Source: Bdellovibrionota bacterium (GTDB lineage Bacteria; Bdellovibrionota_C; UBA2361; JBIIDM01). Taken from it: a stretch of 64,000 bases of DNA. This document shows, in pieces, positions 1 through 64,000 of this stretch. A program made the translations under genes and the position numbers. Every line of letters begins with the position of its first letter. Position 1 is the first letter of the stretch. The stretch covers positions 8,769 to 72,768 of the forward strand of contig JBIIDM010000001.1 in assembly GCA_044238365.1 (NCBI GenBank). Direction: 5' to 3'. The notes under the pieces were generated by a model. It worked only from the letters and a program-made list of their open reading frames with translations, did not search any database and was not told the DNA's origin.

Positions 1-687
1 CATTGCAGTGGTCACCAAAGTCATATGAAACGGCGGCTCCGGGAGAGACTCCCGGTGAAATGCCAGCCACTCCCCAATTTCCGGCGGTACTGCTAAAAAT
101 GGACCGGTGTATTGTTGCGCAATTGCTGCCCATGCAGGCGGAAGGTCAGAACCGGGAACCCCTCCAACGCCTACTCCGACGCCCGTCGTAACGACGCCAG
201 GCGCGCCACCACCAGGTGCGCCACCGCCAGGCGCGCCACCGCCAGGCGCGCCACCACCAGGCGCGCCACCACCAGGCGCGCCACCACCAGCGACTATTCC
301 ATTTGGTCCAGCAGAACCAAGCACTATTCCAAACGCCTGCGTGGTTGCCGGAGGCTGCTCACTGGCGCCCTCTATGTAGTACTCCATCTGTAACCGCTCA
401 AGGCGAACTCCCTGGGTGGTAATGTTATTGCGAACAGTCAAACAACTCTGGGATCCGATTACAGCCCCCTCAAGATTATCTGCATTGCTAAGTGACACGA
501 CAACGCCACCTGAAAATACGTCGGGCTGACATACTTTAGATGCATCTACACTATTATAGGAAGTCATTGTAACCGACATACCCTGATCGTTCGTCGCCCC
601 GCCCCCGCCGCATCCCGCTGACGCGAGAAGCAAAGAAGCTAAAAGTGCCTGAGAACTGTATTGTTTCTTACTCGTTAAACTTTTCAT
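1..687 (-). CDS. Lipoprotein with a Gly-rich (GGAPG)n repeat, immediately downstream of pilQ. The 5' end is at 687 and the gene runs off the left edge of the window.
   Basis: I translated the minus strand myself. ATG at 687-685 sits 9 nt after a GGGGG Shine-Dalgarno-like motif that directly follows the pilQ stop. The N-terminus MKSLTSKKQYSSQALLASLLLASAGCGG is a classic lipoprotein signal with lipobox. The frame stays open with no stop all the way to position 1. It contains (GGAPG)x6 encoded by a 15-bp tandem repeat. The plus-strand ORF 107..379 (Pro-rich) has no signal or RBS and is rejected. Confidence 0.55.
   Translation of the reverse strand, partial: MKSLTSKKQYSSQALLASLLLASAGCGGGGATNDQGMSVTMTSYNSVDASKVCQPDVFSGGVVVSLSNADNLEGAVIGSQSCLTVRNNITTQGVRLERLQMEYYIEGASEQPPATTQAFGIVLGSAGPNGIVAGGGAPGGGAPGGGAPGGGAPGGGAPGGGAPGVVTTGVGVGVGGVPGSDLPPAWAAIAQQYTGPFLAVPPEIGEWLAFHRESLPEPPFHMTLVTTAM
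197..289. repeat. Tandem repeat, 6 units of 15 bp (ccaggcgcgccaccR), each containing a GGCGCGCC core.
   Basis: Direct reading gives units at 197, 212, 227, 242, 257 and 272. It encodes a Gly-Gly-Ala-Pro-Gly repeat in the minus-strand lipoprotein. Confidence 0.9.
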
Positions 688-702
688 CCTGAGTCCCCCT
701 AA

Positions 703-3225
703 TTAAATCGTCGCTTTCATTGCGGCATCATCAAAACTACCTTCGACAATGCGCGGAGTAACAAAGAATAGCAGTTCTTCATCTTTGTTAGTTCCATTTG
801 CTCTTCTAAAAAATGTCCCAAGTACTGGAATATCTTTAAAAAACGGCAATCCATTAAGGTCAGTCTGATCCGTTGTCTTGTATATTCCTCCGAGGGCAAA
901 AGTCTGCCCGCTGGAGATAAGGACCGATGAACGAGCACTTCTCTCAACTTCAGACGGAATCCCGTCTACTGACTGATTACCAAGTGTACTTGACTTCGCA
1001 TTCAGGTCGAGAAGTACATAATAATCGGGTGAAGCCTGGGGTGTAACAGTGAGAACAATACCAATTTCTATTGTCTCGGTAGCCGAATTTCCTTGACCTG
1101 CTGCACTTGCACCTTGTCCAGTCGCTACCGATACCCCCCCTTGTGGAAGTCGAATTCTTATCTTTTCAATGCTCTTGATAACCGCTGGTTTATTGTTGGT
1201 TGTCGCTACCGCCGGACGACTAATTATTCTTACCGTTCCTTCCTGCTCCAGCGCCGTCACAACGTCACTTAAGCTCTTGGTTCCATCGGCACTTCCCAAA
1301 AGTAAACTTACTGCATTGGTCGTTGATGCCGCAGCGTTATTCAACGTTCCTCCGATCTGCACGCTATTAGGAAATGATGAGCCGGTTGCGTTTCCGGTCT
1401 GAGGCGATTGTATGAAATTAAACCCCAACTGCGATCCGATATCCCTCAAAAGATTCCGAGTGGCTTCAACAATCTGCGTTTCAAGCAAGACTTGCGGAGT
1501 CCGCAAGTCAATCTTTGAAACAAGTTCCGCAACATTTGTCAGCCCACGTTTAGTGTCTCGTACGATTATCTGGTTAGTACGTTCATCGTAGCTGACCAGT
1601 CCCCTTTCGGTAACAACGCTATCAACCAGGGGCTTAAGCTCGGCAGCCCGCGCGTAGCTAACTCTCAGGTATTTTACATCTAACTCCTCGAGTTGCTCCT
1701 CTGCCTCCCTAGCTTGCTTTAATGCCTCTCTCTCATTCTTTAACCGCTCAACCGGCGCGATTCTAACTACATTTCCCTCTTGAACCTTATCTAGACCATT
1801 GGTCTTTAGTATAACGTCCAAAGCCTGGTCCCAAGGAACGTCAATGAGCCTAAGCGTAACCTTGCCAGTAACATCTTCACTCGCTATGATGTTGAGATTA
1901 GATACCTCGGCGATGATTCTTAAGGCATTGTCGATATCGGTTTCCTGCAAGTCCAGGGAGATAAGCCGTCCTGTATACTTCGGCTGATCTCCAAGGAATT
2001 TTTGAAAGTCGGGACCTTCAGAACTTCCACCCGTCGGAACAATATCAGCATCACTTGCGGGAGCTGCTTCGGGTACGTCCTTGGAAGCCGCTGCCTCTGT
2101 TAAGGCTTCAGGTTTTGCCTGCGCTCGAACATCATCGCGACCCTCGACACTCGACATAATGGACAGACTTCCATCCTGCTCAGGACTTACGTCGATGCGG
2201 CTTTCAGGCTTGGCGAATATCCTCAAAACTGTGTCACTACCTTCAGTAGTTGCTCTCACAGCCCTAATTAGCCCCTCTGAGCTTTTCGAAATAACCGGAG
2301 TTGGCGTGGACTGTTCGACTGAAGTACCAAAAATCCTGACAATGAACTCTGAAGGAGCCGTTCGGCTAACCTTGTACATAGGGGAAATTGTCGACGTCTT
2401 TGCTATAATCGTGTTGCTACCTCCCAGGGCCTCGACTATTTTCAGGTCGGTAAGAGCGCCAGTGTTTCTCGCCGTATCATTGGTTATGGAAGCTACTTCA
2501 GGAGTTGCCGATTGGATATCATCTGTTTCTAGCTTCGCATTATCATGTCCAACCTTCTCGGAGGTTATTGTTTCATGGATTGCCGGAATATTCAAAGCCG
2601 GAGTCGTCGTCGAAAGCGCGATCATGTCCGTTGCGACCTCACTCGCTGTCACTTTCGGCTGATACGCAGCATCACGAACCGTAACGATCAACCCGCCGGT
2701 TACCTCAGTGATTTCCGATCGCACACTCCCTACCCCTCCTGGAGTCAGCTCTATCACGACTCGAGTTGCCCCAAGCTTAGCTAAATGGCTTCCCGACGCG
2801 ACTCTTACGTCCTTGATAAACCGAGATCCTTGAACGCCGCCAGAAAGAGGCTGCAACGCAACCTTCTCCTTAAAGTCAAGTACTATTCGGTCCGGATTAG
2901 TCAGCTTGGTGCTTTCTAACTTACCAAATTTCGCCGCACCTGCTATAAAAATGCGATCGATATTGGCGCCTCTTAACAGCGTTATTTGCGAGGAATCCTC
3001 TCCTGAAGAGAATAAATCAGTTACCCCTTCGAGCTCACCTGCTCGAGCTAAATAGGTCGAACTAATCGTACCAATACCATCCGTCTTTAAATGGCTACTA
3101 TCGCTAATGCTTTGCGAAGGCATTCCTTTCTCATTCCTCGTTGTAGCACAACTAAAGAGCAAGGATGCGGAAGCGCAAACTACCACTGCACGATTTATCC
3201 GTCTGCTCACGTCACGTGATCTCAT
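703..3225 (-). CDS. pilQ: Type IV pilus secretin PilQ.
   Basis: 840 aa. The N-terminal signal/lipobox-like segment (LLFSCATT) is followed by AMIN-like repeats. The C-terminal secretin domain is present (VVRIAPVERL ... GLPFFKDIPVLGTFF ... VTPRIV). A GGGAGAG RBS precedes the ATG. It lies downstream of pilMNO. Confidence 0.9.
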   Translation of the reverse strand: MRSRDVSRRINRAVVVCASASLLFSCATTRNEKGMPSQSISDSSHLKTDGIGTISSTYLARAGELEGVTDLFSSGEDSSQITLLRGANIDRIFIAGAAKFGKLESTKLTNPDRIVLDFKEKVALQPLSGGVQGSRFIKDVRVASGSHLAKLGATRVVIELTPGGVGSVRSEITEVTGGLIVTVRDAAYQPKVTASEVATDMIALSTTTPALNIPAIHETITSEKVGHDNAKLETDDIQSATPEVASITNDTARNTGALTDLKIVEALGGSNTIIAKTSTISPMYKVSRTAPSEFIVRIFGTSVEQSTPTPVISKSSEGLIRAVRATTEGSDTVLRIFAKPESRIDVSPEQDGSLSIMSSVEGRDDVRAQAKPEALTEAAASKDVPEAAPASDADIVPTGGSSEGPDFQKFLGDQPKYTGRLISLDLQETDIDNALRIIAEVSNLNIIASEDVTGKVTLRLIDVPWDQALDVILKTNGLDKVQEGNVVRIAPVERLKNEREALKQAREAEEQLEELDVKYLRVSYARAAELKPLVDSVVTERGLVSYDERTNQIIVRDTKRGLTNVAELVSKIDLRTPQVLLETQIVEATRNLLRDIGSQLGFNFIQSPQTGNATGSSFPNSVQIGGTLNNAAASTTNAVSLLLGSADGTKSLSDVVTALEQEGTVRIISRPAVATTNNKPAVIKSIEKIRIRLPQGGVSVATGQGASAAGQGNSATETIEIGIVLTVTPQASPDYYVLLDLNAKSSTLGNQSVDGIPSEVERSARSSVLISSGQTFALGGIYKTTDQTDLNGLPFFKDIPVLGTFFRRANGTNKDEELLFFVTPRIVEGSFDDAAMKATI

Positions 3226-3765
3226 GAATTCTCTCCCTTCAAACGAAACTTCCTATTCAGCCGAGGGGAATCTACAGACTTTCATTACAAGTCGGTAAAA
3301 GCCACTCCAAACCGATTATTCAACTATTGACACTTGTCTAATTACGACACACTTCTTTTGCTGTACAACCGACCAATAGACTAAAACCTAATGGCTAAAT
3401 CAATTCCCACCTTAAATGCAGTCTGCCAACGTTACCATCGCGATAAGCGCCGCCAATTTCTCCTACTAGAAAACCGCCCTAGCCTGAGTACGCGCACCAG
3501 AAGTACATTTTGGAATCGAACAACTACAAACAATTAAAAATAACTTTCTTGACTCTAAAGCATTAGATCTCTCGTGACCACTATCTTTTTTTGTTTAAGA
3601 AAAAAAATCAGCGCCACGTCCAATAAAACTTCGTTCTTATCTATGTTTCTTAGCGCGATGACGATCAAATTTGCATTAAATGAAGGCTCCCAGACGCGCA
3701 GTCGACAAAAAGCCTTGCATGCTCAAGAGTGTGAGTGCAATGGCTGGATTTGTTAAAAATAGCTA

Positions 3766-4404
3766 CTACTCTCTTGGTCCCTTAGCTCCCTTTAACTTCG
3801 CTTCTTTTTCTTCCTCAAGCTTCTTTTTTTCCTCTGCAGTCAACTGTCTAAATGTAGTTACCAGGCACGATGTTCTCACCTTCATACTTCCCGGAATTCC
3901 CGTTAGTGGATTCTCCATGGATATTTTTGTAATATTCACTATACGATCTAACCGACCTACTTCGTCAAAAAATGTAGCAACTTGATGGTATGTTCCCAAG
4001 ACTTCAACGCTCACAGGTAATTCTACATAGAAATCTTTCGCTACTTCGTTCTCCTTTTTCCAGAGCTGAATATCAAGTCCTGCTGATTTTGCTAAACCGG
4101 ACAACGTAGAAAGCAACCTACCCATCTCTTCCATCTCCGGTAACTCCCTTTCTGCAGCAGCCACCCGATCTTCGAGCTTTCCCTTCAAATCTTTAAGATA
4201 TTTGAGATGTTTTTGCTTAATTTTAGCCTCTGCGACGTCCGATTTGAGTTTTTGCACTCGCTCGTTCATTTCGTATATTTCAGTTATAAACGCCGAAAGA
4301 ACAAAATAATACGAAAAAAAGCTAATGAATAAAATACTTCCAATCCATCCAGCTATGAGATGAGACTTGGGTCTCTCACTCAGACTATCGATAATATCAG
4401 CCAT
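3766..4404 (-). CDS. pilO: Type IV pilus assembly protein PilO.
   Basis: 212 aa with an N-terminal TM segment, then a coiled coil, then a conserved PilO-like core (YHQVATFFDEVGRLDRIVNI). It overlaps pilN by 8 nt, indicating translational coupling. Confidence 0.75.
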   Translation of the reverse strand: MADIIDSLSERPKSHLIAGWIGSILFISFFSYYFVLSAFITEIYEMNERVQKLKSDVAEAKIKQKHLKYLKDLKGKLEDRVAAAERELPEMEEMGRLLSTLSGLAKSAGLDIQLWKKENEVAKDFYVELPVSVEVLGTYHQVATFFDEVGRLDRIVNITKISMENPLTGIPGSMKVRTSCLVTTFRQLTAEEKKKLEEEKEAKLKGAKGPRE

Positions 4405-5035
4405 TTTTGTCCTTCAGCTCTTTAACAGTGACATCCTTGCCAGTGGACTTTGGCTTGCCGGCGCCCTCAAAACTGACAGCTGCTTCTATTAGAAACTTCG
4501 AGACCTTGATGTCCTTAAAGTCCTCTTGTGTAATTTCCACGATGGTCACCTTTGGAAAAAAGTCAGACTGCCCCAAGTCCTCCACGAACATTGAAACCAG
4601 GTCATTCTCCAGTGCATAACCGCTTATTTTCATTCCACCATCTGACGATTCGGAAATTTCACTGAGCCATGACTTATCGGGAATCGCTAAATTTATGCTG
4701 TCAAGAACCTGGACCGGGCCCTTTTTGCTCTTCTTTAACTGAGCGATGATCTGTAGCCTCTTCTTCAACTCATCTCGTTGTTTTTCGAGATTTGCGACCG
4801 CGGAGGTGTCTTTCTCTAATAATGCCTTTCTCTTGTTTAGATCGTCTTCTTGCGCACTCAATTCACTAAGAGCCGATCCGTAAGAAAAAACCAGGAAGAC
4901 TACTAATGAGATTACGCCTAAAATAGACATACCGGACAGCAAAAGATAGAGTTTGAATTTCGCTCTGTCTTTTCCCTCTTCTTTGATTAAATTTATACGA
5001 ATCACTCGTATCCTCCAAAAAAAACTAGGTATCAA
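4397..5035 (-). CDS. pilN: Type IV pilus assembly protein PilN.
   Basis: 212 aa with the N-terminal motif RINLIKEE (PilN INLLP-like), a single TM segment and a coiled coil. It lies between pilM and pilO. Confidence 0.75.
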   Translation of the reverse strand: MIPSFFWRIRVIRINLIKEEGKDRAKFKLYLLLSGMSILGVISLVVFLVFSYGSALSELSAQEDDLNKRKALLEKDTSAVANLEKQRDELKKRLQIIAQLKKSKKGPVQVLDSINLAIPDKSWLSEISESSDGGMKISGYALENDLVSMFVEDLGQSDFFPKVTIVEITQEDFKDIKVSKFLIEAAVSFEGAGKPKSTGKDVTVKELKDKNG

Positions 5036-5048
5036 AACAGATATTCTC

Positions 5049-6110
5049 CTAGTCTACTGACTCCTGGCGATCACCAAAAGATCTCTGAGCTAGGCCTACA
5101 GTCTGAGCAAACTGACTACACCGACTTATCAATTGGTCCTTATCCAATCCATCTGCAAAATTAACGCGGGTAAAGGGATCTAATATTGAAACATCACACC
5201 CCAGCTCTTCCCTCAACTTCTCAATCAAACCACCTAACAAACTAGTTCCTCCACTAAGTAAGACATTATCGATGCCCCCCTCAGCGCCCGAGGCATTCCA
5301 AAAATAACTCAGCTGCCTGCTAAGCTCCGAAACAGAATGTTCCACGAACTCTTCTACAATCAACGAAGCCTTTTCATCGGTGAGATTTAATTTTAATTTC
5401 TCCGCCTCTTCGATTGATATCTCCATCTCTTTTGAAATCTCCTCTGAAATAGTTTTTCCTCCGAGCGATATATCTCCTGCAAAAAGGCAATTTCCACCTC
5501 GGCAGATGTTGATTCCAGTGTATCTACCCCCTATATTGACCAGTGAAACTGTTTTTTCGACTAGAGAAGGATAGTTAAACTCAAAGCAGTTTTGCAAAGC
5601 AAACTGATCAACATCAACAATCCCGACGCTTAAACCTGCCTCATCAAATACTTCCACAAAGCGATCCACAACATCTTTCTTAACTGCAACTATCATAACT
5701 TCGTAATGATTCTTTCCTGCTTTGCCGATTACATGAAAATCAAGATAAACACTGTCTGCACCATGAGGAATAAAATTTGGAGCTTCAAATTCAATATGCT
5801 CACGCATTTCTTCTAGGTCCATGACCGGCAACCTCTGCTTCTTAGTGAATACACTAGGAGCAGGAACAGCTGTAACGATTTTCTTGTCCTGCAGGGTATA
5901 CTTCTGAGAAATTTCTCGGAGTAGATCGGCCACCTTTTCTACTCTCGAAATGGTGTTCTGTGCAAACACGTCAAAGCCATATTCAAAGTGACCAAAATTC
6001 ATAATAGTTAAAGAGTCATCTGCCCCCCTATCAACATCAAGCAGTTTTATCGCTGTTGCCCCAATATCGATGGCGATATATTTGTGCCTCTTTTCGAAAA
6101 AATTAATCAT
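5049..6110 (-). CDS. pilM: Type IV pilus assembly ATPase-fold protein PilM.
   Basis: 353 aa with an actin-like/FtsA-like fold signature (IAIDIGATAIKLL, GGGTS-like C-terminal motifs). It is the first gene of the pilMNO-Q cluster. Confidence 0.85.
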   Translation of the reverse strand: MINFFEKRHKYIAIDIGATAIKLLDVDRGADDSLTIMNFGHFEYGFDVFAQNTISRVEKVADLLREISQKYTLQDKKIVTAVPAPSVFTKKQRLPVMDLEEMREHIEFEAPNFIPHGADSVYLDFHVIGKAGKNHYEVMIVAVKKDVVDRFVEVFDEAGLSVGIVDVDQFALQNCFEFNYPSLVEKTVSLVNIGGRYTGINICRGGNCLFAGDISLGGKTISEEISKEMEISIEEAEKLKLNLTDEKASLIVEEFVEHSVSELSRQLSYFWNASGAEGGIDNVLLSGGTSLLGGLIEKLREELGCDVSILDPFTRVNFADGLDKDQLISRCSQFAQTVGLAQRSFGDRQESVD

Positions 6111-6486
6111 GGGGTAGCCTCGATTATATGCGTCCGTTTACTAGCCCGAATGAGGCCTGCTTCTATAGGATTCAGGGCACTATAGATCTGTCATGCTTTT
6201 TTAAACTTTAGACCTAAAAAGTACTAAAACAAACAGAGGTCAAAGAAATAAAAATACTCGATATGTTCAGCGTCTTGCCTAATTAGGCGTCTTTTTGTTA
6301 AGAATCAGGTATAACCCTCTCTAAGCCAACGAGCAAGCTAAGAATTGAGCGGTCCATTCAATCAAAAATGTAGCTAATAAGTAAGTTACCACGACTTTCA
6401 TCGCCTTGAACACGACAAAATGCTGAATTAGTGTATCATTTGCCTTCTGGAACATGCGCTAAGGCTGTTTACCACTTTCCCATCGG

Positions 6487-6569
6487 CTAACTTTGCAACC
6501 TAAGTTTCGGATAAGAAAAAAGGTAAGTGACTAAAGCAATTTTAGTCACTTACCTTTTTTCTTATCCGA
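6487..6569. repeat. Perfect 39-bp inverted repeat with a 5-nt loop (mini palindromic element). Its ends are related to the termini of the 180-bp MITE-like elements.
   Basis: The sequence aacctaagtttcggataagaaaaaaggtaagtgactaaa / gcaat / tttagtcacttaccttttttcttatccgaaacttaggtt was read directly. The arms resemble the element A/B terminus aacctgagttcgacgtaagaacaaaggtaa. Confidence 0.9.
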
Positions 6570-6688
6570 AACTTAGGTTGTCAGGTATTTTCCAGGTAGG
6601 GCGGCGTGTTAGAACACGTTTTGGAGCAGCTCAAATCTAAGGATGGCAATAATACAATTTTTTGGTGCTATATAGTGTCTACTCGATT

Positions 6689-8161
6689 CTAAGCCATTGA
6701 AGAGCGGGCTCGAAGGGCTGTTACCAGTTCTTGGGGAAGACCATCGAAGGAACCATTTGACATAAGGAGAACAATATCTCCCGTCCTTAGCTTAAGAAGA
6801 AGCGTTTTAATTATATCATCTACTGTAATGAGGGAGTACGCTTCCTTGCCGTGATTACGCAAGATTCCGGCTATCTCAGCCGTATTCAGGAGGTTCTCGA
6901 CCGAATCGTTATGTCGGGAAACCACTTCCTTTATAATGATTCCATCCGCAAACTTTAATGCTCGTTCGTATTCAGCCTGAAACACTCTGCGACGACTGGT
7001 ATTTGACCGCGGATCGAAAACAGCCCAGACCCTTGATTCCGGGTTGGCTGCCTTGACGCTTTTTAATGTTGCTGACACCGCTGAGGGATGATGGGCAAAA
7101 TCCTCAATTACCTGGACTTCCTGATCCTGATATAACATGGTAAGCCGTCGCTTTACGCCCTTAAAAGTTGAAATATGTCGAACAATATCCCCTAGGGGAA
7201 GTCCAATCGAAAGTAGGGAAACAATTCCTGCAGCAGCGTTAAGCGCATTATGAGAACCAATAAGCGGTATCCATACCGAAACCTCCTCTTTGGCTGCACC
7301 GGAGATGACGAAAGAAGTCCCAGCTTTATCTATTTTGATATTACCAATCCTCCAGTCGTTCGCAACCTCCTGACCATACGTTACCAGCCTTGCCGCGGAG
7401 CTCCTTCTCCATTTAGGTAAAAGAGACTTTATAGTTTCGTCATCCCCACACAATACGACCAAATCACCACTCGAGCGGCTGGACACCAAGCTGTCAAAGA
7501 CTTCAACAATGGCATTTAAATCCGAATAAATGTCAGCATGATCATATTCGATGGATGTTATAATCAGAATTCGTGGATCGTAAAAACTAAACTTTGGCAC
7601 CTTCGCAAAAAAGACCGAGTCGTACTCATCCCCTTCCAGCACTGTTTCACGTCCAGTACCGACACAAAGACTCCTATTCAGCCCCTCGATTTTAGCACCT
7701 ACGAAATAACCAGGTACACGATCTGCTTTCATTAAGATATGCGCAACAAGGGATGTTGTTGTTGATTTTCCGTGCGTCCCCGAAACAACAATCGGAAATC
7801 TCTCATTCACCAACAGATCGGCAAGGCAGGAGGGAAAACAAGTATAATTCAACTTCTGCATTTCTACATGCTGAACCTCTGGATTATCCGCACTTACCGA
7901 ATTTCCAATAATAACCAGCGATGCGTCGCCTGGAATATTATCTTTGTCGTAGTGATTAAATAGCGAAATGGCACTTTCCCGCAGAAGTGATGCCATGGGA
8001 TCATAAAATTCTTTATCACTCCCAGAAATCATAAATCCTAAATCTGCCAAGACCAAACCAAGTTGCCCCATCGCAACACCACAAATGCCGATGATATGAA
8101 TCTTTCCACCCTTGTTTACATTCTGAAGTTCCGTAACGCCACTAACACTAAAATAGACCAT
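6689..8161 (-). CDS. mpl: UDP-N-acetylmuramate:L-alanyl-gamma-D-glutamyl-meso-DAP ligase (murein peptide ligase, Mur ligase family).
   Basis: Mur-ligase N-terminus KIHIIGICGVAMGQLGLVLADLG is Mpl-like rather than MurC-like. A GTHGKSTT P-loop is present. The likely start is the internal Met (MVYFSV) at 8161, which removes the overlap with the upstream gene. The ORF track gives 6689..8197. Confidence 0.6.
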   Translation of the reverse strand: MVYFSVSGVTELQNVNKGGKIHIIGICGVAMGQLGLVLADLGFMISGSDKEFYDPMASLLRESAISLFNHYDKDNIPGDASLVIIGNSVSADNPEVQHVEMQKLNYTCFPSCLADLLVNERFPIVVSGTHGKSTTTSLVAHILMKADRVPGYFVGAKIEGLNRSLCVGTGRETVLEGDEYDSVFFAKVPKFSFYDPRILIITSIEYDHADIYSDLNAIVEVFDSLVSSRSSGDLVVLCGDDETIKSLLPKWRRSSAARLVTYGQEVANDWRIGNIKIDKAGTSFVISGAAKEEVSVWIPLIGSHNALNAAAGIVSLLSIGLPLGDIVRHISTFKGVKRRLTMLYQDQEVQVIEDFAHHPSAVSATLKSVKAANPESRVWAVFDPRSNTSRRRVFQAEYERALKFADGIIIKEVVSRHNDSVENLLNTAEIAGILRNHGKEAYSLITVDDIIKTLLLKLRTGDIVLLMSNGSFDGLPQELVTALRARSSMA

Positions 8162-8162
8162 A

Positions 8163-8816
8163 CTATTCCCCAATAAATTTCTCGTATAACTGCGCATATT
8201 CGATGTCTAACGCGTCATATCTTCGTTTCAGTTGAAAATAATGATCATTTCCCTTCGCTATCTGCGCTAACAGATCACCTATTTGCTCCTGTGAGTAAAG
8301 TAGTTCTTCTTGCATATCGTTTAGAAGCCGCGTTTGATCTTCTGTCATGGCTACCTCACTTCTAAGTTTCTCCAAGATACTCAGAGACTCATTAATCTGG
8401 TCCTTTAACGCTTCGTTGCGGAGCCTTAGCTCTTCCTCCCGGCCTTTAAGAATGTTAAGCTCTCCCTTGCTCTCGACTTCGCTGGCATCAAGTTCTCGTT
8501 CTGTTTCATCAAGCTCTCGCAGCCTCAGCTCAACGGATTCAAGTTCAACTTTTGCTATTGCAGCCCTACCTCTCTCCGCCTGTATAATATCTCCATGCTC
8601 GACAATCGACGAAACAACTACTTTCATCTCGTCAAATGGTACCAGATGCCCCTTAAATAACTCTATTCGGTCTATTACACCTTTACGTTCGACTAATATA
8701 TCACTTAAGCGTTGAAACTGATGACCCTGAGCATCCACCTTTCTCTTTGCAAAAAACCAGAAGATCCCAACAAGGAGTAGCGTTTCCACTAGTGCACATA
8801 TCAATATTAGAATCAT
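8163..8816 (-). CDS. Hypothetical membrane-anchored coiled-coil protein.
   Basis: 217 aa with an N-terminal TM segment (LICALVETLLLVGIFWFF) and a long heptad-rich E/L/R region. No recognisable enzymatic motif. Confidence 0.45.
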   Translation of the reverse strand: MILILICALVETLLLVGIFWFFAKRKVDAQGHQFQRLSDILVERKGVIDRIELFKGHLVPFDEMKVVVSSIVEHGDIIQAERGRAAIAKVELESVELRLRELDETERELDASEVESKGELNILKGREEELRLRNEALKDQINESLSILEKLRSEVAMTEDQTRLLNDMQEELLYSQEQIGDLLAQIAKGNDHYFQLKRRYDALDIEYAQLYEKFIGE

Positions 8817-8832
8817 AGGACATGTATTTAAT

Positions 8833-9008
8833 AACCTGAGTTCAACGTAAGAACAAAGGTAACTGGTTGAAATTGCTTTACAAACGAGGTGAGAGTGATA
8901 TCAAAGCGCAGGCTGAAGCTTGTTACGTCGAGCATTTTATATCATGAGCAACGAAGTGGATGAAGTAATTTCATCCATTTACCTCAGTTCTTACGTCTAA
9001 CTCAGGTT
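8833..9008. mobile_element. MITE-like palindromic repeat element, copy A (~176 bp, non-coding).
   Basis: Terminal inverted repeats aacctgagttcaacgtaagaac ... gttcttacgtctaactcaggtt enclose an internal imperfect palindrome. It is about 90% identical to copy B at 18979-19160. It is intergenic, between the coiled-coil gene start and the VWA gene end. Confidence 0.8.
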
Positions 9009-9145
9009 ATAAAATTCAGAGCTCAAAAAGGTGCTCAATCTACTAAAGATTATTCACGAAACGAGCCCCCATGGTGGTATGAAGTCCCTTGAAGGTGACG
9101 GATTCTGAATAATCCCAGCTAAAACCGTATCACACTTTGATAAGA

Positions 9146-11149
9146 CTATTCCGGTTCTGGGACGTTATCTTCTGTGTTCTCGTTAATATTCGTTTTCTCA
9201 GGACTTGGACTTAGTTGTGAACTAAGCCCTCCAGATTCTGATGGTTTATTCTTCCGATAGCGCGGATCGAAAAAATCAACCTCGCTCCTGGATGCCAACT
9301 TTTCAATCTCGACCAACATGCTAAGGGTCTCACGAGGAACTCCTGGCGGAAGCGCGCCCTGCATACCTGTGCCGAACTTATTTTTGATCAAAAACATGAA
9401 GAAACCTAAAACCCCAAGATTTAAAAGCGAAAGAAACGTTAGGGGGATTGAGTTATCCGCTACATCAGCTTCGGGCTCAACTTCCTTATGAGGTTTCTCT
9501 TCGGGGGATTTCTCTTCAGGAATGTCCTTTACCTCGACAATTTCCTCCTTGTTAAAGGTTAAAATCGAGGACCTTTGATGGATTGCCCCTCGGCCCTTCA
9601 TATTGGCCTTGAGTTCAGCCTGAAGCTTATATTTACCCGGTTTTAGCTCGTTTGCAGACCCGAAGAAAAGATCCCCACTCTTATTTTTCTGCAGGCTCAT
9701 CTTCGTGCTCTTATTCTTTGTTTTAGCTGTTAAAGTCACAACTACCCCCTTCAACCCTTGAGGTGCCTCGATCTTGATGAGGAAGTTGTCTCCCTCTTCT
9801 CGCTCGTGAGCTTTCTTCAAAGGGGAGGTTCCTAGTACTTCCCCCAATTCTTTCGAAGTGACCCTGGAAAGAGATAGATTCTGAGACTCTACTTCAAACG
9901 GGAGCAACTGCTCCCTCTCGAACGTAGGGCTTTCGGCAATAACTTTTAGGCGATAACGACCATGCTCTGGTAATGCTAAATAAGCCGAATAAACCCCGTC
10001 TTGTGCAGACGAATCTCCATGTTGTCCATCATCACGAAGATTTGCTTCGATGATAGGCTCTGAAATCTTATCATTAGAACTTACCTGTACTTTCATAGTA
10101 AGCAGGGCAGACATTGAAGAAAGCGCCAACGGTTTTTCCCCTTCCATTAGGTTTGCCTCAATCTTTGTGGGTTCCTCTGCCACCACAAAGGTCGGCCACT
10201 TGGTATCAAGTGATAATTTCGTAAGAATCGTTGCATACCCGTCATCAAGATTTGCGCCCACAACACGCCATGAGCCCGCCATGGGCTCCTTAATCGTCAT
10301 AACTTCGAAATTCTTACCTCGATACCAGCGAATATTCGGAATATCCCCAACGCCGTGATACCTATGATTATCGGGTGCTACAAGAGTCACCTGAGCTCCT
10401 AACTCCTTTGTCACATAAAATGTTGCTTCCTCAACTAGTTCATCTATAAAAAAACCATGTTCACCCATCATAGTGATTTGTGGTCTTTTGGCGGCCAATA
10501 AAAGGTCGGCAAACGATTCATGTATCTTTTCTGAGGTTGGTGTATACCAAAATAACCCCCCGCCTTTGCTTGAGATATTTTCCAACAATCCACGATCAGC
10601 TTCCAGACTAAACGCTAGAGCAAACGTTCGAATGCCGTTAGAAAGCTCACTCGGAACGACTTTTTCAACAAGAGCATTTTTTAACTCTTCAGCTTGACCT
10701 CTGATAGGATGTGGCTCAAATTTTCCGTCAGAAAGTAATACAATAATCTTTTCAGAATCGTCTCGACCGTTTTTCCTAAGGGTCTGCGCCGCCATTTCAA
10801 AAGCAAGCCCAATGTCTGTATATTCTCCCTTGGTCTGTATGGATTTCAAGCTTCTTGTAAAACCATCTCTGTCGACCCTTCCATTCAAGGGGACAATAAT
10901 TGTTGGTTTCTCGTCAAAGGCAATCAGGGAAACCCGATCATGCTCTCCTAGAAGTTCAACAAACAACCCAATTCCCTCACTTCTCAGGTTAAGAGGGTCC
11001 GTTATCAACATGCTTCCGGATGAATCGAGAAGTAAAACGACATCCAAATTCTTAGTATCACAAAAAGCTGGGACCAGCGGGAAAATCATGGTCAGTAACC
11101 CCGCCACAATTATACATCCGCGCAAAGCGCTGTTGGTCATCTTATACAT
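9146..11149 (-). CDS. von Willebrand factor A (VWA) domain protein with a C-terminal TM anchor.
   Basis: 667 aa with an N-terminal signal and MIDAS motif (VVLLLDSSGSM ... LLSDG). A TM segment lies near the C-terminus (LGVLGFFMFLI). Confidence 0.7.
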   Translation of the reverse strand: MYKMTNSALRGCIIVAGLLTMIFPLVPAFCDTKNLDVVLLLDSSGSMLITDPLNLRSEGIGLFVELLGEHDRVSLIAFDEKPTIIVPLNGRVDRDGFTRSLKSIQTKGEYTDIGLAFEMAAQTLRKNGRDDSEKIIVLLSDGKFEPHPIRGQAEELKNALVEKVVPSELSNGIRTFALAFSLEADRGLLENISSKGGGLFWYTPTSEKIHESFADLLLAAKRPQITMMGEHGFFIDELVEEATFYVTKELGAQVTLVAPDNHRYHGVGDIPNIRWYRGKNFEVMTIKEPMAGSWRVVGANLDDGYATILTKLSLDTKWPTFVVAEEPTKIEANLMEGEKPLALSSMSALLTMKVQVSSNDKISEPIIEANLRDDGQHGDSSAQDGVYSAYLALPEHGRYRLKVIAESPTFEREQLLPFEVESQNLSLSRVTSKELGEVLGTSPLKKAHEREEGDNFLIKIEAPQGLKGVVVTLTAKTKNKSTKMSLQKNKSGDLFFGSANELKPGKYKLQAELKANMKGRGAIHQRSSILTFNKEEIVEVKDIPEEKSPEEKPHKEVEPEADVADNSIPLTFLSLLNLGVLGFFMFLIKNKFGTGMQGALPPGVPRETLSMLVEIEKLASRSEVDFFDPRYRKNKPSESGGLSSQLSPSPEKTNINENTEDNVPEPE

Positions 11150-11447
11150 GAGCTAACATCACTTAAACTCCTGAAAAATCTAACAGCATTACTTAAATGG
11201 CATTCAGAGAAGATCCCCCTGTTACTCCCATGATACCTCCAGTGACAGAACGCAAACGCAACAACGCATATAACTATTTGAAATTAATTAAGATAAAAAG
11301 CCCAAACATAAAGGCACCAATGTGGCTCCCCACATGGAGCATTTCAGATTCGTAGCACCGAAGTCGATAGAATGATTCGATCATATAGGACCATTCTTCC
11401 GCAATATAAAGGTCGGTAGTAAGATTCTAATTAGAATAGTATAAATC

Positions 11448-12038
11448 TTGATTTTCAACACGTGTAAAGTCTACTGCTCCTCACCAACAAAAATGAAATT
11501 ACTCTTGAAATTACTTCTTTTTTTTCCACTGATGAGTTACGGCCTTTGCTTCCGTGCTCTTTGTGAAGGCATTCCATTCCAACTTCCCCCTAAAAGTGAA
11601 ATCCTCAAAATCAAAAGCACTACGATTAAAACAAACAAAGGCTCACTATACTTCGAATTATTTCCTGAGGTAGCGCCGCTCCACGTTACAAACTTTAAAT
11701 ACTTAGCGGACAAAGGATTTTTCACGGGTGCAACATTTAAAGATTTCGAATATATTCTTCAGGCAAAGCCCACCGCACGATTGAAGTACTCACTTTCCCC
11801 AGAGTTCTCCAAGCGACCACATTCCCGTGGAGCACTTGGAATGGCCCGGTGGGAAGACGAGATTAACCCGGAACGACGGTCGAGCGCTTCACAGTTTCAT
11901 ATTCTTAAGCATGATGGTCGGCACATGGATACCCGCTACTCGATCTTTGGCACTCTGGTAAAAGGATGGAAGGTGCTGGAGAACTTAAGATCGGAAGACT
12001 CCGTCACCGAGGTTATTGTATATATCCGAAAAAAGTGA
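11448..12038 (+). CDS. Peptidyl-prolyl cis-trans isomerase, cyclophilin type (probably secreted).
   Basis: The cyclophilin-like core is YFELFPEVAPLHVTNFKYLADKGFF ... IFGTLVKGWKVLENL. The probable true start is Met at ~11493 (MKLLLKLLLFFPLMSYG signal peptide). Confidence 0.55.
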   Translation: MIFNTCKVYCSSPTKMKLLLKLLLFFPLMSYGLCFRALCEGIPFQLPPKSEILKIKSTTIKTNKGSLYFELFPEVAPLHVTNFKYLADKGFFTGATFKDFEYILQAKPTARLKYSLSPEFSKRPHSRGALGMARWEDEINPERRSSASQFHILKHDGRHMDTRYSIFGTLVKGWKVLENLRSEDSVTEVIVYIRKK

Positions 12039-12446
12039 GTCCTCATGTCAATGTCAATTTTTCATGACTTCCTCCCTATGTGGGCAGAGCGGGACGTGCC
12101 ATCCAGCTCGGTATTGATCCCTACGATCCTACCGTCATCGCATCAATACTCTATGATACTCTGCAAGCAGAAGGGCAAACTCTTAACGCCTGGCCCGGCG
12201 GGTTTATGTACCCACCATGGAGCCTTTGGATTTTCTTTCTGTTTTCCCTCCAGGCTACACATCAATTGCGCTCGCTGCTGGCTAGGCCCATTTTTTGCGG
12301 AGCCGTGATGCTGTCTCTATCCTTTCTTGCTGTGCTAGCGCAAATTCAAATTGAGCACCTTGCCTATTTTATGAACAAGTCCAGAGTGCCAGAGGATCAA
12401 ACCCGCGGCCCCTTCGGTGACGATTAAACCACACCGCCCCCCCACG

Positions 12447-14864
12447 CTATTCCCCGTAAAGATACCCCTCAACGTCCTGCTCCTCTCTACTCTGCGGAGC
12501 GTTCGGACGCGACCCTTTTAAAAAGTACATGGTAATGCCATCGGGATCCTCACGGCTTGTTTCCGATCCTGAATACCGGTTCACCAGATAGGGGGTTACA
12601 CCCTGTGGTACGGGAAAGGTAGAGACCTGCGCTACCTCATCACTTTGACTAACTAAAGTAATGCCATAATCCTCTGCCTCTCTTTCAGCCAATTGAGCTC
12701 GTTGCCTTCGTTCAACCTCTTCCTTTTCGGCTAAGTACCCTTTCATAATATCAAGCCATATAGGTGCCGCAATCTTTCCACCTGTCTCCTTCGACCCAAT
12801 ATTTCTACGCTTATCAAATCCCACCCATACCCCACAAACATACCGTGGTGTAAATCCAATAAACCAAGCATCCATCTGGTCATTTGTCGTTCCTGTTTTT
12901 CCGGCTACTGGGCGCCCAAGTTCTTTTAACTTCGTCGCCGTTCCCCTCTGAACAACACCAGTTAACATGTGAGTTAGGACAAAGGCCGAATTCTCATCAA
13001 CTACCCTCTTAGGCCCAACTCCGCCCGGTGCACCCATAGACGAAGAGTACAAAATAGCTCCGTCTCCTGATTCTATTGTCGTTACCACCTTAGTCGGTTG
13101 TAACACCCCTCCCCCTGCAAAGACACCATACGCCCGCACAAGCTCGAACAAGGTAACCTCGCTGGTTCCGAGGGCTAGCGAAAGATTCCTTCCCAATTCG
13201 CTTTGAACTCCCATGGCCCGAGCCAACTTAATTATCGGATCTACTCCAAAGTGAGAAATCAAATCGGCTACAATCAAGTTTCTCGATTGTTCGAGCCCTT
13301 TTTGAAGAGTTATTGGCCCGAGGTATTTTCCGTCATAGTTCTTTGGTTCCCAAATATCAGTGCCTACCCGGAAGGAGCGAGGAACATCCTGTACTATGGT
13401 GGCCGGCGTATAACCAAAATCTTTAATTGCAGCTAGGTACACAAATGATTTAAAAGCAGAACCAGGTTGACGCTTTGCCTGCGTAACACGATTGAAGCCA
13501 CCCTCAACGTAGCTATATCCACCCTGTAATGCTAAAATTGATCCATCGTTTGGATTTAATAGGAGTGCTGCCCCCTCAATTTCCGGTTTCTGGTCCAGAG
13601 AAAGATGAGAAACATCGCCGGAAACTTCGATGACATCGCCAACTCGAAGGGCACTTGTTACTGGGACCACCCGCTTATTACCGTCCGCATCAACCCGCTT
13701 GTTAGCCCATTCCGCATCACTTAAGTCGACGGTTCCAAACGTGTCCCCGTCGAGCTGAACGTTTGCCTTTTTGTGTGTCTGGTCCCACTCCGTCACTAAT
13801 GCGCAAACAGGCTCTGGATACTTCTGAGACTTAAGATCTCGATTTGCACTTACAAATTCACTAATAAATCTCTCGGCGCCGACCCCTGATGCGATTGGCC
13901 CCCGCCATCCAATTCGTTTATCAACACTCCGAAGTCCACGCCTCAGTGACTCCACTACGAGGCGATCCGCTTCCAAATCCAATGTTGTATGGACTTTCAG
14001 GCCATCGCGCTCTAGATCAAACTGCGGAAAGGATTTTTTGAACTGTTCACGAAATTCTCTCAGGAAATAGGGAGCCGCCATGAATCTTTTTTCGACCTCG
14101 GAGTGATACACTATCATCTCCTCCCTTAATGCTGCAGCCGACTCATCGGAGGAAATAAAACCCGCCTCCACCATACGTTGTAGTACGTACCTCCTTCTCC
14201 TCGTAGCGGCCTCTTTATCAACTAATGGCGAATATAAACTCGGAGCCTTAGGCAATCCAGCAAGCAGAGCGGCTTCGGCAAGGGTCAATGCATCAAGTTC
14301 CTTATGAAAGTACTCCTTAGCCGCTGCCTTAATTCCATAGGCGCCGTTTCCGAAGTAAATCTGGTTGAGATATATCTCAAAGATATCGTCTTTAGACAGA
14401 CTCTTTTCCAGTTGATAAGACAAAATAGCCTCTTTTAGCTTCCGTTCGACTGTCTTTTCGGGAGACAAAAGGAGATTCTTCACTACCTGTTGGGTAATAG
14501 TAGACCCCCCCTGTGCTACCTGCCCACTTTCAAGATTCTTTAAGGCGGCTCGAAGAATACTTAACGGATTAATTCCAGGATGGGAGTAAAAGGCTACATC
14601 CTCAGCAGCAAGCACCGCTTGTTTTACTTGCTGAGGAACTTGTTCAATCTTGATCGGGTACCTTCGTTCAACAAAAAACTCTCCAATTAATGCTCCATTA
14701 TTCGCATACACTGAACTAACCGAAGGTGGCTTGTAGTCGGAAATAGAGGAAATCTTGGGCATGTCACCAAACAACCGGACGAAGACTACGTAGCCGACGA
14801 CAACTACCCCAAAAATAAAAAGGAGGATAAGTAGAAGAATAGCCCGAAGAAAGAGTCTAACCAT
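12447..14864 (-). CDS. mrcA: Class A penicillin-binding protein 1A (transglycosylase/transpeptidase).
   Basis: 805 aa with an N-terminal TM segment. GT51 motifs are present (EDVAFYSHPGINPLSILRAALKNL ... GGSTITQQVVKN). A transpeptidase domain follows (SAFKSFVYLAA, KTGTTND). Confidence 0.9.
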   Translation of the reverse strand: MVRLFLRAILLLILLFIFGVVVVGYVVFVRLFGDMPKISSISDYKPPSVSSVYANNGALIGEFFVERRYPIKIEQVPQQVKQAVLAAEDVAFYSHPGINPLSILRAALKNLESGQVAQGGSTITQQVVKNLLLSPEKTVERKLKEAILSYQLEKSLSKDDIFEIYLNQIYFGNGAYGIKAAAKEYFHKELDALTLAEAALLAGLPKAPSLYSPLVDKEAATRRRRYVLQRMVEAGFISSDESAAALREEMIVYHSEVEKRFMAAPYFLREFREQFKKSFPQFDLERDGLKVHTTLDLEADRLVVESLRRGLRSVDKRIGWRGPIASGVGAERFISEFVSANRDLKSQKYPEPVCALVTEWDQTHKKANVQLDGDTFGTVDLSDAEWANKRVDADGNKRVVPVTSALRVGDVIEVSGDVSHLSLDQKPEIEGAALLLNPNDGSILALQGGYSYVEGGFNRVTQAKRQPGSAFKSFVYLAAIKDFGYTPATIVQDVPRSFRVGTDIWEPKNYDGKYLGPITLQKGLEQSRNLIVADLISHFGVDPIIKLARAMGVQSELGRNLSLALGTSEVTLFELVRAYGVFAGGGVLQPTKVVTTIESGDGAILYSSSMGAPGGVGPKRVVDENSAFVLTHMLTGVVQRGTATKLKELGRPVAGKTGTTNDQMDAWFIGFTPRYVCGVWVGFDKRRNIGSKETGGKIAAPIWLDIMKGYLAEKEEVERRQRAQLAEREAEDYGITLVSQSDEVAQVSTFPVPQGVTPYLVNRYSGSETSREDPDGITMYFLKGSRPNAPQSREEQDVEGYLYGE

Positions 14865-16296
14865 TTATTTTGGCAAATGCCTCTTTCTTTGGTATGAGGG
14901 AAGAGTACGTATCTTCTGATATCTTATATAGACCATTCCATCCGGCCCGCTTTAAAAGATGAAATCCACCATCAGCCTGGGTTTTGGAATCACCAACCTC
15001 GAATTCTGCTAAAGTACCACCGCTTTCGTACACCTTAATTGCCAAAATTGGCTTGAACTCAGCCTCTAGACTTAGGTCAGCAAGTCCTTCAACCTCAAGA
15101 TTGGATATGTTATGTAAGAATCCCCCAATAATCGCAGGCTCCCCTGGTTTGCCATCGACCAGCCAGGTCTTTTCTCCCTCGCCAGATGACTGTAAACCTA
15201 CAAACACACCATTTAAAAAGAACTCAGCTTTCTCGACATTTACTGAGTTAAAGGCAAAGACTCTTCGGTCAATCAGTTGGGACTCACCAACCAGAAAATC
15301 ACCGACCTTACTTCCACTTACCTCATAGACCCCCTTACCCACTGAAGGAATATTAACAAAAGTATTCCCATCTTTCGCACTGGTAATCCCCACTATAAAA
15401 GGTTCTTTTGCACCACTAAAAGAAAGTTTCACGTCCGGTATCTCAAGATCATAATTTTCGGTTTTAAGAACTCCGTCATCATGAAACGTTGAAACCTCCA
15501 GCGATCTAAGTTTTCTAGTAAGTTCAGACAGAGCTGCTTCGTCAACCCTTGCGGAATGCGACGACTCTAAACTCCACAGTCCATCACTCTTCACAAGACG
15601 AACCTGTGAGCTCGAGTCAACAGCGCCTTGGGGGTCCTTTCTGTTTATATCCAAAACCAGACTATTGAGATCATCTATATTTACATCGACCGGCGTTTTG
15701 TCTCGAATCTCATCGACACTCTTGTTAGAGGCAAAATATAGCGTGTCAGGAATCAGGTAGAGCTCCCCTGTGTCCCGAACACGGGCATACCGCTCTCCAA
15801 GATATTCCGATTTCTTTCCGAGTTCTATTATCGCTGTTCTCTTATCCCAGAAGGCGGAGACCGTTACATCTGGCTCCGTTAAACCATAGACTCCCCAATC
15901 GCCCTCGACATCCTCCTTTGGAATAGGGTCTCCCAATTCCAGGTCAGCAAGAGCATTCACCAGTCCATCCACAGAGCCGGCGTCAAGCATAGCTTCTTTG
16001 TTTCCCTCCAGACTCCATGATATCTGTGACTGATAGCTATTTTCCAAAGAATCTTTTCCAGGCTTGGATGTCACTTCAGGGGATGCATGACCGTTGACGA
16101 TCGTAAACCCACCTCCCCTTCGTTTGACCTCAACCCTCTCCAGTTTGGCGGGATCTATTCCTCCCAAAAAAATCTTACCCGTTCGCTCCTGTTCAATTCG
16201 GGGCATTTCAACCTGAAATACAAACAGGCTCAAAATTCCCACTAAGAATGCCAATAGAGCAATTTTCTTGAACGTCACAACACTCTCCAGTTTCAA
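14857..16296 (-). CDS. DUF4340-like secreted protein associated with the GldG-type ABC cluster.
   Basis: 479 aa with an N-terminal signal/TM segment. It sits directly downstream of the GldG-like gene and overlaps the PBP1A start by 8 nt. The functional call comes from the conserved context (ATPase, ABC-2 permease, GldG, DUF4340) and is an inference. Confidence 0.45.
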   Translation of the reverse strand: MKLESVVTFKKIALLAFLVGILSLFVFQVEMPRIEQERTGKIFLGGIDPAKLERVEVKRRGGGFTIVNGHASPEVTSKPGKDSLENSYQSQISWSLEGNKEAMLDAGSVDGLVNALADLELGDPIPKEDVEGDWGVYGLTEPDVTVSAFWDKRTAIIELGKKSEYLGERYARVRDTGELYLIPDTLYFASNKSVDEIRDKTPVDVNIDDLNSLVLDINRKDPQGAVDSSSQVRLVKSDGLWSLESSHSARVDEAALSELTRKLRSLEVSTFHDDGVLKTENYDLEIPDVKLSFSGAKEPFIVGITSAKDGNTFVNIPSVGKGVYEVSGSKVGDFLVGESQLIDRRVFAFNSVNVEKAEFFLNGVFVGLQSSGEGEKTWLVDGKPGEPAIIGGFLHNISNLEVEGLADLSLEAEFKPILAIKVYESGGTLAEFEVGDSKTQADGGFHLLKRAGWNGLYKISEDTYSSLIPKKEAFAKING

Positions 16297-16450
16297 ATAA
16301 TTCCTGGTGCCTGCTCCGCTTGCAGGCGGACTTTAGTACTCAAGCAGCCGGTTTTTCGACAATAAGAACAACCCCTTTTCTCGAACAATAAGCCGTTTAT
16401 CGAACTTCAAAGTGAGTTGCCAAGAGACCCGAACATTAACATTGGAAAAA

Positions 16451-18079
16451 TTACGCCAACCCCGCTCCAACTTCTCTGCGCTTCCACCATATGAACAAGC
16501 CCAAAATAAGTATCAATTCGGGCAACACAAAACTGGAAACCAATATGGTCTTAATATCGTCTGGTGTCATTGCGGTCTCTGAAGCAGAAAGACTTCGGGG
16601 TCTAATGGACAAACCGGTCTCCTGACCTGATACCCACCCAATTGAGTTCAAGGCAAGGTCTTTGTTAAACACATTACCTATGACCCCATTTTTGACCCAG
16701 TCAGAATCGCCGTATACGACTACCTTTGACTTTACAGCTGAATTTTCCGACGATTGTGCTGTATCGCCAGTTTCCCCTGAACTTACCGGCTTTTCATACG
16801 CAACCGCCAGTGTTACAGGTCCCTTAACGTCATCACCCGAGAATTCCACCGTAGGTTGTTCTGAATCGAAGATGGCAGCCAAATCCCTCTCAGACCAAGA
16901 ATCAGCACCCGTTTTAACCAATTCAACGTATTTCGCGTTGCTTGAAGAATCTGACTTAGGGGTGTCGATAGAAGAAGCGATATTAAATAACGTCAGATCC
17001 TGTCCAGCTCGTAAATCGCGCGTAATGGAATGTGCGCCGTAGGTTTTCGCAATAGGCTCAAGACCCAAGGCAGGACCAGCAAATAAACGCTGAACAGTAT
17101 CGATTACGACATCCTCTCGAACTTCAATCCCAAACCGTTTAGCTAAGTCACGAACCTGGATGGAGCCCCGTGGATCAACGAACATCAGCAGACCCCCACC
17201 TTTTTCTGCATAATTTGACAACATCTGAATTTCAGAATCCTGCAATTGCTTGGTTGGAGCAATCAAAAGCACAGAAGCGGCGTCATCTGGGATAGCTTGC
17301 AAAGTAGCTGTTATTAAGGATTCAACATTTAAATGCTCATTTTTTAAAGAATCCACCAAAGTCTTCAGTCCAGCAGGACTGGTATCATCAACCGACGGCT
17401 CCCCGTGCCCAGCAACAACGTAGACCTTCTTAGCGGCGCCGCCCTTCAATTTTAGTATTGCGCTGGTTACCGCCTGCTCCGTGATTTCATCAATCCGCGA
17501 GACGCCCTTTTCGTCTCCTTCGCCATACTCAATATAGAGTTGATTTCCCTGGCTCATTTGATACCGATCAATAAGATGCGGTTTAGTTCTGGGGTCTACT
17601 ATTTCGAAGGTAACCTTTGAACGGCTGGTCTCCTGATAAAGTCGTAGGAGGTCCCCGACCGGGCCCAACTTTTCACTCTCCGCCTGAAAGGCTATGAGTT
17701 TAACTGGCTTCGAAAGATTAGCCACCACATCACGACTCTGTGGCGCCAGACTGAATACACCATTTTTAGTAAGGTCAAAACGCTTATTATGACGAATACT
17801 CAACCAGTTGATCAGAACTAAGAATGCCAAAAAAAGAGCGGTATAAACGATTGCACCGGACCCAAATCGGAGACTCCTACCAGGAATAACCCCCCCCTTC
17901 TGGCCGAGGGACCTGGTACCTTCACCAACAAACCAGGCCAAAATAGACAACAAACCTACCACGATGTGCCCATACGTAACGACCGGTACAACTGAACCAA
18001 TCATCGTTAACAACGCAACCCCGACTACAAAGAGAACGAAGCCAAATATTCCTAAGAACTTCAAAAAACTCGTTTTCAT
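16451..18079 (-). CDS. GldG-like ABC-transport auxiliary component.
   Basis: 542 aa with N-terminal TM helices, a large periplasmic domain and a C-terminal TM segment (ELILILGLFIWW). It lies downstream of the ABC-2 permease and ABC ATPase genes. Confidence 0.55.
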   Translation of the reverse strand: MKTSFLKFLGIFGFVLFVVGVALLTMIGSVVPVVTYGHIVVGLLSILAWFVGEGTRSLGQKGGVIPGRSLRFGSGAIVYTALFLAFLVLINWLSIRHNKRFDLTKNGVFSLAPQSRDVVANLSKPVKLIAFQAESEKLGPVGDLLRLYQETSRSKVTFEIVDPRTKPHLIDRYQMSQGNQLYIEYGEGDEKGVSRIDEITEQAVTSAILKLKGGAAKKVYVVAGHGEPSVDDTSPAGLKTLVDSLKNEHLNVESLITATLQAIPDDAASVLLIAPTKQLQDSEIQMLSNYAEKGGGLLMFVDPRGSIQVRDLAKRFGIEVREDVVIDTVQRLFAGPALGLEPIAKTYGAHSITRDLRAGQDLTLFNIASSIDTPKSDSSSNAKYVELVKTGADSWSERDLAAIFDSEQPTVEFSGDDVKGPVTLAVAYEKPVSSGETGDTAQSSENSAVKSKVVVYGDSDWVKNGVIGNVFNKDLALNSIGWVSGQETGLSIRPRSLSASETAMTPDDIKTILVSSFVLPELILILGLFIWWKRREVGAGLA

Positions 18080-18174
18080 GGATAACTCCCTAACTCTGCC
18101 TGAAAATTTTTTTCCCCAAAATCAGATATCGAAAAATCAAGGGGTGTTCAACCAATTAAATACGTATGGCTGGT

Positions 18175-18951
18175 CTACCGGCACCTCTCGGCTTCGAGTA
18201 CACGCTGGGATAAAAATAATCCAAATGAGATCATTGAAATGAAGTAAACCAACGCTTCGGTCGTAATCACCCCTTTCATCATGTCCTTTACCTGAACTAT
18301 CGGAGATAGCTTCAACAGCACATCTCCTGCAACTCCACCAATGCTCTGAGCCGGAGCGTGAATAACATAAAGCAATAGCATCACCACCATACTGGAAACG
18401 CCAGCAACCACCTGATTACTTGCACATGATGAGACTGCAACCCCTATGCTCGCAAAGCTAAGGGCACATAAGGTCATACCAAGCAGACCGCATAACATGG
18501 GAAGAATTTCTGGCGCAGGGTTGCCGTAATAGAGAAGTAATGACGGATAAGTGAACGTACCCACCATCATAATTATCAGCAAAGACGCCACGCCAAGAAA
18601 CTTACCCATAACGATATCGAAGACAGACAGTGGTGAAGTAAGAAGCAACTCAAAAGTGCCCCTCTTTTTCTCTTCCGCAACAACTCTCATCGTTAGTAGT
18701 GGAACAAGGAATACAAGGACCACTATCATGGTTCCGTACATACGCTCGACGACCCACTCATTTAGATTAGGTGCCTCCCCTTGCATAAAAGGCATAGAAC
18801 GAAACCTCACCAAGCTTTCATTAAAATAAAGGACGAGTACAAAAAAGAAATAACCCGCCATTACCAGAAACCCAGTGATTGAAAAATACGCTAGGGGCGA
18901 GACAAAGAACGAAAAGACCTCTCTTCGAGCAATCGCAATTACGTTTTTCAT
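18175..18951 (-). CDS. ABC-2 family transporter permease (GldF-like).
   Basis: About 6 TM helices. The ORF track start at 19002 lies inside repeat element B, so I place the start at the internal Met (MKNVIAIARREVF) at 18951, just outside the element. Confidence 0.7.
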   Translation of the reverse strand: MKNVIAIARREVFSFFVSPLAYFSITGFLVMAGYFFFVLVLYFNESLVRFRSMPFMQGEAPNLNEWVVERMYGTMIVVLVFLVPLLTMRVVAEEKKRGTFELLLTSPLSVFDIVMGKFLGVASLLIIMMVGTFTYPSLLLYYGNPAPEILPMLCGLLGMTLCALSFASIGVAVSSCASNQVVAGVSSMVVMLLLYVIHAPAQSIGGVAGDVLLKLSPIVQVKDMMKGVITTEALVYFISMISFGLFLSQRVLEAERCR

Positions 18952-18978
18952 GATGTCAATATTCCCAAAAAAATTATT

Positions 18979-19160
18979 AGCCTGAGTTCGACGTAAGAAC
19001 AAAGGTAAATGGTTGAAATTGCTTTAGAAACGAGGCGTGCAGTGATATAAAAGCGCAGGCTGAGAAGCTTGCTACGTCGAGCATTTTATATCATGAGCAA
19101 CGAAGTGGATGAAGTAATTTTAACCATTTACCGCACAGTTCTTACGTCGAACTCAAGTTA
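18979..19160. mobile_element. MITE-like palindromic repeat element, copy B (~182 bp). It is inserted between the ABC ATPase and permease genes of one operon.
   Basis: The ends are cctgagttcgacgtaagaac ... gttcttacgtcgaactcaagtt. The internal sequence aligns to copy A over its full length. The element abuts the ATPase stop codon. Confidence 0.8.
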
Positions 19161-19934
19161 TTAGCTGGCTCCGTGCTTAGTCTCGCCACCATTCGAGGAT
19201 GGAATTGCGTCATCATTTTCGATGGGTTTATCGTAGCTAACACACTCAAGAAACAGTTGCTCAAGAGTTCGATCTCTTGTTATTTCTGCGAGTTTTCCCT
19301 CCCGTACAATCGTTCCCCTATTAATAATAACAACCTTGCTGCAGACCATGGTAACTTCTGGAAGGATATGGGTACTCAACAATAAAGTCTTTTCTTTGCC
19401 CAGGTCCTTGATCAGGTTTCTAATATCTATGATTTGACGCGGATCTAACCCACTCGTAGGCTCATCCAGAATCACCACTTGAGGATCGTGAACTATTGCC
19501 TGTGCAAGGCCAACCCTCTGCCGATACCCCTTGGAAAGCTGACCACAAAGGCGCCGAAACACATCCTTGAGAAAACAACGCTCGGCTGCTTTCTCAACAC
19601 TTTCCTTTAAATTTTTGCTCGCTACTCCTTTAATCCGTGCTACAAAATACAGGTACTCCTCCACTGACATCTCCTCATACAAAGGGGGATTTTCCGGAAG
19701 ATACCCGATTACCCGCCTTACCTGGTCAGCTTCTTTTTTTATGTCAAATCCGGCTATTTTTGCCGTTCCAGATGAAGGCGGCAAAAAAGTAGACAACATT
19801 CGAATGGTAGACGTCTTTCCGGCACCGTTTGGACCGAGAAACCCGACTATCTCACCTCGTTCAGCAGTAAAACTAACTTGATTTACGGCCTTATATTCTC
19901 CGTATGCTTTAGAAAGTTTATGTACCTCGATCAT
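19161..19934 (-). CDS. ABC transporter ATP-binding protein (GldA-like).
   Basis: Walker A GPNGAGKTS, ABC signature LSKGYRQRV and Walker B ILDEPTSGLD are all present. Confidence 0.9.
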   Translation of the reverse strand: MIEVHKLSKAYGEYKAVNQVSFTAERGEIVGFLGPNGAGKTSTIRMLSTFLPPSSGTAKIAGFDIKKEADQVRRVIGYLPENPPLYEEMSVEEYLYFVARIKGVASKNLKESVEKAAERCFLKDVFRRLCGQLSKGYRQRVGLAQAIVHDPQVVILDEPTSGLDPRQIIDIRNLIKDLGKEKTLLLSTHILPEVTMVCSKVVIINRGTIVREGKLAEITRDRTLEQLFLECVSYDKPIENDDAIPSSNGGETKHGAS

Positions 19935-20635
19935 GATAATACCACCATAAAGTGAATTGTTTGTTCAGGTACCCTGCCAATTAATGACAAGATCCATGAC
20001 TGTTAGAGGGCAGAGTGCCGCAGGTCTTAACAAAACAGGAAGAGTCAAATGGGAGTCTCTGCAGCCATTTAAGCCTAAAAATTCCAAATTCGCCCGCACG
20101 GATCTCCTACTAAGCGGGGCCGCATCTTAGTAACGCTGACCCCCAATCCCGTTAGGGCTAGCCGACACACGAATAGTGAATCGAAGCAATGAGTATCGTC
20201 AAGTGGTTGTAAGGAAGTACCCTGCTGTAAGTTATACTGCGCTTCATTTAGCTTCAGGATTCGATGGGAGAATAGAGTTAAGCGGCTGAAAGCTTATTGT
20301 CTTGAACAAAGCATACGCGTACTCCGTTGCAACGGTAATGGTGGATTCTAGGACATCAATCAAGGTAAACATTTCAGTGCGTTATCCATATTTTACCACC
20401 ATATTAGATGAGCACCAGCAAATCCAGAACCCCCGTAAGAAAGACCCACAGGGAGGGAAGCACACGACCGCTCGATAACCCGGAAACTTCGTTGGTGAGT
20501 ACGATTTTTTGTAAGTACCTCCCCCAGAACTGACCAAACATTAGTTTACGCGAGCGGTATAACCCACCATATCATCATTAATAACTATTTGAAATTACCT
20601 AATTTATGGCATATCCCCCACCGTGAAACTGCCTT

Positions 20636-21067
20636 GTGAAGGTAATTGAATCATTTGAGTTAGACAAAGAGACCTTGGTATATAGAACAACGCAGCGTTT
20701 GCGTTTCACTTGGTTCGTAAACATTAAGAGAGGTTGGAACATGGGCAATTCACAGGTCAGAAATGAAAATTTCTTTGATAAGTTTGGTCTTGAAGTCACA
20801 ACAGGAGTAGTTGAACCAGGGAAAACGTACCCTATATATGGCATGATTACTAAGTTCTACAATGACACGCCGGGAGAAGTGGAAGTTGAGATTAATTTTA
20901 AGATACGAGCCAAAATGACTATTCCGGACGCCTCCAAAGTGGAAACACTAAAACAACGGTCATTTGAGCCCGGGATTTTCGTGGGAACAGTCGTAAGCAA
21001 TGTAGATGAACTTATCGTAGACTGCTCGACCGTTATATTTGGAAAAAAGGTCAATTACCAGGCCTAG
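20636..21067 (+). CDS. Hypothetical protein.
   Basis: 143-aa ORF. An alternative start MGNSQV lies at ~20741. No recognisable motifs. It follows a 700-bp non-coding stretch. Confidence 0.35.
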   Translation: MKVIESFELDKETLVYRTTQRLRFTWFVNIKRGWNMGNSQVRNENFFDKFGLEVTTGVVEPGKTYPIYGMITKFYNDTPGEVEVEINFKIRAKMTIPDASKVETLKQRSFEPGIFVGTVVSNVDELIVDCSTVIFGKKVNYQA

Positions 21068-21191
21068 TGCAAGGACTAGAAACTTACGGGCCTGTTCCAA
21101 TGGTCCCGTTAGGCTCTTTTTGCTTTTGATCTATGTAGTTATAATATATAGTGCGAGGGAGCTTTAACGAATCAATTTATGGACTCTCTCT

Positions 21192-21782
21192 GTGAAGGAC
21201 ACTCTACAAAACCTTCTGTTCGTTCTTTTATGTCTCTCCGGCGTATTATTCGTCCGAGGGAGTGTGGTTGAAGGATTCAGGATTCCTAGCCAGTCAATGA
21301 GCCCGACTTTGGAGGTAAACGATTATATTCTGGTCTGGAAGCTTGCTTATGGCTTCAATCCTCCTTTTTCCAATAAACCGATAATCAGATGGTACAATCC
21401 TGCCCGAGGTGTTCCCATTGTCTTCTTCCGAGAAGATGATCCCTCTACAAAAATCGACGAGTCTGCTCTTCATCTCATAAAGAGAGTCATAGGACTTCCG
21501 GGAGAGAAATTAGAAATTGTTGGAAAAAAGGTCTTTATCAATGACGCAGAGCTGCATGAACCTTACGCAGTCTGGAAAAGGAACGGAGCCGAATTTGAGC
21601 ATTTTGGTCCCGTCGTTATCCCCCCTACAGGCCTCTTTGTTATGGGTGATAACAGAGATGAATCTCAAGATTCGAGATTCTGGGGCGACCAGCCCTTCGT
21701 GTCAATTAACAAGGTCATAGGTAGAGCTTTCATGATCTACTATTCGAAGCAATACTCAAGATTTGGAAAGGTGGTTAGTTGA
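21192..21782 (+). CDS. lepB: Signal peptidase I.
   Basis: An N-terminal TM segment is present. The catalytic-Ser box SQSMSPTL and the GDNRDESQDSRFWG box are both found. Confidence 0.85.
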   Translation: MKDTLQNLLFVLLCLSGVLFVRGSVVEGFRIPSQSMSPTLEVNDYILVWKLAYGFNPPFSNKPIIRWYNPARGVPIVFFREDDPSTKIDESALHLIKRVIGLPGEKLEIVGKKVFINDAELHEPYAVWKRNGAEFEHFGPVVIPPTGLFVMGDNRDESQDSRFWGDQPFVSINKVIGRAFMIYYSKQYSRFGKVVS

Positions 21783-22690
21783 TGATAAACAATTCATTAC
21801 AAGGATATATTTGGCCGGAATCAACAGTGATGATAGTGAGTGGACACGATGCCGAGAGGTACCTCCACAATCGCCTGACCCAAAACATTCGCTCTATCCA
21901 GCCCAACGAAGCAAAATATTTTGCGGCCACTACTGCCCAATCGAAAATTCAAGGTATTGGCTCAATTCTTAAACTTGAAGATAACTCATACTTGCTTTTT
22001 TCTACGATAGGAAACCGAGACAGATTTGTCAAAGCGATCACCGAATTTAAGGTCGCCGACCGTGTTGTCTTTGAACCCCTTCCAAAGTCTAGAATTACAA
22101 CCATTGTCACCACGGATAAATTTTCAACCTCTCCGCTCCAAGGAATGGAGCCGCAAACGTTCACCGGCACAAATTCATCCTCCAGAGATGTCGCAAAATC
22201 GGCTGATGGAATATCTTTTAGCTTCTCCTCCCCGCTGGGCTTTGATCTTGTGGAACTAGCCCCGCCATTTCGTGAAATAGAAGAAATATCCTGGACTCAG
22301 TTTAATGGTATTCGCGTAAATGCACGGCTTCCGCTATTTACTATTGATTTTGACGAAAGTACCCTGATTATGGATACGGGCCTCAAAAATCATATTGGGT
22401 TCGGTAGTGGATGCTATGTTGGACAAGAAGTAATCGAGAAAATCGACGCTCGTGGCAAAGCGCCTCATCGATTTGATTTCTTTCGATGTGAGGACAGTGA
22501 TGACTTACTCACCCCCGGCGCTCCAGTCGAGGCCCAGAAAGAAGGAACATGGAAAATTTCGGGAAAGATCAGTTCATGCGCTGCATCTCCTAATAATGGA
22601 GCAGAGAAATGTCTGATCGCTTTTTTAAGAAACGAAGACTTTAGCGAATACAGAAGTAACGGCATAACGCTCACACCTAATAATCCGTAA
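21779..22690 (+). CDS. YgfZ/GcvT-like folate-binding protein.
   Basis: The N-terminal segment GHDAERYLHNRLTQNI resembles the YgfZ/aminomethyltransferase signature (GxDxxxFLQGQLTxDV). It overlaps lepB by 4 nt. Confidence 0.45.
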   Translation: MMINNSLQGYIWPESTVMIVSGHDAERYLHNRLTQNIRSIQPNEAKYFAATTAQSKIQGIGSILKLEDNSYLLFSTIGNRDRFVKAITEFKVADRVVFEPLPKSRITTIVTTDKFSTSPLQGMEPQTFTGTNSSSRDVAKSADGISFSFSSPLGFDLVELAPPFREIEEISWTQFNGIRVNARLPLFTIDFDESTLIMDTGLKNHIGFGSGCYVGQEVIEKIDARGKAPHRFDFFRCEDSDDLLTPGAPVEAQKEGTWKISGKISSCAASPNNGAEKCLIAFLRNEDFSEYRSNGITLTPNNP

Positions 22691-22814
22691 CTCTTTGTTA
22701 CTCAAAAGAAGACTTATAGATTCCTAGTAACTCTACTCAGGTGCCCTCAACATAAATGCGCCCCAAAAGCGAGCTAACCAGCTGTAACTGCCAGTGATTT
22801 TTCAAGGTCGGGGA

Positions 22815-22912
22815 AAGTGATTGTTTTGTGAATGAGGCGTGGTACTCCAGGTCGCAGTGAACAAAATCAATCACTGGACGAAGAGATTGGGAAAATACCT
22901 GAGCAGTTACCT
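22815..22912. repeat. Degenerate or chimeric repeat fragment (copy D) sharing modules with element C.
   Basis: gaggcgtggtactccaggtcgcagtga (22834-22860) matches 36276-36303 in about 25 of 28 positions. It also shares gacgaagagat and a cctgag..cagttaccttt end-like segment. A local 14-bp inverted repeat flanks the shared module. Confidence 0.6.
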
Positions 22913-23785
22913 TTAATCAAACTTTACGAAGGCAGGCGCGGCGACCTCACGAACCGAATCATCTCGGTCGGGACTGGTAATCTGTAATATCAGGACCACA
23001 AAAAGAAGATCTATCCAGAACACAACTGCCCTTAAAATCGATATCAACGAAACCTTATTGTTTATTATCCAAAAGGAATTAAAGAAAATAGGCTTTGTCC
23101 ATACGTCACTCAAATATGCATCAAACACAGAAAATAAAAAGGATGAAACAAATGATATCGAAATTAAAATAAGTCCTCCGTTAAAAAAATTAATTAGTTT
23201 ATTAGGAAGAAATATTCGCTTAATGTGCATCAATACAAACATGATTAAAGCAAGGTACGTGAAAATGAATAGTAGCTGGGTTGACAACATCACATTTTCA
23301 GTACGAATGTGCTCTACTGTACGTAACGTTAACATATAGTGAAGTCGATCAAAGGCTCGAAGTAAAACCCGTTGGAAATTTTCGCCGGTTTGGACTCCTT
23401 CTCCCATTATTAGTTTTTCCCAGCCTATGTCCATCAATAGCGAAAAAAGTACCACACAAACCATTCGCAAGGAAAAATCAAACCATGCACCGATACATTT
23501 GACCGAAGTTCTGGTTAACGATCCGGCGACCATGGCGGGAACCGACCATGTCAGCACCTGGCATAAAACTGATAAGAAAAGTATAACTCCAAATCCAATT
23601 GGATTTTTAACGTCAATTACGGCTACGTATGCGTTAAAAAACTGGGTTCCCTGAATCGATAATATATACGCGACAACAACAGAAAGGACCCCTACTGCGA
23701 AAAGCCGATTAAGCACCCTTACGAAATCTACTGGGGCCGACGCTGAAGAACTGGAAGTAGCAGTCTTATCTTTCACAGAAACCAT
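22913..23785 (-). CDS. Hypothetical polytopic membrane protein encoded in a locally AT-rich gene.
   Basis: 290 aa with at least 7 hydrophobic segments and F/I/L/N-rich, AT-biased codons unlike neighbouring genes. Repeat debris lies on both sides. Confidence 0.5.
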   Translation of the reverse strand: MVSVKDKTATSSSSASAPVDFVRVLNRLFAVGVLSVVVAYILSIQGTQFFNAYVAVIDVKNPIGFGVILFLSVLCQVLTWSVPAMVAGSLTRTSVKCIGAWFDFSLRMVCVVLFSLLMDIGWEKLIMGEGVQTGENFQRVLLRAFDRLHYMLTLRTVEHIRTENVMLSTQLLFIFTYLALIMFVLMHIKRIFLPNKLINFFNGGLILISISFVSSFLFSVFDAYLSDVWTKPIFFNSFWIINNKVSLISILRAVVFWIDLLFVVLILQITSPDRDDSVREVAAPAFVKFD

Positions 23786-23949
23786 CTTAAAAAAATTTAA
23801 AACACAACGTTCAAACCCAGACGATACGCAAAAAGGGCCTTAAGTGACTCTGATTACCTCCTCTCTTCTCATATTATAAGTTGCTCGACCTAGCATGCTA
23901 TGCCGCGCTAATCTCATTAACGCCTGGTGTCTAAAGTAATTCTATCCCG

Positions 23950-23976
23950 TTACCTTTGTTCTTATCCGAAACTCAG
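23950..23976. repeat. Solo terminal-repeat remnant of the mini-palindrome subfamily.
   Basis: ttacctttgttcttatccgaaactcag closely matches the right arm of the 6487-6569 element (ttaccttttttcttatccgaaacttagg). No partner arm is visible nearby. Confidence 0.55.
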
Positions 23977-24102
23977 CTTATTACGGTGCTACCCATTTAG
24001 AGGAAATTTTAAAACTGTTACAAAACACGACGCTTCTGAGGTATGATGCTATGCCGATACTAATCGTGGCATCCTAAATTAAAGAAAGAAAAGAAAAAAA
24101 CA

Positions 24103-24774
24103 ATGTCTCAGACTGAATCTCTAATTGAATTTCTAATTTCAAGCCAAGTTCTTAAGTTCGGAGAATTTACGACCAAATCGGGGCGCACAAGCCCCTATTT
24201 CCTAAACTTTGGCGCAATAAGTACCGGAACTCAAATCAAGTTCCTCGGGACGTCTTACGCGGAGAAAATCGAATTATCTTTTCTCAGTCAAGCTAATGTA
24301 GTGTTTGGCCCCTCGTACAAGGGTATTCCTCTGGCAGTCGCTATTGCCAGTCACCTTGATTCTCCACAACGAACGACGTTCTTTTGCTTTAATCGAAAAG
24401 AAGCTAAGGCTCATGGCGAGGGAGGAACCTTAGTTGGACGTCAGTTACAACCTGGAGACAAGGTGGTAATAGTTGAAGATGTTGTTACCGCTGGAACAAC
24501 CGTTCACGAAGTTGTCCCTCTGATTCGCCAGATCCCCGGTGTCGAGATTCTGGGTATGGTCATTGCTGTAGATAGGGAAGAGAAGATTACGGAAAGCGAT
24601 GATTCAACGGCCTGCGAAGTATTAGGGAGACAGTATGACTTACCTATACTTTCGTTATTGAAAATTCGGGACATACTCAAATATCTATCAGCTCCCAACA
24701 AAAGTGGTGTGGCTCTGAGTGATCAGGAAATTAAAGCTGCAACCCTCTACCTAAATCAGTACGGATGTAAATGA
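24103..24774 (+). CDS. pyrE: Orotate phosphoribosyltransferase.
   Basis: FGEFTTKSGRTSPYFLNFG and the PRPP-binding motif KVVIVEDVVTAGTT are both present. Confidence 0.85.
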   Translation: MSQTESLIEFLISSQVLKFGEFTTKSGRTSPYFLNFGAISTGTQIKFLGTSYAEKIELSFLSQANVVFGPSYKGIPLAVAIASHLDSPQRTTFFCFNRKEAKAHGEGGTLVGRQLQPGDKVVIVEDVVTAGTTVHEVVPLIRQIPGVEILGMVIAVDREEKITESDDSTACEVLGRQYDLPILSLLKIRDILKYLSAPNKSGVALSDQEIKAATLYLNQYGCK

Positions 24775-25166
24775 GACTTTTGGCAATTATTTTAACGCTG
24801 CTTTCTATAGCTACAATAGTTCCACCTGCTGCCTTATCTGCCGACAACAACCAGATTGCCGAAAGCGTGTATAGCGAAATTAATAGCCCGTTTTGTAAAG
24901 GGAAGTTACTTCGCGACTGCCCCAGCTCTGGTGCATCTGGATTAAAGCAGGAAGTTGTTGATTTGGCGGCACAGGGTAAAACCAAAGAAGAAATCATCAG
25001 TGCGCTTTATGCCCGCTATGGGGATGAAATCAGAGCTGTCCCAAGTTCTTCATTTATTGGAAAGTTGGCTTGGCTTGTCCCATTTTTGTTCATGGCAATA
25101 GTTTTGATTATTATGGGATTCTGGGTGAAGGCGAATATTTCGCGGAACAGGGAGAAGATTGGATGA
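24771..25166 (+). CDS. ccmH: Cytochrome c-type biogenesis protein CcmH-like.
   Basis: Signal peptide, a Cys-containing segment SPFCKGKLLRDC and QEVVDLAAQGKTKEEIISALYARYGDEIRAVP are present. The last aligns with E. coli CcmH QEVYRMMQEGKSDEEIVDFMVARYGDF. A C-terminal TM segment follows. It overlaps pyrE by 4 nt. Confidence 0.6.
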   Translation: MRLLAIILTLLSIATIVPPAALSADNNQIAESVYSEINSPFCKGKLLRDCPSSGASGLKQEVVDLAAQGKTKEEIISALYARYGDEIRAVPSSSFIGKLAWLVPFLFMAIVLIIMGFWVKANISRNREKIG

Positions 25167-25364
25167 TTTTCCCATATTAGATTGGTTTGATTCCTGTGAC
25201 TGTTGCTTTGTTCGTAAGGGGCTCCGTGGAGTGAAAAGAAACCAAGGACCAGTTCTTTAACTTTGATGACTGCTTCTTCCCTGAAGAAATCATACCGTTC
25301 CAGTAAGGTTATTAATCAGACCCAGATCATTTCTACGCCCCTTGCCTATCTTTGTTTCGACCAG

Positions 25365-25395
25365 TATAGTTGGTCAAAAATCAACTTTTTGACCA
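25365..25395. promoter_or_regulatory. Palindromic candidate operator (TTGGTCAAAAA-N5-TTTTTGACCAA) immediately upstream of the AAA ATPase start.
   Basis: A perfect 11-bp inverted repeat ends 3 nt before the ATG at 25399. Confidence 0.4.
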
Positions 25396-25398
25396 ACT

Positions 25399-26577
25399 AT
25401 GTTAGCTAGATTAATAACCAGTCGTATAAATTCAACATTTTCTAGTATTCTCCTTACAGGGCCTCGACAGGTAGGAAAATCTACGCTCCTTAGATCATTA
25501 AAACCAGATCTAGAGGTAAATCTCGCGGATCAGGGAGTTTTTATTCGACATTCCAAAGATCCCGAACTCATTCGAAAGTTAGTACTAGCTCTACCAAAAG
25601 GCTCGACCATATTACTTGACGAGGCTCAACGACTACCAGAAATTCTCAATACAATACAAGTATTAATCGATTCTGAAGGGTATCGATTTCTTGTAACCGG
25701 CTCTAGTGCAAAGAAATTGCACAGAGGCAAAGCAAATTTACTACCAGGTCGACTAATCAGTGAATATCTAGACCCACTCTCATATCTTGAGGTCGGAAAA
25801 GACAACTTTGACCTCGCCAGAGCACTGCGCTTTGGAATGCTTCCAGGCATATTTTTGAATAAAGATGAGGGGGGGAGGATCTTAGATAGTTATGTTGACT
25901 TATATCTTCGTGAAGAGATTCAAGCCGAGGGATTAGTCCGATCTTTAGGGAGTTATGCCAGATTCTTGGAACTTGTAGCTATAACAAGTGGGCAGTGGCT
26001 AAACTATTCGAAAATTAGTTCAGATAGTGAAATTCCAAAAGAGACTATTCGGAATTTTACGAGCGTTCTTGAGGAAACGTTATTGCTGTTTAGGATCAGC
26101 TCGTTTCAAATCAGCAAAAAATTTACTCAAAAGTCCCAAACTCGTAAGGTCCAACAAAAGGAAAAAGTTTTATTGTTTGATGTTGGGGTAAGAAACTCCC
26201 TGTTACGAATTGGAGGCAACGAAGTGCCTCTCCATGACGTTGGATCAGTATTTGAGCAGTGGATGATTCTACAAATCATCTATCTAAATCGAGCTCTTAA
26301 TAAGAAATGGAAAGTTTCATCCTTCCTTGATAGTAATGGCTTGGAAGTCGACTGTGTCATTGAAACCGAAAATGAGCTACTTGGTATAGAAATTAAGTCT
26401 GGTACGAAATATAGATCAGACTGGATAGTGGGGCTGAATTGCTTTGTTGAATATGTTGGTACAGTAAAGCCCGTAAAGAAGTTTATAGCCTATACCGGTG
26501 ATGATGTTCAGAAACTTGATGATCAGACTATGGTTTATCCGTATTCTTTGTTGCTTGAAGTGCTTTTTCAATATTGA
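25399..26577 (+). CDS. AAA-family ATPase (AAA_14 + DUF4143 architecture).
   Basis: Walker A LLTGPRQVGKSTLL and Walker B-like ILLDEAQRLPE are present. The C-terminal region is typical of DUF4143 proteins. Confidence 0.7.
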   Translation: MLARLITSRINSTFSSILLTGPRQVGKSTLLRSLKPDLEVNLADQGVFIRHSKDPELIRKLVLALPKGSTILLDEAQRLPEILNTIQVLIDSEGYRFLVTGSSAKKLHRGKANLLPGRLISEYLDPLSYLEVGKDNFDLARALRFGMLPGIFLNKDEGGRILDSYVDLYLREEIQAEGLVRSLGSYARFLELVAITSGQWLNYSKISSDSEIPKETIRNFTSVLEETLLLFRISSFQISKKFTQKSQTRKVQQKEKVLLFDVGVRNSLLRIGGNEVPLHDVGSVFEQWMILQIIYLNRALNKKWKVSSFLDSNGLEVDCVIETENELLGIEIKSGTKYRSDWIVGLNCFVEYVGTVKPVKKFIAYTGDDVQKLDDQTMVYPYSLLLEVLFQY

Positions 26578-26643
26578 TGGGCACTATGGAGAATTTGCTT
26601 TGTTTCCTCATCAAGTTTCGAACAATCCATATAGCGCTTCCCC

Positions 26644-27594
26644 CTACCAAGCTGTCAACAACAACACACTCAATATTCCCGGAAGATAAATCACCGATGC
26701 ACGAAGCAGCCGATACGCATTCTTGGTGTTCTTCGCCCGAAGAAAATCCACCGAAGCCTTCAAGTAAACATAAAATAAGGCCACCGCTGCCGGTGCATAA
26801 ACAACCGAACATCGCGCATAAAAAAGCGGAAGCAACGATACGCCAAGCAAAAGGACCAGAAAGAAAGCAATTTGAAAAAACATTTTGCGCCCCGTCTCAT
26901 CAACGGAAGGAAGCATGACAAACCCGCCCCGTTCATAATCTTCTTTATAAATCCAGGCAATGGAGTAAAAATGTGGGTGCTGCCAACAAAAAAGCAAAAG
27001 AAAGAGAACGACACCACCCAGATCAATCTGCCCCGATCCGGCGACCCATCCTCCCAATGGCGGTAACGCGCCTGGAATAGCTCCCACTACGGTATTCCAC
27101 CAGGAAATCTTCTTCATGGGTGTATAAATCCCCAAATACAAAACTGCTGTTACGGTCGAAATCAGGCCGCAAAGCGGATTTATAAGTATCCATAACATCA
27201 CACACCCGCTGATCGTTAACAACAAACCGAAAACCAAAGCAATCATCGGCTCAAGAGTTCGAGAAGGTAACGGTCTCTTCTGAGTTCTCCGCATCAAACG
27301 ATCTTCGTCCTGTTCAAGATACTGATTCAAAACGCCGACTCCGGCACAACTAGCACTCGACCAGAGTAACAATTCGGCCAGGCGCAGCAGATCTAGCTCA
27401 CCACGGGATCCCAGCAAATACCCGATTAGTGTAGTAATCTGTACCATCACCACTATTCTTGGTTTGGTAAGAGAAAGATATTGGCGGGCTATTTGTCCGG
27501 GAGCCAACTCGGTTCGTGCCAAATCACGTTCAGCCAATTCATTGGATAAAGTTAGATCCAGACTCATAATCTTCTTCCTAGTAACAGCAAACAC
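26644..27594 (-). CDS. ctaB: Protoheme IX farnesyltransferase (heme O synthase).
   Basis: A UbiA-family polytopic membrane protein with the LTKPRIVVMV... motif region. It overlaps gpsA by 1 nt. The start is possibly the internal Met at ~27567. Confidence 0.8.
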   Translation of the reverse strand: MFAVTRKKIMSLDLTLSNELAERDLARTELAPGQIARQYLSLTKPRIVVMVQITTLIGYLLGSRGELDLLRLAELLLWSSASCAGVGVLNQYLEQDEDRLMRRTQKRPLPSRTLEPMIALVFGLLLTISGCVMLWILINPLCGLISTVTAVLYLGIYTPMKKISWWNTVVGAIPGALPPLGGWVAGSGQIDLGGVVLFLLLFCWQHPHFYSIAWIYKEDYERGGFVMLPSVDETGRKMFFQIAFFLVLLLGVSLLPLFYARCSVVYAPAAVALFYVYLKASVDFLRAKNTKNAYRLLRASVIYLPGILSVLLLTAW

Positions 27595-28607
27595 TACTCG
27601 TTCTTTAAAGGACGAGCGAGTAACAACTCAAGCCCATTGAGAGGAGATATGTTCCCCTTCAATACATCCGACAAGCTAAATGATAGTGGCATATCAACCC
27701 CCCTATCCCTAGCTAAATCTATTACGAATGGCAATGACTGTACCCCCTCTACGGTCCCAATACAAACCCGTTGGGCCTCCACCACCCCCAGAGAGCCAAC
27801 CATAAGTCCAAACTGACGGTTACGGCTCAGATCAGAAGCAGCCGTCATTACCAAATCCCCTAACCCCGAGAGACCATACAAAGTTTCGCGTAAAGCACCA
27901 AATGATATTGAAAACCTCACCATTTCAGCCAGCCCACGGGTAATAATTGCAGCCTTCGCTGAATCACCCCAGCCACACCCATCGGAGATGCCAGCTATTA
28001 TCGCAATAATGTTCTTTAAGATCCCTCCCCATTCAACCCCAACTACGTCTGTAGAGGTATAAATTCGCATCTTCCGGCGGGAAAAAAGGTTGGCAACAGC
28101 CGTAGCAACATCAATATCACAGGAGGCTGAGACAATACTTACAGGCTTTGCACTAACGACATCCGATGCAAAAGATGGGCCTGACAGCACGGCTATTTTG
28201 GCGTTGGGAAAAACTCTTGCCAAAAGTACCGAAGGTGTATCGCGAGTACCACCAATCCCCTTAACACAACTGACTACAATACCAGCAAAACGTTCCGTAA
28301 AACCTGAGCCTGCAAATGAACCACTCTCAAATGCGGAGACCAAATGCTTTGACGGTATGCATACCAACAGCACAGGAACGTCATACAGTTGTTCGAGCGA
28401 AGTCGTAAAGTCCCAGAGATCATTGAATTTATGCCCCGGGTGGCATAATGACCTACGATCCCCAAGAAGACCCGGGACCAACTCAGGATCCCGCACAATA
28501 CCGGTAACTTGAATCCCCCCTTCGCTCAGGTGAATCCCTAACGCCGAACCCCATGCGCCTAAACCGAGGATTCCTACATTTTGAGCTACACCATCACCCA
28601 GGTTCAT
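27594..28607 (-). CDS. gpsA: NAD(P)H-dependent glycerol-3-phosphate dehydrogenase.
   Basis: The N-terminal NAD-binding segment ILGLGAWGSALGIHL is present. It overlaps the gyrA stop by 4 nt, suggesting a gyrA-gpsA-ctaB operon. Confidence 0.85.
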   Translation of the reverse strand: MNLGDGVAQNVGILGLGAWGSALGIHLSEGGIQVTGIVRDPELVPGLLGDRRSLCHPGHKFNDLWDFTTSLEQLYDVPVLLVCIPSKHLVSAFESGSFAGSGFTERFAGIVVSCVKGIGGTRDTPSVLLARVFPNAKIAVLSGPSFASDVVSAKPVSIVSASCDIDVATAVANLFSRRKMRIYTSTDVVGVEWGGILKNIIAIIAGISDGCGWGDSAKAAIITRGLAEMVRFSISFGALRETLYGLSGLGDLVMTAASDLSRNRQFGLMVGSLGVVEAQRVCIGTVEGVQSLPFVIDLARDRGVDMPLSFSLSDVLKGNISPLNGLELLLARPLKNE

Positions 28608-28610
28608 TCC

Positions 28611-31148
28611 TCACTTAACCCCCGAATCATCAACCGGGACATCCTCAACGGCTACATCACCCTCTGGAAGCTCATCTTCCAAAACCTCAATATCCTCGTC
28701 GTCAACATCGGCCAAATGAGCAACCGCGGCAAGCTTCTCGCCTTCTTCAAGGTTCATTAGCTTCACCCCCTGAGTATTTCGTCCGATCACAGAAACGTCA
28801 GCTACTTTGAAACGTATTACCTTTCCTGACGACGTAATCATCATGGCCTCTTGGCCCTCAGCTACAACAAAAGCAGCAACCACTGACCCATTTCTGCCTG
28901 AAGTCTGAATATCAATTAACCCCTTTCCGGCCCGCGACTGCGCACGGTAATTACTCAAGGTTGTCCTCTTTCCGAAGCCGTTTTCACAGACGGTAAGCAG
29001 CGTACCTGAAGCGTCGACTTCTTTGGAAACTATGGACATGCTCACGACCTCATCGCCGTCATCGAGCTGAATTCCCTTTACCCCGCGAGCAGTTCTTCCC
29101 ATACTTCGAACATCATCCTCGGCAAAACGTATCGACATTCCGCTCTTGGTAACAAGCATCACCTCATCGGAGCCATTAGAAACTCCAACACCAATCAGAA
29201 CATCATCTTCATCTAAAGTGCTTGCGATAAGCCCGTGTTTACGCTCACGTGAAAACTCCATTAAACTGGTTTTCTTAATAACTCCGAATTTAGTAGCCAT
29301 GATTACAAAAGAACCCTCGGAGTATTCCTTTACAGGCAGGAACGCTGTCACTCGCTCATCTTCGCGCAGGTCAAGTAAGTTTATCAGTGCTCTTCCACGC
29401 GCTGTCCTTGATGATTCTGGGATTCTGTAAACGGAGAGCCAATATAATCTACCAAGCGACGTGAATATCAGTAGTTTGGTAAGATTTGAAGCAATAAAAA
29501 TATGCTCAACAAAATCATTATCTTTGGCGGACGCACCAGTAATTCCGCGCCCCCCTCTCTTCTGTGCTTTATAGACCTGCAGGGGGATTCGTTTAACAAA
29601 GCAATTATGACTTACGGTTACCGCCATGTCCTGATCTTCAATCAAGTCTTCAATGAAAATCTCCCCTTGATCGTCAATTATGTCTGTGCGTCGCTTATCC
29701 GCAAAGCGTTCTTTCATCTCCTTAAGTTCCGAGATAATTAATTCATCGATAAGAATCGACGATGCCAATAATTTCTCAAGTTCCGCTATGCCTTGCTGAA
29801 CTTCCTGGTGCTCCTTTTCTATAGCTAAGCGTTCCATCCCGGTTAATTTTTGAAGTCGCAAATCAAGGATTGCAACCGCCTGCTCAGTTGACAGTTCATA
29901 ACTCGCTATAAGCGACTCACGAGCTAATTGGGGACTATCGCTCTCCTTAATCAAGATAATCACGTCATCAATATTCATAAGAGCTATTCTAAAGCCCTCA
30001 AGGATATGCATCCGTGCTTTCAGTTGGCCGAGCAAATACTGCGACCTTCGCGTAACCACATCTCTCCGATGGTCAACAAAACAGTTAATTAACTGCTTCA
30101 GAGAAAGAACCTGTGGCTTCCCCTCGACAATCGCTAGATTAATAATCCCGAAACTGATCTGAAGCGGTGAGGACTTGAAAAGTTGATTTAGGACCACTTC
30201 TGCTGTGGCATCTTTCTTGAGTTCGACTACAATTCGTAAACCGTGTCGATCGGACTCATCTCGCAGTCGAGAAATTCCCTCAATCTCCTTGTTGTTCACA
30301 AGAAACGCTATACGTTCCACCAATCGTGACTTATTAACCTGAAAAGGTATTTCTGTTACTACTATCGCTTGTACTTCTCTTGTGGCTGTTTTAAGTGTCT
30401 CGACACTAGTACGGGCCCTTACTGATACGACCCCGCGTCCTGTAGTGAATGCGGAATATATAGCCGCTTTTCCGTGAATTATTCCACCGGTCGGAAAATC
30501 AGGCCCGGGAATGATTCGGATTAACTCATCAACTCCAATATCCGGGTTATTAACCACGGCGATAACTGCATCAATTGTTTCACCGACATTATGCGGCGGC
30601 ATATGGGTAGCCATACCCACGGCAATCCCGCTAGCCCCGTTGATCAAAAGATTGGGCACTCGCGCCGGTAAAACAGTCGGCTCAACATTAGAATCATCAA
30701 AGTTATTAATGAAATCGACTGTTTCCTTGTCAATATCTTCTAGAATAGGCTCTGCTACCGCGGCCAAGCGACACTCGGTATACCGGTATGCTGCAGCAGC
30801 ATCTCCATCAATGGCCCCGAAGTTGCCCTGACCATCGATCAACGGATAGCGCATATTCCATGGCTGTGCCAAACGAACAAGAGCATCATAAACGGGACCG
30901 TCTCCATGAGGATGAAGTCTCTTAAGCACTTCTCCAACAACCCCGGCACATTTCGAGTGTTTACGGTTGGAGAGATGTCCTTCATCGAACATGGCGTAAA
31001 GAATTCTTCTCTGTACAGGCTTAAGCCCATCCCGCACATCCGGCAGAGCTCGACCGATGATTACACTCATCGCGTAGTCCATATAGGACTGCTTCATTTC
31101 CTGCTCAATGAAGATCAATTCATCTGCGCCCAAGTTAACCGTGCTCAT
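28611..31148 (-). CDS. gyrA: DNA gyrase subunit A.
   Basis: The N-terminus is ELIFIEQEMKQSYMDYAMSVIIGRALPDVRDGLKPVQRRILYAM, with active-site Tyr context RYTE. The C-terminal beta-pinwheel repeats are present. Confidence 0.95.
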   Translation of the reverse strand: MSTVNLGADELIFIEQEMKQSYMDYAMSVIIGRALPDVRDGLKPVQRRILYAMFDEGHLSNRKHSKCAGVVGEVLKRLHPHGDGPVYDALVRLAQPWNMRYPLIDGQGNFGAIDGDAAAAYRYTECRLAAVAEPILEDIDKETVDFINNFDDSNVEPTVLPARVPNLLINGASGIAVGMATHMPPHNVGETIDAVIAVVNNPDIGVDELIRIIPGPDFPTGGIIHGKAAIYSAFTTGRGVVSVRARTSVETLKTATREVQAIVVTEIPFQVNKSRLVERIAFLVNNKEIEGISRLRDESDRHGLRIVVELKKDATAEVVLNQLFKSSPLQISFGIINLAIVEGKPQVLSLKQLINCFVDHRRDVVTRRSQYLLGQLKARMHILEGFRIALMNIDDVIILIKESDSPQLARESLIASYELSTEQAVAILDLRLQKLTGMERLAIEKEHQEVQQGIAELEKLLASSILIDELIISELKEMKERFADKRRTDIIDDQGEIFIEDLIEDQDMAVTVSHNCFVKRIPLQVYKAQKRGGRGITGASAKDNDFVEHIFIASNLTKLLIFTSLGRLYWLSVYRIPESSRTARGRALINLLDLREDERVTAFLPVKEYSEGSFVIMATKFGVIKKTSLMEFSRERKHGLIASTLDEDDVLIGVGVSNGSDEVMLVTKSGMSIRFAEDDVRSMGRTARGVKGIQLDDGDEVVSMSIVSKEVDASGTLLTVCENGFGKRTTLSNYRAQSRAGKGLIDIQTSGRNGSVVAAFVVAEGQEAMMITSSGKVIRFKVADVSVIGRNTQGVKLMNLEEGEKLAAVAHLADVDDEDIEVLEDELPEGDVAVEDVPVDDSGVK

Positions 31149-31165
31149 ACTCTCTCTCTTCCGAT

Positions 31166-32803
31166 TTAATCAATGCCTGAAACGAATCTTAACAGTGTTC
31201 TTACTCCAAACCCAACCCCACCGAAGGAAGAATCCGCATTTTGTTTATCAGCGAATGCTGGACCTGCGATGTCGAGATGAACCCAATCGGAGGTACGAAT
31301 AAACTCCTCAAGAAAAAGAGCTGCCGTAATAGCGCCCCCCCACTTTCCTCCAGAAATATTCTTTATGTCCGCAGTGTTACTCTTCAGGAGCCCTGAGTAA
31401 TCATCGTGGAGCGGGAGTTGCCAGAAATCCTCTCCACTCTCTTCCCCGCATGCCTTCATTTGCGAAATCAACTCATCGTTTCTACTAAATAAACCTGCAA
31501 CACTTGAGCCCAAGGCGACAACACAAGCCCCTGTAAGAGTTGCCACATCAATTACAGTGGTTGCTCCATCCTGTTGAGCTATTGACAGAGCATCAGCTAG
31601 AATCAGACGTCCTTCAGCGTCAGTATTGAGCACTTCCACTGTTTTACCAGAATGGGTGCGAATAATATCCCCCGGTTTATAGGAATGACCATCGACTAAA
31701 TTCTCTACTAAAGGGATATAGGCGGTGACGTTGTTTTGATTTACACGGCTATCCATTCGGCTCAATGCGTGCATAACTCCGATAACAGCGGCAGCACCCG
31801 CCATATCAAATTTCATCCATTCCAGGGAATCGGCGGGCTTTAGCGATAACCCTCCGCTGTCGTAGGTTACGCCTTTCCCAACTAATGCAACGCTCTTTCC
31901 GTTCTTTCTTGCCCCGCCAGAAGCCAGGCGCAGTTTTACCAGATACGAACCATCCGGACTGCCACTCCCCACGGCTAGTATGCTGTTTGCGCCAATTTCC
32001 TTTAACTTCTTCGTGTCAAGAACCTCGACGGACACCTTTGTGTTTTTAAAGATCTCTTTGCAAACTCTCACAATATGACTAGGAGAACAATCGCTCGGAG
32101 GAGTATTGATGAGATCCCTCGCCACGTGAACCCCTGCTACCGCCGCTGATACCTGCGCAATTCGTGACGTTACCGACGATCGAACGGCTTTTTCCGAATA
32201 ACGATCTGCTCTATCAATGTATTCAATTTCAAGCTCTACTGTTTTGGTATCTTGCTTATTGGGCGCACTTGGTAGTTTTCGAGAACCCGGCCGTCGTGCA
32301 TCCCAAGGGAATAGTACCGCTGTCTCGAACTCTCCTTTGTATTTAGAAAATTCATAATCTTCGAGCTGGGCGCCCTCTACAATTGCCAGAATTTCTCGTA
32401 AGCCCAACTCGCCTATAACTTCAAGCCGCACGCTCTTAATTCGAAGTCGTCGGCACATCCTTGTTATTGAAACCCCGAGGCGCAGGAATCGTCTCACTGA
32501 AACGCGAGTAGAAGTATCCCCTGCAATTTTAAAGAAATAAAGGTAACAACATGAAGGGTCTAGGCTAGTTAACTCCAGTTCAGAGCTCTTCGATCCCCAC
32601 CAATCCTGAAGCTTTTCATGCAACGAGTTTAACCCAGCGTTTGAAACTACGTCCGTTAAAAATCCTGCGTAACCGTCACAACTTTGCAACTGGGGACTTT
32701 CGGTAAATAGGGTCACGACACACTCGGGAACTTTACGTTCTTTCGTCTTTTTTCCAGAAGGATTACCACCTTTCTGTACTGTTGAAAGCACAAAACGAAT
32801 CAT
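31166..32803 (-). CDS. pepA: Leucyl aminopeptidase (M17 family).
   Basis: The M17 signature NTDAEGRLILADAL and VGKGVTYDSGG are both present. Confidence 0.8.
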   Translation of the reverse strand: MIRFVLSTVQKGGNPSGKKTKERKVPECVVTLFTESPQLQSCDGYAGFLTDVVSNAGLNSLHEKLQDWWGSKSSELELTSLDPSCCYLYFFKIAGDTSTRVSVRRFLRLGVSITRMCRRLRIKSVRLEVIGELGLREILAIVEGAQLEDYEFSKYKGEFETAVLFPWDARRPGSRKLPSAPNKQDTKTVELEIEYIDRADRYSEKAVRSSVTSRIAQVSAAVAGVHVARDLINTPPSDCSPSHIVRVCKEIFKNTKVSVEVLDTKKLKEIGANSILAVGSGSPDGSYLVKLRLASGGARKNGKSVALVGKGVTYDSGGLSLKPADSLEWMKFDMAGAAAVIGVMHALSRMDSRVNQNNVTAYIPLVENLVDGHSYKPGDIIRTHSGKTVEVLNTDAEGRLILADALSIAQQDGATTVIDVATLTGACVVALGSSVAGLFSRNDELISQMKACGEESGEDFWQLPLHDDYSGLLKSNTADIKNISGGKWGGAITAALFLEEFIRTSDWVHLDIAGPAFADKQNADSSFGGVGFGVRTLLRFVSGID

Positions 32804-32823
32804 AATACGGCCTACTTATAAAC

Positions 32824-33270
32824 TTAAAGTCGGGGAGCTCCTATTACGCCTGCCCCATCAATAAACACCAGATACGCTCCGAGATACCCAACAAACACTA
32901 AGACACCGATAAGGGTCAAGAATATCATCCAGTAGAGCACATTAAAACCCACTTGCATCTTTACCACGTACGGTTTCATAAACCCTAACGCTGGAAGAAG
33001 CAACGCACCGACAAGAACAACCTTACCGACCCGATGGTGAATCGCTATATCATCTTCCGGAATCAGAAATGTTTTAGACGCAAACGACGACGCCAGATAG
33101 CCGGTGAAGAAGGCGAGCACTACCATAACCGCACCGAAAATCTGAAGAATCCGGACCGCGATATGGGATTTTTCACCAATGAGCCCCTGCAAGACTTCTA
33201 TCACTAGCGCAGCTATGAACGCACACAAGGGAAATGACGCAAAAAAGGGATGATAGGCAAGGTGATTCAT
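32824..33270 (-). CDS. Small polytopic membrane protein (hypothetical).
   Basis: 148 aa with 4 predicted TM segments. Confidence 0.4.
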   Translation of the reverse strand: MNHLAYHPFFASFPLCAFIAALVIEVLQGLIGEKSHIAVRILQIFGAVMVVLAFFTGYLASSFASKTFLIPEDDIAIHHRVGKVVLVGALLLPALGFMKPYVVKMQVGFNVLYWMIFLTLIGVLVFVGYLGAYLVFIDGAGVIGAPRL

Positions 33271-33326
33271 GTGTTATAAAGTCAGTCACTAATTCTGTTT
33301 TAACTAACCCGAATTTTTCGTCCTAA

Positions 33327-33491
33327 AAAGAGCAGCCTTGCGGTTTAAAGCGGCTCCATATATTTGAAATTACAAAGAATTTAGTGATTTTTGGTGACAA
33401 TCAAATATCACCGATACGATGAGATCCAAAATCGCTAAATTCTTTGTAATTTCAGCTAGATGGGCCACTTCAAACCGCAAGGCTGCTCTTT
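33327..33491. mobile_element. Second, unrelated palindromic repeat-like element (~165 bp).
   Basis: The ends are aaagagcagccttgcggtttaaag ... ccacttcaaaccgcaaggctgctcttt, a perfect 19-bp core inverted repeat. The internal sequence ttgaaattacaaagaatttagtgatttt pairs with aaaatcgctaaattctttgtaatttcag. It lies in the divergent promoter region between the membrane protein and the Wzc-like gene. Confidence 0.75.
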
Positions 33492-33863
33492 CTAGACTCA
33501 TGGAAGGAACCACCGCCAGTAGTTACCATACTTCGTGAATTCAGATTACAAGTAAAGAGGGTAGTTACGAAACGCTCAGAATGCATCGGACCCTGACTAC
33601 CGGTCTGGATCGAACAAACCACAGAACTCGCCGATTCCCGTCAAAAAAATTAGTTAAGAAACGCTGAAAAACGCACCGTCTTGCAACACTATCCGGTAAG
33701 CGAATTTCGTAACGAAATCCAGTGATAACACGCTGATATTAATATAACTTTCGAGCCTTAAAACATACTGTTCATTTTTTTAACCCCTTATTATTGGTTA
33801 AGTTACCATAATACGGTAAAAAGTAGAGGCGTCTATATTTAAACTTTTGAGGCCACAATCAAC

Positions 33864-36167
33864 GTGTCGAACAAACATCCAATTCCATATGGCTTTACCC
33901 CTGTTCGGTCATCCGACAGTTCGGACGCCCGGTTGCATAATCAGCTTGTAATACCACCCCATAGGGGCCAACAATTTCCGGTGTACGACGACGCTCTTGA
34001 AGAAGAGAAGACCTTAGCCGATTACCTCGCTATCCTCAAAAAATACGTCAAGTTTCTGGTCGTTTCAACGCTTGTATCAGTGTTCGCCGCGGCAATATAC
34101 GTTCTAGTGACCACCCGTGAATATTCTGCGACAGCAACCCTTCAGATTGATACCTACCTTCCAACGCTTGTGGGCGTCGCTCGGGAAGACGTACTCCGTC
34201 AGCAAACATCAGAAGAAAACTATATATCAAACCAGGTTGCGGCTCTTAGAGGCTACCCTCTTGCGGATCGGGTACTCTCCAAGGAGGACGTGATGAAGGA
34301 ATTCCGGGAACTATATCCCAAAGATGCCAAAGAGGTTGTTCCTGATCCAGACTCTCCATATAAACACTCTGCATCGGATCTGGAAAAATACGTCAAGCTT
34401 TTAAGTATATACCCAATAAGCGACACCTCGCTTGTTAGAATTTCTACGATTACAAAGGCGCCCAAGTTTGCAGCACTATTGGCAAACACTCACGCAAAGG
34501 AATTCATCGAAATGACGAAAAGTTTCCGTCTGAGTGATGATGTTCATAACGTGGAGTTTCTCGGTCAACAAGCCGACGAACTTGAAAAGAAACTCCTCGC
34601 GTCAGAGCAAGGGCTATCAAGATATGCGGAGGCAAACGATATCATCGCATTTGAAAACGGAGATTCGGTCGAGGTCGGTAGACTAAACGGGGCCCATCAA
34701 GCTCATGAAGCTGCGAAAGCCCGGCGTATAGAAGTCGAAAGCAGATATAAAGAGGCTGAAAAGTCGCTCAAAACCGGTACAACGCTAGTCGACGATGCAG
34801 CAATTACCTCCATTCGCCAACAGCTATCCCAATCCCAAGCTGAGTACGCTGAACTGAGCCAGCGATTTAATCCTAGATATCCGAAAATGATAGAGATCCA
34901 GAACAAGATTAGGTCATTAAAGGGTCAGATAGAAATGCAACGGAAAGGGGCACTTCGAACACTGAAGGGTCAGCTGGATGCAGCACTGGCGACGGAGAAA
35001 GATCTGAAGACCGAACTGCAATCCCAAGAAACAAAAGCGTACAGAATTGCTAATGCACTGGTAGAATATAATCGCCTCAAGCGAGAACGAGACTCTCTAA
35101 AGGCATTGCAACAGAACGTTGAAACCCAGCTCCAACAAACCCGCTTTAGTGTAGACAATGCCAATAAAGGCAATATCTATCTGACCGAACCAGCCGTTGT
35201 TCCTGATTCTCCAAGTAAACCTAAAGTGAGCGTAACGCTCCTGTTAGCACTTATTTGCGGACCGATAGTTGGTGCTGCACTGGCGTTCTTGTACGAATCT
35301 TTCGACCAAACGCTAAAAGGTCCGGAAGAATTAGAGAAGGTCCTGCGAACTCCCGGCCTTGGAATCATTCCGCACTACACATTTGACGTTGCTGACTTAG
35401 CGGTGGGTGCCGACGATAACCTACCAGCCCTTGCTACCTTAAACCTTGTATCGATCAGGGAGCCGTTTTCATTAGCAAGCGAAGGATTTAGGACAATCAG
35501 AGCCGGAATTCGCCTATCCTCAGCTGATAAGCCGGTTGAAGTAATCGTGGTAACAAGCAGCGACCAGGGTGAAGGGAAGTCCACATTGGTTGCTAACCTA
35601 GGAGTCGTCTGTGCACAGGATGACGCTAAAACTATCCTGATTGATGCAGACCTGAGAAGGGCAACACTTCATAACTGTTTCGGAATTAGTCATGAAGAGG
35701 CTGGTTTGACCGAGATTCTTACAGGTCAAATGTCGCTTGAAGAATGTATTCAAAAAACTGCTGTAGAAAAATTGGATGTCCTTCCTGCTGGAGGCGCAGT
35801 GCCGAATCCTGCCGAGCTAGTAGGATCAAGAAAGATGAGAGACCTGATTAACTCGCTCCGCGAACAATACGATTATATTATAATCGATACGCCGCCGGTC
35901 GCCCCTGTCGCCGACTCCCTTGTTCTTTCTCCTCTTGCTGACGGTGTGATAATGGTGGTTCGCTCGAAGAAGACCATTAGAAAGGAAGCAAGGAAAACCC
36001 TCTATAAACTAAGGGAGTCCGGATCGAGAATTCTCGGAGTTGTTCTGAACGATGTTGAACCATCAAGAACCCTCATCAAAAGTGACTACCTTATAAAAAG
36101 CAAGCCCCGAGCACGATTCGGCAATCCGAACTGGGAGGAACCAGGAAAAAGCGACAAGGCAGCCTGA
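33864..36167 (+). CDS. Polysaccharide co-polymerase with C-terminal tyrosine autokinase domain (Wzc/GumC-like).
   Basis: Two TM segments flank a long coiled-coil periplasmic domain. The C-terminal Walker A VTSSDQGEGKSTLVANLG and DTPPV motif are present. The C-terminus has only two tyrosines rather than a Tyr-rich tail. Confidence 0.8.
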   Translation: MSNKHPIPYGFTPVRSSDSSDARLHNQLVIPPHRGQQFPVYDDALEEEKTLADYLAILKKYVKFLVVSTLVSVFAAAIYVLVTTREYSATATLQIDTYLPTLVGVAREDVLRQQTSEENYISNQVAALRGYPLADRVLSKEDVMKEFRELYPKDAKEVVPDPDSPYKHSASDLEKYVKLLSIYPISDTSLVRISTITKAPKFAALLANTHAKEFIEMTKSFRLSDDVHNVEFLGQQADELEKKLLASEQGLSRYAEANDIIAFENGDSVEVGRLNGAHQAHEAAKARRIEVESRYKEAEKSLKTGTTLVDDAAITSIRQQLSQSQAEYAELSQRFNPRYPKMIEIQNKIRSLKGQIEMQRKGALRTLKGQLDAALATEKDLKTELQSQETKAYRIANALVEYNRLKRERDSLKALQQNVETQLQQTRFSVDNANKGNIYLTEPAVVPDSPSKPKVSVTLLLALICGPIVGAALAFLYESFDQTLKGPEELEKVLRTPGLGIIPHYTFDVADLAVGADDNLPALATLNLVSIREPFSLASEGFRTIRAGIRLSSADKPVEVIVVTSSDQGEGKSTLVANLGVVCAQDDAKTILIDADLRRATLHNCFGISHEEAGLTEILTGQMSLEECIQKTAVEKLDVLPAGGAVPNPAELVGSRKMRDLINSLREQYDYIIIDTPPVAPVADSLVLSPLADGVIMVVRSKKTIRKEARKTLYKLRESGSRILGVVLNDVEPSRTLIKSDYLIKSKPRARFGNPNWEEPGKSDKAA

Positions 36168-36194
36168 GAAAATCCGGGCACCCCACCACCTGCT

Positions 36195-36350
36195 AACCTG
36201 AGTTCGACGTAAGAACTGCGGTTGCTAGGGTTCGCGAGGTTGGTTGATGTCGAGGCAAGAGGTACTTTCAGGAACGAGACGTGGTACTCCACGTCGCAGT
36301 GACGGAGAGTACCTCTTAACGAAGAGATCAGCCAACCTCGCGAACCCTAG
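36195..36350. repeat. Chimeric repeat element, copy C. It has an A/B-type left terminus plus a different palindromic module.
   Basis: It starts aacctgagttcgacgtaagaac (identical to the B terminus). It then continues with ctagggttcgcgaggttgg ... ccaacctcgcgaaccctag and an inner hairpin gaggtac..gacgtggtactccacgtcgcagtga..gtacctc. No right A/B terminus is present. It abuts the manC stop. Confidence 0.7.
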
Positions 36351-37790
36351 CTAAACGCGGCCGTAGACGTCAGTAAAACGGACGATATCATCCTCACCTA
36401 AGTAGCTTCCTGTCTGCACCTCAATCAGCTCGAGAGGAATCAAACCCGGATTCTTGAGATAGTGCTTGGTTCCTAAGGGGATATACGTCGAGCGGTCCTC
36501 ACCCAGCAAGATCTCCTCATCGCCCCGTCCCACTACCGCGGTGCCTTTTACAACGACCCAATGCTCAGCTCGATGGTGGTGCATCTGAATGGAGAGCTGC
36601 TGGCCCGGATGTACGGTGATTCTTTTTACCTGGAAGCGATCCTCTAGAGCTATCGTCTCATAGCTCCCCCAAGGTCGGTAGACCTTCTTATGAAACTGAT
36701 ATTCTTGGCGTCCCTGAGCCTGCAGGTGGGTTACTATCTTTTTTACCTCCTCCACTCGGTCCTTTGCAGCTATCAAAATCGCATCTGATGTCTCAACTAT
36801 CACTTGGTCGGATATGCCGAGTGCCGCAATCAAGCGTCCTTCTGAGTGGATAAAGCAACCGTGAACATCCTCTACAATTACATCACCGAGGGTTACATTG
36901 TCTGATGAATCTTTGGGTTGAATCTCCCACAGGCTTGACCACGATCCAACATCACTCCAACCAGCCTTGAGAGGAATAGTCACCGCTTTGCTCGTCTTTT
37001 CCATTACCGCGTAATCGATAGAATTCGAGGGGCTGGAATTAAAAGCATCCTCTTCAAGACGAACAAAATCCAGGTCGACCCTTCTATTTTCATAGGCAGC
37101 CTCACAAGCTTTAAGTATCGCTGGTTCAAATTGTCCAAGTTCAGATAAAAAGTTCGCTGCTCCGAATAAGAACATTCCACTATTCCAGAAGTAGTCCCCG
37201 GACTTAACGTACTCCTCCGCCACCTTTAGATTCGGCTTTTCAACAAATCGCGCTATTGGTAGCCAGGAGCCCTTTCCGGCTTCTCCCTTAACTACCTGAA
37301 TATACCCGTAACCCGTATGAGCAGCTTCCGGAACCACACCGAACGTTACCAGCTTACCGATATTAGCAGCTTCAATCCCAGACCTTACAGCCTGATGAAA
37401 AGCACCGACATCCTTGATCACATGATCAGCTGGAAGTATCAACAACAATGCCCCTGAGCCATATCTATGAATACTGTCGAGAGCGGCAACTGCTATCGCC
37501 GGTGCCGTATTCCTGGGTGAAGGCTCCAGGATAATGGTTCCTTTCCCTAAAAGACCCTTTTGCTGAAGTTCTGAAGCAACTATAAAACGATGCTCTGAAT
37601 TAGAGATTATTACCGGTGGTTGAATTTCTTCGCCAATTATATTGTTTCCCTTAACCAGCACCCGATCAATTGTTGCCCCTAAGAGGGAATCATCTCCGAT
37701 GAGTGACAAAAACTGCTTAGGAAACGCCGCCCGAGAAAGAGGCCATAAACGACTTCCCGATCCCCCGGACAAAATCACTGGAACAATCAT
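36351..37790 (-). CDS. manC: Mannose-1-phosphate guanylyltransferase / mannose-6-phosphate isomerase (bifunctional).
   Basis: The N-terminal segment is PVILSGGSGSRLWPLSR. A C-terminal cupin domain is present (HHRAEHWVVVKGTA). Confidence 0.85.
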   Translation of the reverse strand: MIVPVILSGGSGSRLWPLSRAAFPKQFLSLIGDDSLLGATIDRVLVKGNNIIGEEIQPPVIISNSEHRFIVASELQQKGLLGKGTIILEPSPRNTAPAIAVAALDSIHRYGSGALLLILPADHVIKDVGAFHQAVRSGIEAANIGKLVTFGVVPEAAHTGYGYIQVVKGEAGKGSWLPIARFVEKPNLKVAEEYVKSGDYFWNSGMFLFGAANFLSELGQFEPAILKACEAAYENRRVDLDFVRLEEDAFNSSPSNSIDYAVMEKTSKAVTIPLKAGWSDVGSWSSLWEIQPKDSSDNVTLGDVIVEDVHGCFIHSEGRLIAALGISDQVIVETSDAILIAAKDRVEEVKKIVTHLQAQGRQEYQFHKKVYRPWGSYETIALEDRFQVKRITVHPGQQLSIQMHHHRAEHWVVVKGTAVVGRGDEEILLGEDRSTYIPLGTKHYLKNPGLIPLELIEVQTGSYLGEDDIVRFTDVYGRV

Positions 37791-38392
37791 TCGAACTTCC
37801 TTGTAAATATTAAACGCTGGTAGCTACGGCCTCATATTACGCAGTAACGGTGTAAAAATTATGACTTTACTGAGTAGTCAATATAATCCTATCTCTTTTT
37901 TAAAAGCAACAAATTGATATAAGGGCATGGTCCAGGAAAGAGGGACCCGGATACAGAGGTGCTTAACTTTGAGGGTGGTAAAATCTGAAATTTGGCACGG
38001 CCGCTTGAATTAAAATAGATCGGCTGGGGGCTTCGGACCTCGTGAATCAACCCTACCGTGCGGCAAAAACAAACCGAATCAAATTTGTTCCTAAAAAAAA
38101 GCACGCAGCGCTTATCTGATGAAACCGTAACACAGTATATGCATTTCGTCGTCCCCGTCTCAAAAACAAAAGACCCGAAATGGTCCAAACAACTACAGTG
38201 CCCAAAATTAAATTAAGGACTCGAAATAGTGCGCCTGAAATAAGAACGTCAGGCACTATTGCCAATGAAAGAATTCCTACCACGCCCTCTGCGCAAAAGC
38301 TAAAAATACCGCGATTCACATATGAATTCGGTCACCCCCCCTTTTACGTCTCTAAAATTCTGCACATCCCCTTCAGCAAAACACTATCACAC

Positions 38393-39547
38393 CTAAATCG
38401 GCAATCTCCCGCCAAGTCCAAAGTTGATAAAGCCCTGGATTGCCTTAAAGACGTCCTGAGAGAATCTCTTACCTGTTGCCGACGGAACCCTAACGATATC
38501 TCCATTTTTAAGGTATGGATTTTCTTGGGAGCCACTTTGAATCGACTCTAAATTGAATAACAAAGTAACTTTTTCCTGATTCCCCAGCCGCCTGACGATT
38601 TCAACCTCATCAAATTGGGCACCATAAGAAATGCCACCTGCTGCTGCTAACGCCCCAACCAATGTTGCATTCTCGCCCAGAGTGAACTGGCCTCGTTTTT
38701 CTACTTCTCCTTCAACCATAACCTGGCCGGAAGGTTGAATGATTATAATATCCCCTCCTCTCAATGGAACTTGAACAGGTGACGTGCTATTCAAACCAAA
38801 CGCTGCGGCCACGGGAATCTCAATGCCCTGGTCTGTCTGCATAGTTTCGATAACATCTTCTTCTAGGGCGCTCCTCGCCATAGCGACCATGGAGGACCCG
38901 TCCGAAGCAGACTGATCTGCTTCGATAAAAGTTATAAAATTGCCCGATTCCTTGGTCAATCCACCCGCTGCCCCAACAACTTCCAACAACGTATTTCTAT
39001 CTTTACGTAAAATTTGCTTTCCTGGATGGGCCACGGCTCCCACTACAGACACCTGATGTCCGGAGTAGTCCGATATAGACAAGACCACCTGTGGGTCTCT
39101 TAAATGACCTGACAACTTTCCCTTTAATCGATTAGTAGCCTGAAGTTCTGTAAGGCCTCCTAATTCGACCATACCTATCAAAGGAAGTGAGACGACCCCA
39201 GTCTGCGCAATCCGGACTTTCGTATTCAGCTCATCGACTCCAAATACGGCCAATTGAATTTCGTCTCCAGGGGCTAGAATATAGTCACTCTCCTTATCCT
39301 GGTCAGTCGCACCGACATCTCGGGAGCTTAAGAGGCCATAAAGCTTTTCGCGGTTTTTCTGCTCATGCTGCTGATACAGCTGCAAATCCTCCTCTATTGT
39401 TCTTACCTGCTTACCTGACCTCCTTGCCTCCGCCACAACCTGTGAATGAGGTTTGGTATAGCTACGAGGGGCACACGAATAAAGAGATAAAAATACAAGC
39501 GACAATCCGACGCCTCGAATATTCCTGGAAAGGGCTGAAATTCGCAT
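38393..39547 (-). CDS. Polysaccharide export outer-membrane lipoprotein (Wza-like).
   Basis: A lipoprotein signal LSLYSCA and Poly_export-like segment LAPGDEIQLAVFGVDELN are present. SLBB-like repeats follow. Confidence 0.7.
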   Translation of the reverse strand: MRISALSRNIRGVGLSLVFLSLYSCAPRSYTKPHSQVVAEARRSGKQVRTIEEDLQLYQQHEQKNREKLYGLLSSRDVGATDQDKESDYILAPGDEIQLAVFGVDELNTKVRIAQTGVVSLPLIGMVELGGLTELQATNRLKGKLSGHLRDPQVVLSISDYSGHQVSVVGAVAHPGKQILRKDRNTLLEVVGAAGGLTKESGNFITFIEADQSASDGSSMVAMARSALEEDVIETMQTDQGIEIPVAAAFGLNSTSPVQVPLRGGDIIIIQPSGQVMVEGEVEKRGQFTLGENATLVGALAAAGGISYGAQFDEVEIVRRLGNQEKVTLLFNLESIQSGSQENPYLKNGDIVRVPSATGKRFSQDVFKAIQGFINFGLGGRLPI

Positions 39548-39794
39548 TCTTGATGACCAACTAGTTCAAAATAAAAACATTAACAAATCACGCACTGCGA
39601 CCGTAATGGCGTTAAGGTTAAACCGTTGAAAGGTTAAGTCAAGACTCGGTGTAATTTTGCCCTAATTGTTCGTAGAAGGCCCGACTTAGTAAGTCGTTGA
39701 AGCAAGGCTTTATCCTCTCTTCAAAATAATTTTTAGACTTCGTGAGTCCCAAGTTAGTAACTGTGGCGTATGGGCGCTTAAGAGTGTGTGAGCG

Positions 39795-40994
39795 TCAGGT
39801 TCGAACTGGGATCCTGAAAATTCGAATAAATGTATACGCAATAAACACTGAAAAAACAGAGCAAAGCGCCCCCATCTTTGCCTGGGCCTGTAATTCGACA
39901 TCAGAAAACGCTGCCGCTGATATAAACAACGAAACCGTAAGACCCAGTCCTGCAACTATCCCAACAAAAAATAGTTCTCGGTACCCCATTCCCACCGGCA
40001 GATCGAACCCTAACCACTTGGCAAAGGAACCAAACACGAAAATCCCCGCTGGCTTTCCAAATAACAACCCTACACTTACCGCTACCGTCGGCAATCCAAT
40101 GGCCGAAAGCGGCACACCGGCATTTACAATGCCAAAACCAAAAAGCCCAAATTCAACTACCCGTCTAATGTCCTTGTCAAAGTGACCCAACGTATCAGTC
40201 AGCTCAGGGGTCTCTTCAACAAATAACCCCAAATCCTTATCGGCAGAGGGAAAAAACGGGATTATCGGAACCAATGCGAGTGCTGGATGAAGGTGGGCCT
40301 TATAAAGCCCGACCCAACTTAATAAACCCGGACCACACACGTAGGCCCAGTGATTGAACGTGCGATTTTTCCGAAGAAAGAAGGCCCACGCCATCGCGAT
40401 AATGACCAGAATCAAAATAACTGGATTGGGCGTTGCGTTGGGCGTTGGGTAGAAAAAACATATTATCGCTAATCCGACTCCATCATCGACAATGGCTAAA
40501 AGTAGGAGGTAGCTTACGGCTGGATGGGAGGCCCCCAACAAGAATCTTGCAACCAACCATGCCATGGCAATATCTGTGGCTGTCGGTATGGCCCAACCGG
40601 CCAATAGCTCACTAGATCCGAATCCATAGACAATTATAATATAAATAAGAGCTGGTCCAACAATTCCACCAAATGTTGCAAAAAGCGGGTTGATCGCCCT
40701 TTTAATAGGACTCAGATCGCCACCCGGCAACATGCTCTCAACAACTTCTTTGGTCGCTAAACCAAAGAACAAGGCCATAAAAATCTCATTTACTAAAAAA
40801 CGAGTATCAAAGTGGGCATCGTGTCCAACAAAGGAATATTCCAAGAGGGAGTCATAAGAACCTGGCGCCAAATTCGCCCAAGTCAACCCTAACAACACAC
40901 CAAATAATAAGGGTAACGAGTATTCGGTTAAGACCTTTATGCCCTTTGAAACGGCAACGTGCCTAGGAGTAGTGGGCTTGGGTTTAGTTACCAA
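39795..40994 (-). CDS. nhaA: Na+/H+ antiporter NhaA.
   Basis: 399 aa and polytopic. The characteristic NhaA N-terminal region is LPLLFGVLLGLTWANLAPGSY. Confidence 0.8.
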   Translation of the reverse strand: MVTKPKPTTPRHVAVSKGIKVLTEYSLPLLFGVLLGLTWANLAPGSYDSLLEYSFVGHDAHFDTRFLVNEIFMALFFGLATKEVVESMLPGGDLSPIKRAINPLFATFGGIVGPALIYIIIVYGFGSSELLAGWAIPTATDIAMAWLVARFLLGASHPAVSYLLLLAIVDDGVGLAIICFFYPTPNATPNPVILILVIIAMAWAFFLRKNRTFNHWAYVCGPGLLSWVGLYKAHLHPALALVPIIPFFPSADKDLGLFVEETPELTDTLGHFDKDIRRVVEFGLFGFGIVNAGVPLSAIGLPTVAVSVGLLFGKPAGIFVFGSFAKWLGFDLPVGMGYRELFFVGIVAGLGLTVSLFISAAAFSDVELQAQAKMGALCSVFSVFIAYTFIRIFRIPVRT

Positions 40995-41000
40995 GGGAAA

Positions 41001-41378
41001 TTAATGGTGAGACTCGCCATGCTCCATTGCCTTCAGTTCCTCAAGCTCCTTGTGTTGTTTCGCCTTCTCCTGCGTTATTACTTCGGGGGCCCTTGGATCA
41101 ACCCTAAAAGGATTATCGATAAACACGCCTCCAATCATTATAGCGAGAAGCAAAATCGGCACGACAGCATAAAAGCGCGTCATTGTGTCTTCGAACTTAA
41201 GGTGCATAAAGTACATTGCCACCAGAAGGGCCTTTATAGAGGCTACAAACATCGCAACGACAATGTTAAAATTACCCATGTCCACGTAGGCCACTGCCAC
41301 CGTTACGACAGTCAGAACGAGCAAAATGCCTAAAATAACTATGTACGAGGGCCCGTGATGTTCTTCGTGAGTACTCAT
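41001..41378 (-). CDS. Cytochrome c oxidase subunit IV (bacterial caa3-type small subunit).
   Basis: 125 aa with 3 TM segments. It lies directly downstream of coxC. Confidence 0.55.
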   Translation of the reverse strand: MSTHEEHHGPSYIVILGILLVLTVVTVAVAYVDMGNFNIVVAMFVASIKALLVAMYFMHLKFEDTMTRFYAVVPILLLAIMIGGVFIDNPFRVDPRAPEVITQEKAKQHKELEELKAMEHGESHH

Positions 41379-41418
41379 AGGATGGGTCCTTAAAAACTTT
41401 CAAATCAGTTATAACAAT

Positions 41419-42081
41419 CTACCCGACCAGATATAGGAGCGGAAAAAGATAAATCCAAATCAAGTCAACCAAGTGCCAATAAAGGGCGCCCAACTCGACC
41501 GGGGTATAGTACCTGGAAGAAAACCTACCCTTTGAGGACTTTCTTATTCCGTAAAACCAAAGGATAAACATTCCAAAAATAACGTGCAGCGCGTGAATTC
41601 CCGACATACAGAAATACAGCCCGAAGAACGATTTGTAATGAGCAAAGTTTTCCGAAAACTTAGGATCCAGCGGGAACAAATGGTGCTGCCATTTATCGTA
41701 GTATTCGTATGATTTTATTAAAAGGAACGCAAACCCACAAAAAATAGTAATCCAAAGTTTCCTGGTTACGCCCTCGTTATTGCCTTTTTTCGCATCATCA
41801 ACAGCAGCTGCGGCCAAATAACTACTAAAAAGCAGAATAACGGTATTAGTGGCCCCTATTAGTTTATTTAAATGCTGACTCGCAACATGAAAAATATCGA
41901 GATACATTGCCCTGTAAACCGCAAAGCTACAAAACATAACCCCAAAAAGCAAAAGCTCGGTAGCCAAAAACAACCACATACCTAATTTAGCAGCTTCGTA
42001 CGCTGTCTTGGAGTCCATGTGATGAACATAGGGTGGATCGCCTGGGTTAACATGGTGCGTACTATGAGCGGTCATATTCAT
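41419..42081 (-). CDS. coxC: Cytochrome c oxidase subunit III.
   Basis: Polytopic, with conserved His residues and WYWHLVDLIW-like region (ALYWHLVDLIWIYLFPLLY). Confidence 0.8.
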   Translation of the reverse strand: MNMTAHSTHHVNPGDPPYVHHMDSKTAYEAAKLGMWLFLATELLLFGVMFCSFAVYRAMYLDIFHVASQHLNKLIGATNTVILLFSSYLAAAAVDDAKKGNNEGVTRKLWITIFCGFAFLLIKSYEYYDKWQHHLFPLDPKFSENFAHYKSFFGLYFCMSGIHALHVIFGMFILWFYGIRKSSKGRFSSRYYTPVELGALYWHLVDLIWIYLFPLLYLVG

Positions 42082-42127
42082 TCTTCTGAATTAATTCCAA
42101 GTTAATCTGATATCATTCCAATTATTT

Positions 42128-43726
42128 TCAGTGCGCTTTGGTACCATAAGAATACGGCTCAAAATCTACCACCGGGATCTCCTCAAAATTCTCATGTATA
42201 GGAGGCGATGATGTCATCCACTCCAAACCAATTGCATTGTAAGGATTATCCCCGGCTAATCTTCGGCTAAATATCCAGGCATACAACAGGTTAACAAAAG
42301 CAAAGGTGTAACCCAGGGCATTTATATAAGCACCGATAGTTGACACAAAGTGAAGGTCCGCAAACTGAGGAAGGTAATCATAATACCGTCGGGGCATTCC
42401 ATGAAAGCCCAGTACAAACTGTGGTAAAAACGTCAGGTTAAATCCCACCATCACCAAGAGCCAACCGAAATTGGCTGTAGCCTCGTTGTACATCTTCCCG
42501 GTAATTTTTGGAAACCAGTGATGCAAAGCAGCAACTAATCCAATGACCGCACCCCCTTGTATGGTGTAATGGAAGTGCGCAACCACAAAATAGGTATCAT
42601 GAAAATAAACATCAATGGCAAGCACCGCAAGGTAAACACCCGTAGTTCCCGCTATCATAAAGAGAAAAACAAACGCCATGGCATAGAGCATCGGTGTCGA
42701 AAATGTTATCGATCCACGATACATGGTACTGATCCAGTTGAATACCTTGATCGCAGTCGGAATTGCTACACCGAAAGTTATAATCGAAAATATCGCGGCC
42801 GACGTATCGGAAATCCCCGAAACAAACATGTGATGGGCCCAGACCAGGAATCCAACTGCCGCTATTCCAACAGAAGAGATAACCATTATTTTATACCCAA
42901 ATAGCGGCTTACGGGAAAATACTGGTATTATTTCGCCGATGATTCCAAACGCCGGAAGCACCATTATGTACACCACGGGGTGAGAATAGAACCAGAACAA
43001 ATGTTCAAAAAGTACCGGATCTCCCCCCTTGGTCGGATCAAATATCCCGACCCCAAATGCTCGTTCAAACAAAAGCAATAACAACGTCATGCCGACCACG
43101 GGAGTTGCGACGACCTGAATCACCGATGTGGCATATACGGTCCAAACAAATATAGGAAGTCTCATCCAGTACATGCCTGGGGCACGAAGTTTATGGATAG
43201 TCACAATAAAATTAAGTCCTGTGAGAATCGAAGAGAATCCTAGTACAAACGCCGCTGCTGTCATTAAAATCACCGCTGACTGCGTTTGGATACTATAGGG
43301 CGTATAAAATGTCCATCCCGTATCTACCGGTGCCGAAAGACTAATTAAAGCCATTATTGCCCCAACCACGTAGACATAGTAACTCATGAGATTAAGCCGG
43401 GGAAAGGCTACGTCCTTAGCACCAATCATCAATGGCAGGAGAAAATTACCCATGACTGCTGGTATTCCAGGCACGATAAAAAGGAATATCATGATAACGC
43501 CGTGCATCGTAAACCAACGATTATACGAATCAGCGGACATTATCTGAGTACCCGGATAGGCCAACTCTGTCCGTATCATCAACGCGGCAATCCCTCCAAA
43601 AAAGAAGAAAGTAACCAGCGAAAAAAGATAGAGCAGCGCTATCCGCTTATGATCGACAGTTGATAACCAAGACCAAATAGTGGTCTCGTGGTTAAGGTAA
43701 TTTTTTGCTGTATGAGACTCGGACAT
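42128..43726 (-). CDS. coxA: Cytochrome c oxidase subunit I.
   Basis: It has 12 TM helices. Heme/CuB His ligands lie in contexts WAHHMF and HFHYTIQGG. KRIALLYL is also present. Confidence 0.95.
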   Translation of the reverse strand: MSESHTAKNYLNHETTIWSWLSTVDHKRIALLYLFSLVTFFFFGGIAALMIRTELAYPGTQIMSADSYNRWFTMHGVIMIFLFIVPGIPAVMGNFLLPLMIGAKDVAFPRLNLMSYYVYVVGAIMALISLSAPVDTGWTFYTPYSIQTQSAVILMTAAAFVLGFSSILTGLNFIVTIHKLRAPGMYWMRLPIFVWTVYATSVIQVVATPVVGMTLLLLLFERAFGVGIFDPTKGGDPVLFEHLFWFYSHPVVYIMVLPAFGIIGEIIPVFSRKPLFGYKIMVISSVGIAAVGFLVWAHHMFVSGISDTSAAIFSIITFGVAIPTAIKVFNWISTMYRGSITFSTPMLYAMAFVFLFMIAGTTGVYLAVLAIDVYFHDTYFVVAHFHYTIQGGAVIGLVAALHHWFPKITGKMYNEATANFGWLLVMVGFNLTFLPQFVLGFHGMPRRYYDYLPQFADLHFVSTIGAYINALGYTFAFVNLLYAWIFSRRLAGDNPYNAIGLEWMTSSPPIHENFEEIPVVDFEPYSYGTKAH

Positions 43727-43749
43727 ATATTATTTCCTAAAAGACCGTC

Positions 43750-45057
43750 TTATCCCTTTATCTCTTTCAAGAACCCAATTATTGCCTCAATATCGGCTTC
43801 ACTGAGTTGACCTGAGTACGAAGGCATAGCTCCGGGGTACCCTTTGACCAGATGCTTTTGCGGCTCAAGAATTGATTCTCGAATATACGCTTCATCAGCC
43901 TCGTATGCGGCCCCATCCTCAAAAGTCGCACTTCTGCCATACAAACCTTTCCAGGTTGGCCCAACGCCACCGGGTGCTCCAGTAACATTGTGACATGCCG
44001 TACACTGGGCCACGACGGCAACTTTCTTCTTGAGTTCTTCAAACTTAATTTCTTCCGGACTTCCGCCTGGTGAACCAGAGGATGATCCGCCAGAAGACTC
44101 CTCAATTATAATTGGAGCTGGGGCAGTTCCATCTAAAGTTTTAATAAATGCAATAAGATCAGTAATCTCTTCACTTGATACCTGTCCTTCGTAACCGGGC
44201 ATAACATTTGGATACCCCTTAACAATATGCTTGGAGGAATATAAAATAGACTCAGCTATGTAATTATCGTCTGCCTTGTACTTGGTACCATCATCGAACT
44301 CACCCTCACGCCCGTACAGCTTCAAAAATGTTGGGCCAACCAGCGGATTTCCGTTTAATGTATGACACGTCTTACAGGGCAGCTTGCTGTTATATAGATA
44401 GCGTCCCTTCTCGGCTGGTGAATTTCCTGTATCTTCTTTCGTGTTCAACCAACGCTCGTAGTCGGCTTCCGAAACAACATGCATCTTTGCCAACATTTTC
44501 GAATGGCTGGTACCACAATATTCAGTACAGTACACCTGCTGCATCCCGGTTTTAATTGGCCTAAACCATTGATAGGTATAGTGCCCTGGAACGGCATCCA
44601 TCTTTGTTCTCATGCCTGGAACAAAAAAGCTGTGGAGTACATCCTTCGCCGTTAAAATCAGCTTGATCGGCTTGTTGACCGGGACCGTAAACTCATCTAC
44701 CGTTTGCTTTCCATTTGGATATGCAAAGCTCCATTGCCACTTCTCCCCTAAAACGTTGATCTCCAACGCATCTTTAGGGACATCCCTCATTAGCCGGTAA
44801 CCGTAATACCCATAGGCAGCAATAAAAATACAGACGAGTGTTGGAAGCAAAGTCCAGCACACTTCTAAAATAGTACTGCCCTCGATATGAGGCGTTTCGT
44901 GGTCAGTCTCTCCACGCTTCCGGTATTTCACGGCAAAATAAATCATTGTTCCGACAATCGCCACGGTAAAGAACACTGACAAGTCAGTGACTAAATTCGT
45001 AATATTATCGACTACGGGGGCGAATTCTGAGTCTGCTGATGGAAGATAACGGAACAT
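43750..45057 (-). CDS. coxB: Cytochrome c oxidase subunit II fused to a di-heme cytochrome c domain (caa3-type).
   Basis: The CuA site is CTEYCGTSHSKM. Two CxxCH motifs (CKTCH, CTACH) lie in C-terminal repeated cytochrome c domains. Confidence 0.85.
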   Translation of the reverse strand: MFRYLPSADSEFAPVVDNITNLVTDLSVFFTVAIVGTMIYFAVKYRKRGETDHETPHIEGSTILEVCWTLLPTLVCIFIAAYGYYGYRLMRDVPKDALEINVLGEKWQWSFAYPNGKQTVDEFTVPVNKPIKLILTAKDVLHSFFVPGMRTKMDAVPGHYTYQWFRPIKTGMQQVYCTEYCGTSHSKMLAKMHVVSEADYERWLNTKEDTGNSPAEKGRYLYNSKLPCKTCHTLNGNPLVGPTFLKLYGREGEFDDGTKYKADDNYIAESILYSSKHIVKGYPNVMPGYEGQVSSEEITDLIAFIKTLDGTAPAPIIIEESSGGSSSGSPGGSPEEIKFEELKKKVAVVAQCTACHNVTGAPGGVGPTWKGLYGRSATFEDGAAYEADEAYIRESILEPQKHLVKGYPGAMPSYSGQLSEADIEAIIGFLKEIKG

Positions 45058-45064
45058 GCCTTAA

Positions 45065-45916
45065 TCAAGCCTTTTTTTTGACAAAATAAATTACGATCGA
45101 TACACAGGTAAACAAAAATAGTGTTGTCCCAACGCGCGCAAAGTTCCACGCTGCAAGCGTATATCGCCCCTTTAACGGGTCAAAGCGATAACAAAAGAGC
45201 ATCAGATGATCTACTAACGTGCCTATTTTTCCTGCGGATGCCTCTACCAGCGCTAACTTTACATCCCTTGGTGAAAACTTAATATCCGAAAAATACTTCG
45301 AAACTTGCCCACCTGGGGTGATTATAATAAGGGCTGAGCTGTGAGCATACTCTCCCCCTTCTTCACGATATTTAAATCCAACCTGCCCCATCAAGCGCTC
45401 GATTTGATCCTCTCCTCCTGTTGCAAACATCCACGACCCTGGGGAAAGTCCTGCCATTTCGCGAAACTCCTCGCCCCTCGAATGGGCTATAGCAGATAGC
45501 TCACTGTGCTTGAAGCTCACCGTAAGTGCAGAGTAGTCCTCACCTGCCTTTAAACCAAGTTCCTTGAATAATTGAGCTGCTCCTGCCAACGCTAAACCAC
45601 ACAAGCGAGGGCACGAATAATAAACAGGAACAAGAACCAACGGCTTACCCTCAGCCAGTCTATCCGCGACTGCAAATTTCGTACCGTATTCGTCGGTTAG
45701 TTCAATCGAACCATCCACGTGCTCCCCGAGCCGCTGATTGATTCCTACGGCCTGCTCGACTTTCCCGCCGTCCAAGCCGTAGGAAACTGCGCCACCAACC
45801 AACAATATCAGAGCTAGAGGAAAAAAGATTAAATATCTTAGGGATGCTCTGACGTAAAAGGTGCTATCACCACGACAAACTGCATTGATCATTATCATGA
45901 ATCCCCCAGACAACAC
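45065..45916 (-). CDS. SCO1/SenC copper chaperone for cytochrome oxidase assembly.
   Basis: A TM anchor and the thioredoxin-like motif VYYSCPRLCG (CxxxC) are present. It is the first gene of the cox cluster. Confidence 0.7.
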   Translation of the reverse strand: MLSGGFMIMINAVCRGDSTFYVRASLRYLIFFPLALILLVGGAVSYGLDGGKVEQAVGINQRLGEHVDGSIELTDEYGTKFAVADRLAEGKPLVLVPVYYSCPRLCGLALAGAAQLFKELGLKAGEDYSALTVSFKHSELSAIAHSRGEEFREMAGLSPGSWMFATGGEDQIERLMGQVGFKYREEGGEYAHSSALIIITPGGQVSKYFSDIKFSPRDVKLALVEASAGKIGTLVDHLMLFCYRFDPLKGRYTLAAWNFARVGTTLFLFTCVSIVIYFVKKKA

Positions 45917-45989
45917 GGGAATATATCACAGGAATTGAAGAGCAGGCGCTTCTTGAGGAGACCGAAATTACCCCAAGAGTGAAGCAACG

Positions 45990-46124
45990 CTACTGTCCAA
46001 AGACTGCATCAAAGCTCTTTTTAGCTGCCTTAAATACTTTCTTCAATGCGACTTGTCTTCTAGCAAGCAACTTCTTATCGCGATTTTTTCGTCTAGTTTC
46101 AGTAATTTTAGTATTAGATGCCAT
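45990..46124 (-). CDS. Possible small basic protein (44 aa), below the ORF-track size cutoff.
   Basis: From my own translation: MASNTKITETRRKNRDKKLLARRQVALKKVFKAAKKSFDAVFGQ*. A GAGAG RBS lies 8 nt upstream. It sits in the gyrB to sco1 intergenic region on the same strand as both. Confidence 0.3.
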   Translation of the reverse strand: MASNTKITETRRKNRDKKLLARRQVALKKVFKAAKKSFDAVFGQ

Positions 46125-46557
46125 AAAATTCTCTCATTAACTCTACAAATAAACTCTATTTAAACACCTTGCGAAAATGGTGATTTCGTACCGCGTACAA
46201 AATCCATCCACACTACTGGCTATAACGTTAACGAACGTAGCTAATGCGGAAACACACAAAGAACTTAAGCTAAAAATCATGAAAATATCCATTGACTTAA
46301 CCCAATATCAACACGGGGTCGGACAGAATTCAGGCTGATCATAGCCGTGCCGATTGGGAAAAAAATTCCATACCAAAGTACGTATCCCTAGAGTTGAGCC
46401 CAATGCAATGTACATCACTTTCCAAAACACAGTCAACCAATACAATAAGTAACTGCACGGGCTCGCCCGGCATGATCGTGAACACCGGAAGTTTTATTTT
46501 ATGTCCAATTTCAAGGCCTTGCCCCCTCCAGTGGCACGAGCTAATCGATAATCCGAC

Positions 46558-49032
<2,475 letters not shown>

Positions 49033-49137
49033 TCATTAGCGCCTTCTGTCACCAGAGTCCCGCCCAACTCCGGTCATTCCCAGCTACAGATATCTAAATC
49101 GAGCAAACCAACCTTGAGCAGCTCGGAAAGAACGCCA

Positions 49138-50199
49138 TTATAAAAACAAAACATCAAAACCTTCGTTCTGTATACTATCGGCCAGTTCCAGGTTGGTCGA
49201 GGTAACAAATACCTGCCATCCTGTAGCCCTTATTACGCGAAGTAAGGACCTTCTACGTTTTTCATCAAGTTCAGAATCAACATCATCAAGAATAAGAACA
49301 GGGGTCTGATGAAGGGAATTAGATAGGTTTTGGGCCGTTGCTACCGTGAGCGCCAATGTTGCAGCCCTTATTTGCCCCTGCGATCCGAACTCCTTAATAG
49401 GCCTCCCACCCATCAGGATCTCCATATCATCAAGGTGGATGCCGATTTGAGGACGTCTGAACCGAAGCTCTTTCTGCAACTGTCTCTCTAATGTGCTGAA
49501 AGCCTCCTGCTCAGATCGAACTACACCAAAGGTTGTCACGTATCTTATTTTGAGATCAACTCCCTCGCCGAATAGCTCTTGAAACACCACCGAAAAATTT
49601 GCATTAAGCTTATCGATTACTTCGTATCGACGCTGAATTATCTCCCAAGCTGATTTTGCAAGTAACTCGTTCCACGTTCTAATATCTGAAGGATTTGCGC
49701 CTTGTTTAAGCAGCGTTCTCTTATGGGCAAGTGTTCGACCATAAAAATTGTACAGCTCTATTAAAGGTGGATTAAGTTCAATAATATGTTTATCAACGAG
49801 CCCCCTCCGTACGACTGCCCCTCCCTTTACGACTCCCAGACTATCAGGGGAAAAACCTATCACCAGAAAACTGCCCACAAAATCCTTGATCTTGGTAATT
49901 AACTTACCATCCCGAGATATCTGCCGTCGCCCGGACTCGACCGTTACTGACAAATTAAAAGAACCAATATCATCGGAACAAAGACCCGAAACTATAGCTG
50001 CAGAGTTTTCATGTTTAATAAGTGCCCGAAGCTTTGAACGCTTCAATGAAACTCCTGTCCCTAACAGATAAATCGCCTCTACCAGATTCGTTTTTCCTCT
50101 ACCATTTTGAGATAGAATAAAATTCAGGCCCCCTCCAAATGAAAATGAGTTTTCCGCAAAGTTCCTAAAATTCTGTAAATACAATGATCGTATCTGCAA
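49138..50199 (-). CDS. recF: DNA replication and repair protein RecF.
   Basis: The Walker A is GQNGRGKTNLVEAIY. It sits in the conserved position between dnaN and gyrB. Confidence 0.9.
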   Translation of the reverse strand: MQIRSLYLQNFRNFAENSFSFGGGLNFILSQNGRGKTNLVEAIYLLGTGVSLKRSKLRALIKHENSAAIVSGLCSDDIGSFNLSVTVESGRRQISRDGKLITKIKDFVGSFLVIGFSPDSLGVVKGGAVVRRGLVDKHIIELNPPLIELYNFYGRTLAHKRTLLKQGANPSDIRTWNELLAKSAWEIIQRRYEVIDKLNANFSVVFQELFGEGVDLKIRYVTTFGVVRSEQEAFSTLERQLQKELRFRRPQIGIHLDDMEILMGGRPIKEFGSQGQIRAATLALTVATAQNLSNSLHQTPVLILDDVDSELDEKRRRSLLRVIRATGWQVFVTSTNLELADSIQNEGFDVLFL

Positions 50200-50214
50200 A
50201 ATCTTCCCCTTCGA

Positions 50215-51324
50215 TTACTCAATTCTTATCGGCATTACCATGGCTATTGAGTGTTCATCATCGCAAGGGTAGAATCTGGCTGGCTCATTTCCATTCAATA
50301 TTTCAATAACGATCTTTTCTGATATCAAAAACGAGCTAACAACATCTATAAGGAACCGAGCATTGAAACCAACACTGATTGGTTCATCGGTACCAACAAT
50401 GACCAACCGTTCTTCACTCTCTCCAAGCTCTGGACTACGGCTTGATATTCGCATGCTATCCTCTGCGATGTCGACCCTTACCCCCTGCCCCTGAGAGGCA
50501 AGGATAAGCGAAACACGGCGCAATGCGTCAGAGAACTCCTGGACCAGGATTTCAATCTTGACTCCTGAGGACTTGGGAAAAGCCCGAGCATAATCGGGAT
50601 AATCAACATCCATAAGACGAAGCGCAAACTTTGAGGAATCACTCTTAAAAACGACAAACCCCCCTCCGAATCCAACTTCAACCTCTTTAAGATGACCATC
50701 GTCAAAAACTCTACGTAGTTCAGAAAGGCCTCTTTTAGGGAAAAGCACCCTATGCCCAAGCCGCAAATCGGGGATATCTCTAGTTGAAAGCGCAAATCTA
50801 TGTCCGTCAGTGGCAACCATAGTTACCCTTCCATCGGAAGTCGGTTCAAAACAAATACCACTCAAATTAAACTTAGCCTCATCATGAGAAGCCGCATAGA
50901 TAGTTCTGTTGATCATTTCAGCAAAAATACGGCAATCGATCTTCCGATCTGTCACCAGGTCTAATCCCGGAATTTTTGGAAACTCAAGAGCGCCCAGCAC
51001 ATTCAATTTATATTTGGTGGTATTAGATTTAATTTCAAGCTTTTTTGCGTCCGAGAGTGAAAGATTCATCAAGCCTGTCGGCAGCTGGCGAACAACATCG
51101 GCAAACATCTTTCCGGGGACTGAAAATGTAGCTGATTGCTTTACTTCGGCAGGTACTTGCATAGAAACAGAAACTTCCAGATCCGTCCCCGACACTTCTA
51201 TTTGCCCATTATCTATCCGCACTAAAAAATAAGACATAATCACAAGAGGAGATTTTTTGCCTATAAATGCCTGGAGTGTATTCAAGGCCTTCGACAAATC
51301 ATCCTGCTGAACGACACACGACAT
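50215..51324 (-). CDS. dnaN: DNA polymerase III beta sliding clamp.
   Basis: 369 aa with a three-domain beta-clamp pattern. It lies directly downstream of dnaA. Confidence 0.9.
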   Translation of the reverse strand: MSCVVQQDDLSKALNTLQAFIGKKSPLVIMSYFLVRIDNGQIEVSGTDLEVSVSMQVPAEVKQSATFSVPGKMFADVVRQLPTGLMNLSLSDAKKLEIKSNTTKYKLNVLGALEFPKIPGLDLVTDRKIDCRIFAEMINRTIYAASHDEAKFNLSGICFEPTSDGRVTMVATDGHRFALSTRDIPDLRLGHRVLFPKRGLSELRRVFDDGHLKEVEVGFGGGFVVFKSDSSKFALRLMDVDYPDYARAFPKSSGVKIEILVQEFSDALRRVSLILASQGQGVRVDIAEDSMRISSRSPELGESEERLVIVGTDEPISVGFNARFLIDVVSSFLISEKIVIEILNGNEPARFYPCDDEHSIAMVMPIRIE

Positions 51325-51637
51325 AAAAGACTCCTATATCTAGATTAAATATATATATTCATAGTAGTAGTAGTAGTTAGGTGTGGTTTCTGTTGATAGA
51401 CTGCCTAACTAATTGAAACAGTAGAACTTCCCAGGCTCGGTTGTTGTGGTTTTTAGCTTGGCGTATTCCCGGGTTATGCCCACAAAAGCATTTTGTGGAC
51501 TATCTAGATATAGATAGTCCACAGGTAGTGCGTAGGTTTTCCACAGGAATTACCGGAAAAAACATAAAAAAATCAACAAGATGGCTCCGTTGATAACAAA
51601 ACCACCGCTTGCGACAATCTAAAATCAGAAACATTCT
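51325..51637. promoter_or_regulatory. Candidate oriC in the dnaA-dnaN intergenic region.
   Basis: DnaA-box-like 9-mers were read directly: TTTTCCACA at 51537-51545, and the inverted pair TGTGGACTA (51494-51502) / TAGTCCACA (51515-51523) around a TCTAGA core. An AT-rich stretch taaatatatatattcatagtagtagtagtag (51345-51376) could act as an unwinding element. Gene orientation and plus-strand G+T richness switch around this locus. Confidence 0.55.
51362..51376. repeat. (TAG)5 trinucleotide microsatellite within the candidate origin.
   Basis: tagtagtagtagtag was read directly. Confidence 0.9.
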
Positions 51638-53194
51638 CTAGCTGAAAAGTTTCCTTTCTATTTCGGAGACAAGTTCTCTCACAGAAGCCTCGTCGCTGAC
51701 CTTGTTTGCGACGACACTCGCGGCGTGGATTACGCTGGAGTGGTCTCGTCCGCCAAATTTTTCGCCAATCTCGGGGTAGGAAGCTGTTGTATGTTTCCTG
51801 CAGAGGTACATGGCTACATGTCGAGGAAACGAGAGATTTTTTGTCCGTCGTTTAGATATTATTTCTGACACTTTGATTGAGAAGTGTTGTGCTACCGCCT
51901 TCTTGATGTCCTCTATGTTGACTGATATTTTTTTCGGTTCTAGTAGGGGTTTGAGGGCCACTTGGGCCATTTGCAGCGTAATTGGAACCTTCTGCAGGCT
52001 GCTAACGGCATGCAATCTGGTTAGTGCTCCCTCTAATTCCCTAACGTTTGAGGAGATATTCTCGGCTATAAGGTATGCAACGTCCTCGGGAAGGTGAAAG
52101 TTCTCAAGGAGAGCTTTGCGTTTAAGAATTGCAGCTCTAGTCTCAAAATCTGGCGCTTGCAGATCCGCCGTTAAGCCCCAGGCAAAGCGGGTCTGAAGCC
52201 GCTCTTCAATTCCATCAATTTCGGAAGGAATTTTGTCAGAAGTCATTACGATCTGACGCTTGCAACTATAAAGGGCGTTAAACGTGTGGAAGAACTCTTC
52301 CTGGGTTCTTTCCTTTCCGCTTATGAACTGAATGTCGTCAATAAGGAGTATCTCAATGCTTCGTAGCCTTGTCTTGAATTCCTCCATTTTTGCGTTCCGA
52401 AGCGCCTGAATGAGCTCATTCGTAAAGGCCTCAGAAGAAATATAAAGCACTTTCGAGTTGGGGTTTCGGCTGAGAGCGGCATTTCCAATCGAGTGTAGAA
52501 GGTGTGTTTTGCCAAGCCCTACGCCGCCGTAGATAAATAGAGGGTTGTAGCTTTCACCTGGTTGTTCAGCGACTCTACAGGCAGCGGCGTTACAGAATTG
52601 ATTGTTGCTTCCAACTACAAAGCTTTGAAAGGTGTATTTGGGGTTTAGGTTGTTGAAAGTGTGGTGATCGTTTGGCGTACTGGTAGATTCGACGGGCTCG
52701 GCGGTGGGACTGGCGTGGCGTCGTTTTATAACGGTTCGAGATGATCCATCAAGTTGGCTTGCTAGTAGCGATTCATTTGGTGCCTTTGGTTCCTGAACAA
52801 CGTACGTGAGAATCAAGTTGGGAACGTTAAGCAATTCCTTAAGAAGCGTTTCTATTCGCCGGGAGTAGTTTCGCTCTATAAGTTGGCACTGAAGTTTTGT
52901 CGGCGCAGAGATTGTTAGGGCTGTTTCGTCAAATTCCCTTACGTCACCTTCTGTAAGTTCAACGATTAGCGGTTCGAAGTATGCGGAAAAGGCATGTTGA
53001 CCTACTTCGGTCTTAATCACCTCCAACATGTCATTCCATGCGTTTACTACTAATCCTTCGTGAATGGGTTCTCGGACAAAAGGTACGCCGTTTTGAAGTT
53101 GGTTGTAGGTGGTGTTCTCTCTAGTTGTGTTTTTGGTTGTGTCACTAGTAGTTGACTGGGTTGTTGATAAAAATAAATCTGGCGCAATATTCAT
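51638..53194 (-). CDS. dnaA: Chromosomal replication initiator DnaA.
   Basis: The AAA+ Walker A is GGVGLGKTHLLHSIG. The C-terminal DNA-binding domain carries GGRDHSSVIHA. The N-terminus has a T/N-rich low-complexity ~50-aa extension before domain I. Confidence 0.95.
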   Translation of the reverse strand: MNIAPDLFLSTTQSTTSDTTKNTTRENTTYNQLQNGVPFVREPIHEGLVVNAWNDMLEVIKTEVGQHAFSAYFEPLIVELTEGDVREFDETALTISAPTKLQCQLIERNYSRRIETLLKELLNVPNLILTYVVQEPKAPNESLLASQLDGSSRTVIKRRHASPTAEPVESTSTPNDHHTFNNLNPKYTFQSFVVGSNNQFCNAAACRVAEQPGESYNPLFIYGGVGLGKTHLLHSIGNAALSRNPNSKVLYISSEAFTNELIQALRNAKMEEFKTRLRSIEILLIDDIQFISGKERTQEEFFHTFNALYSCKRQIVMTSDKIPSEIDGIEERLQTRFAWGLTADLQAPDFETRAAILKRKALLENFHLPEDVAYLIAENISSNVRELEGALTRLHAVSSLQKVPITLQMAQVALKPLLEPKKISVNIEDIKKAVAQHFSIKVSEIISKRRTKNLSFPRHVAMYLCRKHTTASYPEIGEKFGGRDHSSVIHAASVVANKVSDEASVRELVSEIERKLFS

Positions 53195-53614
53195 CTAGAA
53201 ACCAAAAAAAGACGAAAAAGAGAGCATCGGTTCAGTTAGATAGGACTAGTGGAGAGTAGCGAAACCTTAGCAATTTACAACAGTAATATCTAGATAAAAT
53301 CTAGACTAGCGGCTTTAATCTAGTAATATTATAAGGTTGGTTGGTTATTTTTTTTTCTTAGTAAAAGTTAGATAAACTAGATAACGTTTTTCGTTGGCCT
53401 GGAGTGGCTGTGGCAGGGGCGGGGCTTGGGCTTTGATGGGCATTTTAGATGGGGGTGAAATCTAATCGGAGGCTGTGCGGGTTTTGTTCAAGAGGAGCGA
53501 CTCCCGCGTGTGGGTTGATATTAGATATGGCCAAACGCGAATGCGTGGGCCAGCTATTAGGAGTCCCTTCGTGTGTTCTAATTTCAAGGGTCTAGCCCGC
53601 TCCCGTGAGTCTTT

Positions 53615-54322
53615 CTACTGGCTTGTTACTTCAAAGATAGAGTGGTCGCTTAGTAGGTATTTGCGTTCAAATGGGCTTAGATAGTCGGTTCGGGGGGTGA
53701 GCGGTGTAAGTTTGTGGGGTAGGTTGTGGGTGGCAAGAGCAACCGAAAACTCAAGCGCGTAGATTCTCCAGTTGGTTCTTAGGGTGATCGACTCGCTGAT
53801 ATGCAGTAGAGTTGGAAAGATGGGGTGAGCATGCCATCTTCGTTTTATATGTTTCTTTTTGGGCCAGGGGTTTGGGTACAATATATAGGTGTCGCATCTA
53901 AGGTTGTGTTCAGCTAGACTACTCCAGACGTCCTCACATCTCTGTTGGGTAATCAGAAGATTAACCGGAAGAGACGGTTTTTGTTTGGATAATCTATGAG
54001 CTGATTTATCAAAACCCACGATAAATTTGTCGGGATAGGCTTTAGCTAGAGCGACTGAGCTCTCACCGGTACCGCAACCCGAATCTAAGATAATAGGTAT
54101 TCGCAGCCGACGCACCTCATCTAAGCAGCTGTTTAGATGGACAAGTTCCGCGCTCTTTTTGATTTGTTTTAAGTATTTGAATTCACTATATTTATTTACC
54201 AAATTTTCCAAATCAGGGTGTACTGAAACTTGATTTGACGTTACCGGGTTGCTGTTACCAAGAGCAGGGGCGTCTTGACGGGCTGTCCGTGTTGTTGCAG
54301 GACTATTTTCGGGTGTGTTCAT
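53615..54322 (-). CDS. trmB: tRNA (guanine46-N7)-methyltransferase.
   Basis: The SAM motif is ILDSGCGTGESSVALA. The TrmB motif is YILYPNPWPKKKHIKRRW. Confidence 0.8.
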   Translation of the reverse strand: MNTPENSPATTRTARQDAPALGNSNPVTSNQVSVHPDLENLVNKYSEFKYLKQIKKSAELVHLNSCLDEVRRLRIPIILDSGCGTGESSVALAKAYPDKFIVGFDKSAHRLSKQKPSLPVNLLITQQRCEDVWSSLAEHNLRCDTYILYPNPWPKKKHIKRRWHAHPIFPTLLHISESITLRTNWRIYALEFSVALATHNLPHKLTPLTPRTDYLSPFERKYLLSDHSIFEVTSQ

Positions 54323-55150
54323 GAGAGTTGTGAATTGTGGTGTGTTGATGCTGAGCTGAATAGGGCAGAGAGTATAACGATAGTTTTATGTGAGTCAAAA
54401 TTCCAAAATACCCCAATAGTGATGTGTTGGTGTGTTATAAAGAGCATGGTTGTTTTTATTTCATGCTTTCGTTTATGGATTTGTCATGATGTTGCTGTCA
54501 GTCAAATCGTGAGTATGTGCGTTGGTAATCGTGAGAAACCGTTTGTGGAAGAAAGCTTCAGTCTAACAGTCTTAATTTGCGGTGTTTTATTCGCCATTGG
54601 TTCAGTGTTAGTGGTGTATGTTATAGACTGTTTTGCGGTGCCCTTGTCAATCGGTCCTAGGTCGGTCGGAAGGTTTTTTGTTGATCTTAGGATTTCGTAT
54701 AATCTAAAGCGATGCACCGAGCGTATGGGTCATGTTCATCCCGGCAGTAAGGTAGATTGGGGAGCTCTTGTGTTTGTTCAGAAGTCGGTAGTTGGATCTG
54801 AGATAGAAATTAGATGTCGGGATCACAATTTGGCCGTAATTGAATTGATGTTAACGTACTACGCGGGTGATTTGGAGTCCCTTAAGCTGGTCGATTCATT
54901 AGGCGAGCTGCTGAGCGAACGGCGATCAACATTATCCTTACTTGGCGAAATCGTTCGTTCTCACGGGGCAATACTTGGAAGAGTGAGATCAAAGGGCAAG
55001 TCCGCGCCTGGTTGGGTAAAGTCGGGGTTTGGCAAGCGAGAAGAGGAGCTGCGCAATGATTTAAGCAGCAATGCTCTTGAGATTAATAGAATTACTTCAA
55101 AACTTCGGGAGCGAATTTCCGGGCCACGTTCACAGGAGGTGATTCAGTAA
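54275..55150 (+). CDS. Hypothetical membrane-anchored coiled-coil protein (start uncertain).
   Basis: The long open frame crosses a GT-rich segment, and its 5' part overlaps trmB. The likely start is an internal Met at ~54428-54520. A TM segment LTVLICGVLFAIGSVLVVYVI and a charged helical C-terminus are present. No motif identified. Confidence 0.3.
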   Translation: MTGCPCCCRTIFGCVHESCELWCVDAELNRAESITIVLCESKFQNTPIVMCWCVIKSMVVFISCFRLWICHDVAVSQIVSMCVGNREKPFVEESFSLTVLICGVLFAIGSVLVVYVIDCFAVPLSIGPRSVGRFFVDLRISYNLKRCTERMGHVHPGSKVDWGALVFVQKSVVGSEIEIRCRDHNLAVIELMLTYYAGDLESLKLVDSLGELLSERRSTLSLLGEIVRSHGAILGRVRSKGKSAPGWVKSGFGKREEELRNDLSSNALEINRITSKLRERISGPRSQEVIQ

Positions 55151-55180
55151 TTACAATTTATTCCCGTATCTTTAATTCAG

Positions 55181-55891
55181 ATGATTCTTTTTGAGAATGC
55201 CCATATACTCTGTCTAAATAAACCGAGATTCGTGCATTCAACGGGTCGGGGTTTCGATACGTTACGGGACACTATTTTCGGGTTGTGCCCAGAGGCGCTG
55301 TTTTCGTCGCCTCATCCAGCGGATTCGGGATTAGTGAACAGGCTTGACTTTGAGACTTCTGGAGTTGTTGTCGTCGCAAAATATCCTGAAAGCTGGATGG
55401 ATTGGCACAAGGCTTTTATTGGTGGTGAGGTTCGAAAAGAATACATTGCTCTGGTGGAAGGGGTTCCAGCGGGACCCAAGAGTATATCCAATTTTATTGG
55501 ATCAAGATATCGTGGTTCCTCAAAGGTGACGATATCTGAAAGTCCCAAGGCTCGATATTTAGCTGCTGAATCAAATTTGGCACTCCTCCACGTGGGTGAT
55601 AACAGCCTGGTTTCTCTGGTGCGAGTTTCTACCTCTACAGGTAGACGCCACCAAGTGAGGGCTCATTGTGCGCACCTAGGGCATCCCCTAGTAGGAGATT
55701 TCCTTTATGGTGCCAATCGCGATCTTTTGAGGGATTTAGGGGTGAAAGCGGATCAGCTTGCTTGCGATAATGCGGGGTTTTTTCTGCATGCTTCGAGGGT
55801 AGTTCGAGGAAAGATTGTTATTGAGGCGCCTTTGGTTGATCAGTTCAAGGATGTGGTAATGGTGCTATTTGCCAGAGGTTGGATGATGTAA
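55181..55891 (+). CDS. RluA-family pseudouridine synthase.
   Basis: The catalytic motif region is GLVNRLDFETSGVVVVAK (HRLDxxTSG-type). Confidence 0.75.
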   Translation: MILFENAHILCLNKPRFVHSTGRGFDTLRDTIFGLCPEALFSSPHPADSGLVNRLDFETSGVVVVAKYPESWMDWHKAFIGGEVRKEYIALVEGVPAGPKSISNFIGSRYRGSSKVTISESPKARYLAAESNLALLHVGDNSLVSLVRVSTSTGRRHQVRAHCAHLGHPLVGDFLYGANRDLLRDLGVKADQLACDNAGFFLHASRVVRGKIVIEAPLVDQFKDVVMVLFARGWMM

Positions 55892-55970
55892 GAAAGTTGG
55901 TAGTTTGTGGATATAAAAGTACTTACGCTACACCTGGTGTAAGATTTCAATCTTTTTTAAGAGAATAAAT

Positions 55971-56936
55971 ATGGAAACCAAGCATTACAAAGTAGTCATA
56001 ATTGGCTCAGGGCCGGCTGGCCTAACGGCTGCCATATATACTGCTAGGGCTAATTTAAGCCCTATCCTTATTCATGGTCCCTTGGCAGGAGGGCAATTAA
56101 CAACTACCACAGATGTGGAGAACTATCCGGGGTTTCCTGAGGGCATTATGGGCCCAGAGCTCATGGAACGCATGGAAGAGCAGGCTAAAAAATTTGGTAC
56201 TGTGATCCTGGAGCAAGTAGTGAGTAGTCTGGACGTAAAGGATCGCCCGTTCAAAGTAACGCTTGAAGGTGGAGATAGTATAACAGCCGATTCGGTAATT
56301 CTGGCGACTGGAGCAAATCCACGCTATCTGGGAATTGCTGGTGAACGGGAGCTATTAGGGTATGGGGTTAGTACGTGTGCAACGTGCGATGGAGCCTTCT
56401 TTCGGAATAAAGTTATTACTGTAATAGGCGGTGGAGATTCAGCCTGTGAAGAAGCTAATTTTTTAAGTAAATTTGGAAGCAAAGTTTTTCTGATTCACCG
56501 CCGTGATCAATTGCGAGCCTCAAAGATAATGCAGGATCGTGTATTCAAGAATCCCAAGGTGGAAGTTCTATGGGATAAGGTCCCCACTCAGGTACTTGGT
56601 GATAAGTCGAATGGCGTAACGGGACTAGAGCTTAAGGATACTCGCACCGGAGAAGTATCCGAGATAGCTGCTGATGCTATGTTTGTCGCAATCGGTCATG
56701 TACCGAATTCTGGTTTGGTAAAAGGGGTCGTTGATCTTGACGATAATGGCTATATTAAACCGGCACGGGCGCACTCAACGGCTACTAGCGTTCCGGGTTT
56801 ATTTGCGTGTGGTGATGTTCAGGATCACGAATATAGGCAGGCGATTACTGCTGCAGGGAGTGGTTGTATGGCGGCCTTGGAGGCGGAGCGGTTTTTGGAG
56901 GCGGGGGGGAGTAGGGGGGCGGTTATTGGCAGTTAA
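55971..56936 (+). CDS. trxB: Thioredoxin-disulfide reductase.
   Basis: FAD site VVIIGSGPAGLTAAIY and the redox-active CATCDGAFF are both present. An NADPH GG motif VIGGGDSACEEA is also found. Confidence 0.9.
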   Translation: METKHYKVVIIGSGPAGLTAAIYTARANLSPILIHGPLAGGQLTTTTDVENYPGFPEGIMGPELMERMEEQAKKFGTVILEQVVSSLDVKDRPFKVTLEGGDSITADSVILATGANPRYLGIAGERELLGYGVSTCATCDGAFFRNKVITVIGGGDSACEEANFLSKFGSKVFLIHRRDQLRASKIMQDRVFKNPKVEVLWDKVPTQVLGDKSNGVTGLELKDTRTGEVSEIAADAMFVAIGHVPNSGLVKGVVDLDDNGYIKPARAHSTATSVPGLFACGDVQDHEYRQAITAAGSGCMAALEAERFLEAGGSRGAVIGS

Positions 56937-56938
56937 GC

Positions 56939-56962
56939 ACGGCCTTAAGGGCCGTGGTTTAA
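56939..56962 (+). terminator. Probable intrinsic terminator after trxB.
   Basis: The sequence cacggcc-ttaag-ggccgtg forms a 7-bp GC stem. It is followed by gtttaatt and lies 2 nt after the trxB stop. Confidence 0.45.
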
Positions 56963-57327
56963 TTGGTGAAGGTGGGATTCTTGCCGGTGTTTTAGTTTCC
57001 AATGCTTTTCGCCAGTATTTTTGACGGTGCTGCTGGACCATATTCCACTAAGGTGATGTCTTTGGGGCGACGACTTTGTCGGCGTTTAATTCTTGAACGT
57101 CGGCGGGGGTAAGGTTGATGCCAAGAATCCCCTTAAGTTCAAGTAAAGCAATTTTGACTTCGTCATCAGAGAATCTACGATTTGAATGCATGCGAAGGAG
57201 GGGCTTAGCATCATTATAAGAGATAGCCCAATTTGTGAGACCAATAAAGGTATTCTGCGGAGCAAAAGTTAAATCTCCGCAGAAAAAATAAATACAGACT
57301 CAGAGCAGTACGCGCTGCCGCTTAGCC

Positions 57328-57636
57328 CTACTTAAGTAGCGCTACAACGAACCCGAAAATTACAAGTGTTTCAATAAACACCAGGCCGACGATCAAATAC
57401 GTTACCATTCCACCAATGGCACCAGGGTTTCGTCCGGCAGAATCCATAAATGAGGACAATGCCTTACCTTGAGCCAAGGCACCACCTAGTGCAGCTAGAC
57501 CAAATGCAATACCGGAGGCAAGCGAGCCAGAAGAACCTTCGGTTCCCTCGGCGAGAGCTAAGGCAGGAAGTAACGCTATTAACAGGACAATAACTAGTTT
57601 TCTGAACATGCTTTGTTTCCTTGATAGAACTGACAT
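57328..57636 (-). CDS. atpE: F0F1 ATP synthase subunit c with an N-terminal signal-like extension.
   Basis: The C-terminal hairpin is GLAALGGALAQGKAL ... RNPG ... LIVGLVFIETLVIFGFVVALL with the conserved carboxylate (E) in TM2. An N-terminal ~30-aa hydrophobic extension is present (MFRKLVIVLLIALLPALALA). Confidence 0.65.
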   Translation of the reverse strand: MSVLSRKQSMFRKLVIVLLIALLPALALAEGTEGSSGSLASGIAFGLAALGGALAQGKALSSFMDSAGRNPGAIGGMVTYLIVGLVFIETLVIFGFVVALLK

Positions 57637-57692
57637 TTTAAGACTCTTTCGAGGGCAGAAGAGACCACAAGACCTACTAAAAGTAAAGAGTT

Positions 57693-58460
57693 CTAGTGAT
57701 CTTCTTCATGAGCCGTCGCAAGAAGGACGTAGATCATTGTAAGCATTGAAAAAACGAACGCTTGCATTAGACTTACAAATAGAGCGAGCACAAATAGTGG
57801 ACTGGCTAATCCGATTGAAAACGGTCCAAGCAGATTATGAATCGTTTCCATCAGGATATGGTCAGCTTTAATGTTCCAGTATAAGCGCAGATTAAGAGTA
57901 AATGGCCGCAGTAGTGTACTGAAGATCTCAGCGCAGAATATTATTGGTCCCACTAGGAAAAGCAATGCACCACTCACTGGACCAGCAAAGTGCCGCAGAT
58001 AGCCAGCAAGACCATTTTCCTTTATTCCGCAGGCATTAAAATAGATGAAAACTACCAACGCAATTCCCACGTTCAGCCAAATGCAATTAGTGATAGGAGG
58101 CACTCCTGGAATGATCCCAAGAAGGTTAGAGAAGAGCACAAAGAAAAAGATGGTCACAACGAACGAGATATGCTTTCGGTTCTTGGATCCAAGTACTGAG
58201 TCATAAATCTTAACGAAGGACTCAACCATTAGATCCGCTACACCGAGCAGGGATGCCTTCTCTTTAGGAACGGCAAATTCCTCAGGTGACATCCGATCAA
58301 GTTGCTCACCCAGCTTTTTTGCAATGCCAATTAGCGCGCCGCCGAGTACCAGCGCACAAACGAACATCTGAATATCCGGGTTAGGGATAAAGTTTAAATA
58401 AGTAAAGTGTTGAGACATTGTTTTGCTTATAAAAGGTTGGCACAACTCCGTGGCGATCAA
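57693..58460 (-). CDS. atpB: F0F1 ATP synthase subunit a.
   Basis: 255 aa and polytopic. The conserved Arg region LRLYWNIKADHIL matches a-subunit LRLFGNMxAGH. Confidence 0.75.
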   Translation of the reverse strand: MIATELCQPFISKTMSQHFTYLNFIPNPDIQMFVCALVLGGALIGIAKKLGEQLDRMSPEEFAVPKEKASLLGVADLMVESFVKIYDSVLGSKNRKHISFVVTIFFFVLFSNLLGIIPGVPPITNCIWLNVGIALVVFIYFNACGIKENGLAGYLRHFAGPVSGALLFLVGPIIFCAEIFSTLLRPFTLNLRLYWNIKADHILMETIHNLLGPFSIGLASPLFVLALFVSLMQAFVFSMLTMIYVLLATAHEEDH

Positions 58461-58496
58461 TACACTACTTTAATAACTCTTTCAACATAATCCGGG

Positions 58497-61400
58497 TTAG
58501 GCTGCGTCTTCGAGTTGAAGAGAGGGAACTTCTGAGATAATCGAAGATATCTTTTGTAAGTTTATTAGAACTCCGTCATCTGGTTTTATCGTTAAGCGTT
58601 CCGATATCAGGAGGTTAAGACGCTCCTGAAAGCCTTCCAGCTCCTGGAGTGTCGTATTTATTGAAGCTGCCATTCTAGTGCTTGTGGGTACGCTGTCTGC
58701 CAAATTCTGGATTTTTCGATATTGCGGTTTTAGATATTTATCCCTAAGTGTTTTTAAGACAAAAGGTGTAAACAAGTGTCCGTAAGTGAGAGCTTTAAAA
58801 GATTGCTTTGGTCCACTACACAACTCCCAGTAGATAGGCCGCTTTCCGTACGTCTTTGCGTGTTCCTTAAAAAAATCCTTGAAGAAATAGTTTCGTAAGA
58901 TATTTTCGGCATCCTCGACCTGCGATGTATAACCCGCGCTGAAGAGTCGTTGGGAAAGGTAGTTTAGATTTTTATTTAGGTTTTTTTTGCCATAAGTAAG
59001 GCCAAGGAACACCTTAAATAACTCATACAAATCTCGTGAGGAATCAGAATCAGCATCTTTCGAAAGTAGGACCAGAGAATCCTTCGGACTGCAAGGGTGA
59101 GCTCCAGGCGAATCCTGAATGCCAACCATGTCGAGCTTATATCTACCTAGAATAACCCCAACACCATAGGAGATTAGTCGCTTGACGCAGTCAACTTCTG
59201 ACCAGACCGGGTACGTCGAGGTGCTTCCTTCTGACTCAGACTCCTTTGGTTCAGGTAGTCCAAAGGCTTGTGTGAATATTAGATTGTTCTTGTTTTCGAT
59301 TGATTCAAGCTTCGTTCGTTGGGATTTTCGCATTTCCAGAAAGCTTCTGATGGAATCTTCCAGAGAGATGCTCTTTTCTTTCGGAATAAAGGGCAGCCTT
59401 AGGAATGTCCAGTTTTCTTCGTGGTGCGACATCTCCTCTTTCATTATCTCAACGGCCCGCTCGAAAAGGGGTTTCAGCTTTGGTTGCAATGGCTCTAGGC
59501 CTTTTGCTGGCACCGGTAGGGATGAGATATTTCCCGTCTGGAAATGAAGAGTAGGATTTATCGCTTTTATAAATTTTTCGGCTACCTTACTGCAAAGGTA
59601 GCAGCAGACCGCCTCGAAAACGTCATCCGATGGAAAGATCCCCGATCCGGAAATATCACTGATAAACCCGTAAGGGAGGTATCGTGCTCCAAAGTGACTC
59701 GAACTTACATCCGACCAGGTAACGCATCTTCTAAATTGAAATGCAGGATCACCCAGAGTTCCCTTTGAAGTCTTCCGTAGAGTATGCAAAAATTCAGATA
59801 TTTCTTGGCCGTCATTTTCAAAGTTGATTACATAATGGTGGTTGCCATACCATTGACGGTATTTTCCTCCTTTGTTGTAGGGGAACCATTTTTTACCCGA
59901 TAGGGCAGCTTCTTTTCGAGAAGTACACTCAAAGGCGATCGATTCTTGTGATACTTCAAACCACCGTCGTATAAAGCGCGCATTATTTGAGGTCTGTATC
60001 CCCACGCGTGTAGGATATTTATCACCCAAAAGCGAGTTTTCCCTAAAGGCATCAAAGGCCGCATCTTCGAGCCAGAATGATAGGGGCTTTTCCGGGAGCG
60101 CGTTAAAGTCTTTGTTCGAGCGGAAGTATAGCCAACCACATTCCGGATAGGTAATTGCTTCAATTACTTTGGGTGATTGTACGTCTCTTCCCTTAAAAGG
60201 TTCCAGATTGATGAACACCCCTTTAAAATCTTCAATTCGCTTTTTCTGTAGAGTGAAGGTGCAAATAGGGACGGTAGCGCCATCAAATGCTGAGTACTGA
60301 AGCTTTATAAGTGATGTTATTGTTGTGTTATTTAATACAAAGTCTCTAAGGTTGCGGTACGAAGTGATGAACATCCAAACAAATGGACTCATAAACCCAA
60401 TATGCCCATCATCCTTTGTAAGTTGCCAGTTTCTGATAATAAAAGCAGAGAACATATCTCGGCTGTAAGCCGCATAGTTCGCGTTTAGGTAGCTTCTTAA
60501 ATCATCGGGATAGTATTTCGAACTTAGGTAGGGTGGGTTTGCAAGGACGCAGTCGTATTGAGAGCACAATAGCAGGGCTCGAAGTACCAGTTGCATTAGA
60601 GCGAGAGCATGTTTTCGGGCCGAGGCGTCTTTGGTAGCTATTACGTGATTTAGGAAGTGCACAGCCGTTGTTAGCAATATTTGTTCATGTGCGGGTACAA
60701 TAGTAAGGGACCCCAGTGATGATGCATTTGAAAAATAAGCAGCAAACCGGATAAAGTCATCTTTGCTGATAGACTCAACTATCTGCCCGTTCTCAACACA
60801 GCTGGGGACTCCATAGCGGGTTTTGCCTTTAAATCGACTTACCGTTTCGCTATCTTTTGGGAGGATTTCAGTACAGGCTGCGTTGATCTGAGCTTTGTCG
60901 ACACTCTCTAGCGAGTAAATGTGAGGCACCGGAGTGTCAAAACCATTCAAAATCTTCGGATTGTCTATTCGGGCTCGCATTAGTAAGGCAAAGCTGGCCA
61001 TTTGGGCAGCTCGCTCATCGATATCAAGACCATAGAGGTTTGAATTTAAGATTTTACCCGCGATTTCGGATGGTGAATAGCCCATTTCAAGATACATATC
61101 TTTTAGTGTATCAAAGGCTTCTACAAGAATATGACCTGAACCGCAGGCTGGGTCAAGGATTGTAAGGTTTTCGGGGTTAAGGGGATCTAATTGAGATTTT
61201 GTCCCTTTGGAGCGCTTACTCGTTAGATTTTGCTCGGAAAATTCCGGCATAAGATATTCCCAACGGCTCTTAAGGACCGGTGACCGGTGTGAGCCTAGCC
61301 AGGTTTTTCCGAGGGTGTTCTGGACAAGATAGCGGACAATCCAGCGGGGAGTAAACAGCTGGGTGGCAGCCGGAATATCGCCGGGTTCGAGTTTTTTTCC

Positions 61401-62072
61401 AGTGAGCTCGCGCTTTCTTTGCGCGATATAGTACTGGTAGAGCCAGCCAATGATTTCCACCCCCTCTAACCAATCGGATTCGGGTATTGAAACGACTAAG
61501 TCTCCGATCAAAGACTCTTCTCCAAGAAGAGTGTTCGGTAGCAGGGAGGAAAGCGCTAGTGTTATCTCTTCAAAAAGAAACGGCATAGCACCGTGTAGCT
61601 CGTTACACTGGGAGATAAGAAGAGTTCTAAATATGCTTTCGTTCGACTTTCCCGTTGCTACCATTTCCTTGAGTTGAATAATGTCCCCTGCGTGTGGAAA
61701 TTTCGCGACTTTTTTTGATAATACGCGGAGATTGCTTAGGCTAGGGTCAGTTGCATGGCTCAGGATCTGATGAGAAAGGAAGCCATGAACCTCCATGTAC
61801 CGAAGGGCTACGAGGCGGTTGAACCAAGTATATGAGGTTCGTTCGATTACATCATTGAATGAGTGTGCAGAGAAGAGTTGGGTGAGTTCTTCAAGTATGA
61901 GAGTACACTCATCTTCGGTATAAAATCCGGTAGATTTAAGGACCTTCGATGCCTTTTCAGAAGGGCGAGACCGTTTCGGAGAGAATCCGAGTGAATTTGC
62001 CCGAGAGGCGATAGCTTCGGTGAAGTTTTCTCGAGCTTTGACCGCATATTTTTTTAAGGGTTTAATATTCAT
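58497..62072 (-). CDS. Large PglX-like N6-adenine DNA methyltransferase (BREX PglX / type IIG family), with no partner BREX genes in the window.
   Basis: 1191 aa. The N-terminal KKYAVKARENF ... SYTWFNRLVALRYMEV block matches what I recall of PglX-family N-termini. SAM motif I is ILDPACGSGHILVEAF and catalytic motif IV is VLANPPY. A long C-terminal region follows. No brxA/B/C, pglZ or brxL is nearby. Confidence 0.7.
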   Translation of the reverse strand: MNIKPLKKYAVKARENFTEAIASRANSLGFSPKRSRPSEKASKVLKSTGFYTEDECTLILEELTQLFSAHSFNDVIERTSYTWFNRLVALRYMEVHGFLSHQILSHATDPSLSNLRVLSKKVAKFPHAGDIIQLKEMVATGKSNESIFRTLLISQCNELHGAMPFLFEEITLALSSLLPNTLLGEESLIGDLVVSIPESDWLEGVEIIGWLYQYYIAQRKRELTGKKLEPGDIPAATQLFTPRWIVRYLVQNTLGKTWLGSHRSPVLKSRWEYLMPEFSEQNLTSKRSKGTKSQLDPLNPENLTILDPACGSGHILVEAFDTLKDMYLEMGYSPSEIAGKILNSNLYGLDIDERAAQMASFALLMRARIDNPKILNGFDTPVPHIYSLESVDKAQINAACTEILPKDSETVSRFKGKTRYGVPSCVENGQIVESISKDDFIRFAAYFSNASSLGSLTIVPAHEQILLTTAVHFLNHVIATKDASARKHALALMQLVLRALLLCSQYDCVLANPPYLSSKYYPDDLRSYLNANYAAYSRDMFSAFIIRNWQLTKDDGHIGFMSPFVWMFITSYRNLRDFVLNNTTITSLIKLQYSAFDGATVPICTFTLQKKRIEDFKGVFINLEPFKGRDVQSPKVIEAITYPECGWLYFRSNKDFNALPEKPLSFWLEDAAFDAFRENSLLGDKYPTRVGIQTSNNARFIRRWFEVSQESIAFECTSRKEAALSGKKWFPYNKGGKYRQWYGNHHYVINFENDGQEISEFLHTLRKTSKGTLGDPAFQFRRCVTWSDVSSSHFGARYLPYGFISDISGSGIFPSDDVFEAVCCYLCSKVAEKFIKAINPTLHFQTGNISSLPVPAKGLEPLQPKLKPLFERAVEIMKEEMSHHEENWTFLRLPFIPKEKSISLEDSIRSFLEMRKSQRTKLESIENKNNLIFTQAFGLPEPKESESEGSTSTYPVWSEVDCVKRLISYGVGVILGRYKLDMVGIQDSPGAHPCSPKDSLVLLSKDADSDSSRDLYELFKVFLGLTYGKKNLNKNLNYLSQRLFSAGYTSQVEDAENILRNYFFKDFFKEHAKTYGKRPIYWELCSGPKQSFKALTYGHLFTPFVLKTLRDKYLKPQYRKIQNLADSVPTSTRMAASINTTLQELEGFQERLNLLISERLTIKPDDGVLINLQKISSIISEVPSLQLEDAA

Positions 62073-62364
62073 TCAGTGATTCCATGATAGGGTAAGCGTC
62101 GGGCTTTTTTTTATCGCCGATGGTGACTACCCGGGTATTTTGATACTTACTTTGAAAAATCGGTCACAGCTAGTTGCAGCTGCCAAGGATTTCTACCAGG
62201 CCGAGTAGAACGATTGTTTTGTACATGAGCCCCTTTTGCAAATGAGCCTACATGAACTAAATCAATCGATTGACGAGGAGACTCGTGAATATCCTTAGAG
62301 CAGTGACGACCACTGAAACAATGATCAGTGAGAGTGAATACCTTAAATCAAGCTAATATGCCAA

Positions 62365-63183
62365 ATGAACGAGAAAGAAATTAGGAGTTTTCAAAGGACA
62401 GTGTACAAAAATGCGTCGCCGCTACGTTTATTGCCGTGGCGTTGGAACGATAATCCTTATCATGTGGTAGTTTCGGAATTAATGCTCCAACAAACCCAGG
62501 TAGATAGGGTGCTGCCCAGATTTGCGGAGTTTACGATGTGTTTTCCCTCTTTCGGGGTGCTAGCGAACGCCAGCTTTGAGGAGGTGTTTAGTCGGTGGCA
62601 GGGGTTGGGATACAATCGTCGAGCCCAACACCTTCATACTCTTGCAAAAATAGTCTCCACTGATTATTTGGGCGAGCTTCCTCGCTGTAAAGAGTTACTT
62701 CGTACCTTACCCGGAATCGGGACTTATACAGCAGCTGCTATCTCAGTGTTTGCTTTTCAAGAGCCAGCAGCCATGATAGAAACAAATATTAGAACGGCGT
62801 ATCACCACAGTTTCTTCTCGGGCGAGGAGGGCATTCGTGATGCGCAGCTCTTCCCCATAATTGAGCAGACTATTGATAAAGACGATTGTAGGTCGTGGTT
62901 TTATGCTCTAATGGACTACGGTTCTAAGCTGAAGTCTGTTCATCGGGGCATAGGGCAGATGAGTGCTCACTATAAAAAACAATCGAAGTTTGTGGGATCT
63001 AATCGACAGGCTCGAGGGCAGATATTATCCCTTCTGTCGAAAGTGGGGCCCTGCAGGTTGCTGCAGCTCGTGGCTGAAGTAGGGCGTGAAAAAGATGAAG
63101 TAATGCGAATAGTTATAAGTCTAGAGAAAGAAGCGTTTGTCGTGCGTGACAGGTGGGGCAGGTATACCATCAATCCCGCTTGA
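62365..63183 (+). CDS. MutY-like HhH-GPD DNA glycosylase lacking the Fe-S cluster loop and the C-terminal NUDIX-like domain.
   Basis: LPWRWNDNPYHVVVSELMLQQTQVDRVLPRFAEF aligns with the MutY N-terminus, and the catalytic Glu is conserved. HhH is LPGIGTYTAAAI. The Asp-equivalent position reads IETNIRT (Glu instead of Asp). There is no CX6CX2CX5C cluster, with only one Cys in that region. The protein is 272 aa, against ~350 for MutY. Confidence 0.55.
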   Translation: MNEKEIRSFQRTVYKNASPLRLLPWRWNDNPYHVVVSELMLQQTQVDRVLPRFAEFTMCFPSFGVLANASFEEVFSRWQGLGYNRRAQHLHTLAKIVSTDYLGELPRCKELLRTLPGIGTYTAAAISVFAFQEPAAMIETNIRTAYHHSFFSGEEGIRDAQLFPIIEQTIDKDDCRSWFYALMDYGSKLKSVHRGIGQMSAHYKKQSKFVGSNRQARGQILSLLSKVGPCRLLQLVAEVGREKDEVMRIVISLEKEAFVVRDRWGRYTINPA

Positions 63184-63220
63184 GTTGGGTTGAGGCATTG
63201 AATTTTATCGGGATTATCGG

Positions 63221-64000
63221 ATGGGGACTAATTTTGACGTCGTAATAGTTGGCGGAGGGCACGCAGGGGTTGAAGCCGCGGCCGTTGCTGGAAGAATGGG
63301 GGTACGTGTTGCTCTGGTAACGCTTCGTATAGCAGGAATAGGACAAATGTCGTGTAATCCCGCTATCGGAGGCGTTGGAAAAGGGCAACTGGTAAAGGAA
63401 GTTGATGCGCTCGGTGGCATAATGTCGCGGGCAATTGATGCCACGGGGATTCAGTTTAGGCTTCTGAATTCAAGCAAAGGGCCAGCGGTACAGAGTTCCC
63501 GGGCCCAGGCGGATCGGGATCTTTATCGCCTGAAGGTTCAGGAGCTCTTGAGGCAGACTCCCAATATTACTGTAATTGAAGGAGAGGTCGACGTAATTCT
63601 CGTCGATGGAGGTCGAACAAGCGGAATAAGACTGAAAGACGGGGTGATGCTTAAGGCAGCTTCGGTCGTGATCACGTCGGGCACGTTTCTTCGGGGATTG
63701 ATGCATACTGGAGAGTCTCGGACCGAAGGTGGAAGGCGGGGGGATCTCGCCTCTAAGGGAATCAGTGCCTCGCTCTTATCACATGGGTTTACCCTCGGCA
63801 GATTAAAGACCGGGACGCCGCCCCGTTTGCAGCGGAGTACCATAAACTTTGATATTTTGACCCCTCAGTCGGGTGATCCTGATCCTCGTCCCTTTTCCTT
63901 TCTGAATAATCAAATTTCGCAGCCGCAGATCTGCTGCTATTTAACCGAGACTAATCCCAGAGTTCATGAGCTTATTCAGCATAATAAGCACCGGAGTCCG
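63221..64000 (+). CDS. mnmG: tRNA uridine-5-carboxymethylaminomethyl modification enzyme MnmG (GidA). The N-terminal part is in the window and the gene runs off the right edge.
   Basis: ATG at 63221. The FAD-binding N-terminus is FDVVIVGGGHAGVEAA ... MSCNPAIGGVGKGQLVKEVDALGG. It is open to the end of the window. A classic origin-proximal gene. Confidence 0.85.
   Translation, partial: MGTNFDVVIVGGGHAGVEAAAVAGRMGVRVALVTLRIAGIGQMSCNPAIGGVGKGQLVKEVDALGGIMSRAIDATGIQFRLLNSSKGPAVQSSRAQADRDLYRLKVQELLRQTPNITVIEGEVDVILVDGGRTSGIRLKDGVMLKAASVVITSGTFLRGLMHTGESRTEGGRRGDLASKGISASLLSHGFTLGRLKTGTPPRLQRSTINFDILTPQSGDPDPRPFSFLNNQISQPQICCYLTETNPRVHELIQHNKHRSP

Follow-up and report, generated by a model that had tools for sequence, protein, structure and literature searches.

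In the 64,000-nt stretch of DNA analyzed here (hereafter the window), the spacer separating two convergent genes, a wzc-like ORF and manC, is filled by a strongly palindromic sequence, which raises the question of what kind of element this is. The original prediction regarded it as a chimera, in which the left terminus of the A/B repeat type had been fused to an unrelated palindromic module, and suggested that its core may be a small structured RNA motif. Based on comparisons with other copies in the window and in related metagenome contigs, we consider it most likely (probability of about 0.8) that this sequence represents a palindromic MITE, i.e., a miniature non-autonomous DNA transposon, and that it is an immobile relic.

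The window covers the chromosomal replication origin, with the GC skew flipping at ~52 kb. The genes that define this context are as follows:

51638-53194, minus strand: dnaA
49138-50199: RecF-like gene, downstream of dnaA
46558-49023: gyrB, downstream of dnaA
28611-31148: gyrA

The closest named relatives of the GyrA protein (~64% identity) are from Bdellovibrionota, Oligoflexia, and 'Deltaproteobacteria' MAGs, and the sequence itself is known from metagenomes only. A Pfam scan of 30 window ORFs detected neither a transposase nor any other gene of a mobile element. Two other repeats are present in the window. Seven tandem 15-nt units (GCGCCACCACCAGGC-like) at 165-305 probably represent a Gly/Pro-rich coding repeat on the minus strand. 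An unrelated 133-nt palindromic repeat (TTTGAAATTACAAAGAATTTAGTGATTTTTGG...) occupies 33343-33475, in the spacer upstream of the wzc-like gene.

The spacer of interest spans 36168-36350 in its entirety. The copy that it contains is designated c1, and its nested hairpin, or rod, extends over 126 nt (36225-36350); the other rods in the window are designated c2 and c3. The parts of c1 and its two neighboring genes are as follows:

33864-36167, plus strand: wzc-like gene, a 767-aa Wzz/GNVR/AAA_31 tyrosine-kinase-like ORF
36194-36224, plus strand: solo left terminus of a AACCTGAGTT-type (A/B) MITE, TAACCTGAGTTCGACGTAAGAAC (36194-36216) followed by TGCGGTTG
36225-36248, plus strand: 5′ arm of stem P1, CTAGGGTTCGCGAGGTTGGTTGAT, which pairs with 36327-36350 (MFE folds, columns covary)
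36249-36257, plus strand: 5′ strand of loop J1, GTCGAGGCA, a conserved purine-rich internal-loop block
36258-36269, plus strand: 5′ arm of stem P2, AGAGGTACTTTC, which pairs with 36305-36316 (folds)
36270-36304, plus strand: apical core, with J2 5′ AGGAACGA, P3, and J2 3′ GCAGTGACG, corresponding to the 28-nt core of the original prediction
36270-36277 and 36296-36304, plus strand: the two strands of loop J2
36278-36295, plus strand: hairpin P3, GACGTGG-TACT-CCACGTC
36305-36316, plus strand: 3′ arm of stem P2, GAGAGTACCTCT (folds)
36317-36326, plus strand: 3′ strand of loop J1, TAACGAAGAG
36327-36350, plus strand: 3′ arm of stem P1, ATCAGCCAACCTCGCGAACCCTAG, directly adjoining the manC stop codon
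36351-37790, minus strand: manC, with its stop codon (36351-36353) abutted by the c1 rod

The nested hairpins that had been noted by eye are borne out by stems P1, P2, and P3. The RNA MFE of 36168-36350 is -103 kcal/mol (z = -11.4), which none of 200 shuffled sequences equaled, and the ssDNA folding z-scores for the two strands are -10.8 and -9.8. Only one ORF, a 68-aa GTG frame, spans c1. The A/B-type terminus is present as well, but had been described as exact; TAACCTGAGTTCGACGTAAGAAC at 36194-36216 is identical to the termini of two complete elements in the window, A (8832-8854) and B (18978-19000), at 22 of 23 positions. An identical copy of the A/B terminus was found in contig L046. At the other end, no inverted partner was detected near 36350 when both strands were scanned with a tolerance of up to six substitutions, and the right boundary is the P1 arm, which has a weak resemblance to the left A/B-type terminus. 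The sole candidate for a target duplication is a weak 3-nt match (GCT at 36191-36193 and GCT at 36350-36352). The IS66/ISBst12-type ends described below are absent from c1, in which P1 starts with CTAGGG and the left terminus is AACCTGAGTT. The most plausible reading of this copy is an A/B-ended member that has lost one of its ends, or alternatively a rod beside a solo end, and it is probably a relic that is now immobile. Because c1 lacks both a right A/B terminus and a convincing target duplication, our claim of mobility is limited to its sister elements.

Consistent with what had been reported, the core GACGTGGTACTCCACGTCGCAGTGA recurs near 22.8 kb; the match lies at 22836-22860 and has two mismatches in 25 positions rather than three, and chance matches were absent in 100 shuffles. 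The likeness between c1 and c2 extends past the core on both sides, to GTCGRGG on the 5′ side and RACGAAGAGAT on the 3′ side, whose spacing is fixed. In addition, a degenerate third rod was found at 62200-62281. All three rods are on the plus strand, and their scores in a covariance model of the family are 124 (c1), 133 (c2), and 79 bits (c3). Furthermore, of 19 metagenome loci matched by a junction-only pattern, seven are true members; these seven are all from Ga0169931 and are close to c2. The core is not confined to the two loci first recognized, as it occurs at three loci in the window and seven in Ga0169931. The two additional window copies are parts of longer elements:

22727-22910, plus strand: c2, a complete ISBst12-type MITE, with left end GTAACTCTACTCAGGTGCCCTC (22727-22748), a C-rich spacer, and the rod (22784-22910)
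62123-62307, plus strand: c3, a degenerate member of the c2-type MITE, with left end GTGACTACCCGGGTATTTTG (62123-62142), the rod (62173-62307), and right end GCAGTGAC

The module noted at 22.8 kb is accordingly the right part of a unit of ~184 bp, in which the 3′ arm of the rod (GGGAAAATACCTGAGCAGTTAC) doubles as the right end of the element. The flanks of the seven Ga0169931 copies likewise revealed a mobile unit that extends beyond the hairpin, in which a left end (GTAACTACTCAGGTACCCTC) and ~35 nt of C-rich spacer precede the rod with its right end (GGGAAAATACCTGAGCAGTTAC); the left and right ends of this type are GTAACTACTCAGGTA and GTAACTGCTCAGGTA. Perfect 8-bp target duplications are present at three of the Ga0169931 copies, namely, L051 (CATCAACT), L046 (CCCGGATT), and L045 (CTGAATAG). 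The window copies c2 and c3 are old and have no target duplication. At the c2 site, the orthologous spacer is 49-65 nt in relatives compared to 222 nt here, and these short spacers represent empty sites.

Two observations on the surroundings of these copies may be added. At one end of contig L054 (positions 1-298), rod units are repeated in tandem at least 2.3 times, and in the inner units a C-rich spacer (TGGAACGCCCCTCCCCACAGT) stands where the 3′ P1 arm would be; this array is either a real amplification or an assembly artifact. In the window, c3 is directly adjoined by a gene encoding a 1191-aa Eco57I/MmeI-like type IIG restriction-modification protein (58497-62072).

The elements that share the left terminus of c1 fold into a rod of the same plan as c1 and c2 and have both ends present:

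8833-9008, plus strand: element A, a complete AACCTGAGTT-type MITE, with inverted ends on both sides of a homologous rod (J1 ACGAGG / CAACGAAG)
18979-19159, plus strand: element B, likewise complete and of the AACCTGAGTT type, with ATT duplicated (3 bp) at its flanks and one ABC-transporter gene on each side

Two further complete elements, L066 8904-9077 and L073 6581-6735, are nearly identical to each other, lie at different loci of one metagenome, and have A/B-like ends around the rod; the GyrA of their host relative has 84% identity. With the symmetric ends AACCTG...CAGGTT, 3-bp duplications were found at B (ATT), L066 (TAT), and L073 (TTA), and the flanks of A are imperfect. The apical loops of L066 and L073 are inverted relative to each other (AGA vs. 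TCT), which suggests a flip at the DNA level through flip-flop recombination between the arms. The two genes around element B belong to an ABC-2 transporter operon and encode its ATPase and permease; the purine strand of B is antisense to them, and the orthologous spacer in L068 (126 nt) has no match to the rod model. In L066, an HRDC-domain gene and, after it, one for a reverse transcriptase (RVT_1, 335 aa) were found at 1094-2539, a few kb from the wzc ortholog; no link between this pair and the repeats was seen.

Half elements and solo termini also occur in the window (23880-23979 and 36194-36224). The former (coordinates approximate) is the right half only of an A/B-type element, which ends in ...GTTCTTATCCGAAACTCAGCTT and represents a second truncated member. 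In addition, an 87-nt near-perfect hairpin at 6496-6582 has only the A/B-like ends (AACCTAAGTTTCGGATAAGAAAAAAGGTAAG...) around a GTAAG...CTTAC center, and is a minimal MITE.

These comparisons support the earlier view of a modular repeat family, in that homologous rods occur on GTRACTRCTCAGG ends with 8-bp duplications and on AACCTGAGTT... ends with 3-bp duplications. The part of that view which did not hold is that the module is unrelated to A and B. The A/B interior and the rod have in common J1 (CGAGG / CAACGAAG), the P2 base (AGTGAT / ATCA), and the P1 start GTAAC. Given the complete elements in L066 and L073, c1 is more aptly described as the A/B architecture minus its right end than as a fusion of unrelated parts. 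The two chassis are as follows:

chassis (a): ends GTRACTRCTCAGG with 8-bp target duplications, in c2, c3, and the seven Ga0169931 copies
chassis (b): ends AACCTGAGTTCGACGTAAGAAC with 3-bp AT-rich duplications, in A, B, L066, and L073

Terminal inverted repeats are found at both ends of all these elements and only at the left of c1. Because the two chassis differ in ends and target duplications, they imply different transposases. The element length is 126-190 bp, and three rods together with A and B are dispersed within 64 kb, in addition to the Ga0169931 copies. The 5′ J1 block (T/A)CGAGG is kept in c1, c2, the seven Ga0169931 copies, L063, A, and B, with variants in c3 (CGAGT), L065 (CGAGA), and L066/L073 (CAAGG). 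The 3′ J1 block ACGAAG aligns in 11 of 11 elements across the two chassis (alignment A2), with five of the six columns invariant; the fifth base is A in 10 of the 11, and the exception is c3 (ACGAGG). The rod belongs to a palindromic MITE superfamily of an uncultured Bdellovibrionota/Oligoflexia-like lineage. An apical hairpin and purine-rich blocks in the internal loops are common to its members, which are carried by two or more transposon chassis. The family is new, and the kind of element is already known.

Relatives with the same gene order around the wzc/manC spacer differ in what this spacer contains. In L063 (ManC 86% identical), the manC stop codon is, as in c1, directly adjoined by a rod (59 bits in the covariance model); this rod has a c1-like P1, a c2-like P2, and decayed J2 and P3, and the A/B terminus is absent. 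In L064 and L071 (both 90% identical), the rod is absent and other palindromes are found in the spacer. In L065, L069, and L070 (73% identical), a mini-rod with only P1 and J1 lies beside the wzc stop codon in reversed orientation. The wzc/manC spacer is a turnover hot spot for such elements. The rods of c1 and L063 are 66% identical, compared to 47% for manC third codon positions, and the remaining spacer is unalignable.

Taken together, the target duplications, the empty sites, and the near-identical dispersed copies show that family members are mobilized in trans, by transposases encoded elsewhere, and land in intergenic spacers. Half elements such as c1 would then arise by later deletions, nested insertions, and arm-to-arm exchange. 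For the host, c1 probably means nothing more than a very stable hairpin that the two convergent transcripts (wzc-like and manC) would carry at their 3′ ends. Among close copies, substitutions amount to 0.30 per column at both paired and unpaired positions, which fits copies free of individual constraint. Two patterns are unexplained by plain decay of selfish copies. One is the mosaic conservation between subfamilies: in c1 and c2, J1, J2, and P3 are ~88% identical, whereas P1 and P2 are unrelated yet complementary (the P2 sequence of c1 is wholly unlike that of c2), such that the purine-rich bulges (TCGAGG / ACGAAG and GAAYGAG / GCAGTGA) persist while the stems get replaced. The other is the presence of the ACGAAG block (ACGAGG in c3) in all 11 elements on both chassis.

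Such conservation would be accounted for if the rod core (J1, J2, P3, and the covarying P1/P2) were a functional structured RNA or ssDNA module carried as MITE cargo, a proposal that we regard as unlikely. The module may be a protein-binding platform of tandem G.A-type purine loops, may stabilize or terminate neighboring transcripts, or may serve the transposon itself. The covariation that the original prediction had proposed to look for among the copies was found: stems are replaced with compensation while loops are kept, with 22 of 45 pairs showing double changes, and the share of paired cells is 92.3% compared to 83.4% in shuffles and 33-51% when the partner is slid by 1-3 columns. However, covariation between arms is expected of any palindromic transposon and requires no RNA function. 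G:T pairs exceed A:C mismatches (~43 vs. 17, counts that are not independent), but recent single substitutions are unbiased (~3 of G:U type vs. 2 of A:C type), and in close copies the loops mutate as fast as the stems. The ACGAAG and CGAGG blocks are common to two chassis that differ in ends and target duplications, the L065 mini-rod retains only P1 and J1, and conservation of the rod at the wzc/manC site exceeds that of synonymous sites (66% vs. 47%); against this, the positional counterpart in L063 is without J2 and P3. The plus strand, which carries the purine-rich loops, folds 5-20 kcal/mol better than the minus strand in nearly all members, but this strand is sense to co-directional neighbors in three of three ISBst12-type copies and antisense in four of four AACCTG-type (A/B) copies. 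No promoter or terminator signature was found at the rod. A search against Rfam 15, in which the families covered include hammerhead, hairpin, and twister ribozymes, SRP, 6S, and HEARO, gave no match at the gathering score for the whole window and none to E = 10 for 36100-36420. The two strands of each purine-rich internal loop are near-direct repeats of each other (GTCGAGGAAA / GACGAAGAGA and GTGAA / GTGAA). We regard it as unlikely that selection acts on the core in its own right, as a portable structured nucleic-acid module that two unrelated chassis (IS66/ISBst12-type and AACCTGAGTT-type) acquired and spread as cargo; such a module could be a new RNA motif for protein binding, with an effect on mRNA 3′ ends, or a factor required for mobilization.

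The position of c1, which fills the spacer of convergent genes and abuts the manC stop codon, and the fact that relatives always have some palindrome at this site could point to a locus-specific bidirectional terminator of the wzc-like gene and manC, with the likeness at 22.8 kb reflecting a convergent or conserved terminator design. This is very improbable, since no U-tract follows the stem on either strand, a terminator scan gives no call, and the module is also found between divergent genes (c3) and within operons (B), with target duplications at other copies. The existence of dispersed, target-duplicated copies refutes it as an account of the element's origin; c1 may still act like a terminator in a secondary way. 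The same spacer location, together with strong hairpins on both strands and variable sequence to the right of the element, may also recall a REP/BIME-like element or an IS200/IS605-type PATE moved as ssDNA by HUH/Y1 enzymes (RAYT/TnpA), or a relic of a guide RNA (TnpB scaffold RNA or IS110 bridge RNA). We give this reading the least credence, because the family has true terminal inverted repeats and target duplications of 8 bp (c2 type, perfect) and 3 bp (A/B), which Y1/HUH enzymes and IS110 do not generate. Additionally, no tnpA, RAYT, tnpB, or IS110 recombinase gene was found in the scanned window ORFs or in the gene tables of the related loci, and the copies do not consistently follow the direction of replication (four lie left and one right of the origin, all on the plus strand). 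A palindromic MITE, now most likely immobile, remains the preferred reading of c1.

Several narrower candidates were considered and rejected. A hammerhead-like core (GAAUGAG...stem...GUGAAC) has a misfit in spacing and core and no Rfam match. Loop A of the hairpin ribozyme (GUC / AGAA) was considered by eye and dropped, as were K-turn, loop E, and sarcin-ricin motifs as possible geometries of the purine loops. For an outward promoter from TTGACG in J1, a -10 element is missing, and the block is kept in none of c1, A, and B. For the A/B type, an IS630-type TA duplication fits less well than a 3-bp duplication, given the symmetric ends. Bridge RNA and TnpB scaffold RNA were set aside given the absence of recombinase and TnpB genes and the presence of target duplications. 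An orientation bias relative to replication was not retained, given the 4-to-1 split of too small a number of copies.

Searches beyond the related contigs added no members. A scan of a genome collection with a loose junction pattern gave 42 matches, all by chance in high-GC coding DNA, with zero true members. The viral-contig scan with the core gave zero matches, and those with end-sequence patterns gave chance matches and one unrelated MITE with ISBst12-type ends (L106, described below). Plasmid BLAST gave no match, and a literature search on MITEs in Bdellovibrio found nothing relevant. An autonomous element or a transposase was found neither in the 64-kb window nor in the few short contigs of relatives that were compared.

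The value of these results lies mainly in annotation, in that intergenic hairpins around the origin of an uncultured Bdellovibrionota-like bacterium are explained as MITEs and one set of them is tied to the ends of the ISBst12 group (IS66 family). Repeats of this family also break metagenome assemblies; contig L001, for instance, ends within a rod, as is usual at repeats. Of wider interest are the homologous hairpin interiors with conserved purine-rich loops that ride on two different transposon chassis. If a function at the RNA or ssDNA level were true, they would provide an example of transposons spreading a structured regulatory module.

Palindromic intergenic MITEs are well known from other bacteria, namely, Correia/NEMIS in Neisseria, ERIC/IRU in enterobacteria, and RUP and BOX in Streptococcus pneumoniae. 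These are non-coding near-perfect palindromes of 100-200 bp with terminal inverted repeats and short target duplications. Such MITEs have many dispersed intergenic copies, are often co-transcribed as hairpin RNAs, and include modular or mosaic variants (BOX, BIME). The rod family resembles them in these respects, and we know of no sequence similarity between it and these elements. It differs from them in its host lineage, in having homologous interiors on two sets of ends, and in having purine-rich internal loops conserved despite fully substituted stems. REP/BIME and the IS200/IS605 PATEs are likewise intergenic palindromes that are frequent between convergent genes. However, those are Y1-dependent and have no terminal inverted repeats or target duplications, whereas the rod family has true inverted ends and duplications of 8 or 3 bp.

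For the c2 type, the closest counterpart is ISDge4 of Deinococcus geothermalis (ISBst12 group, IS66 family), which has the ends GTGACTACTCAGCA / GTAACTGCTCAGCA and an 8-bp direct repeat (PMC12898284). The ends GTRACTRCTCAGG of c2, c3, and the Ga0169931 copies are almost identical to these and start with GTAA (GTRACTRCTCAG), and the 8-bp target duplication is a further resemblance; c1 has no such ends. A 156-bp MITE in an IMG/VR contig (L106 5746-5901) has perfect ends of 18 bp (GTAACTACTCAGGTATCT) and is flanked by a duplication of 9 bp (CGTAAGTGC); its ends are of the same ISBst12 type as in c2, and its interior is unrelated and AT-rich. Compared to insertion sequences of the ISBst12 group, the c2-type elements have no transposase gene and are only ~184 bp in length, and their interior is a long hairpin that contains a third, internal copy of the end sequence.

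Follow-up and report, generated by a model that had tools for sequence, protein, structure and literature searches.

The basal unwinding system (BUS) of bacterial origins is understood to consist of a DnaA box, often a second and weaker tandem box, a short spacer, a run of 3'-GAT-5' trios and an AT-rich region, and the DnaA-trio element has been predicted in most bacterial origins (PMC8287927). The commonest published arrangement has tandem boxes with the upstream one nearer to consensus, which is not obligatory; the published rule permits up to 4 mismatches in the second box, and the modal spacer between box and trios is 10-13 bp (PMC8287927). A GC-rich cluster, classically of 4-5 bp, is frequent before the trios but not essential, as H. 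pylori mutants without the cluster still unwind.

The closest described systems are those of B. bacteriovorus and B. subtilis. The origin of B. bacteriovorus, located in the dnaA-dnaN spacer, has been bound and unwound by DnaA experimentally and contains GAT trios (Makowski et al., 2016; PMC5124646). The BUS entry of strain HD100 is given as 3'-AAAAGGTGC GGG GATGATGATGATGAT-5', with (GAT)5 (Pelliciari et al., 2021; PMC8287927), while that of B. subtilis reads 3'-AATAGGTGT TTAGGTGT CCGG GATGATAATGAAGATGAT-5' (PMC8287927). The BUS of B. subtilis incC has been described by Richardson et al. (2019) and Pelliciari et al. (2021, 2023). In B. subtilis DnaA, Ile190, within the initiator-specific motif, serves in single-strand binding and Arg264 is the arginine finger (PMC8287927). 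An upstream distal box of the B. subtilis origin assists through looping. A 2016 study by Richardson et al. is said to have also dealt with the basal unwinding system of B. subtilis incC.

The window described here, i.e., the whole 64-kb stretch of DNA that was analysed, was found to encode, on the minus strand, gyrB (46558-49023), recF (49138-50199), dnaN (50215-51324) and dnaA (51638-53194), each supported by strong matches in Pfam, in agreement with the order dnaA-dnaN-recF-gyrB given in the original prediction. A flip in gene orientation had been placed at the spacer between dnaA and dnaN. It sits instead near 54.3 kb, because dnaA and the next gene past it (53615-54322) are still encoded on the minus strand. 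Neither rpmH nor rnpA adjoins dnaA in the window. In a protein search, DnaA and GyrB of the window shared only ~62-65% identity with named proteins, the named matches being labelled as Bdellovibrionales, Oligoflexia, Dadabacteria or Deltaproteobacteria MAGs. The structures to which the window DnaA aligned best were 8BTG and 8BV3 of B. subtilis DnaA; in the alignment to 8BTG it keeps an Ile at the Ile190 position and an Arg at the Arg264 position.

The start of dnaA is ambiguous, with public gene calls giving a 518-aa form and a 463-aa form (start 53029; 53029-53194 in question). In one related locus (L081, see below), the 55 N-terminal residues of the long form appear to be conserved at protein level, which favors that form. 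An Rfam scan of positions 51000-54000 gave no match inside the spacer, and no support was found for the small ORFs (23-50 aa) of the spacer. The same scan gave a sub-threshold match to AsdA, an antisense RNA of the dnaA mRNA (Rfam), at 52451-52531 on the plus strand within the dnaA CDS (34.2 bits against a gathering threshold of 52, E = 1.5e-4); this probably reflects conservation of the dnaA CDS and not a real antisense RNA. The strongest tandem repeat of the window is located at 197-290, with a 15-nt GC-rich unit, CCAGGCGCGCCACCA, in 6.3 copies with 94% matches.

For comparison, nine related dnaA-dnaN loci (L081, L082, and L084-L090), with DnaA proteins 100% to ~59% identical to that of the window, were found by protein search followed by contig look-ups; the close relatives are all uncultured. 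Matches from a DnaA scan of a genome collection were left unused, being only distant relatives (Geobacter and similar) at most 55% identical. Three further contigs, which lacked the spacer or a DNA sequence, were set aside.

The GC skew of the window is approximately -0.2 over the 50 kb to the left of the spacer and approximately +0.2 to its right, with a cumulative minimum at 51340 at single-base resolution, a local minimum as it refers to the 64-kb window. The G+T excess likewise reaches its minimum, within the 64-kb window, at 51648, and the flip in plus-strand G+T richness that had been noted here is upheld. On the coding strand, the third-codon GC skew of the genes to the left is positive (gyrB +0.17, recF +0.33, and dnaN +0.19) and that of dnaA (-0.25) and of the next minus-strand gene (-0.33) is negative. 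Because this skew flips between co-oriented genes, the switch between leading and lagging strand is placed between dnaN and dnaA, and not upstream of dnaA. The third-codon skew is negative for dnaA and positive for dnaN in all nine related loci, and the cumulative skew minimum lies inside the spacer in L086, L087, and L089 and just past it in L088. The position of the minimum had been proposed as a check between the spacer and the 420 bp upstream of dnaA; within the window, it falls in the spacer. Elsewhere in the window, the otherwise steady negative skew is broken at ~19000-27000, where GC skew is near zero and GC content is lower (~41-44%), and this stretch may represent a plus-strand gene cluster or an acquired island.

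The features of the spacer and of the region upstream of dnaA are as follows (mismatches are counted against the DnaA box consensus TTATCCACA):

51325-51637, minus strand: dnaA-dnaN intergenic spacer, as a whole the candidate oriC, on the basis of box density, skew and relatives

51335-51361, no strand assigned: putative AT-rich DNA unwinding element, with one ATCTAGAT at 51338-51345, on the basis of duplex stability

51362-51376, plus strand: putative DnaA-trio array of five perfect 5'-TAG-3' (3'-GAT-5' x5), on the basis of consensus, position and relatives

51377-51381, minus strand: gap cctaa from the proximal box to the first trio, taking the place of the "GC-rich" cluster found elsewhere

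51382-51390, minus strand: weaker box nearest the unwinding element, GAAACCACA, 3 mismatches, in the orientation of the stronger box

51391-51399, minus strand: stronger BUS box, CTATCAACA, 2 mismatches, 14 bp upstream of the first trio

51474-51482, plus strand: extra weak box-like site, TTATGCCCA, 2 mismatches

51494-51523, no strand assigned: perfect 30-bp palindrome with 13-nt arms (51494-51506 and 51511-51523) and a 4-nt centre

51535-51562, minus strand: most conserved block of the spacer, TTTTTTCCGGTAATTCCTGTGGAAAACC, containing the TTTTCCACA box

51537-51545, plus strand: TTTTCCACA box, in the orientation opposite to the two trio-adjacent boxes

51588-51596, minus strand: extra weak box-like site, TTATCAACG, 2 mismatches

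53195-53614, minus strand: dnaA upstream region, a putative dnaA control region, with a promoter-like block and flanking TTATCTAG/ATCTAGAT motifs

When read from dnaA to dnaN, the trio-proximal part of the spacer is CTATCAACA GAAACCACA cctaa CTACTACTACTACTA tgaatatatatatttaatctagatataGGAGtcttttATG, i.e., boxes, gap, (CTA)5 and AT-rich DNA. The (TAG)5 tract is the sole one of its kind in the 64 kb, and an exact 15-mer of this sort is unexpected by chance. A trio element is recognized by a run of three or more trinucleotides, each with A in the centre on the bound strand, and here five perfect 3'-GAT-5' units were found. The BUS rule was re-implemented so as to require a box with no more than 2 mismatches, 0-16 bp between box and trios, and four or more trios; the trio pattern was tightened to [G/A]A[T/A] instead of the published NAN, and both strands were scanned. 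Only one match was obtained in the 64 kb, at the spacer, with a box-trio spacer of 14 bp and 5 trios, and in shuffled sequence 0.2 matches were obtained for four or more trios and 0.01 for five or more. The matching box is CTATCAACA, which stands before the 14-bp spacer in the fixed orientation 5'-TTATCCACA-spacer-CTA..-3', as do the boxes of the B. subtilis and Bdellovibrio entries. It is directly followed by GAAACCACA to form a tandem pair, with GAAACCACA as the second box of the BUS, and equivalent weak boxes are also present in relatives. A GC-rich cluster of 4-5 bp was not found before the trios, as only 2/5 positions of cctaa are G or C; in relatives, ccc, tca, c or gac is found in its place.

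The AT-rich element lies beside the box cluster and follows the trios. It coincides with the least stable duplexes of the 64 kb, both at 30 bp (51335-51364) and at 50 bp (51323-51372), which adjoin (TAG)5. The description of an AT-rich block ending in (TAG)5 was accurate, with 51335-51361 adjoining 51362-51376, and an AT-rich block follows the trios in every relative. An exact-pattern scan of metagenome DNA for the junction of unwinding element and dnaN gave no match.

A CTA-type array was found in all nine related spacers, where it stands upstream of dnaN with AT-rich DNA directly after it. When three trios were accepted as the minimum, the BUS rule matched the spacer in seven of them (L081, L082, L084, L086, L087, L089, and L090), with a box-trio spacer of 13-14 bp, and in L085 and L088 a single CAA unit interrupts the CTA array. 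Conservation in the remainder of the spacer is poor (60% mean column identity), with the exception of the block containing TTTTCCACA. In L088, which is from a Bdellovibrionales MAG, the array reads CTA CTA CTA CAA CTA CTA and is located 383 nt upstream of the annotated dnaN start, in a spacer of 807 nt (11465-12271); either the dnaN start has been mis-called or this origin has an extra segment.

The original prediction regarded (TAG)5 as an unusual microsatellite inside an origin, a view which has to be given up, as the tract corresponds to the DnaA-trio of the BUS and is present as (GAT)5 in B. bacteriovorus HD100. We infer that (TAG)5 is the known DnaA-trio unwinding element and, putatively, a single-strand track for the DnaA oligomer; as a known element, the finding is therefore real but ordinary. 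It had also been suggested that slippage would change the spacing within the unwinding region. Variation in copy number does occur and lends the slippage idea some support, since L089, in which DnaA is identical, has (CTA)4 where the window has (CTA)5 (L089 6089-6160 against window 51325-51399). A change in trio number is reportedly tolerated: three extra trios were without harm to unwinding in H. pylori, and the minimum number in B. subtilis is three (PMC8287927). The L089 and window spacers differ by five single-base changes and one 3-nt deletion, which leaves (CTA)4, and because of this deletion the array is length-polymorphic between near-identical strains.

Five units against four, in spacers which otherwise differ by only those 5 single-base changes, could be taken to indicate that (TAG)5 is a neutral, slippage-prone microsatellite in AT-rich intergenic DNA with no role in initiation. 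However, the array keeps its place, its strand and its distance of 13-14 bp from a box in the same orientation, directly before the AT-rich block, and this retention spans lineages in which DnaA is only 67-86% identical and the spacers have otherwise diverged. In these deeper lineages the array changes by substitution, mostly to the trio-compatible triplet TTA, or by one CAA interruption, with its position kept; changes of this type in a fixed place are argued to reflect selection rather than neutral repeat drift. In addition, the box-spacer-trio pattern is unique in the 64 kb, with ~0.01 expected by chance, and identical arrays are documented elements of origins. A neutral repeat is thus considered highly improbable, and the DnaA-trio reading is preferred.

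Six box-like sites with at most 2 mismatches are found in the 313-bp spacer, which is the maximum for any 313-bp segment of the 64 kb and is reached solely by segments overlapping the spacer. One-mismatch boxes are not enriched over the window as a whole, with 13 observed and 14.6 expected. The presence of the TTTTCCACA box in the spacer, which had been reported, was confirmed on the plus strand at the position listed. The block around it (51535-51562) has invariant columns in five lineages (alignment A1), and a block CCGGTAAAA..CTGTGGATAAC is also present in L086, L087, and L088. In the form TTTTTCCGGTAA..CTGTGGA(A/T)AA, the block holding the TTTTCCACA box was found in all lineages.

The palindrome at 51494-51523 had been described as a palindromic pair of DnaA boxes. 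The inverted pair is present, with arms (TGTGGACTATCTA and TAGATAGTCCACA) longer than stated, but the separator is the 12-nt tctagatataga and not the 16-mer quoted, which overlaps the boxes. The palindrome resembles a DnaA box at its outer ends (TAGTCCACA, 2 mismatches) and has TATCTA/TAGATA as its core. As a pair of boxes it is not conserved in the relatives, where the CCACA box of the second arm is not kept; what persists is the dnaA-proximal arm (TGTGGAnTA on the minus strand) together with the inner TATCTA/TAGATA palindrome. The hairpin is kept in L081, L090, and L082 and is absent from L084. Folding of the element gave z-scores of about -5, and in a further comparison an energy of -19.8 kcal/mol with a z-score of -6.7. 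In L089, mirrored A>G and T>C changes, one in each arm (window positions 51499 and 51518), leave all 13 pairs complementary, which suggests a constraint on pairing or symmetry. The T>C change also adds one pair to a second, overlapping hairpin, CCACAAAA tgc TTTTGTGG (window 51480-51498), which has 9 pairs in L089 instead of 8.

The palindrome may not be a pair of DnaA boxes but a hairpin in the transcript which ends or attenuates dnaA transcription ahead of the origin, a cruciform, or an operator for a dimeric regulator binding TATCTA/TAGATA, an interpretation that is held tentatively and at somewhat less than even chance. The terminator scan flags the minus strand, which is the sense strand of dnaA, although the stem of 13 pairs contains 5 G-C and AAAAUGC comes before the UUUU run (AAAATGC before the T run in DNA), whereas a terminator has its U run immediately after a GC-rich stem. 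The folding energy, with a z-score of -6.7, is in favor of a structural role, as are the mirrored changes of L089, for which the chance was estimated at ~0.004 given 5 single-base changes in 313 bp; however, template-switch mutation within a palindrome could presumably mirror changes without selection. The inner hairpin persists in L081, L090, and L082, where the second CCACA box does not, and palindromes of the ATCTAGAT type are also found beside the dnaA promoter. Against this, there is no hairpin in L084, and in relatives the outer arm TGTGGAnTA makes a good box, with 1 mismatch in L081, L084, and L090. Whether a hairpin of the dnaA transcript, a cruciform or an operator with symmetry, the element could overlap a DnaA box.

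The 420 bp upstream of dnaA could be proposed as the functional origin or as the essential half of a bipartite origin like that of B. subtilis or H. pylori, as bipartite origins flanking dnaA are known (B. subtilis, H. pylori, and C. difficile). The region holds AT-rich DNA at 53314-53363, which is the fourth least stable 50-mer of the window, as well as repeated conserved motifs, and a 1-mismatch box is found at 53162-53170. However, only two boxes with at most 2 mismatches are located nearby (53162 and 53289), compared with six in the spacer, and neither a trio array nor a match to the BUS rule was found there. Moreover, the skew of dnaA is already that of the right replichore, which puts the strand switch downstream of dnaA, and an origin upstream only is already disfavored by the skew. 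The conserved block of the region resembles a sigma-70 promoter with operator-like flanking motifs. It is located at 53253-53280 on the minus strand, with a -35 of TTGTAA (53275-53280), 16 nt, and a -10 of TACTCT (53253-53258), and is kept in L081, L082, and L084 (TAATCT in L082); in a sigma-70 promoter scan, matches were no more numerous than in shuffled sequence. An origin upstream of dnaA, whole or in half, is thus judged improbable, and the region 53195-53614 is probably a dnaA control region rather than an unwinding site.

A further feature of both regions flanking dnaA is the 8-bp palindrome ATCTAGAT, all three full copies of which in the 64 kb are found there (51338-51345, 51502-51509, and 53288-53295). 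Half-sites of the TTATCTAG/TAGATA type are present at 53193-53199, 53299-53305, 53237, 53369, and 53378, and the two flanking regions (898 bp in total) hold 8/12 of the ATCTAGA and 10/37 of the TAGATA/TATCTA matches of the window. The two ATCTAGA sites at 25508 and 25766, inside an ORF, look like chance copies and were set aside. Copies of the ATCTAGAT type are located in the 30-bp palindrome, between the unwinding element and the ribosome-binding site of dnaN, and on both sides of the promoter-like block. The enrichment is kept in L081, L082, L084, and L085 and is absent from L086-L088. The motif was considered as a variant DnaA box and rejected, since it departs from the box at positions 6 and 8, both among those that phyla have in common. 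Because these positions are altered, DnaA itself is unlikely to bind ATCTAGAT, and a separate lineage-specific ATCTAGAT-binding protein is the more likely explanation.

Among the sites are ones overlapping a DnaA box, ones at the border of the unwinding element, and ones on either side of the dnaA promoter. Two readings beyond the standard BUS-type origin are possible but doubtful: the ATCTAGAT sites and WWATCTAGW half-sites would be operators of a new lineage-specific regulator of the origin and dnaA, and the trio array would be a true natural microsatellite. In the latter case, the single-strand track for DnaA would show standing variation in length.

Within the window, the spacer thus combines a skew switch, a cluster of DnaA boxes and an AT-rich unwinding element. 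The original placement of a candidate oriC between dnaA and dnaN is backed by skew, box density, duplex stability and the comparison with relatives. On this sequence evidence, the dnaA-dnaN spacer is very probably the chromosomal replication origin and contains a canonical BUS. Points against this reading are the weakness of the trio-adjacent boxes (2 and 3 mismatches), the gap cctaa, which is not GC-rich, and the AT-rich DNA at 53314-53363.

At such an origin, DnaA binding, filament formation on the trios and unwinding would be expected. Domain IV of DnaA would bind the double-stranded boxes, chiefly the tandem pair CTATCAACA and GAAACCACA (51382-51399, minus strand), and from this pair an oligomer of ATP-DnaA would grow onto the trios, with one protomer per 3'-GAT-5' on the plus strand at 51362-51376. 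The oligomer would then stretch the plus strand and open the AT-rich DNA at 51335-51361, where the helicase would be loaded, with forks leaving both ways. Bidirectional forks from the spacer would account for the switch in strand composition at ~51340, and with unwinding downstream of dnaA the flip in gene orientation near 54.3 kb is expected. The distal block at 51535-51562 probably provides accessory or regulatory sites for DnaA and co-factors, as does the palindrome at 51494-51523, and the distal conserved box may act by looping, as does the upstream box of B. subtilis.

This would provide a confident origin annotation for an uncultured lineage resembling Bdellovibrionota or Oligoflexia, and another natural example of the conserved layout of box, spacer, GAT trios and AT-rich DNA, including the 13-14 bp spacing. 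Where (TAG)n/(CTA)n tracts adjoin a DnaA box between dnaA and dnaN, annotation as DnaA-trios, and not as an anomaly, is called for. The polymorphism of five against four units and the ATCTAGAT motif are small leads on the control of initiation which go beyond the textbook picture.

Among known systems, the oriC2 trio of C. difficile, 5'-CACCTACTACTATTACTACTATGA-3', is nearly identical to the minus strand of the window, CACACCTAACTACTACTACTACTATGA, and is likewise located in the dnaA-dnaN spacer directly before the unwinding element (PMC7561715). However, C. difficile is a Firmicute with a bipartite origin, both halves of which are needed for melting in vitro (PMC7561715). The arrangement at incC of B. 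subtilis is shared by the window in that tandem boxes, the upstream one being stronger, are followed by a short spacer, trios, an AT-rich element and dnaN, with a further distal box upstream, and Ile190 and Arg264 are conserved in DnaA. Between the better box and the trios there are 12 bp in B. subtilis, compared with 14 bp in the window. The B. subtilis trios are degenerate (GAT GAT AAT GAA GAT GAT) and follow CCGG/GGCC, whereas the window has five perfect units and no GC cluster. The B. subtilis origin is also bipartite, and initiation there involves DnaD and DnaB.

In comparison with B. bacteriovorus, which has a single box 3 bp (GGG) from the trios, the window has two boxes in tandem, the better one at a distance of 14 bp, and its gap before the trios is 5 bp and not GC-rich. 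No ATCTAGAT motif family has been reported for B. bacteriovorus. The candidate origin of the window nevertheless has in common with that of B. bacteriovorus HD100 its place in the dnaA-dnaN spacer of a dnaA-dnaN-recF-gyrB cluster, an unwinding element on the dnaN side, and a perfect (GAT)5 with a box of the same orientation beside it and AT-rich DNA after it.

Follow-up and report, generated by a model that had tools for sequence, protein, structure and literature searches.

A palindromic motif at fixed positions in the replication origin and the putative dnaA promoter of a narrow Bdellovibrio-like subclade

The conspicuous clustering of CTAG tetramers on both sides of dnaA in the 64-kb window (i. 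e., the whole stretch of 64,000 nucleotides that was analysed) traces back to a short palindrome, ATCTAGAT, and its half-sites, which are strongly enriched in the origin and upstream of dnaA, keep a fixed geometry, are conserved between related lineages and are restricted to one subclade. We propose that the cluster represents a series of putative target sites for a factor that is not DnaA, would bind duplex DNA sequence-specifically, and would couple dnaA transcription with origin firing, an explanation to which we give an even chance. That a protein binds these sites, that it is not DnaA, and in which direction it would regulate, we infer from the pattern described in the following.

The genes concerned are all encoded on the minus strand in the order gyrB, recF, dnaN, dnaA, and a gene for a TrmB-like tRNA methyltransferase. 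The main features of this locus are:

46558-49023, minus strand: gyrB
50215-51324, minus strand: dnaN
51330-51334 (read 51334..51330): dnaN Shine-Dalgarno sequence GGAGT
51338..51345: ATCTAGAT near dnaN, flanked by the AT-rich unwinding element and the dnaN Shine-Dalgarno sequence
51346-51361: AT-rich unwinding-element DNA in oriC, just before dnaN
51362-51376: DnaA-trio array (TAG)5 in oriC
51494-51499 (TGTGGA), 51518-51523 and 51540-51545 (both TCCACA): DnaA boxes in oriC
51502..51509: ATCTAGAT in oriC, abutting DnaA boxes, at the centre of a 13-nt inverted repeat (TGTGGACTATCTA / TAGATAGTCCACA, 51494-51523)
51550-51562: conserved TTTTTTCCGGTAA element in oriC
51617..51622: ATCTAA half-site just past the dnaA stop codon, conserved in the closest relative (L001)
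51325-51637, minus strand: oriC proper, the dnaA-dnaN spacer with DnaA boxes, trio array, AT-rich DNA, and GC-skew minimum
51638-53194, minus strand: dnaA
53615-54322, minus strand: TrmB-like tRNA methyltransferase gene (trmB)

The dnaA-dnaN spacer can be assigned as oriC, as it combines a skew switch, DnaA boxes, a DnaA-trio array, and an AT-rich element. The minimum of the cumulative GC skew of the window falls within it (at about 51.1-51.8 kb), and canonical TGTGGA/TCCACA boxes are confined to it. Scans of the 64-kb window against Rfam and for tRNAs gave no matches. DnaA relatives of about 60 % identity derive from metagenome-assembled genomes labelled either 'Bdellovibrionales bacterium' or 'Pseudomonadota bacterium'.

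The initial annotation had located CTAG upstream of dnaA at 53195, 53246, 53290, 53301, 53306, 53320, 53377, and 53592 as well as TCTAGA at 53194, 53289, 53300, 51339, and 51503, and a recount of the sequence confirmed every one of these positions. The clustering itself also holds: with 13.6 CTAG per kb, the two flanks of dnaA form the densest cluster of the window (versus 2.15 per kb in the remaining DNA outside long ORFs and 1.7 per kb in coding DNA), and no other non-coding segment comes near this density. Over the entire window, the tetramer is found 123 times (one per 520 bp), fewer than the 194 copies expected from dinucleotide-preserving shuffles. The window maximum of 7 CTAG in 190 bp lies upstream of dnaA and was reached in only about 2 of 10,000 trials in which 123 points were placed at random. 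The additional suggestion that the TCTAGA copies in the spacer sit inside a DnaA-box palindrome is correct for 51503, which lies in the inverted repeat 51494-51523, but not for 51339, which has the AT-rich element on one side and the dnaN Shine-Dalgarno sequence on the other. A second CTAG cluster at 25406-25771 was considered as an instance of the same feature and rejected; it is located within a gene for an AAA_14/DUF4143 ATPase and lacks ATCTAGAT.

The recurring unit is iterated as had been supposed, but its core is neither CTAG nor TAGATAA; k-mer enrichment instead points to ATCTAGAT and NTAGAT. In an unbiased count of 6-, 7-, and 8-mers over the dnaA flanks of five lineages, the top-ranking words were ATCTAG, ATCTAGA, AATCTAGA, and ATCTAGAT with 37-114-fold enrichment over the window background, whereas the DnaA box TCCACA reached only 10-fold and the trio sequence CTACTAC 32-fold in the same count. 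The enriched unit can thus be written as the palindrome (W)ATCTAGAT(W) plus NTAGAT half-sites, in which the first base is preferentially C, followed by T and A at about equal levels. Since CTAG is the centre of ATCTAGAT, its own enrichment is a by-product. Pooled over the five lineages, CTAGAT is 34-fold enriched in the dnaA flanks (48 copies in 4,038 nt versus 33 in 95,862 nt), compared to 6.4-fold for TTAGAT, 6-fold for ATAGAT, 1.3-fold for GTAGAT, and 4.7-fold for CTAG overall. Exact copies of ATCTAGAT number 17 in the roughly 4 kb of dnaA flanks from these lineages and carry A/T on each side. Within the window, all three exact copies (51338, 51502, and 53288; Markov-3 expectation 0.6) lie beside dnaA, and 7 of the 32 matches obtained when one mismatch is allowed fall into the same 2 kb around this gene. 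Half-sites (ATCTAR/YTAGAT) are similarly concentrated, with 15 in the 733 nt of dnaA flank versus 10 in 11,153 nt of other non-coding DNA. The recF-gyrB spacer, considered as a further target, holds a single half-site in the window and none in the relatives. Judging by titles and abstracts, the papers retrieved for ATCTAGAT in the role of a binding site did not concern replication origins.

For phylogenetic footprinting, the closest available dnaA loci were compared, namely L001 (86 % DnaA identity), L005 (71 %), L002 and L003 (69 %), and L004 (67 %), and a sixth lineage (L173/L174) was reached via its TrmB protein; a contig scan with the full DnaA alignment yielded, among the matches listed, identities of at most 53 %, which are unsuited to this purpose. 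Absence of the motif from origins of related species had been named by the initial annotation as one of two observations that would together speak against a specific element; in fact, it occupies the same positions in at least four further lineages. The 215 bp next to dnaA (53195-53408) are about 93 % identical to L001, as against 65 % identity of the adjacent TrmB protein and a remainder of the spacer (53409-53614) that cannot be aligned at all. Invariant blocks in a four-lineage alignment upstream of dnaA are ATCTAGAT, TTGTAAATT, GGTTTCG.TA, and an A-tract. The sites in this region are, from dnaA outwards:

53193..53200: ATCTAGAA, overlapping the dnaA start codon (CAT 53192-53194); conserved only in L001
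53236..53241: TTAGAT half-site just downstream of the -10 element, at about +8; ATCTAAC on the dnaA strand
53253..53280, minus strand: putative dnaA promoter, with -35 TTGTAA (53280..53275), 16-nt spacer, -10 TACTCT (53258..53253), and a predicted start near 53246
53288..53295: site C, exact match to ATCTAGAT, centre at about -45.5 from the putative start, ending 7 nt upstream of the -35 element
53299..53306: ATCTAGAC, second copy 11 bp upstream of site C, centre at about -56.5 (direct repeat spacing 11)
53318..53325: site B, ATCTAGTA (ttaCTAGATtaa on the dnaA strand), centre at about -75.5; conserved in L001, L002, and L174
53368..53384: site A, TTAGATAAACTAGATAA, two half-sites 9 bp apart at about -125 and -134, followed by a conserved A-tract
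53445..53526: distal half-sites TTAGAT (53445), ATCTAA (53460), and TTAGAT (53521), in the part of the spacer that is unalignable between relatives

The sequence TTGTAA-N16-TA(C/A)(T/C)CT of the motif-bearing lineages corresponds in position to TTGTAA-N16-TATAAC of sister lineages, and TTGTAA...TACTCT is taken as the dnaA promoter because it is this counterpart; TTGTAAATT and GGTTTCG.TA, both invariant in the four aligned lineages, are also located here. Promoter and start site are thus predicted purely from conservation, and a simple sigma-70 scan did not call this promoter with its -10 hexamer TACTCT. Site C is invariant in the window, L001, L002, and L004, while the 7-nt linker that connects it to TTGTAA differs in each of them (ATTACTG, ATTGGTG, AGTGCCA, and GTGGCGG, respectively). 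Site C hence has the attributes of an operator: a perfect 8-bp dyad, a distance of always 7 nt to TTGTAA, and conservation above that of the neighbouring bases. The adjacent ATCTAGAC copy is kept in L001 and L004 and degenerate in L002. Site A is identical in L001, takes the form ATCTAGtttATCTAG in L173/L174, and is partly retained in L002 and L004. The ATCTAA after the -10 element is found in L001, L002, and L004, being doubled at a spacing of 10 bp in L001 and L004. Overall, tandem units follow each other in steps of 8, 9, 10, or 11 bp, and both orientations are used.

Further upstream, the three distal half-sites of the window occur within 206 nt, whereas non-coding DNA elsewhere has about 0.09 per 100 nt. 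In the window as well as in L001, the distal part that cannot be aligned contains 3-4 half-sites (four in L001), as opposed to 0.2-0.3 expected. This persistence of half-sites in DNA that can no longer be aligned indicates that individual sites have probably turned over while being maintained under selection. Not every CTAG belongs to the motif: those at 53246, 53306, and 53592 lie outside its conserved copies, and the first two are missing in L001. The ATCTAGAA at the dnaA start may be an incidental TAG-ATG junction.

The copies in the origin are likewise found at constant places in most of the five lineages. The arrangement TGTGGA-(1-2 nt)-ATCTA..ATCTAGAT, in which the palindrome is placed directly against a DnaA box, is present in the window, L001, and L004, and also, with a degenerate box, in L002. 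The 13-nt inverted repeat around this copy (51494-51523) is specific to the window and is not kept as a repeat in the relatives. It had been flagged as terminator-like by a scan, a reading that was rejected because the repeat is not conserved and its T-run is poor. The dnaN-proximal copy recurs at the corresponding site in L001, in L004, and in L005, where it is doubled, and L002 has a half-site only. Inspection by hand showed the TAG of this palindrome to share its frame with the DnaA-trio array in both the window and L001, a relationship that is inconsistent in L004 and L005.

The carriers of the motif amount to five or six lineages, all of them metagenome-derived. A metagenome scan with a clade-specific DnaA peptide gave 80 loci, none of which has ATCTAGAT next to dnaA. 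In the 28 sister loci with complete flanks, neither half-sites (0.78 per kb in the flanks versus 0.53 per kb elsewhere) nor CTAG (2.15 versus 1.84 per kb) are enriched. L166-L168, which had been picked for high partial DnaA identity, turned out to belong to motif-less lineages. Those sister loci that were inspected agree with the window in having the TTTTCCGGTAA-TGTGGA element, a trio array, an AT-rich element, and the TTGTAA promoter, and the C-terminal segment of DnaA (domain IV, residues 440-500) is nearly identical in close homologues of both clades. As the sister clade shares origin, promoter, and this DnaA segment and lacks the motif, the latter is, judging from these comparisons, a recent, subclade-restricted addition to an otherwise conserved origin and promoter.

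How such an array might work can be outlined tentatively. The postulated factor would read the compact palindrome WATCTAGATW as well as single NTAGAT units. Its candidate sites would flank the dnaA promoter (at about -45.5, -56.5, -75.5, -125/-134, and +8, with further half-sites upstream), and in the origin one would adjoin a DnaA box and another the margin of the AT-rich unwinding element beside dnaN. With sites at the dnaA promoter and at two strategic places of the origin, one factor could govern both, setting dnaA transcription and at the same time permitting or blocking origin unwinding, in the manner of CtrA, Spo0A, MtrA, AdpA, or HP1021 in other bacteria. Regarding the sign of this regulation, the sites after the -10 element and by the unwinding element suggest repression. 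On the other hand, the -10 hexamers are weaker in motif-bearing lineages (TACTCT, TAATCT, and TACCCT versus TATAAC in sister lineages), which suggests dependence on an activator. The loose preference for the first base (C > T ~ A >> G) looks more like protein binding than like a strict enzyme site. The idea of iterated sites for an origin-associated factor, as put forward in the initial annotation, therefore fits the data best, given the top-ranking k-mer, the fixed positions, and conserved sites next to variable linkers, but the regulators named there, CtrA and SeqA, do not: the CtrA-type sequence TTAA-N7-TTAA has no match in either dnaA flank, and GATC is absent from the 733 nt of dnaA flanks, where about 2.7 copies would be expected from the window rate. 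GANTC, the site of CcrM, shows no excess there (4 versus about 3.1 expected). An IHF site, WATCAANNNNTTR, was likewise rejected by eye, as only one of the three exact window sites fits it, apart from a single mismatch, and the other two lack the TTR arm. Among the proteins encoded nearby (TrmB, a membrane/coiled-coil ORF, RluA, and TrxB), no DNA-binding domain was found, and the window as a whole offered no candidate binder; visual inspection of the conserved ORF beside trmB suggests a membrane or coiled-coil protein rather than a DNA binder. A point against a dedicated factor is the length of the palindrome, as 8 bp is little for a dimeric helix-turn-helix protein.

Several rival explanations have to be weighed against such a factor. 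That the cluster lacks any specific function and reflects AT-rich composition, a tolerance of CTAG outside genes, or structural features (flexible TA steps, a cruciform) would be in line with the somewhat higher CTAG frequency of non-coding DNA and with the inverted repeat that is not conserved in relatives. However, no other non-coding segment of the window is this dense, the positions are fixed across lineages while adjacent bases vary, and 28 sister loci of similar composition show nothing of the kind, so that this reading is largely refuted by the comparative data and in our view hardly credible. The units could also be weak or variant DnaA boxes that recruit ATP-DnaA cooperatively, in the service of dnaA autoregulation and as the upstream part of a bipartite origin. 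The dnaA promoters of many bacteria carry DnaA boxes, and no canonical box exists upstream of dnaA here; TTATCTAGA agrees with TTATCCACA in 7 of 9 positions, a match produced by the TT or AT that stands before several of the copies. In addition, each oriC has one copy next to a canonical box, and L004 shows an upstream pair merged with box halves (TCCACATCTAGAT..ATCTAGATGTGG). Yet the mismatches of TTATCTAGA fall on core positions 6 (T for C) and 8 (G for C), and the CACA core (positions 6-9) is invariant in TTWTNCACA as well as in the B. bacteriovorus box NN(A/T)TCCACA as given in the text of PMC5124646. Moreover, a perfectly conserved 8-bp palindrome is atypical of low-affinity boxes, sister lineages with a near-identical domain IV segment and the same TGTGGA boxes do without such sites, and the GC-skew minimum and the DnaA-trio array are found in the dnaA-dnaN spacer only. 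The DnaA-box dialect that the initial annotation had offered as an alternative is accordingly weak, considering the differences between the cores TCTAGA and TCCACA, the coexistence of canonical boxes, and the sister lineages that lack the motif, and we deem a role as DnaA boxes decidedly unlikely.

A more serious matter is DNA methylation, as a methylation site would fit the same data: CTAGAT on both strands gives exactly ATCTAGAT. The PglX-like enzyme to which the initial annotation had drawn attention is genuine, matching the BREX-1 PglX model with 994 bits (cut-off 500) and, over its full length, also the PADLOC PglX and type IIG models, with intact DPACGSG and NPPY motifs:

58497-62072, minus strand: PglX-type N6-adenine methyltransferase gene (1191 aa), 5 kb from the cluster

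The gene is solitary, being located between atpB and a HhH-GPD gene both in the window and in L177, and no BREX partners (BrxA/B/C, PglZ, BrxL) were found beside it in either, so that it is not part of a BREX system as these two loci stand. The order HhH-GPD-PglX-atpB-atpE-trxB-rluA-orf-trmB-dnaA also occurs in the L004 lineage (L176/L177), the most distant motif-bearing relative. Homologues of the protein form a graded series (90, 82, 64, and 56 % identity) that then drops to 42-39 % for canonical BREX PglX, which argues for vertical inheritance in about the same small clade as the motif; the gene therefore looks like a vertically inherited orphan of about the motif-bearing clade. In a methylation switch, this enzyme would methylate (C/Y)TAGAT at the adenine in fifth position, and a reader protein or DnaA itself would sense hemimethylation; because ATCTAGAT carries the asymmetric site on both strands, both daughter duplexes would be hemimethylated after replication. 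This scenario, which is compatible with a reader protein, draws on ATCTAGAT being the shortest sequence with CTAGAT on both strands, on the intact, solitary gene kept in the same order in the most distant motif-bearing lineage, and on the format of CTAGAT, since those PglX enzymes that have been characterised target asymmetric hexamers in which the fifth base becomes m6A, such as GTAG(m6A)T in Acinetobacter (PMC9122589). This format, however, also applies to about a quarter of all hexamers. The Acinetobacter PglX did not methylate on its own but needed BrxA, BrxB, BrxC, and PglZ (PMC9122589). Enzyme specificity is, besides, not readable from sequence, with TTAGAT and ATAGAT also enriched and W on either side, the pattern is looser or wider than a typical enzyme site, and a check for genome-wide avoidance showed CTAGAT outside the dnaA flanks to be depleted only mildly and non-significantly (10 versus 15-17 expected). 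Any clade-specific gene would co-occur with the motif, and the co-occurrence was checked in two lineages only. We thus regard the methylation switch as possible, though on the unlikely side. The fuller scenario, in which a BREX-type PglX lost its defence partners, became a housekeeping enzyme, and had its site (C/Y)TAGAT doubled into ATCTAGAT at oriC and the dnaA promoter as a hemimethylation clock, appears more doubtful. If true, it would be a Dam/SeqA- or CcrM-like timer of replication initiation built from an enzyme of a defence system, and should PglX be the writer of the mark, this would be the first known instance of cell-cycle control by a co-opted enzyme of the BREX family.

The array as a set of sites for a non-DnaA factor can be set beside several known systems. 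The closest origin for comparison is that of Bdellovibrio bacteriovorus, which was shown experimentally to lie between dnaA and dnaN and to have the box NN(A/T)TCCACA and four DnaA-trios (Makowski et al. 2016, PMC5124646). According to the text of that study, the two share an origin in the dnaA-dnaN spacer of a dnaA-dnaN-recF-gyrB cluster, TCCACA-type boxes, and a DnaA-trio array that is parted from the box by G+C-rich bases and followed by AT-rich DNA (PMC5124646); a term search of the same paper found no mention of a palindrome or promoter. In contrast to B. bacteriovorus, trmB rather than rpmH-rnpA lies upstream here, and the motif is confined to a narrow subclade. Bdellovibrio-like bacteria include predators that must hold replication off in one life stage, and a limited literature search met no initiation regulator for them. 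Control of replication start is largely unexplored outside a few model bacteria, and the motif provides a precise, conserved cis-element with defined positions at both the dnaA promoter and the origin.

With regard to methylation-based systems, CTAGAT differs from the BREX PglX site GTAG(m6A)T (PMC9122589) only at its first base. Unlike BREX PglX sites, the unit is here mostly doubled to a palindrome and concentrated at one locus, and GTAGAT is not enriched (1.3-fold). Dam/SeqA acts at GATC clusters in oriC and the dnaA promoter of E. coli, and CcrM at GANTC in Caulobacter. These clusters resemble the present case in that a short palindromic site, rare or ordinary over the genome at large, is concentrated in the origin and the dnaA promoter and that a conserved solitary adenine methyltransferase is encoded, whereas the candidate enzyme here is no homologue of Dam or CcrM but a 1191-aa BREX-type PglX, from a family with asymmetric sites and partner needs.

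Binding proteins offer the nearer parallels. Known origin regulators include CtrA in Caulobacter crescentus, Spo0A at the B. subtilis oriC, MtrA in mycobacteria, AdpA in Streptomyces, and HP1021 in H. pylori, and like in these systems, multiple copies of a short motif other than the DnaA box are found in the origin, beside or overlapping a DnaA box and the unwinding element, and at the adjacent promoter, which would suggest that replication start is tied to a regulator. Here, however, they consist of a compact 8-bp palindrome and 5-6-bp units, there is no TTAA-N7-TTAA, and the lineage is an uncultured, Bdellovibrio-like one. In terms of unit size, ribbon-helix-helix operators come to mind, such as the 8-bp met boxes of MetJ, the TAGA subsites of Arc, and the heptads of omega, which likewise are partly palindromic units of 7-8 bp that line up in tandem along a promoter, at varying distances and in either direction. 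By this analogy, an 8-bp unit that is used singly, in tandem, and either way around would resemble ribbon-helix-helix operators more than a long helix-turn-helix operator; a gene for a ribbon-helix-helix protein was not identified in the window. In sum, a non-DnaA motif common to the origin and the dnaA promoter is an arrangement known from model bacteria, whereas the motif, its geometry, and the clade are new.

Four elements of the dnaA region, given in window coordinates, are considered together.

51362-51376: (TAG)5, DnaA-trio array, adjoining a degenerate box (GGTGTGGTTTC)
51550-51562: TTTTTTCCGGTAA element, with a TGTGGA box 3-5 nt away
53029-53194: dnaA 5' end
53253-53258: dnaA -10 hexamer

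The (TAG)5 run is a textbook DnaA-trio array, and the TTTTTTCCGGTAA element, which varies slightly, is kept in each of the five lineages of the subclade as well as in most of the inspected sister loci. The TAG of the dnaN-proximal ATCTAGAT, the short palindrome also found at the dnaA promoter, lies 21 nt from the trio array and shares its 3-nt register (51341-51376 region); the same register recurs in the related locus L001 and is inconsistent in L004 and L005. At the promoter, motif-less sister lineages (loci L089, L098, L110, and L166) carry TATAAC as the dnaA -10 hexamer, compared with which the hexamer is weakened in lineages with ATCTAGAT sites (TACTCT, TAATCT, or TACCCT). Public gene calls disagree on the length of DnaA (463 vs. 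518 aa). The 518-aa form starting at 53194 appears more likely, because Trp53, invariant in 18 homologues, precedes the short start and because L001 keeps the long N-terminus; no obvious Shine-Dalgarno sequence precedes the 53194 start.

Further clusters of half-sites and of CTAG occur in the window. Other genes of note are as follows.

25399-26577: AAA_14/DUF4143 ATPase gene, containing a CTAG cluster (25406-25771)
54275-55150, plus strand: conserved ORF beside trmB (L176, from the L004 lineage, 4356-4958; L171, 31-621)
58497-62072, minus strand: PglX-type methyltransferase gene (L176, 1-1233; L177, same lineage, 2758-6330)

Four more ATCTAA/TTAGAT half-sites (53896-54140) fall within 250 bp of coding sequence inside the trmB-like gene, the second-densest such cluster in the window, and may represent either an extension of the array into the gene or chance. 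The CTAG cluster in the ATPase gene, second in density with six in about 400 bp, lacks ATCTAGAT and seems unrelated.

The conserved ORF, divergent from trmB in all motif-bearing lineages seen, encodes a protein of about 196-200 aa without matches in Pfam or NCBIfam, which by eye has a hydrophobic N-terminus and a helical-looking remainder; the true start of the 291-aa window ORF is probably downstream of the listed TTG.

The PglX-type product is a full-length N6-adenine methyltransferase, BREX-1-type PglX/type IIG-like, whose catalytic motifs are intact, and no BREX partner genes were found alongside its gene in the window or in L176/L177. The order HhH-GPD-PglX-atpB-atpE-trxB-rluA-orf-trmB-dnaA is common to the window and a lineage whose DnaA is just 67 % identical, and homologue identities run 90, 82, 64, and 56 % before falling to 42-39 % for canonical PglX. 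By these comparisons, the window PglX looks like an orphan, vertically inherited defence-type methyltransferase, which is unusual.
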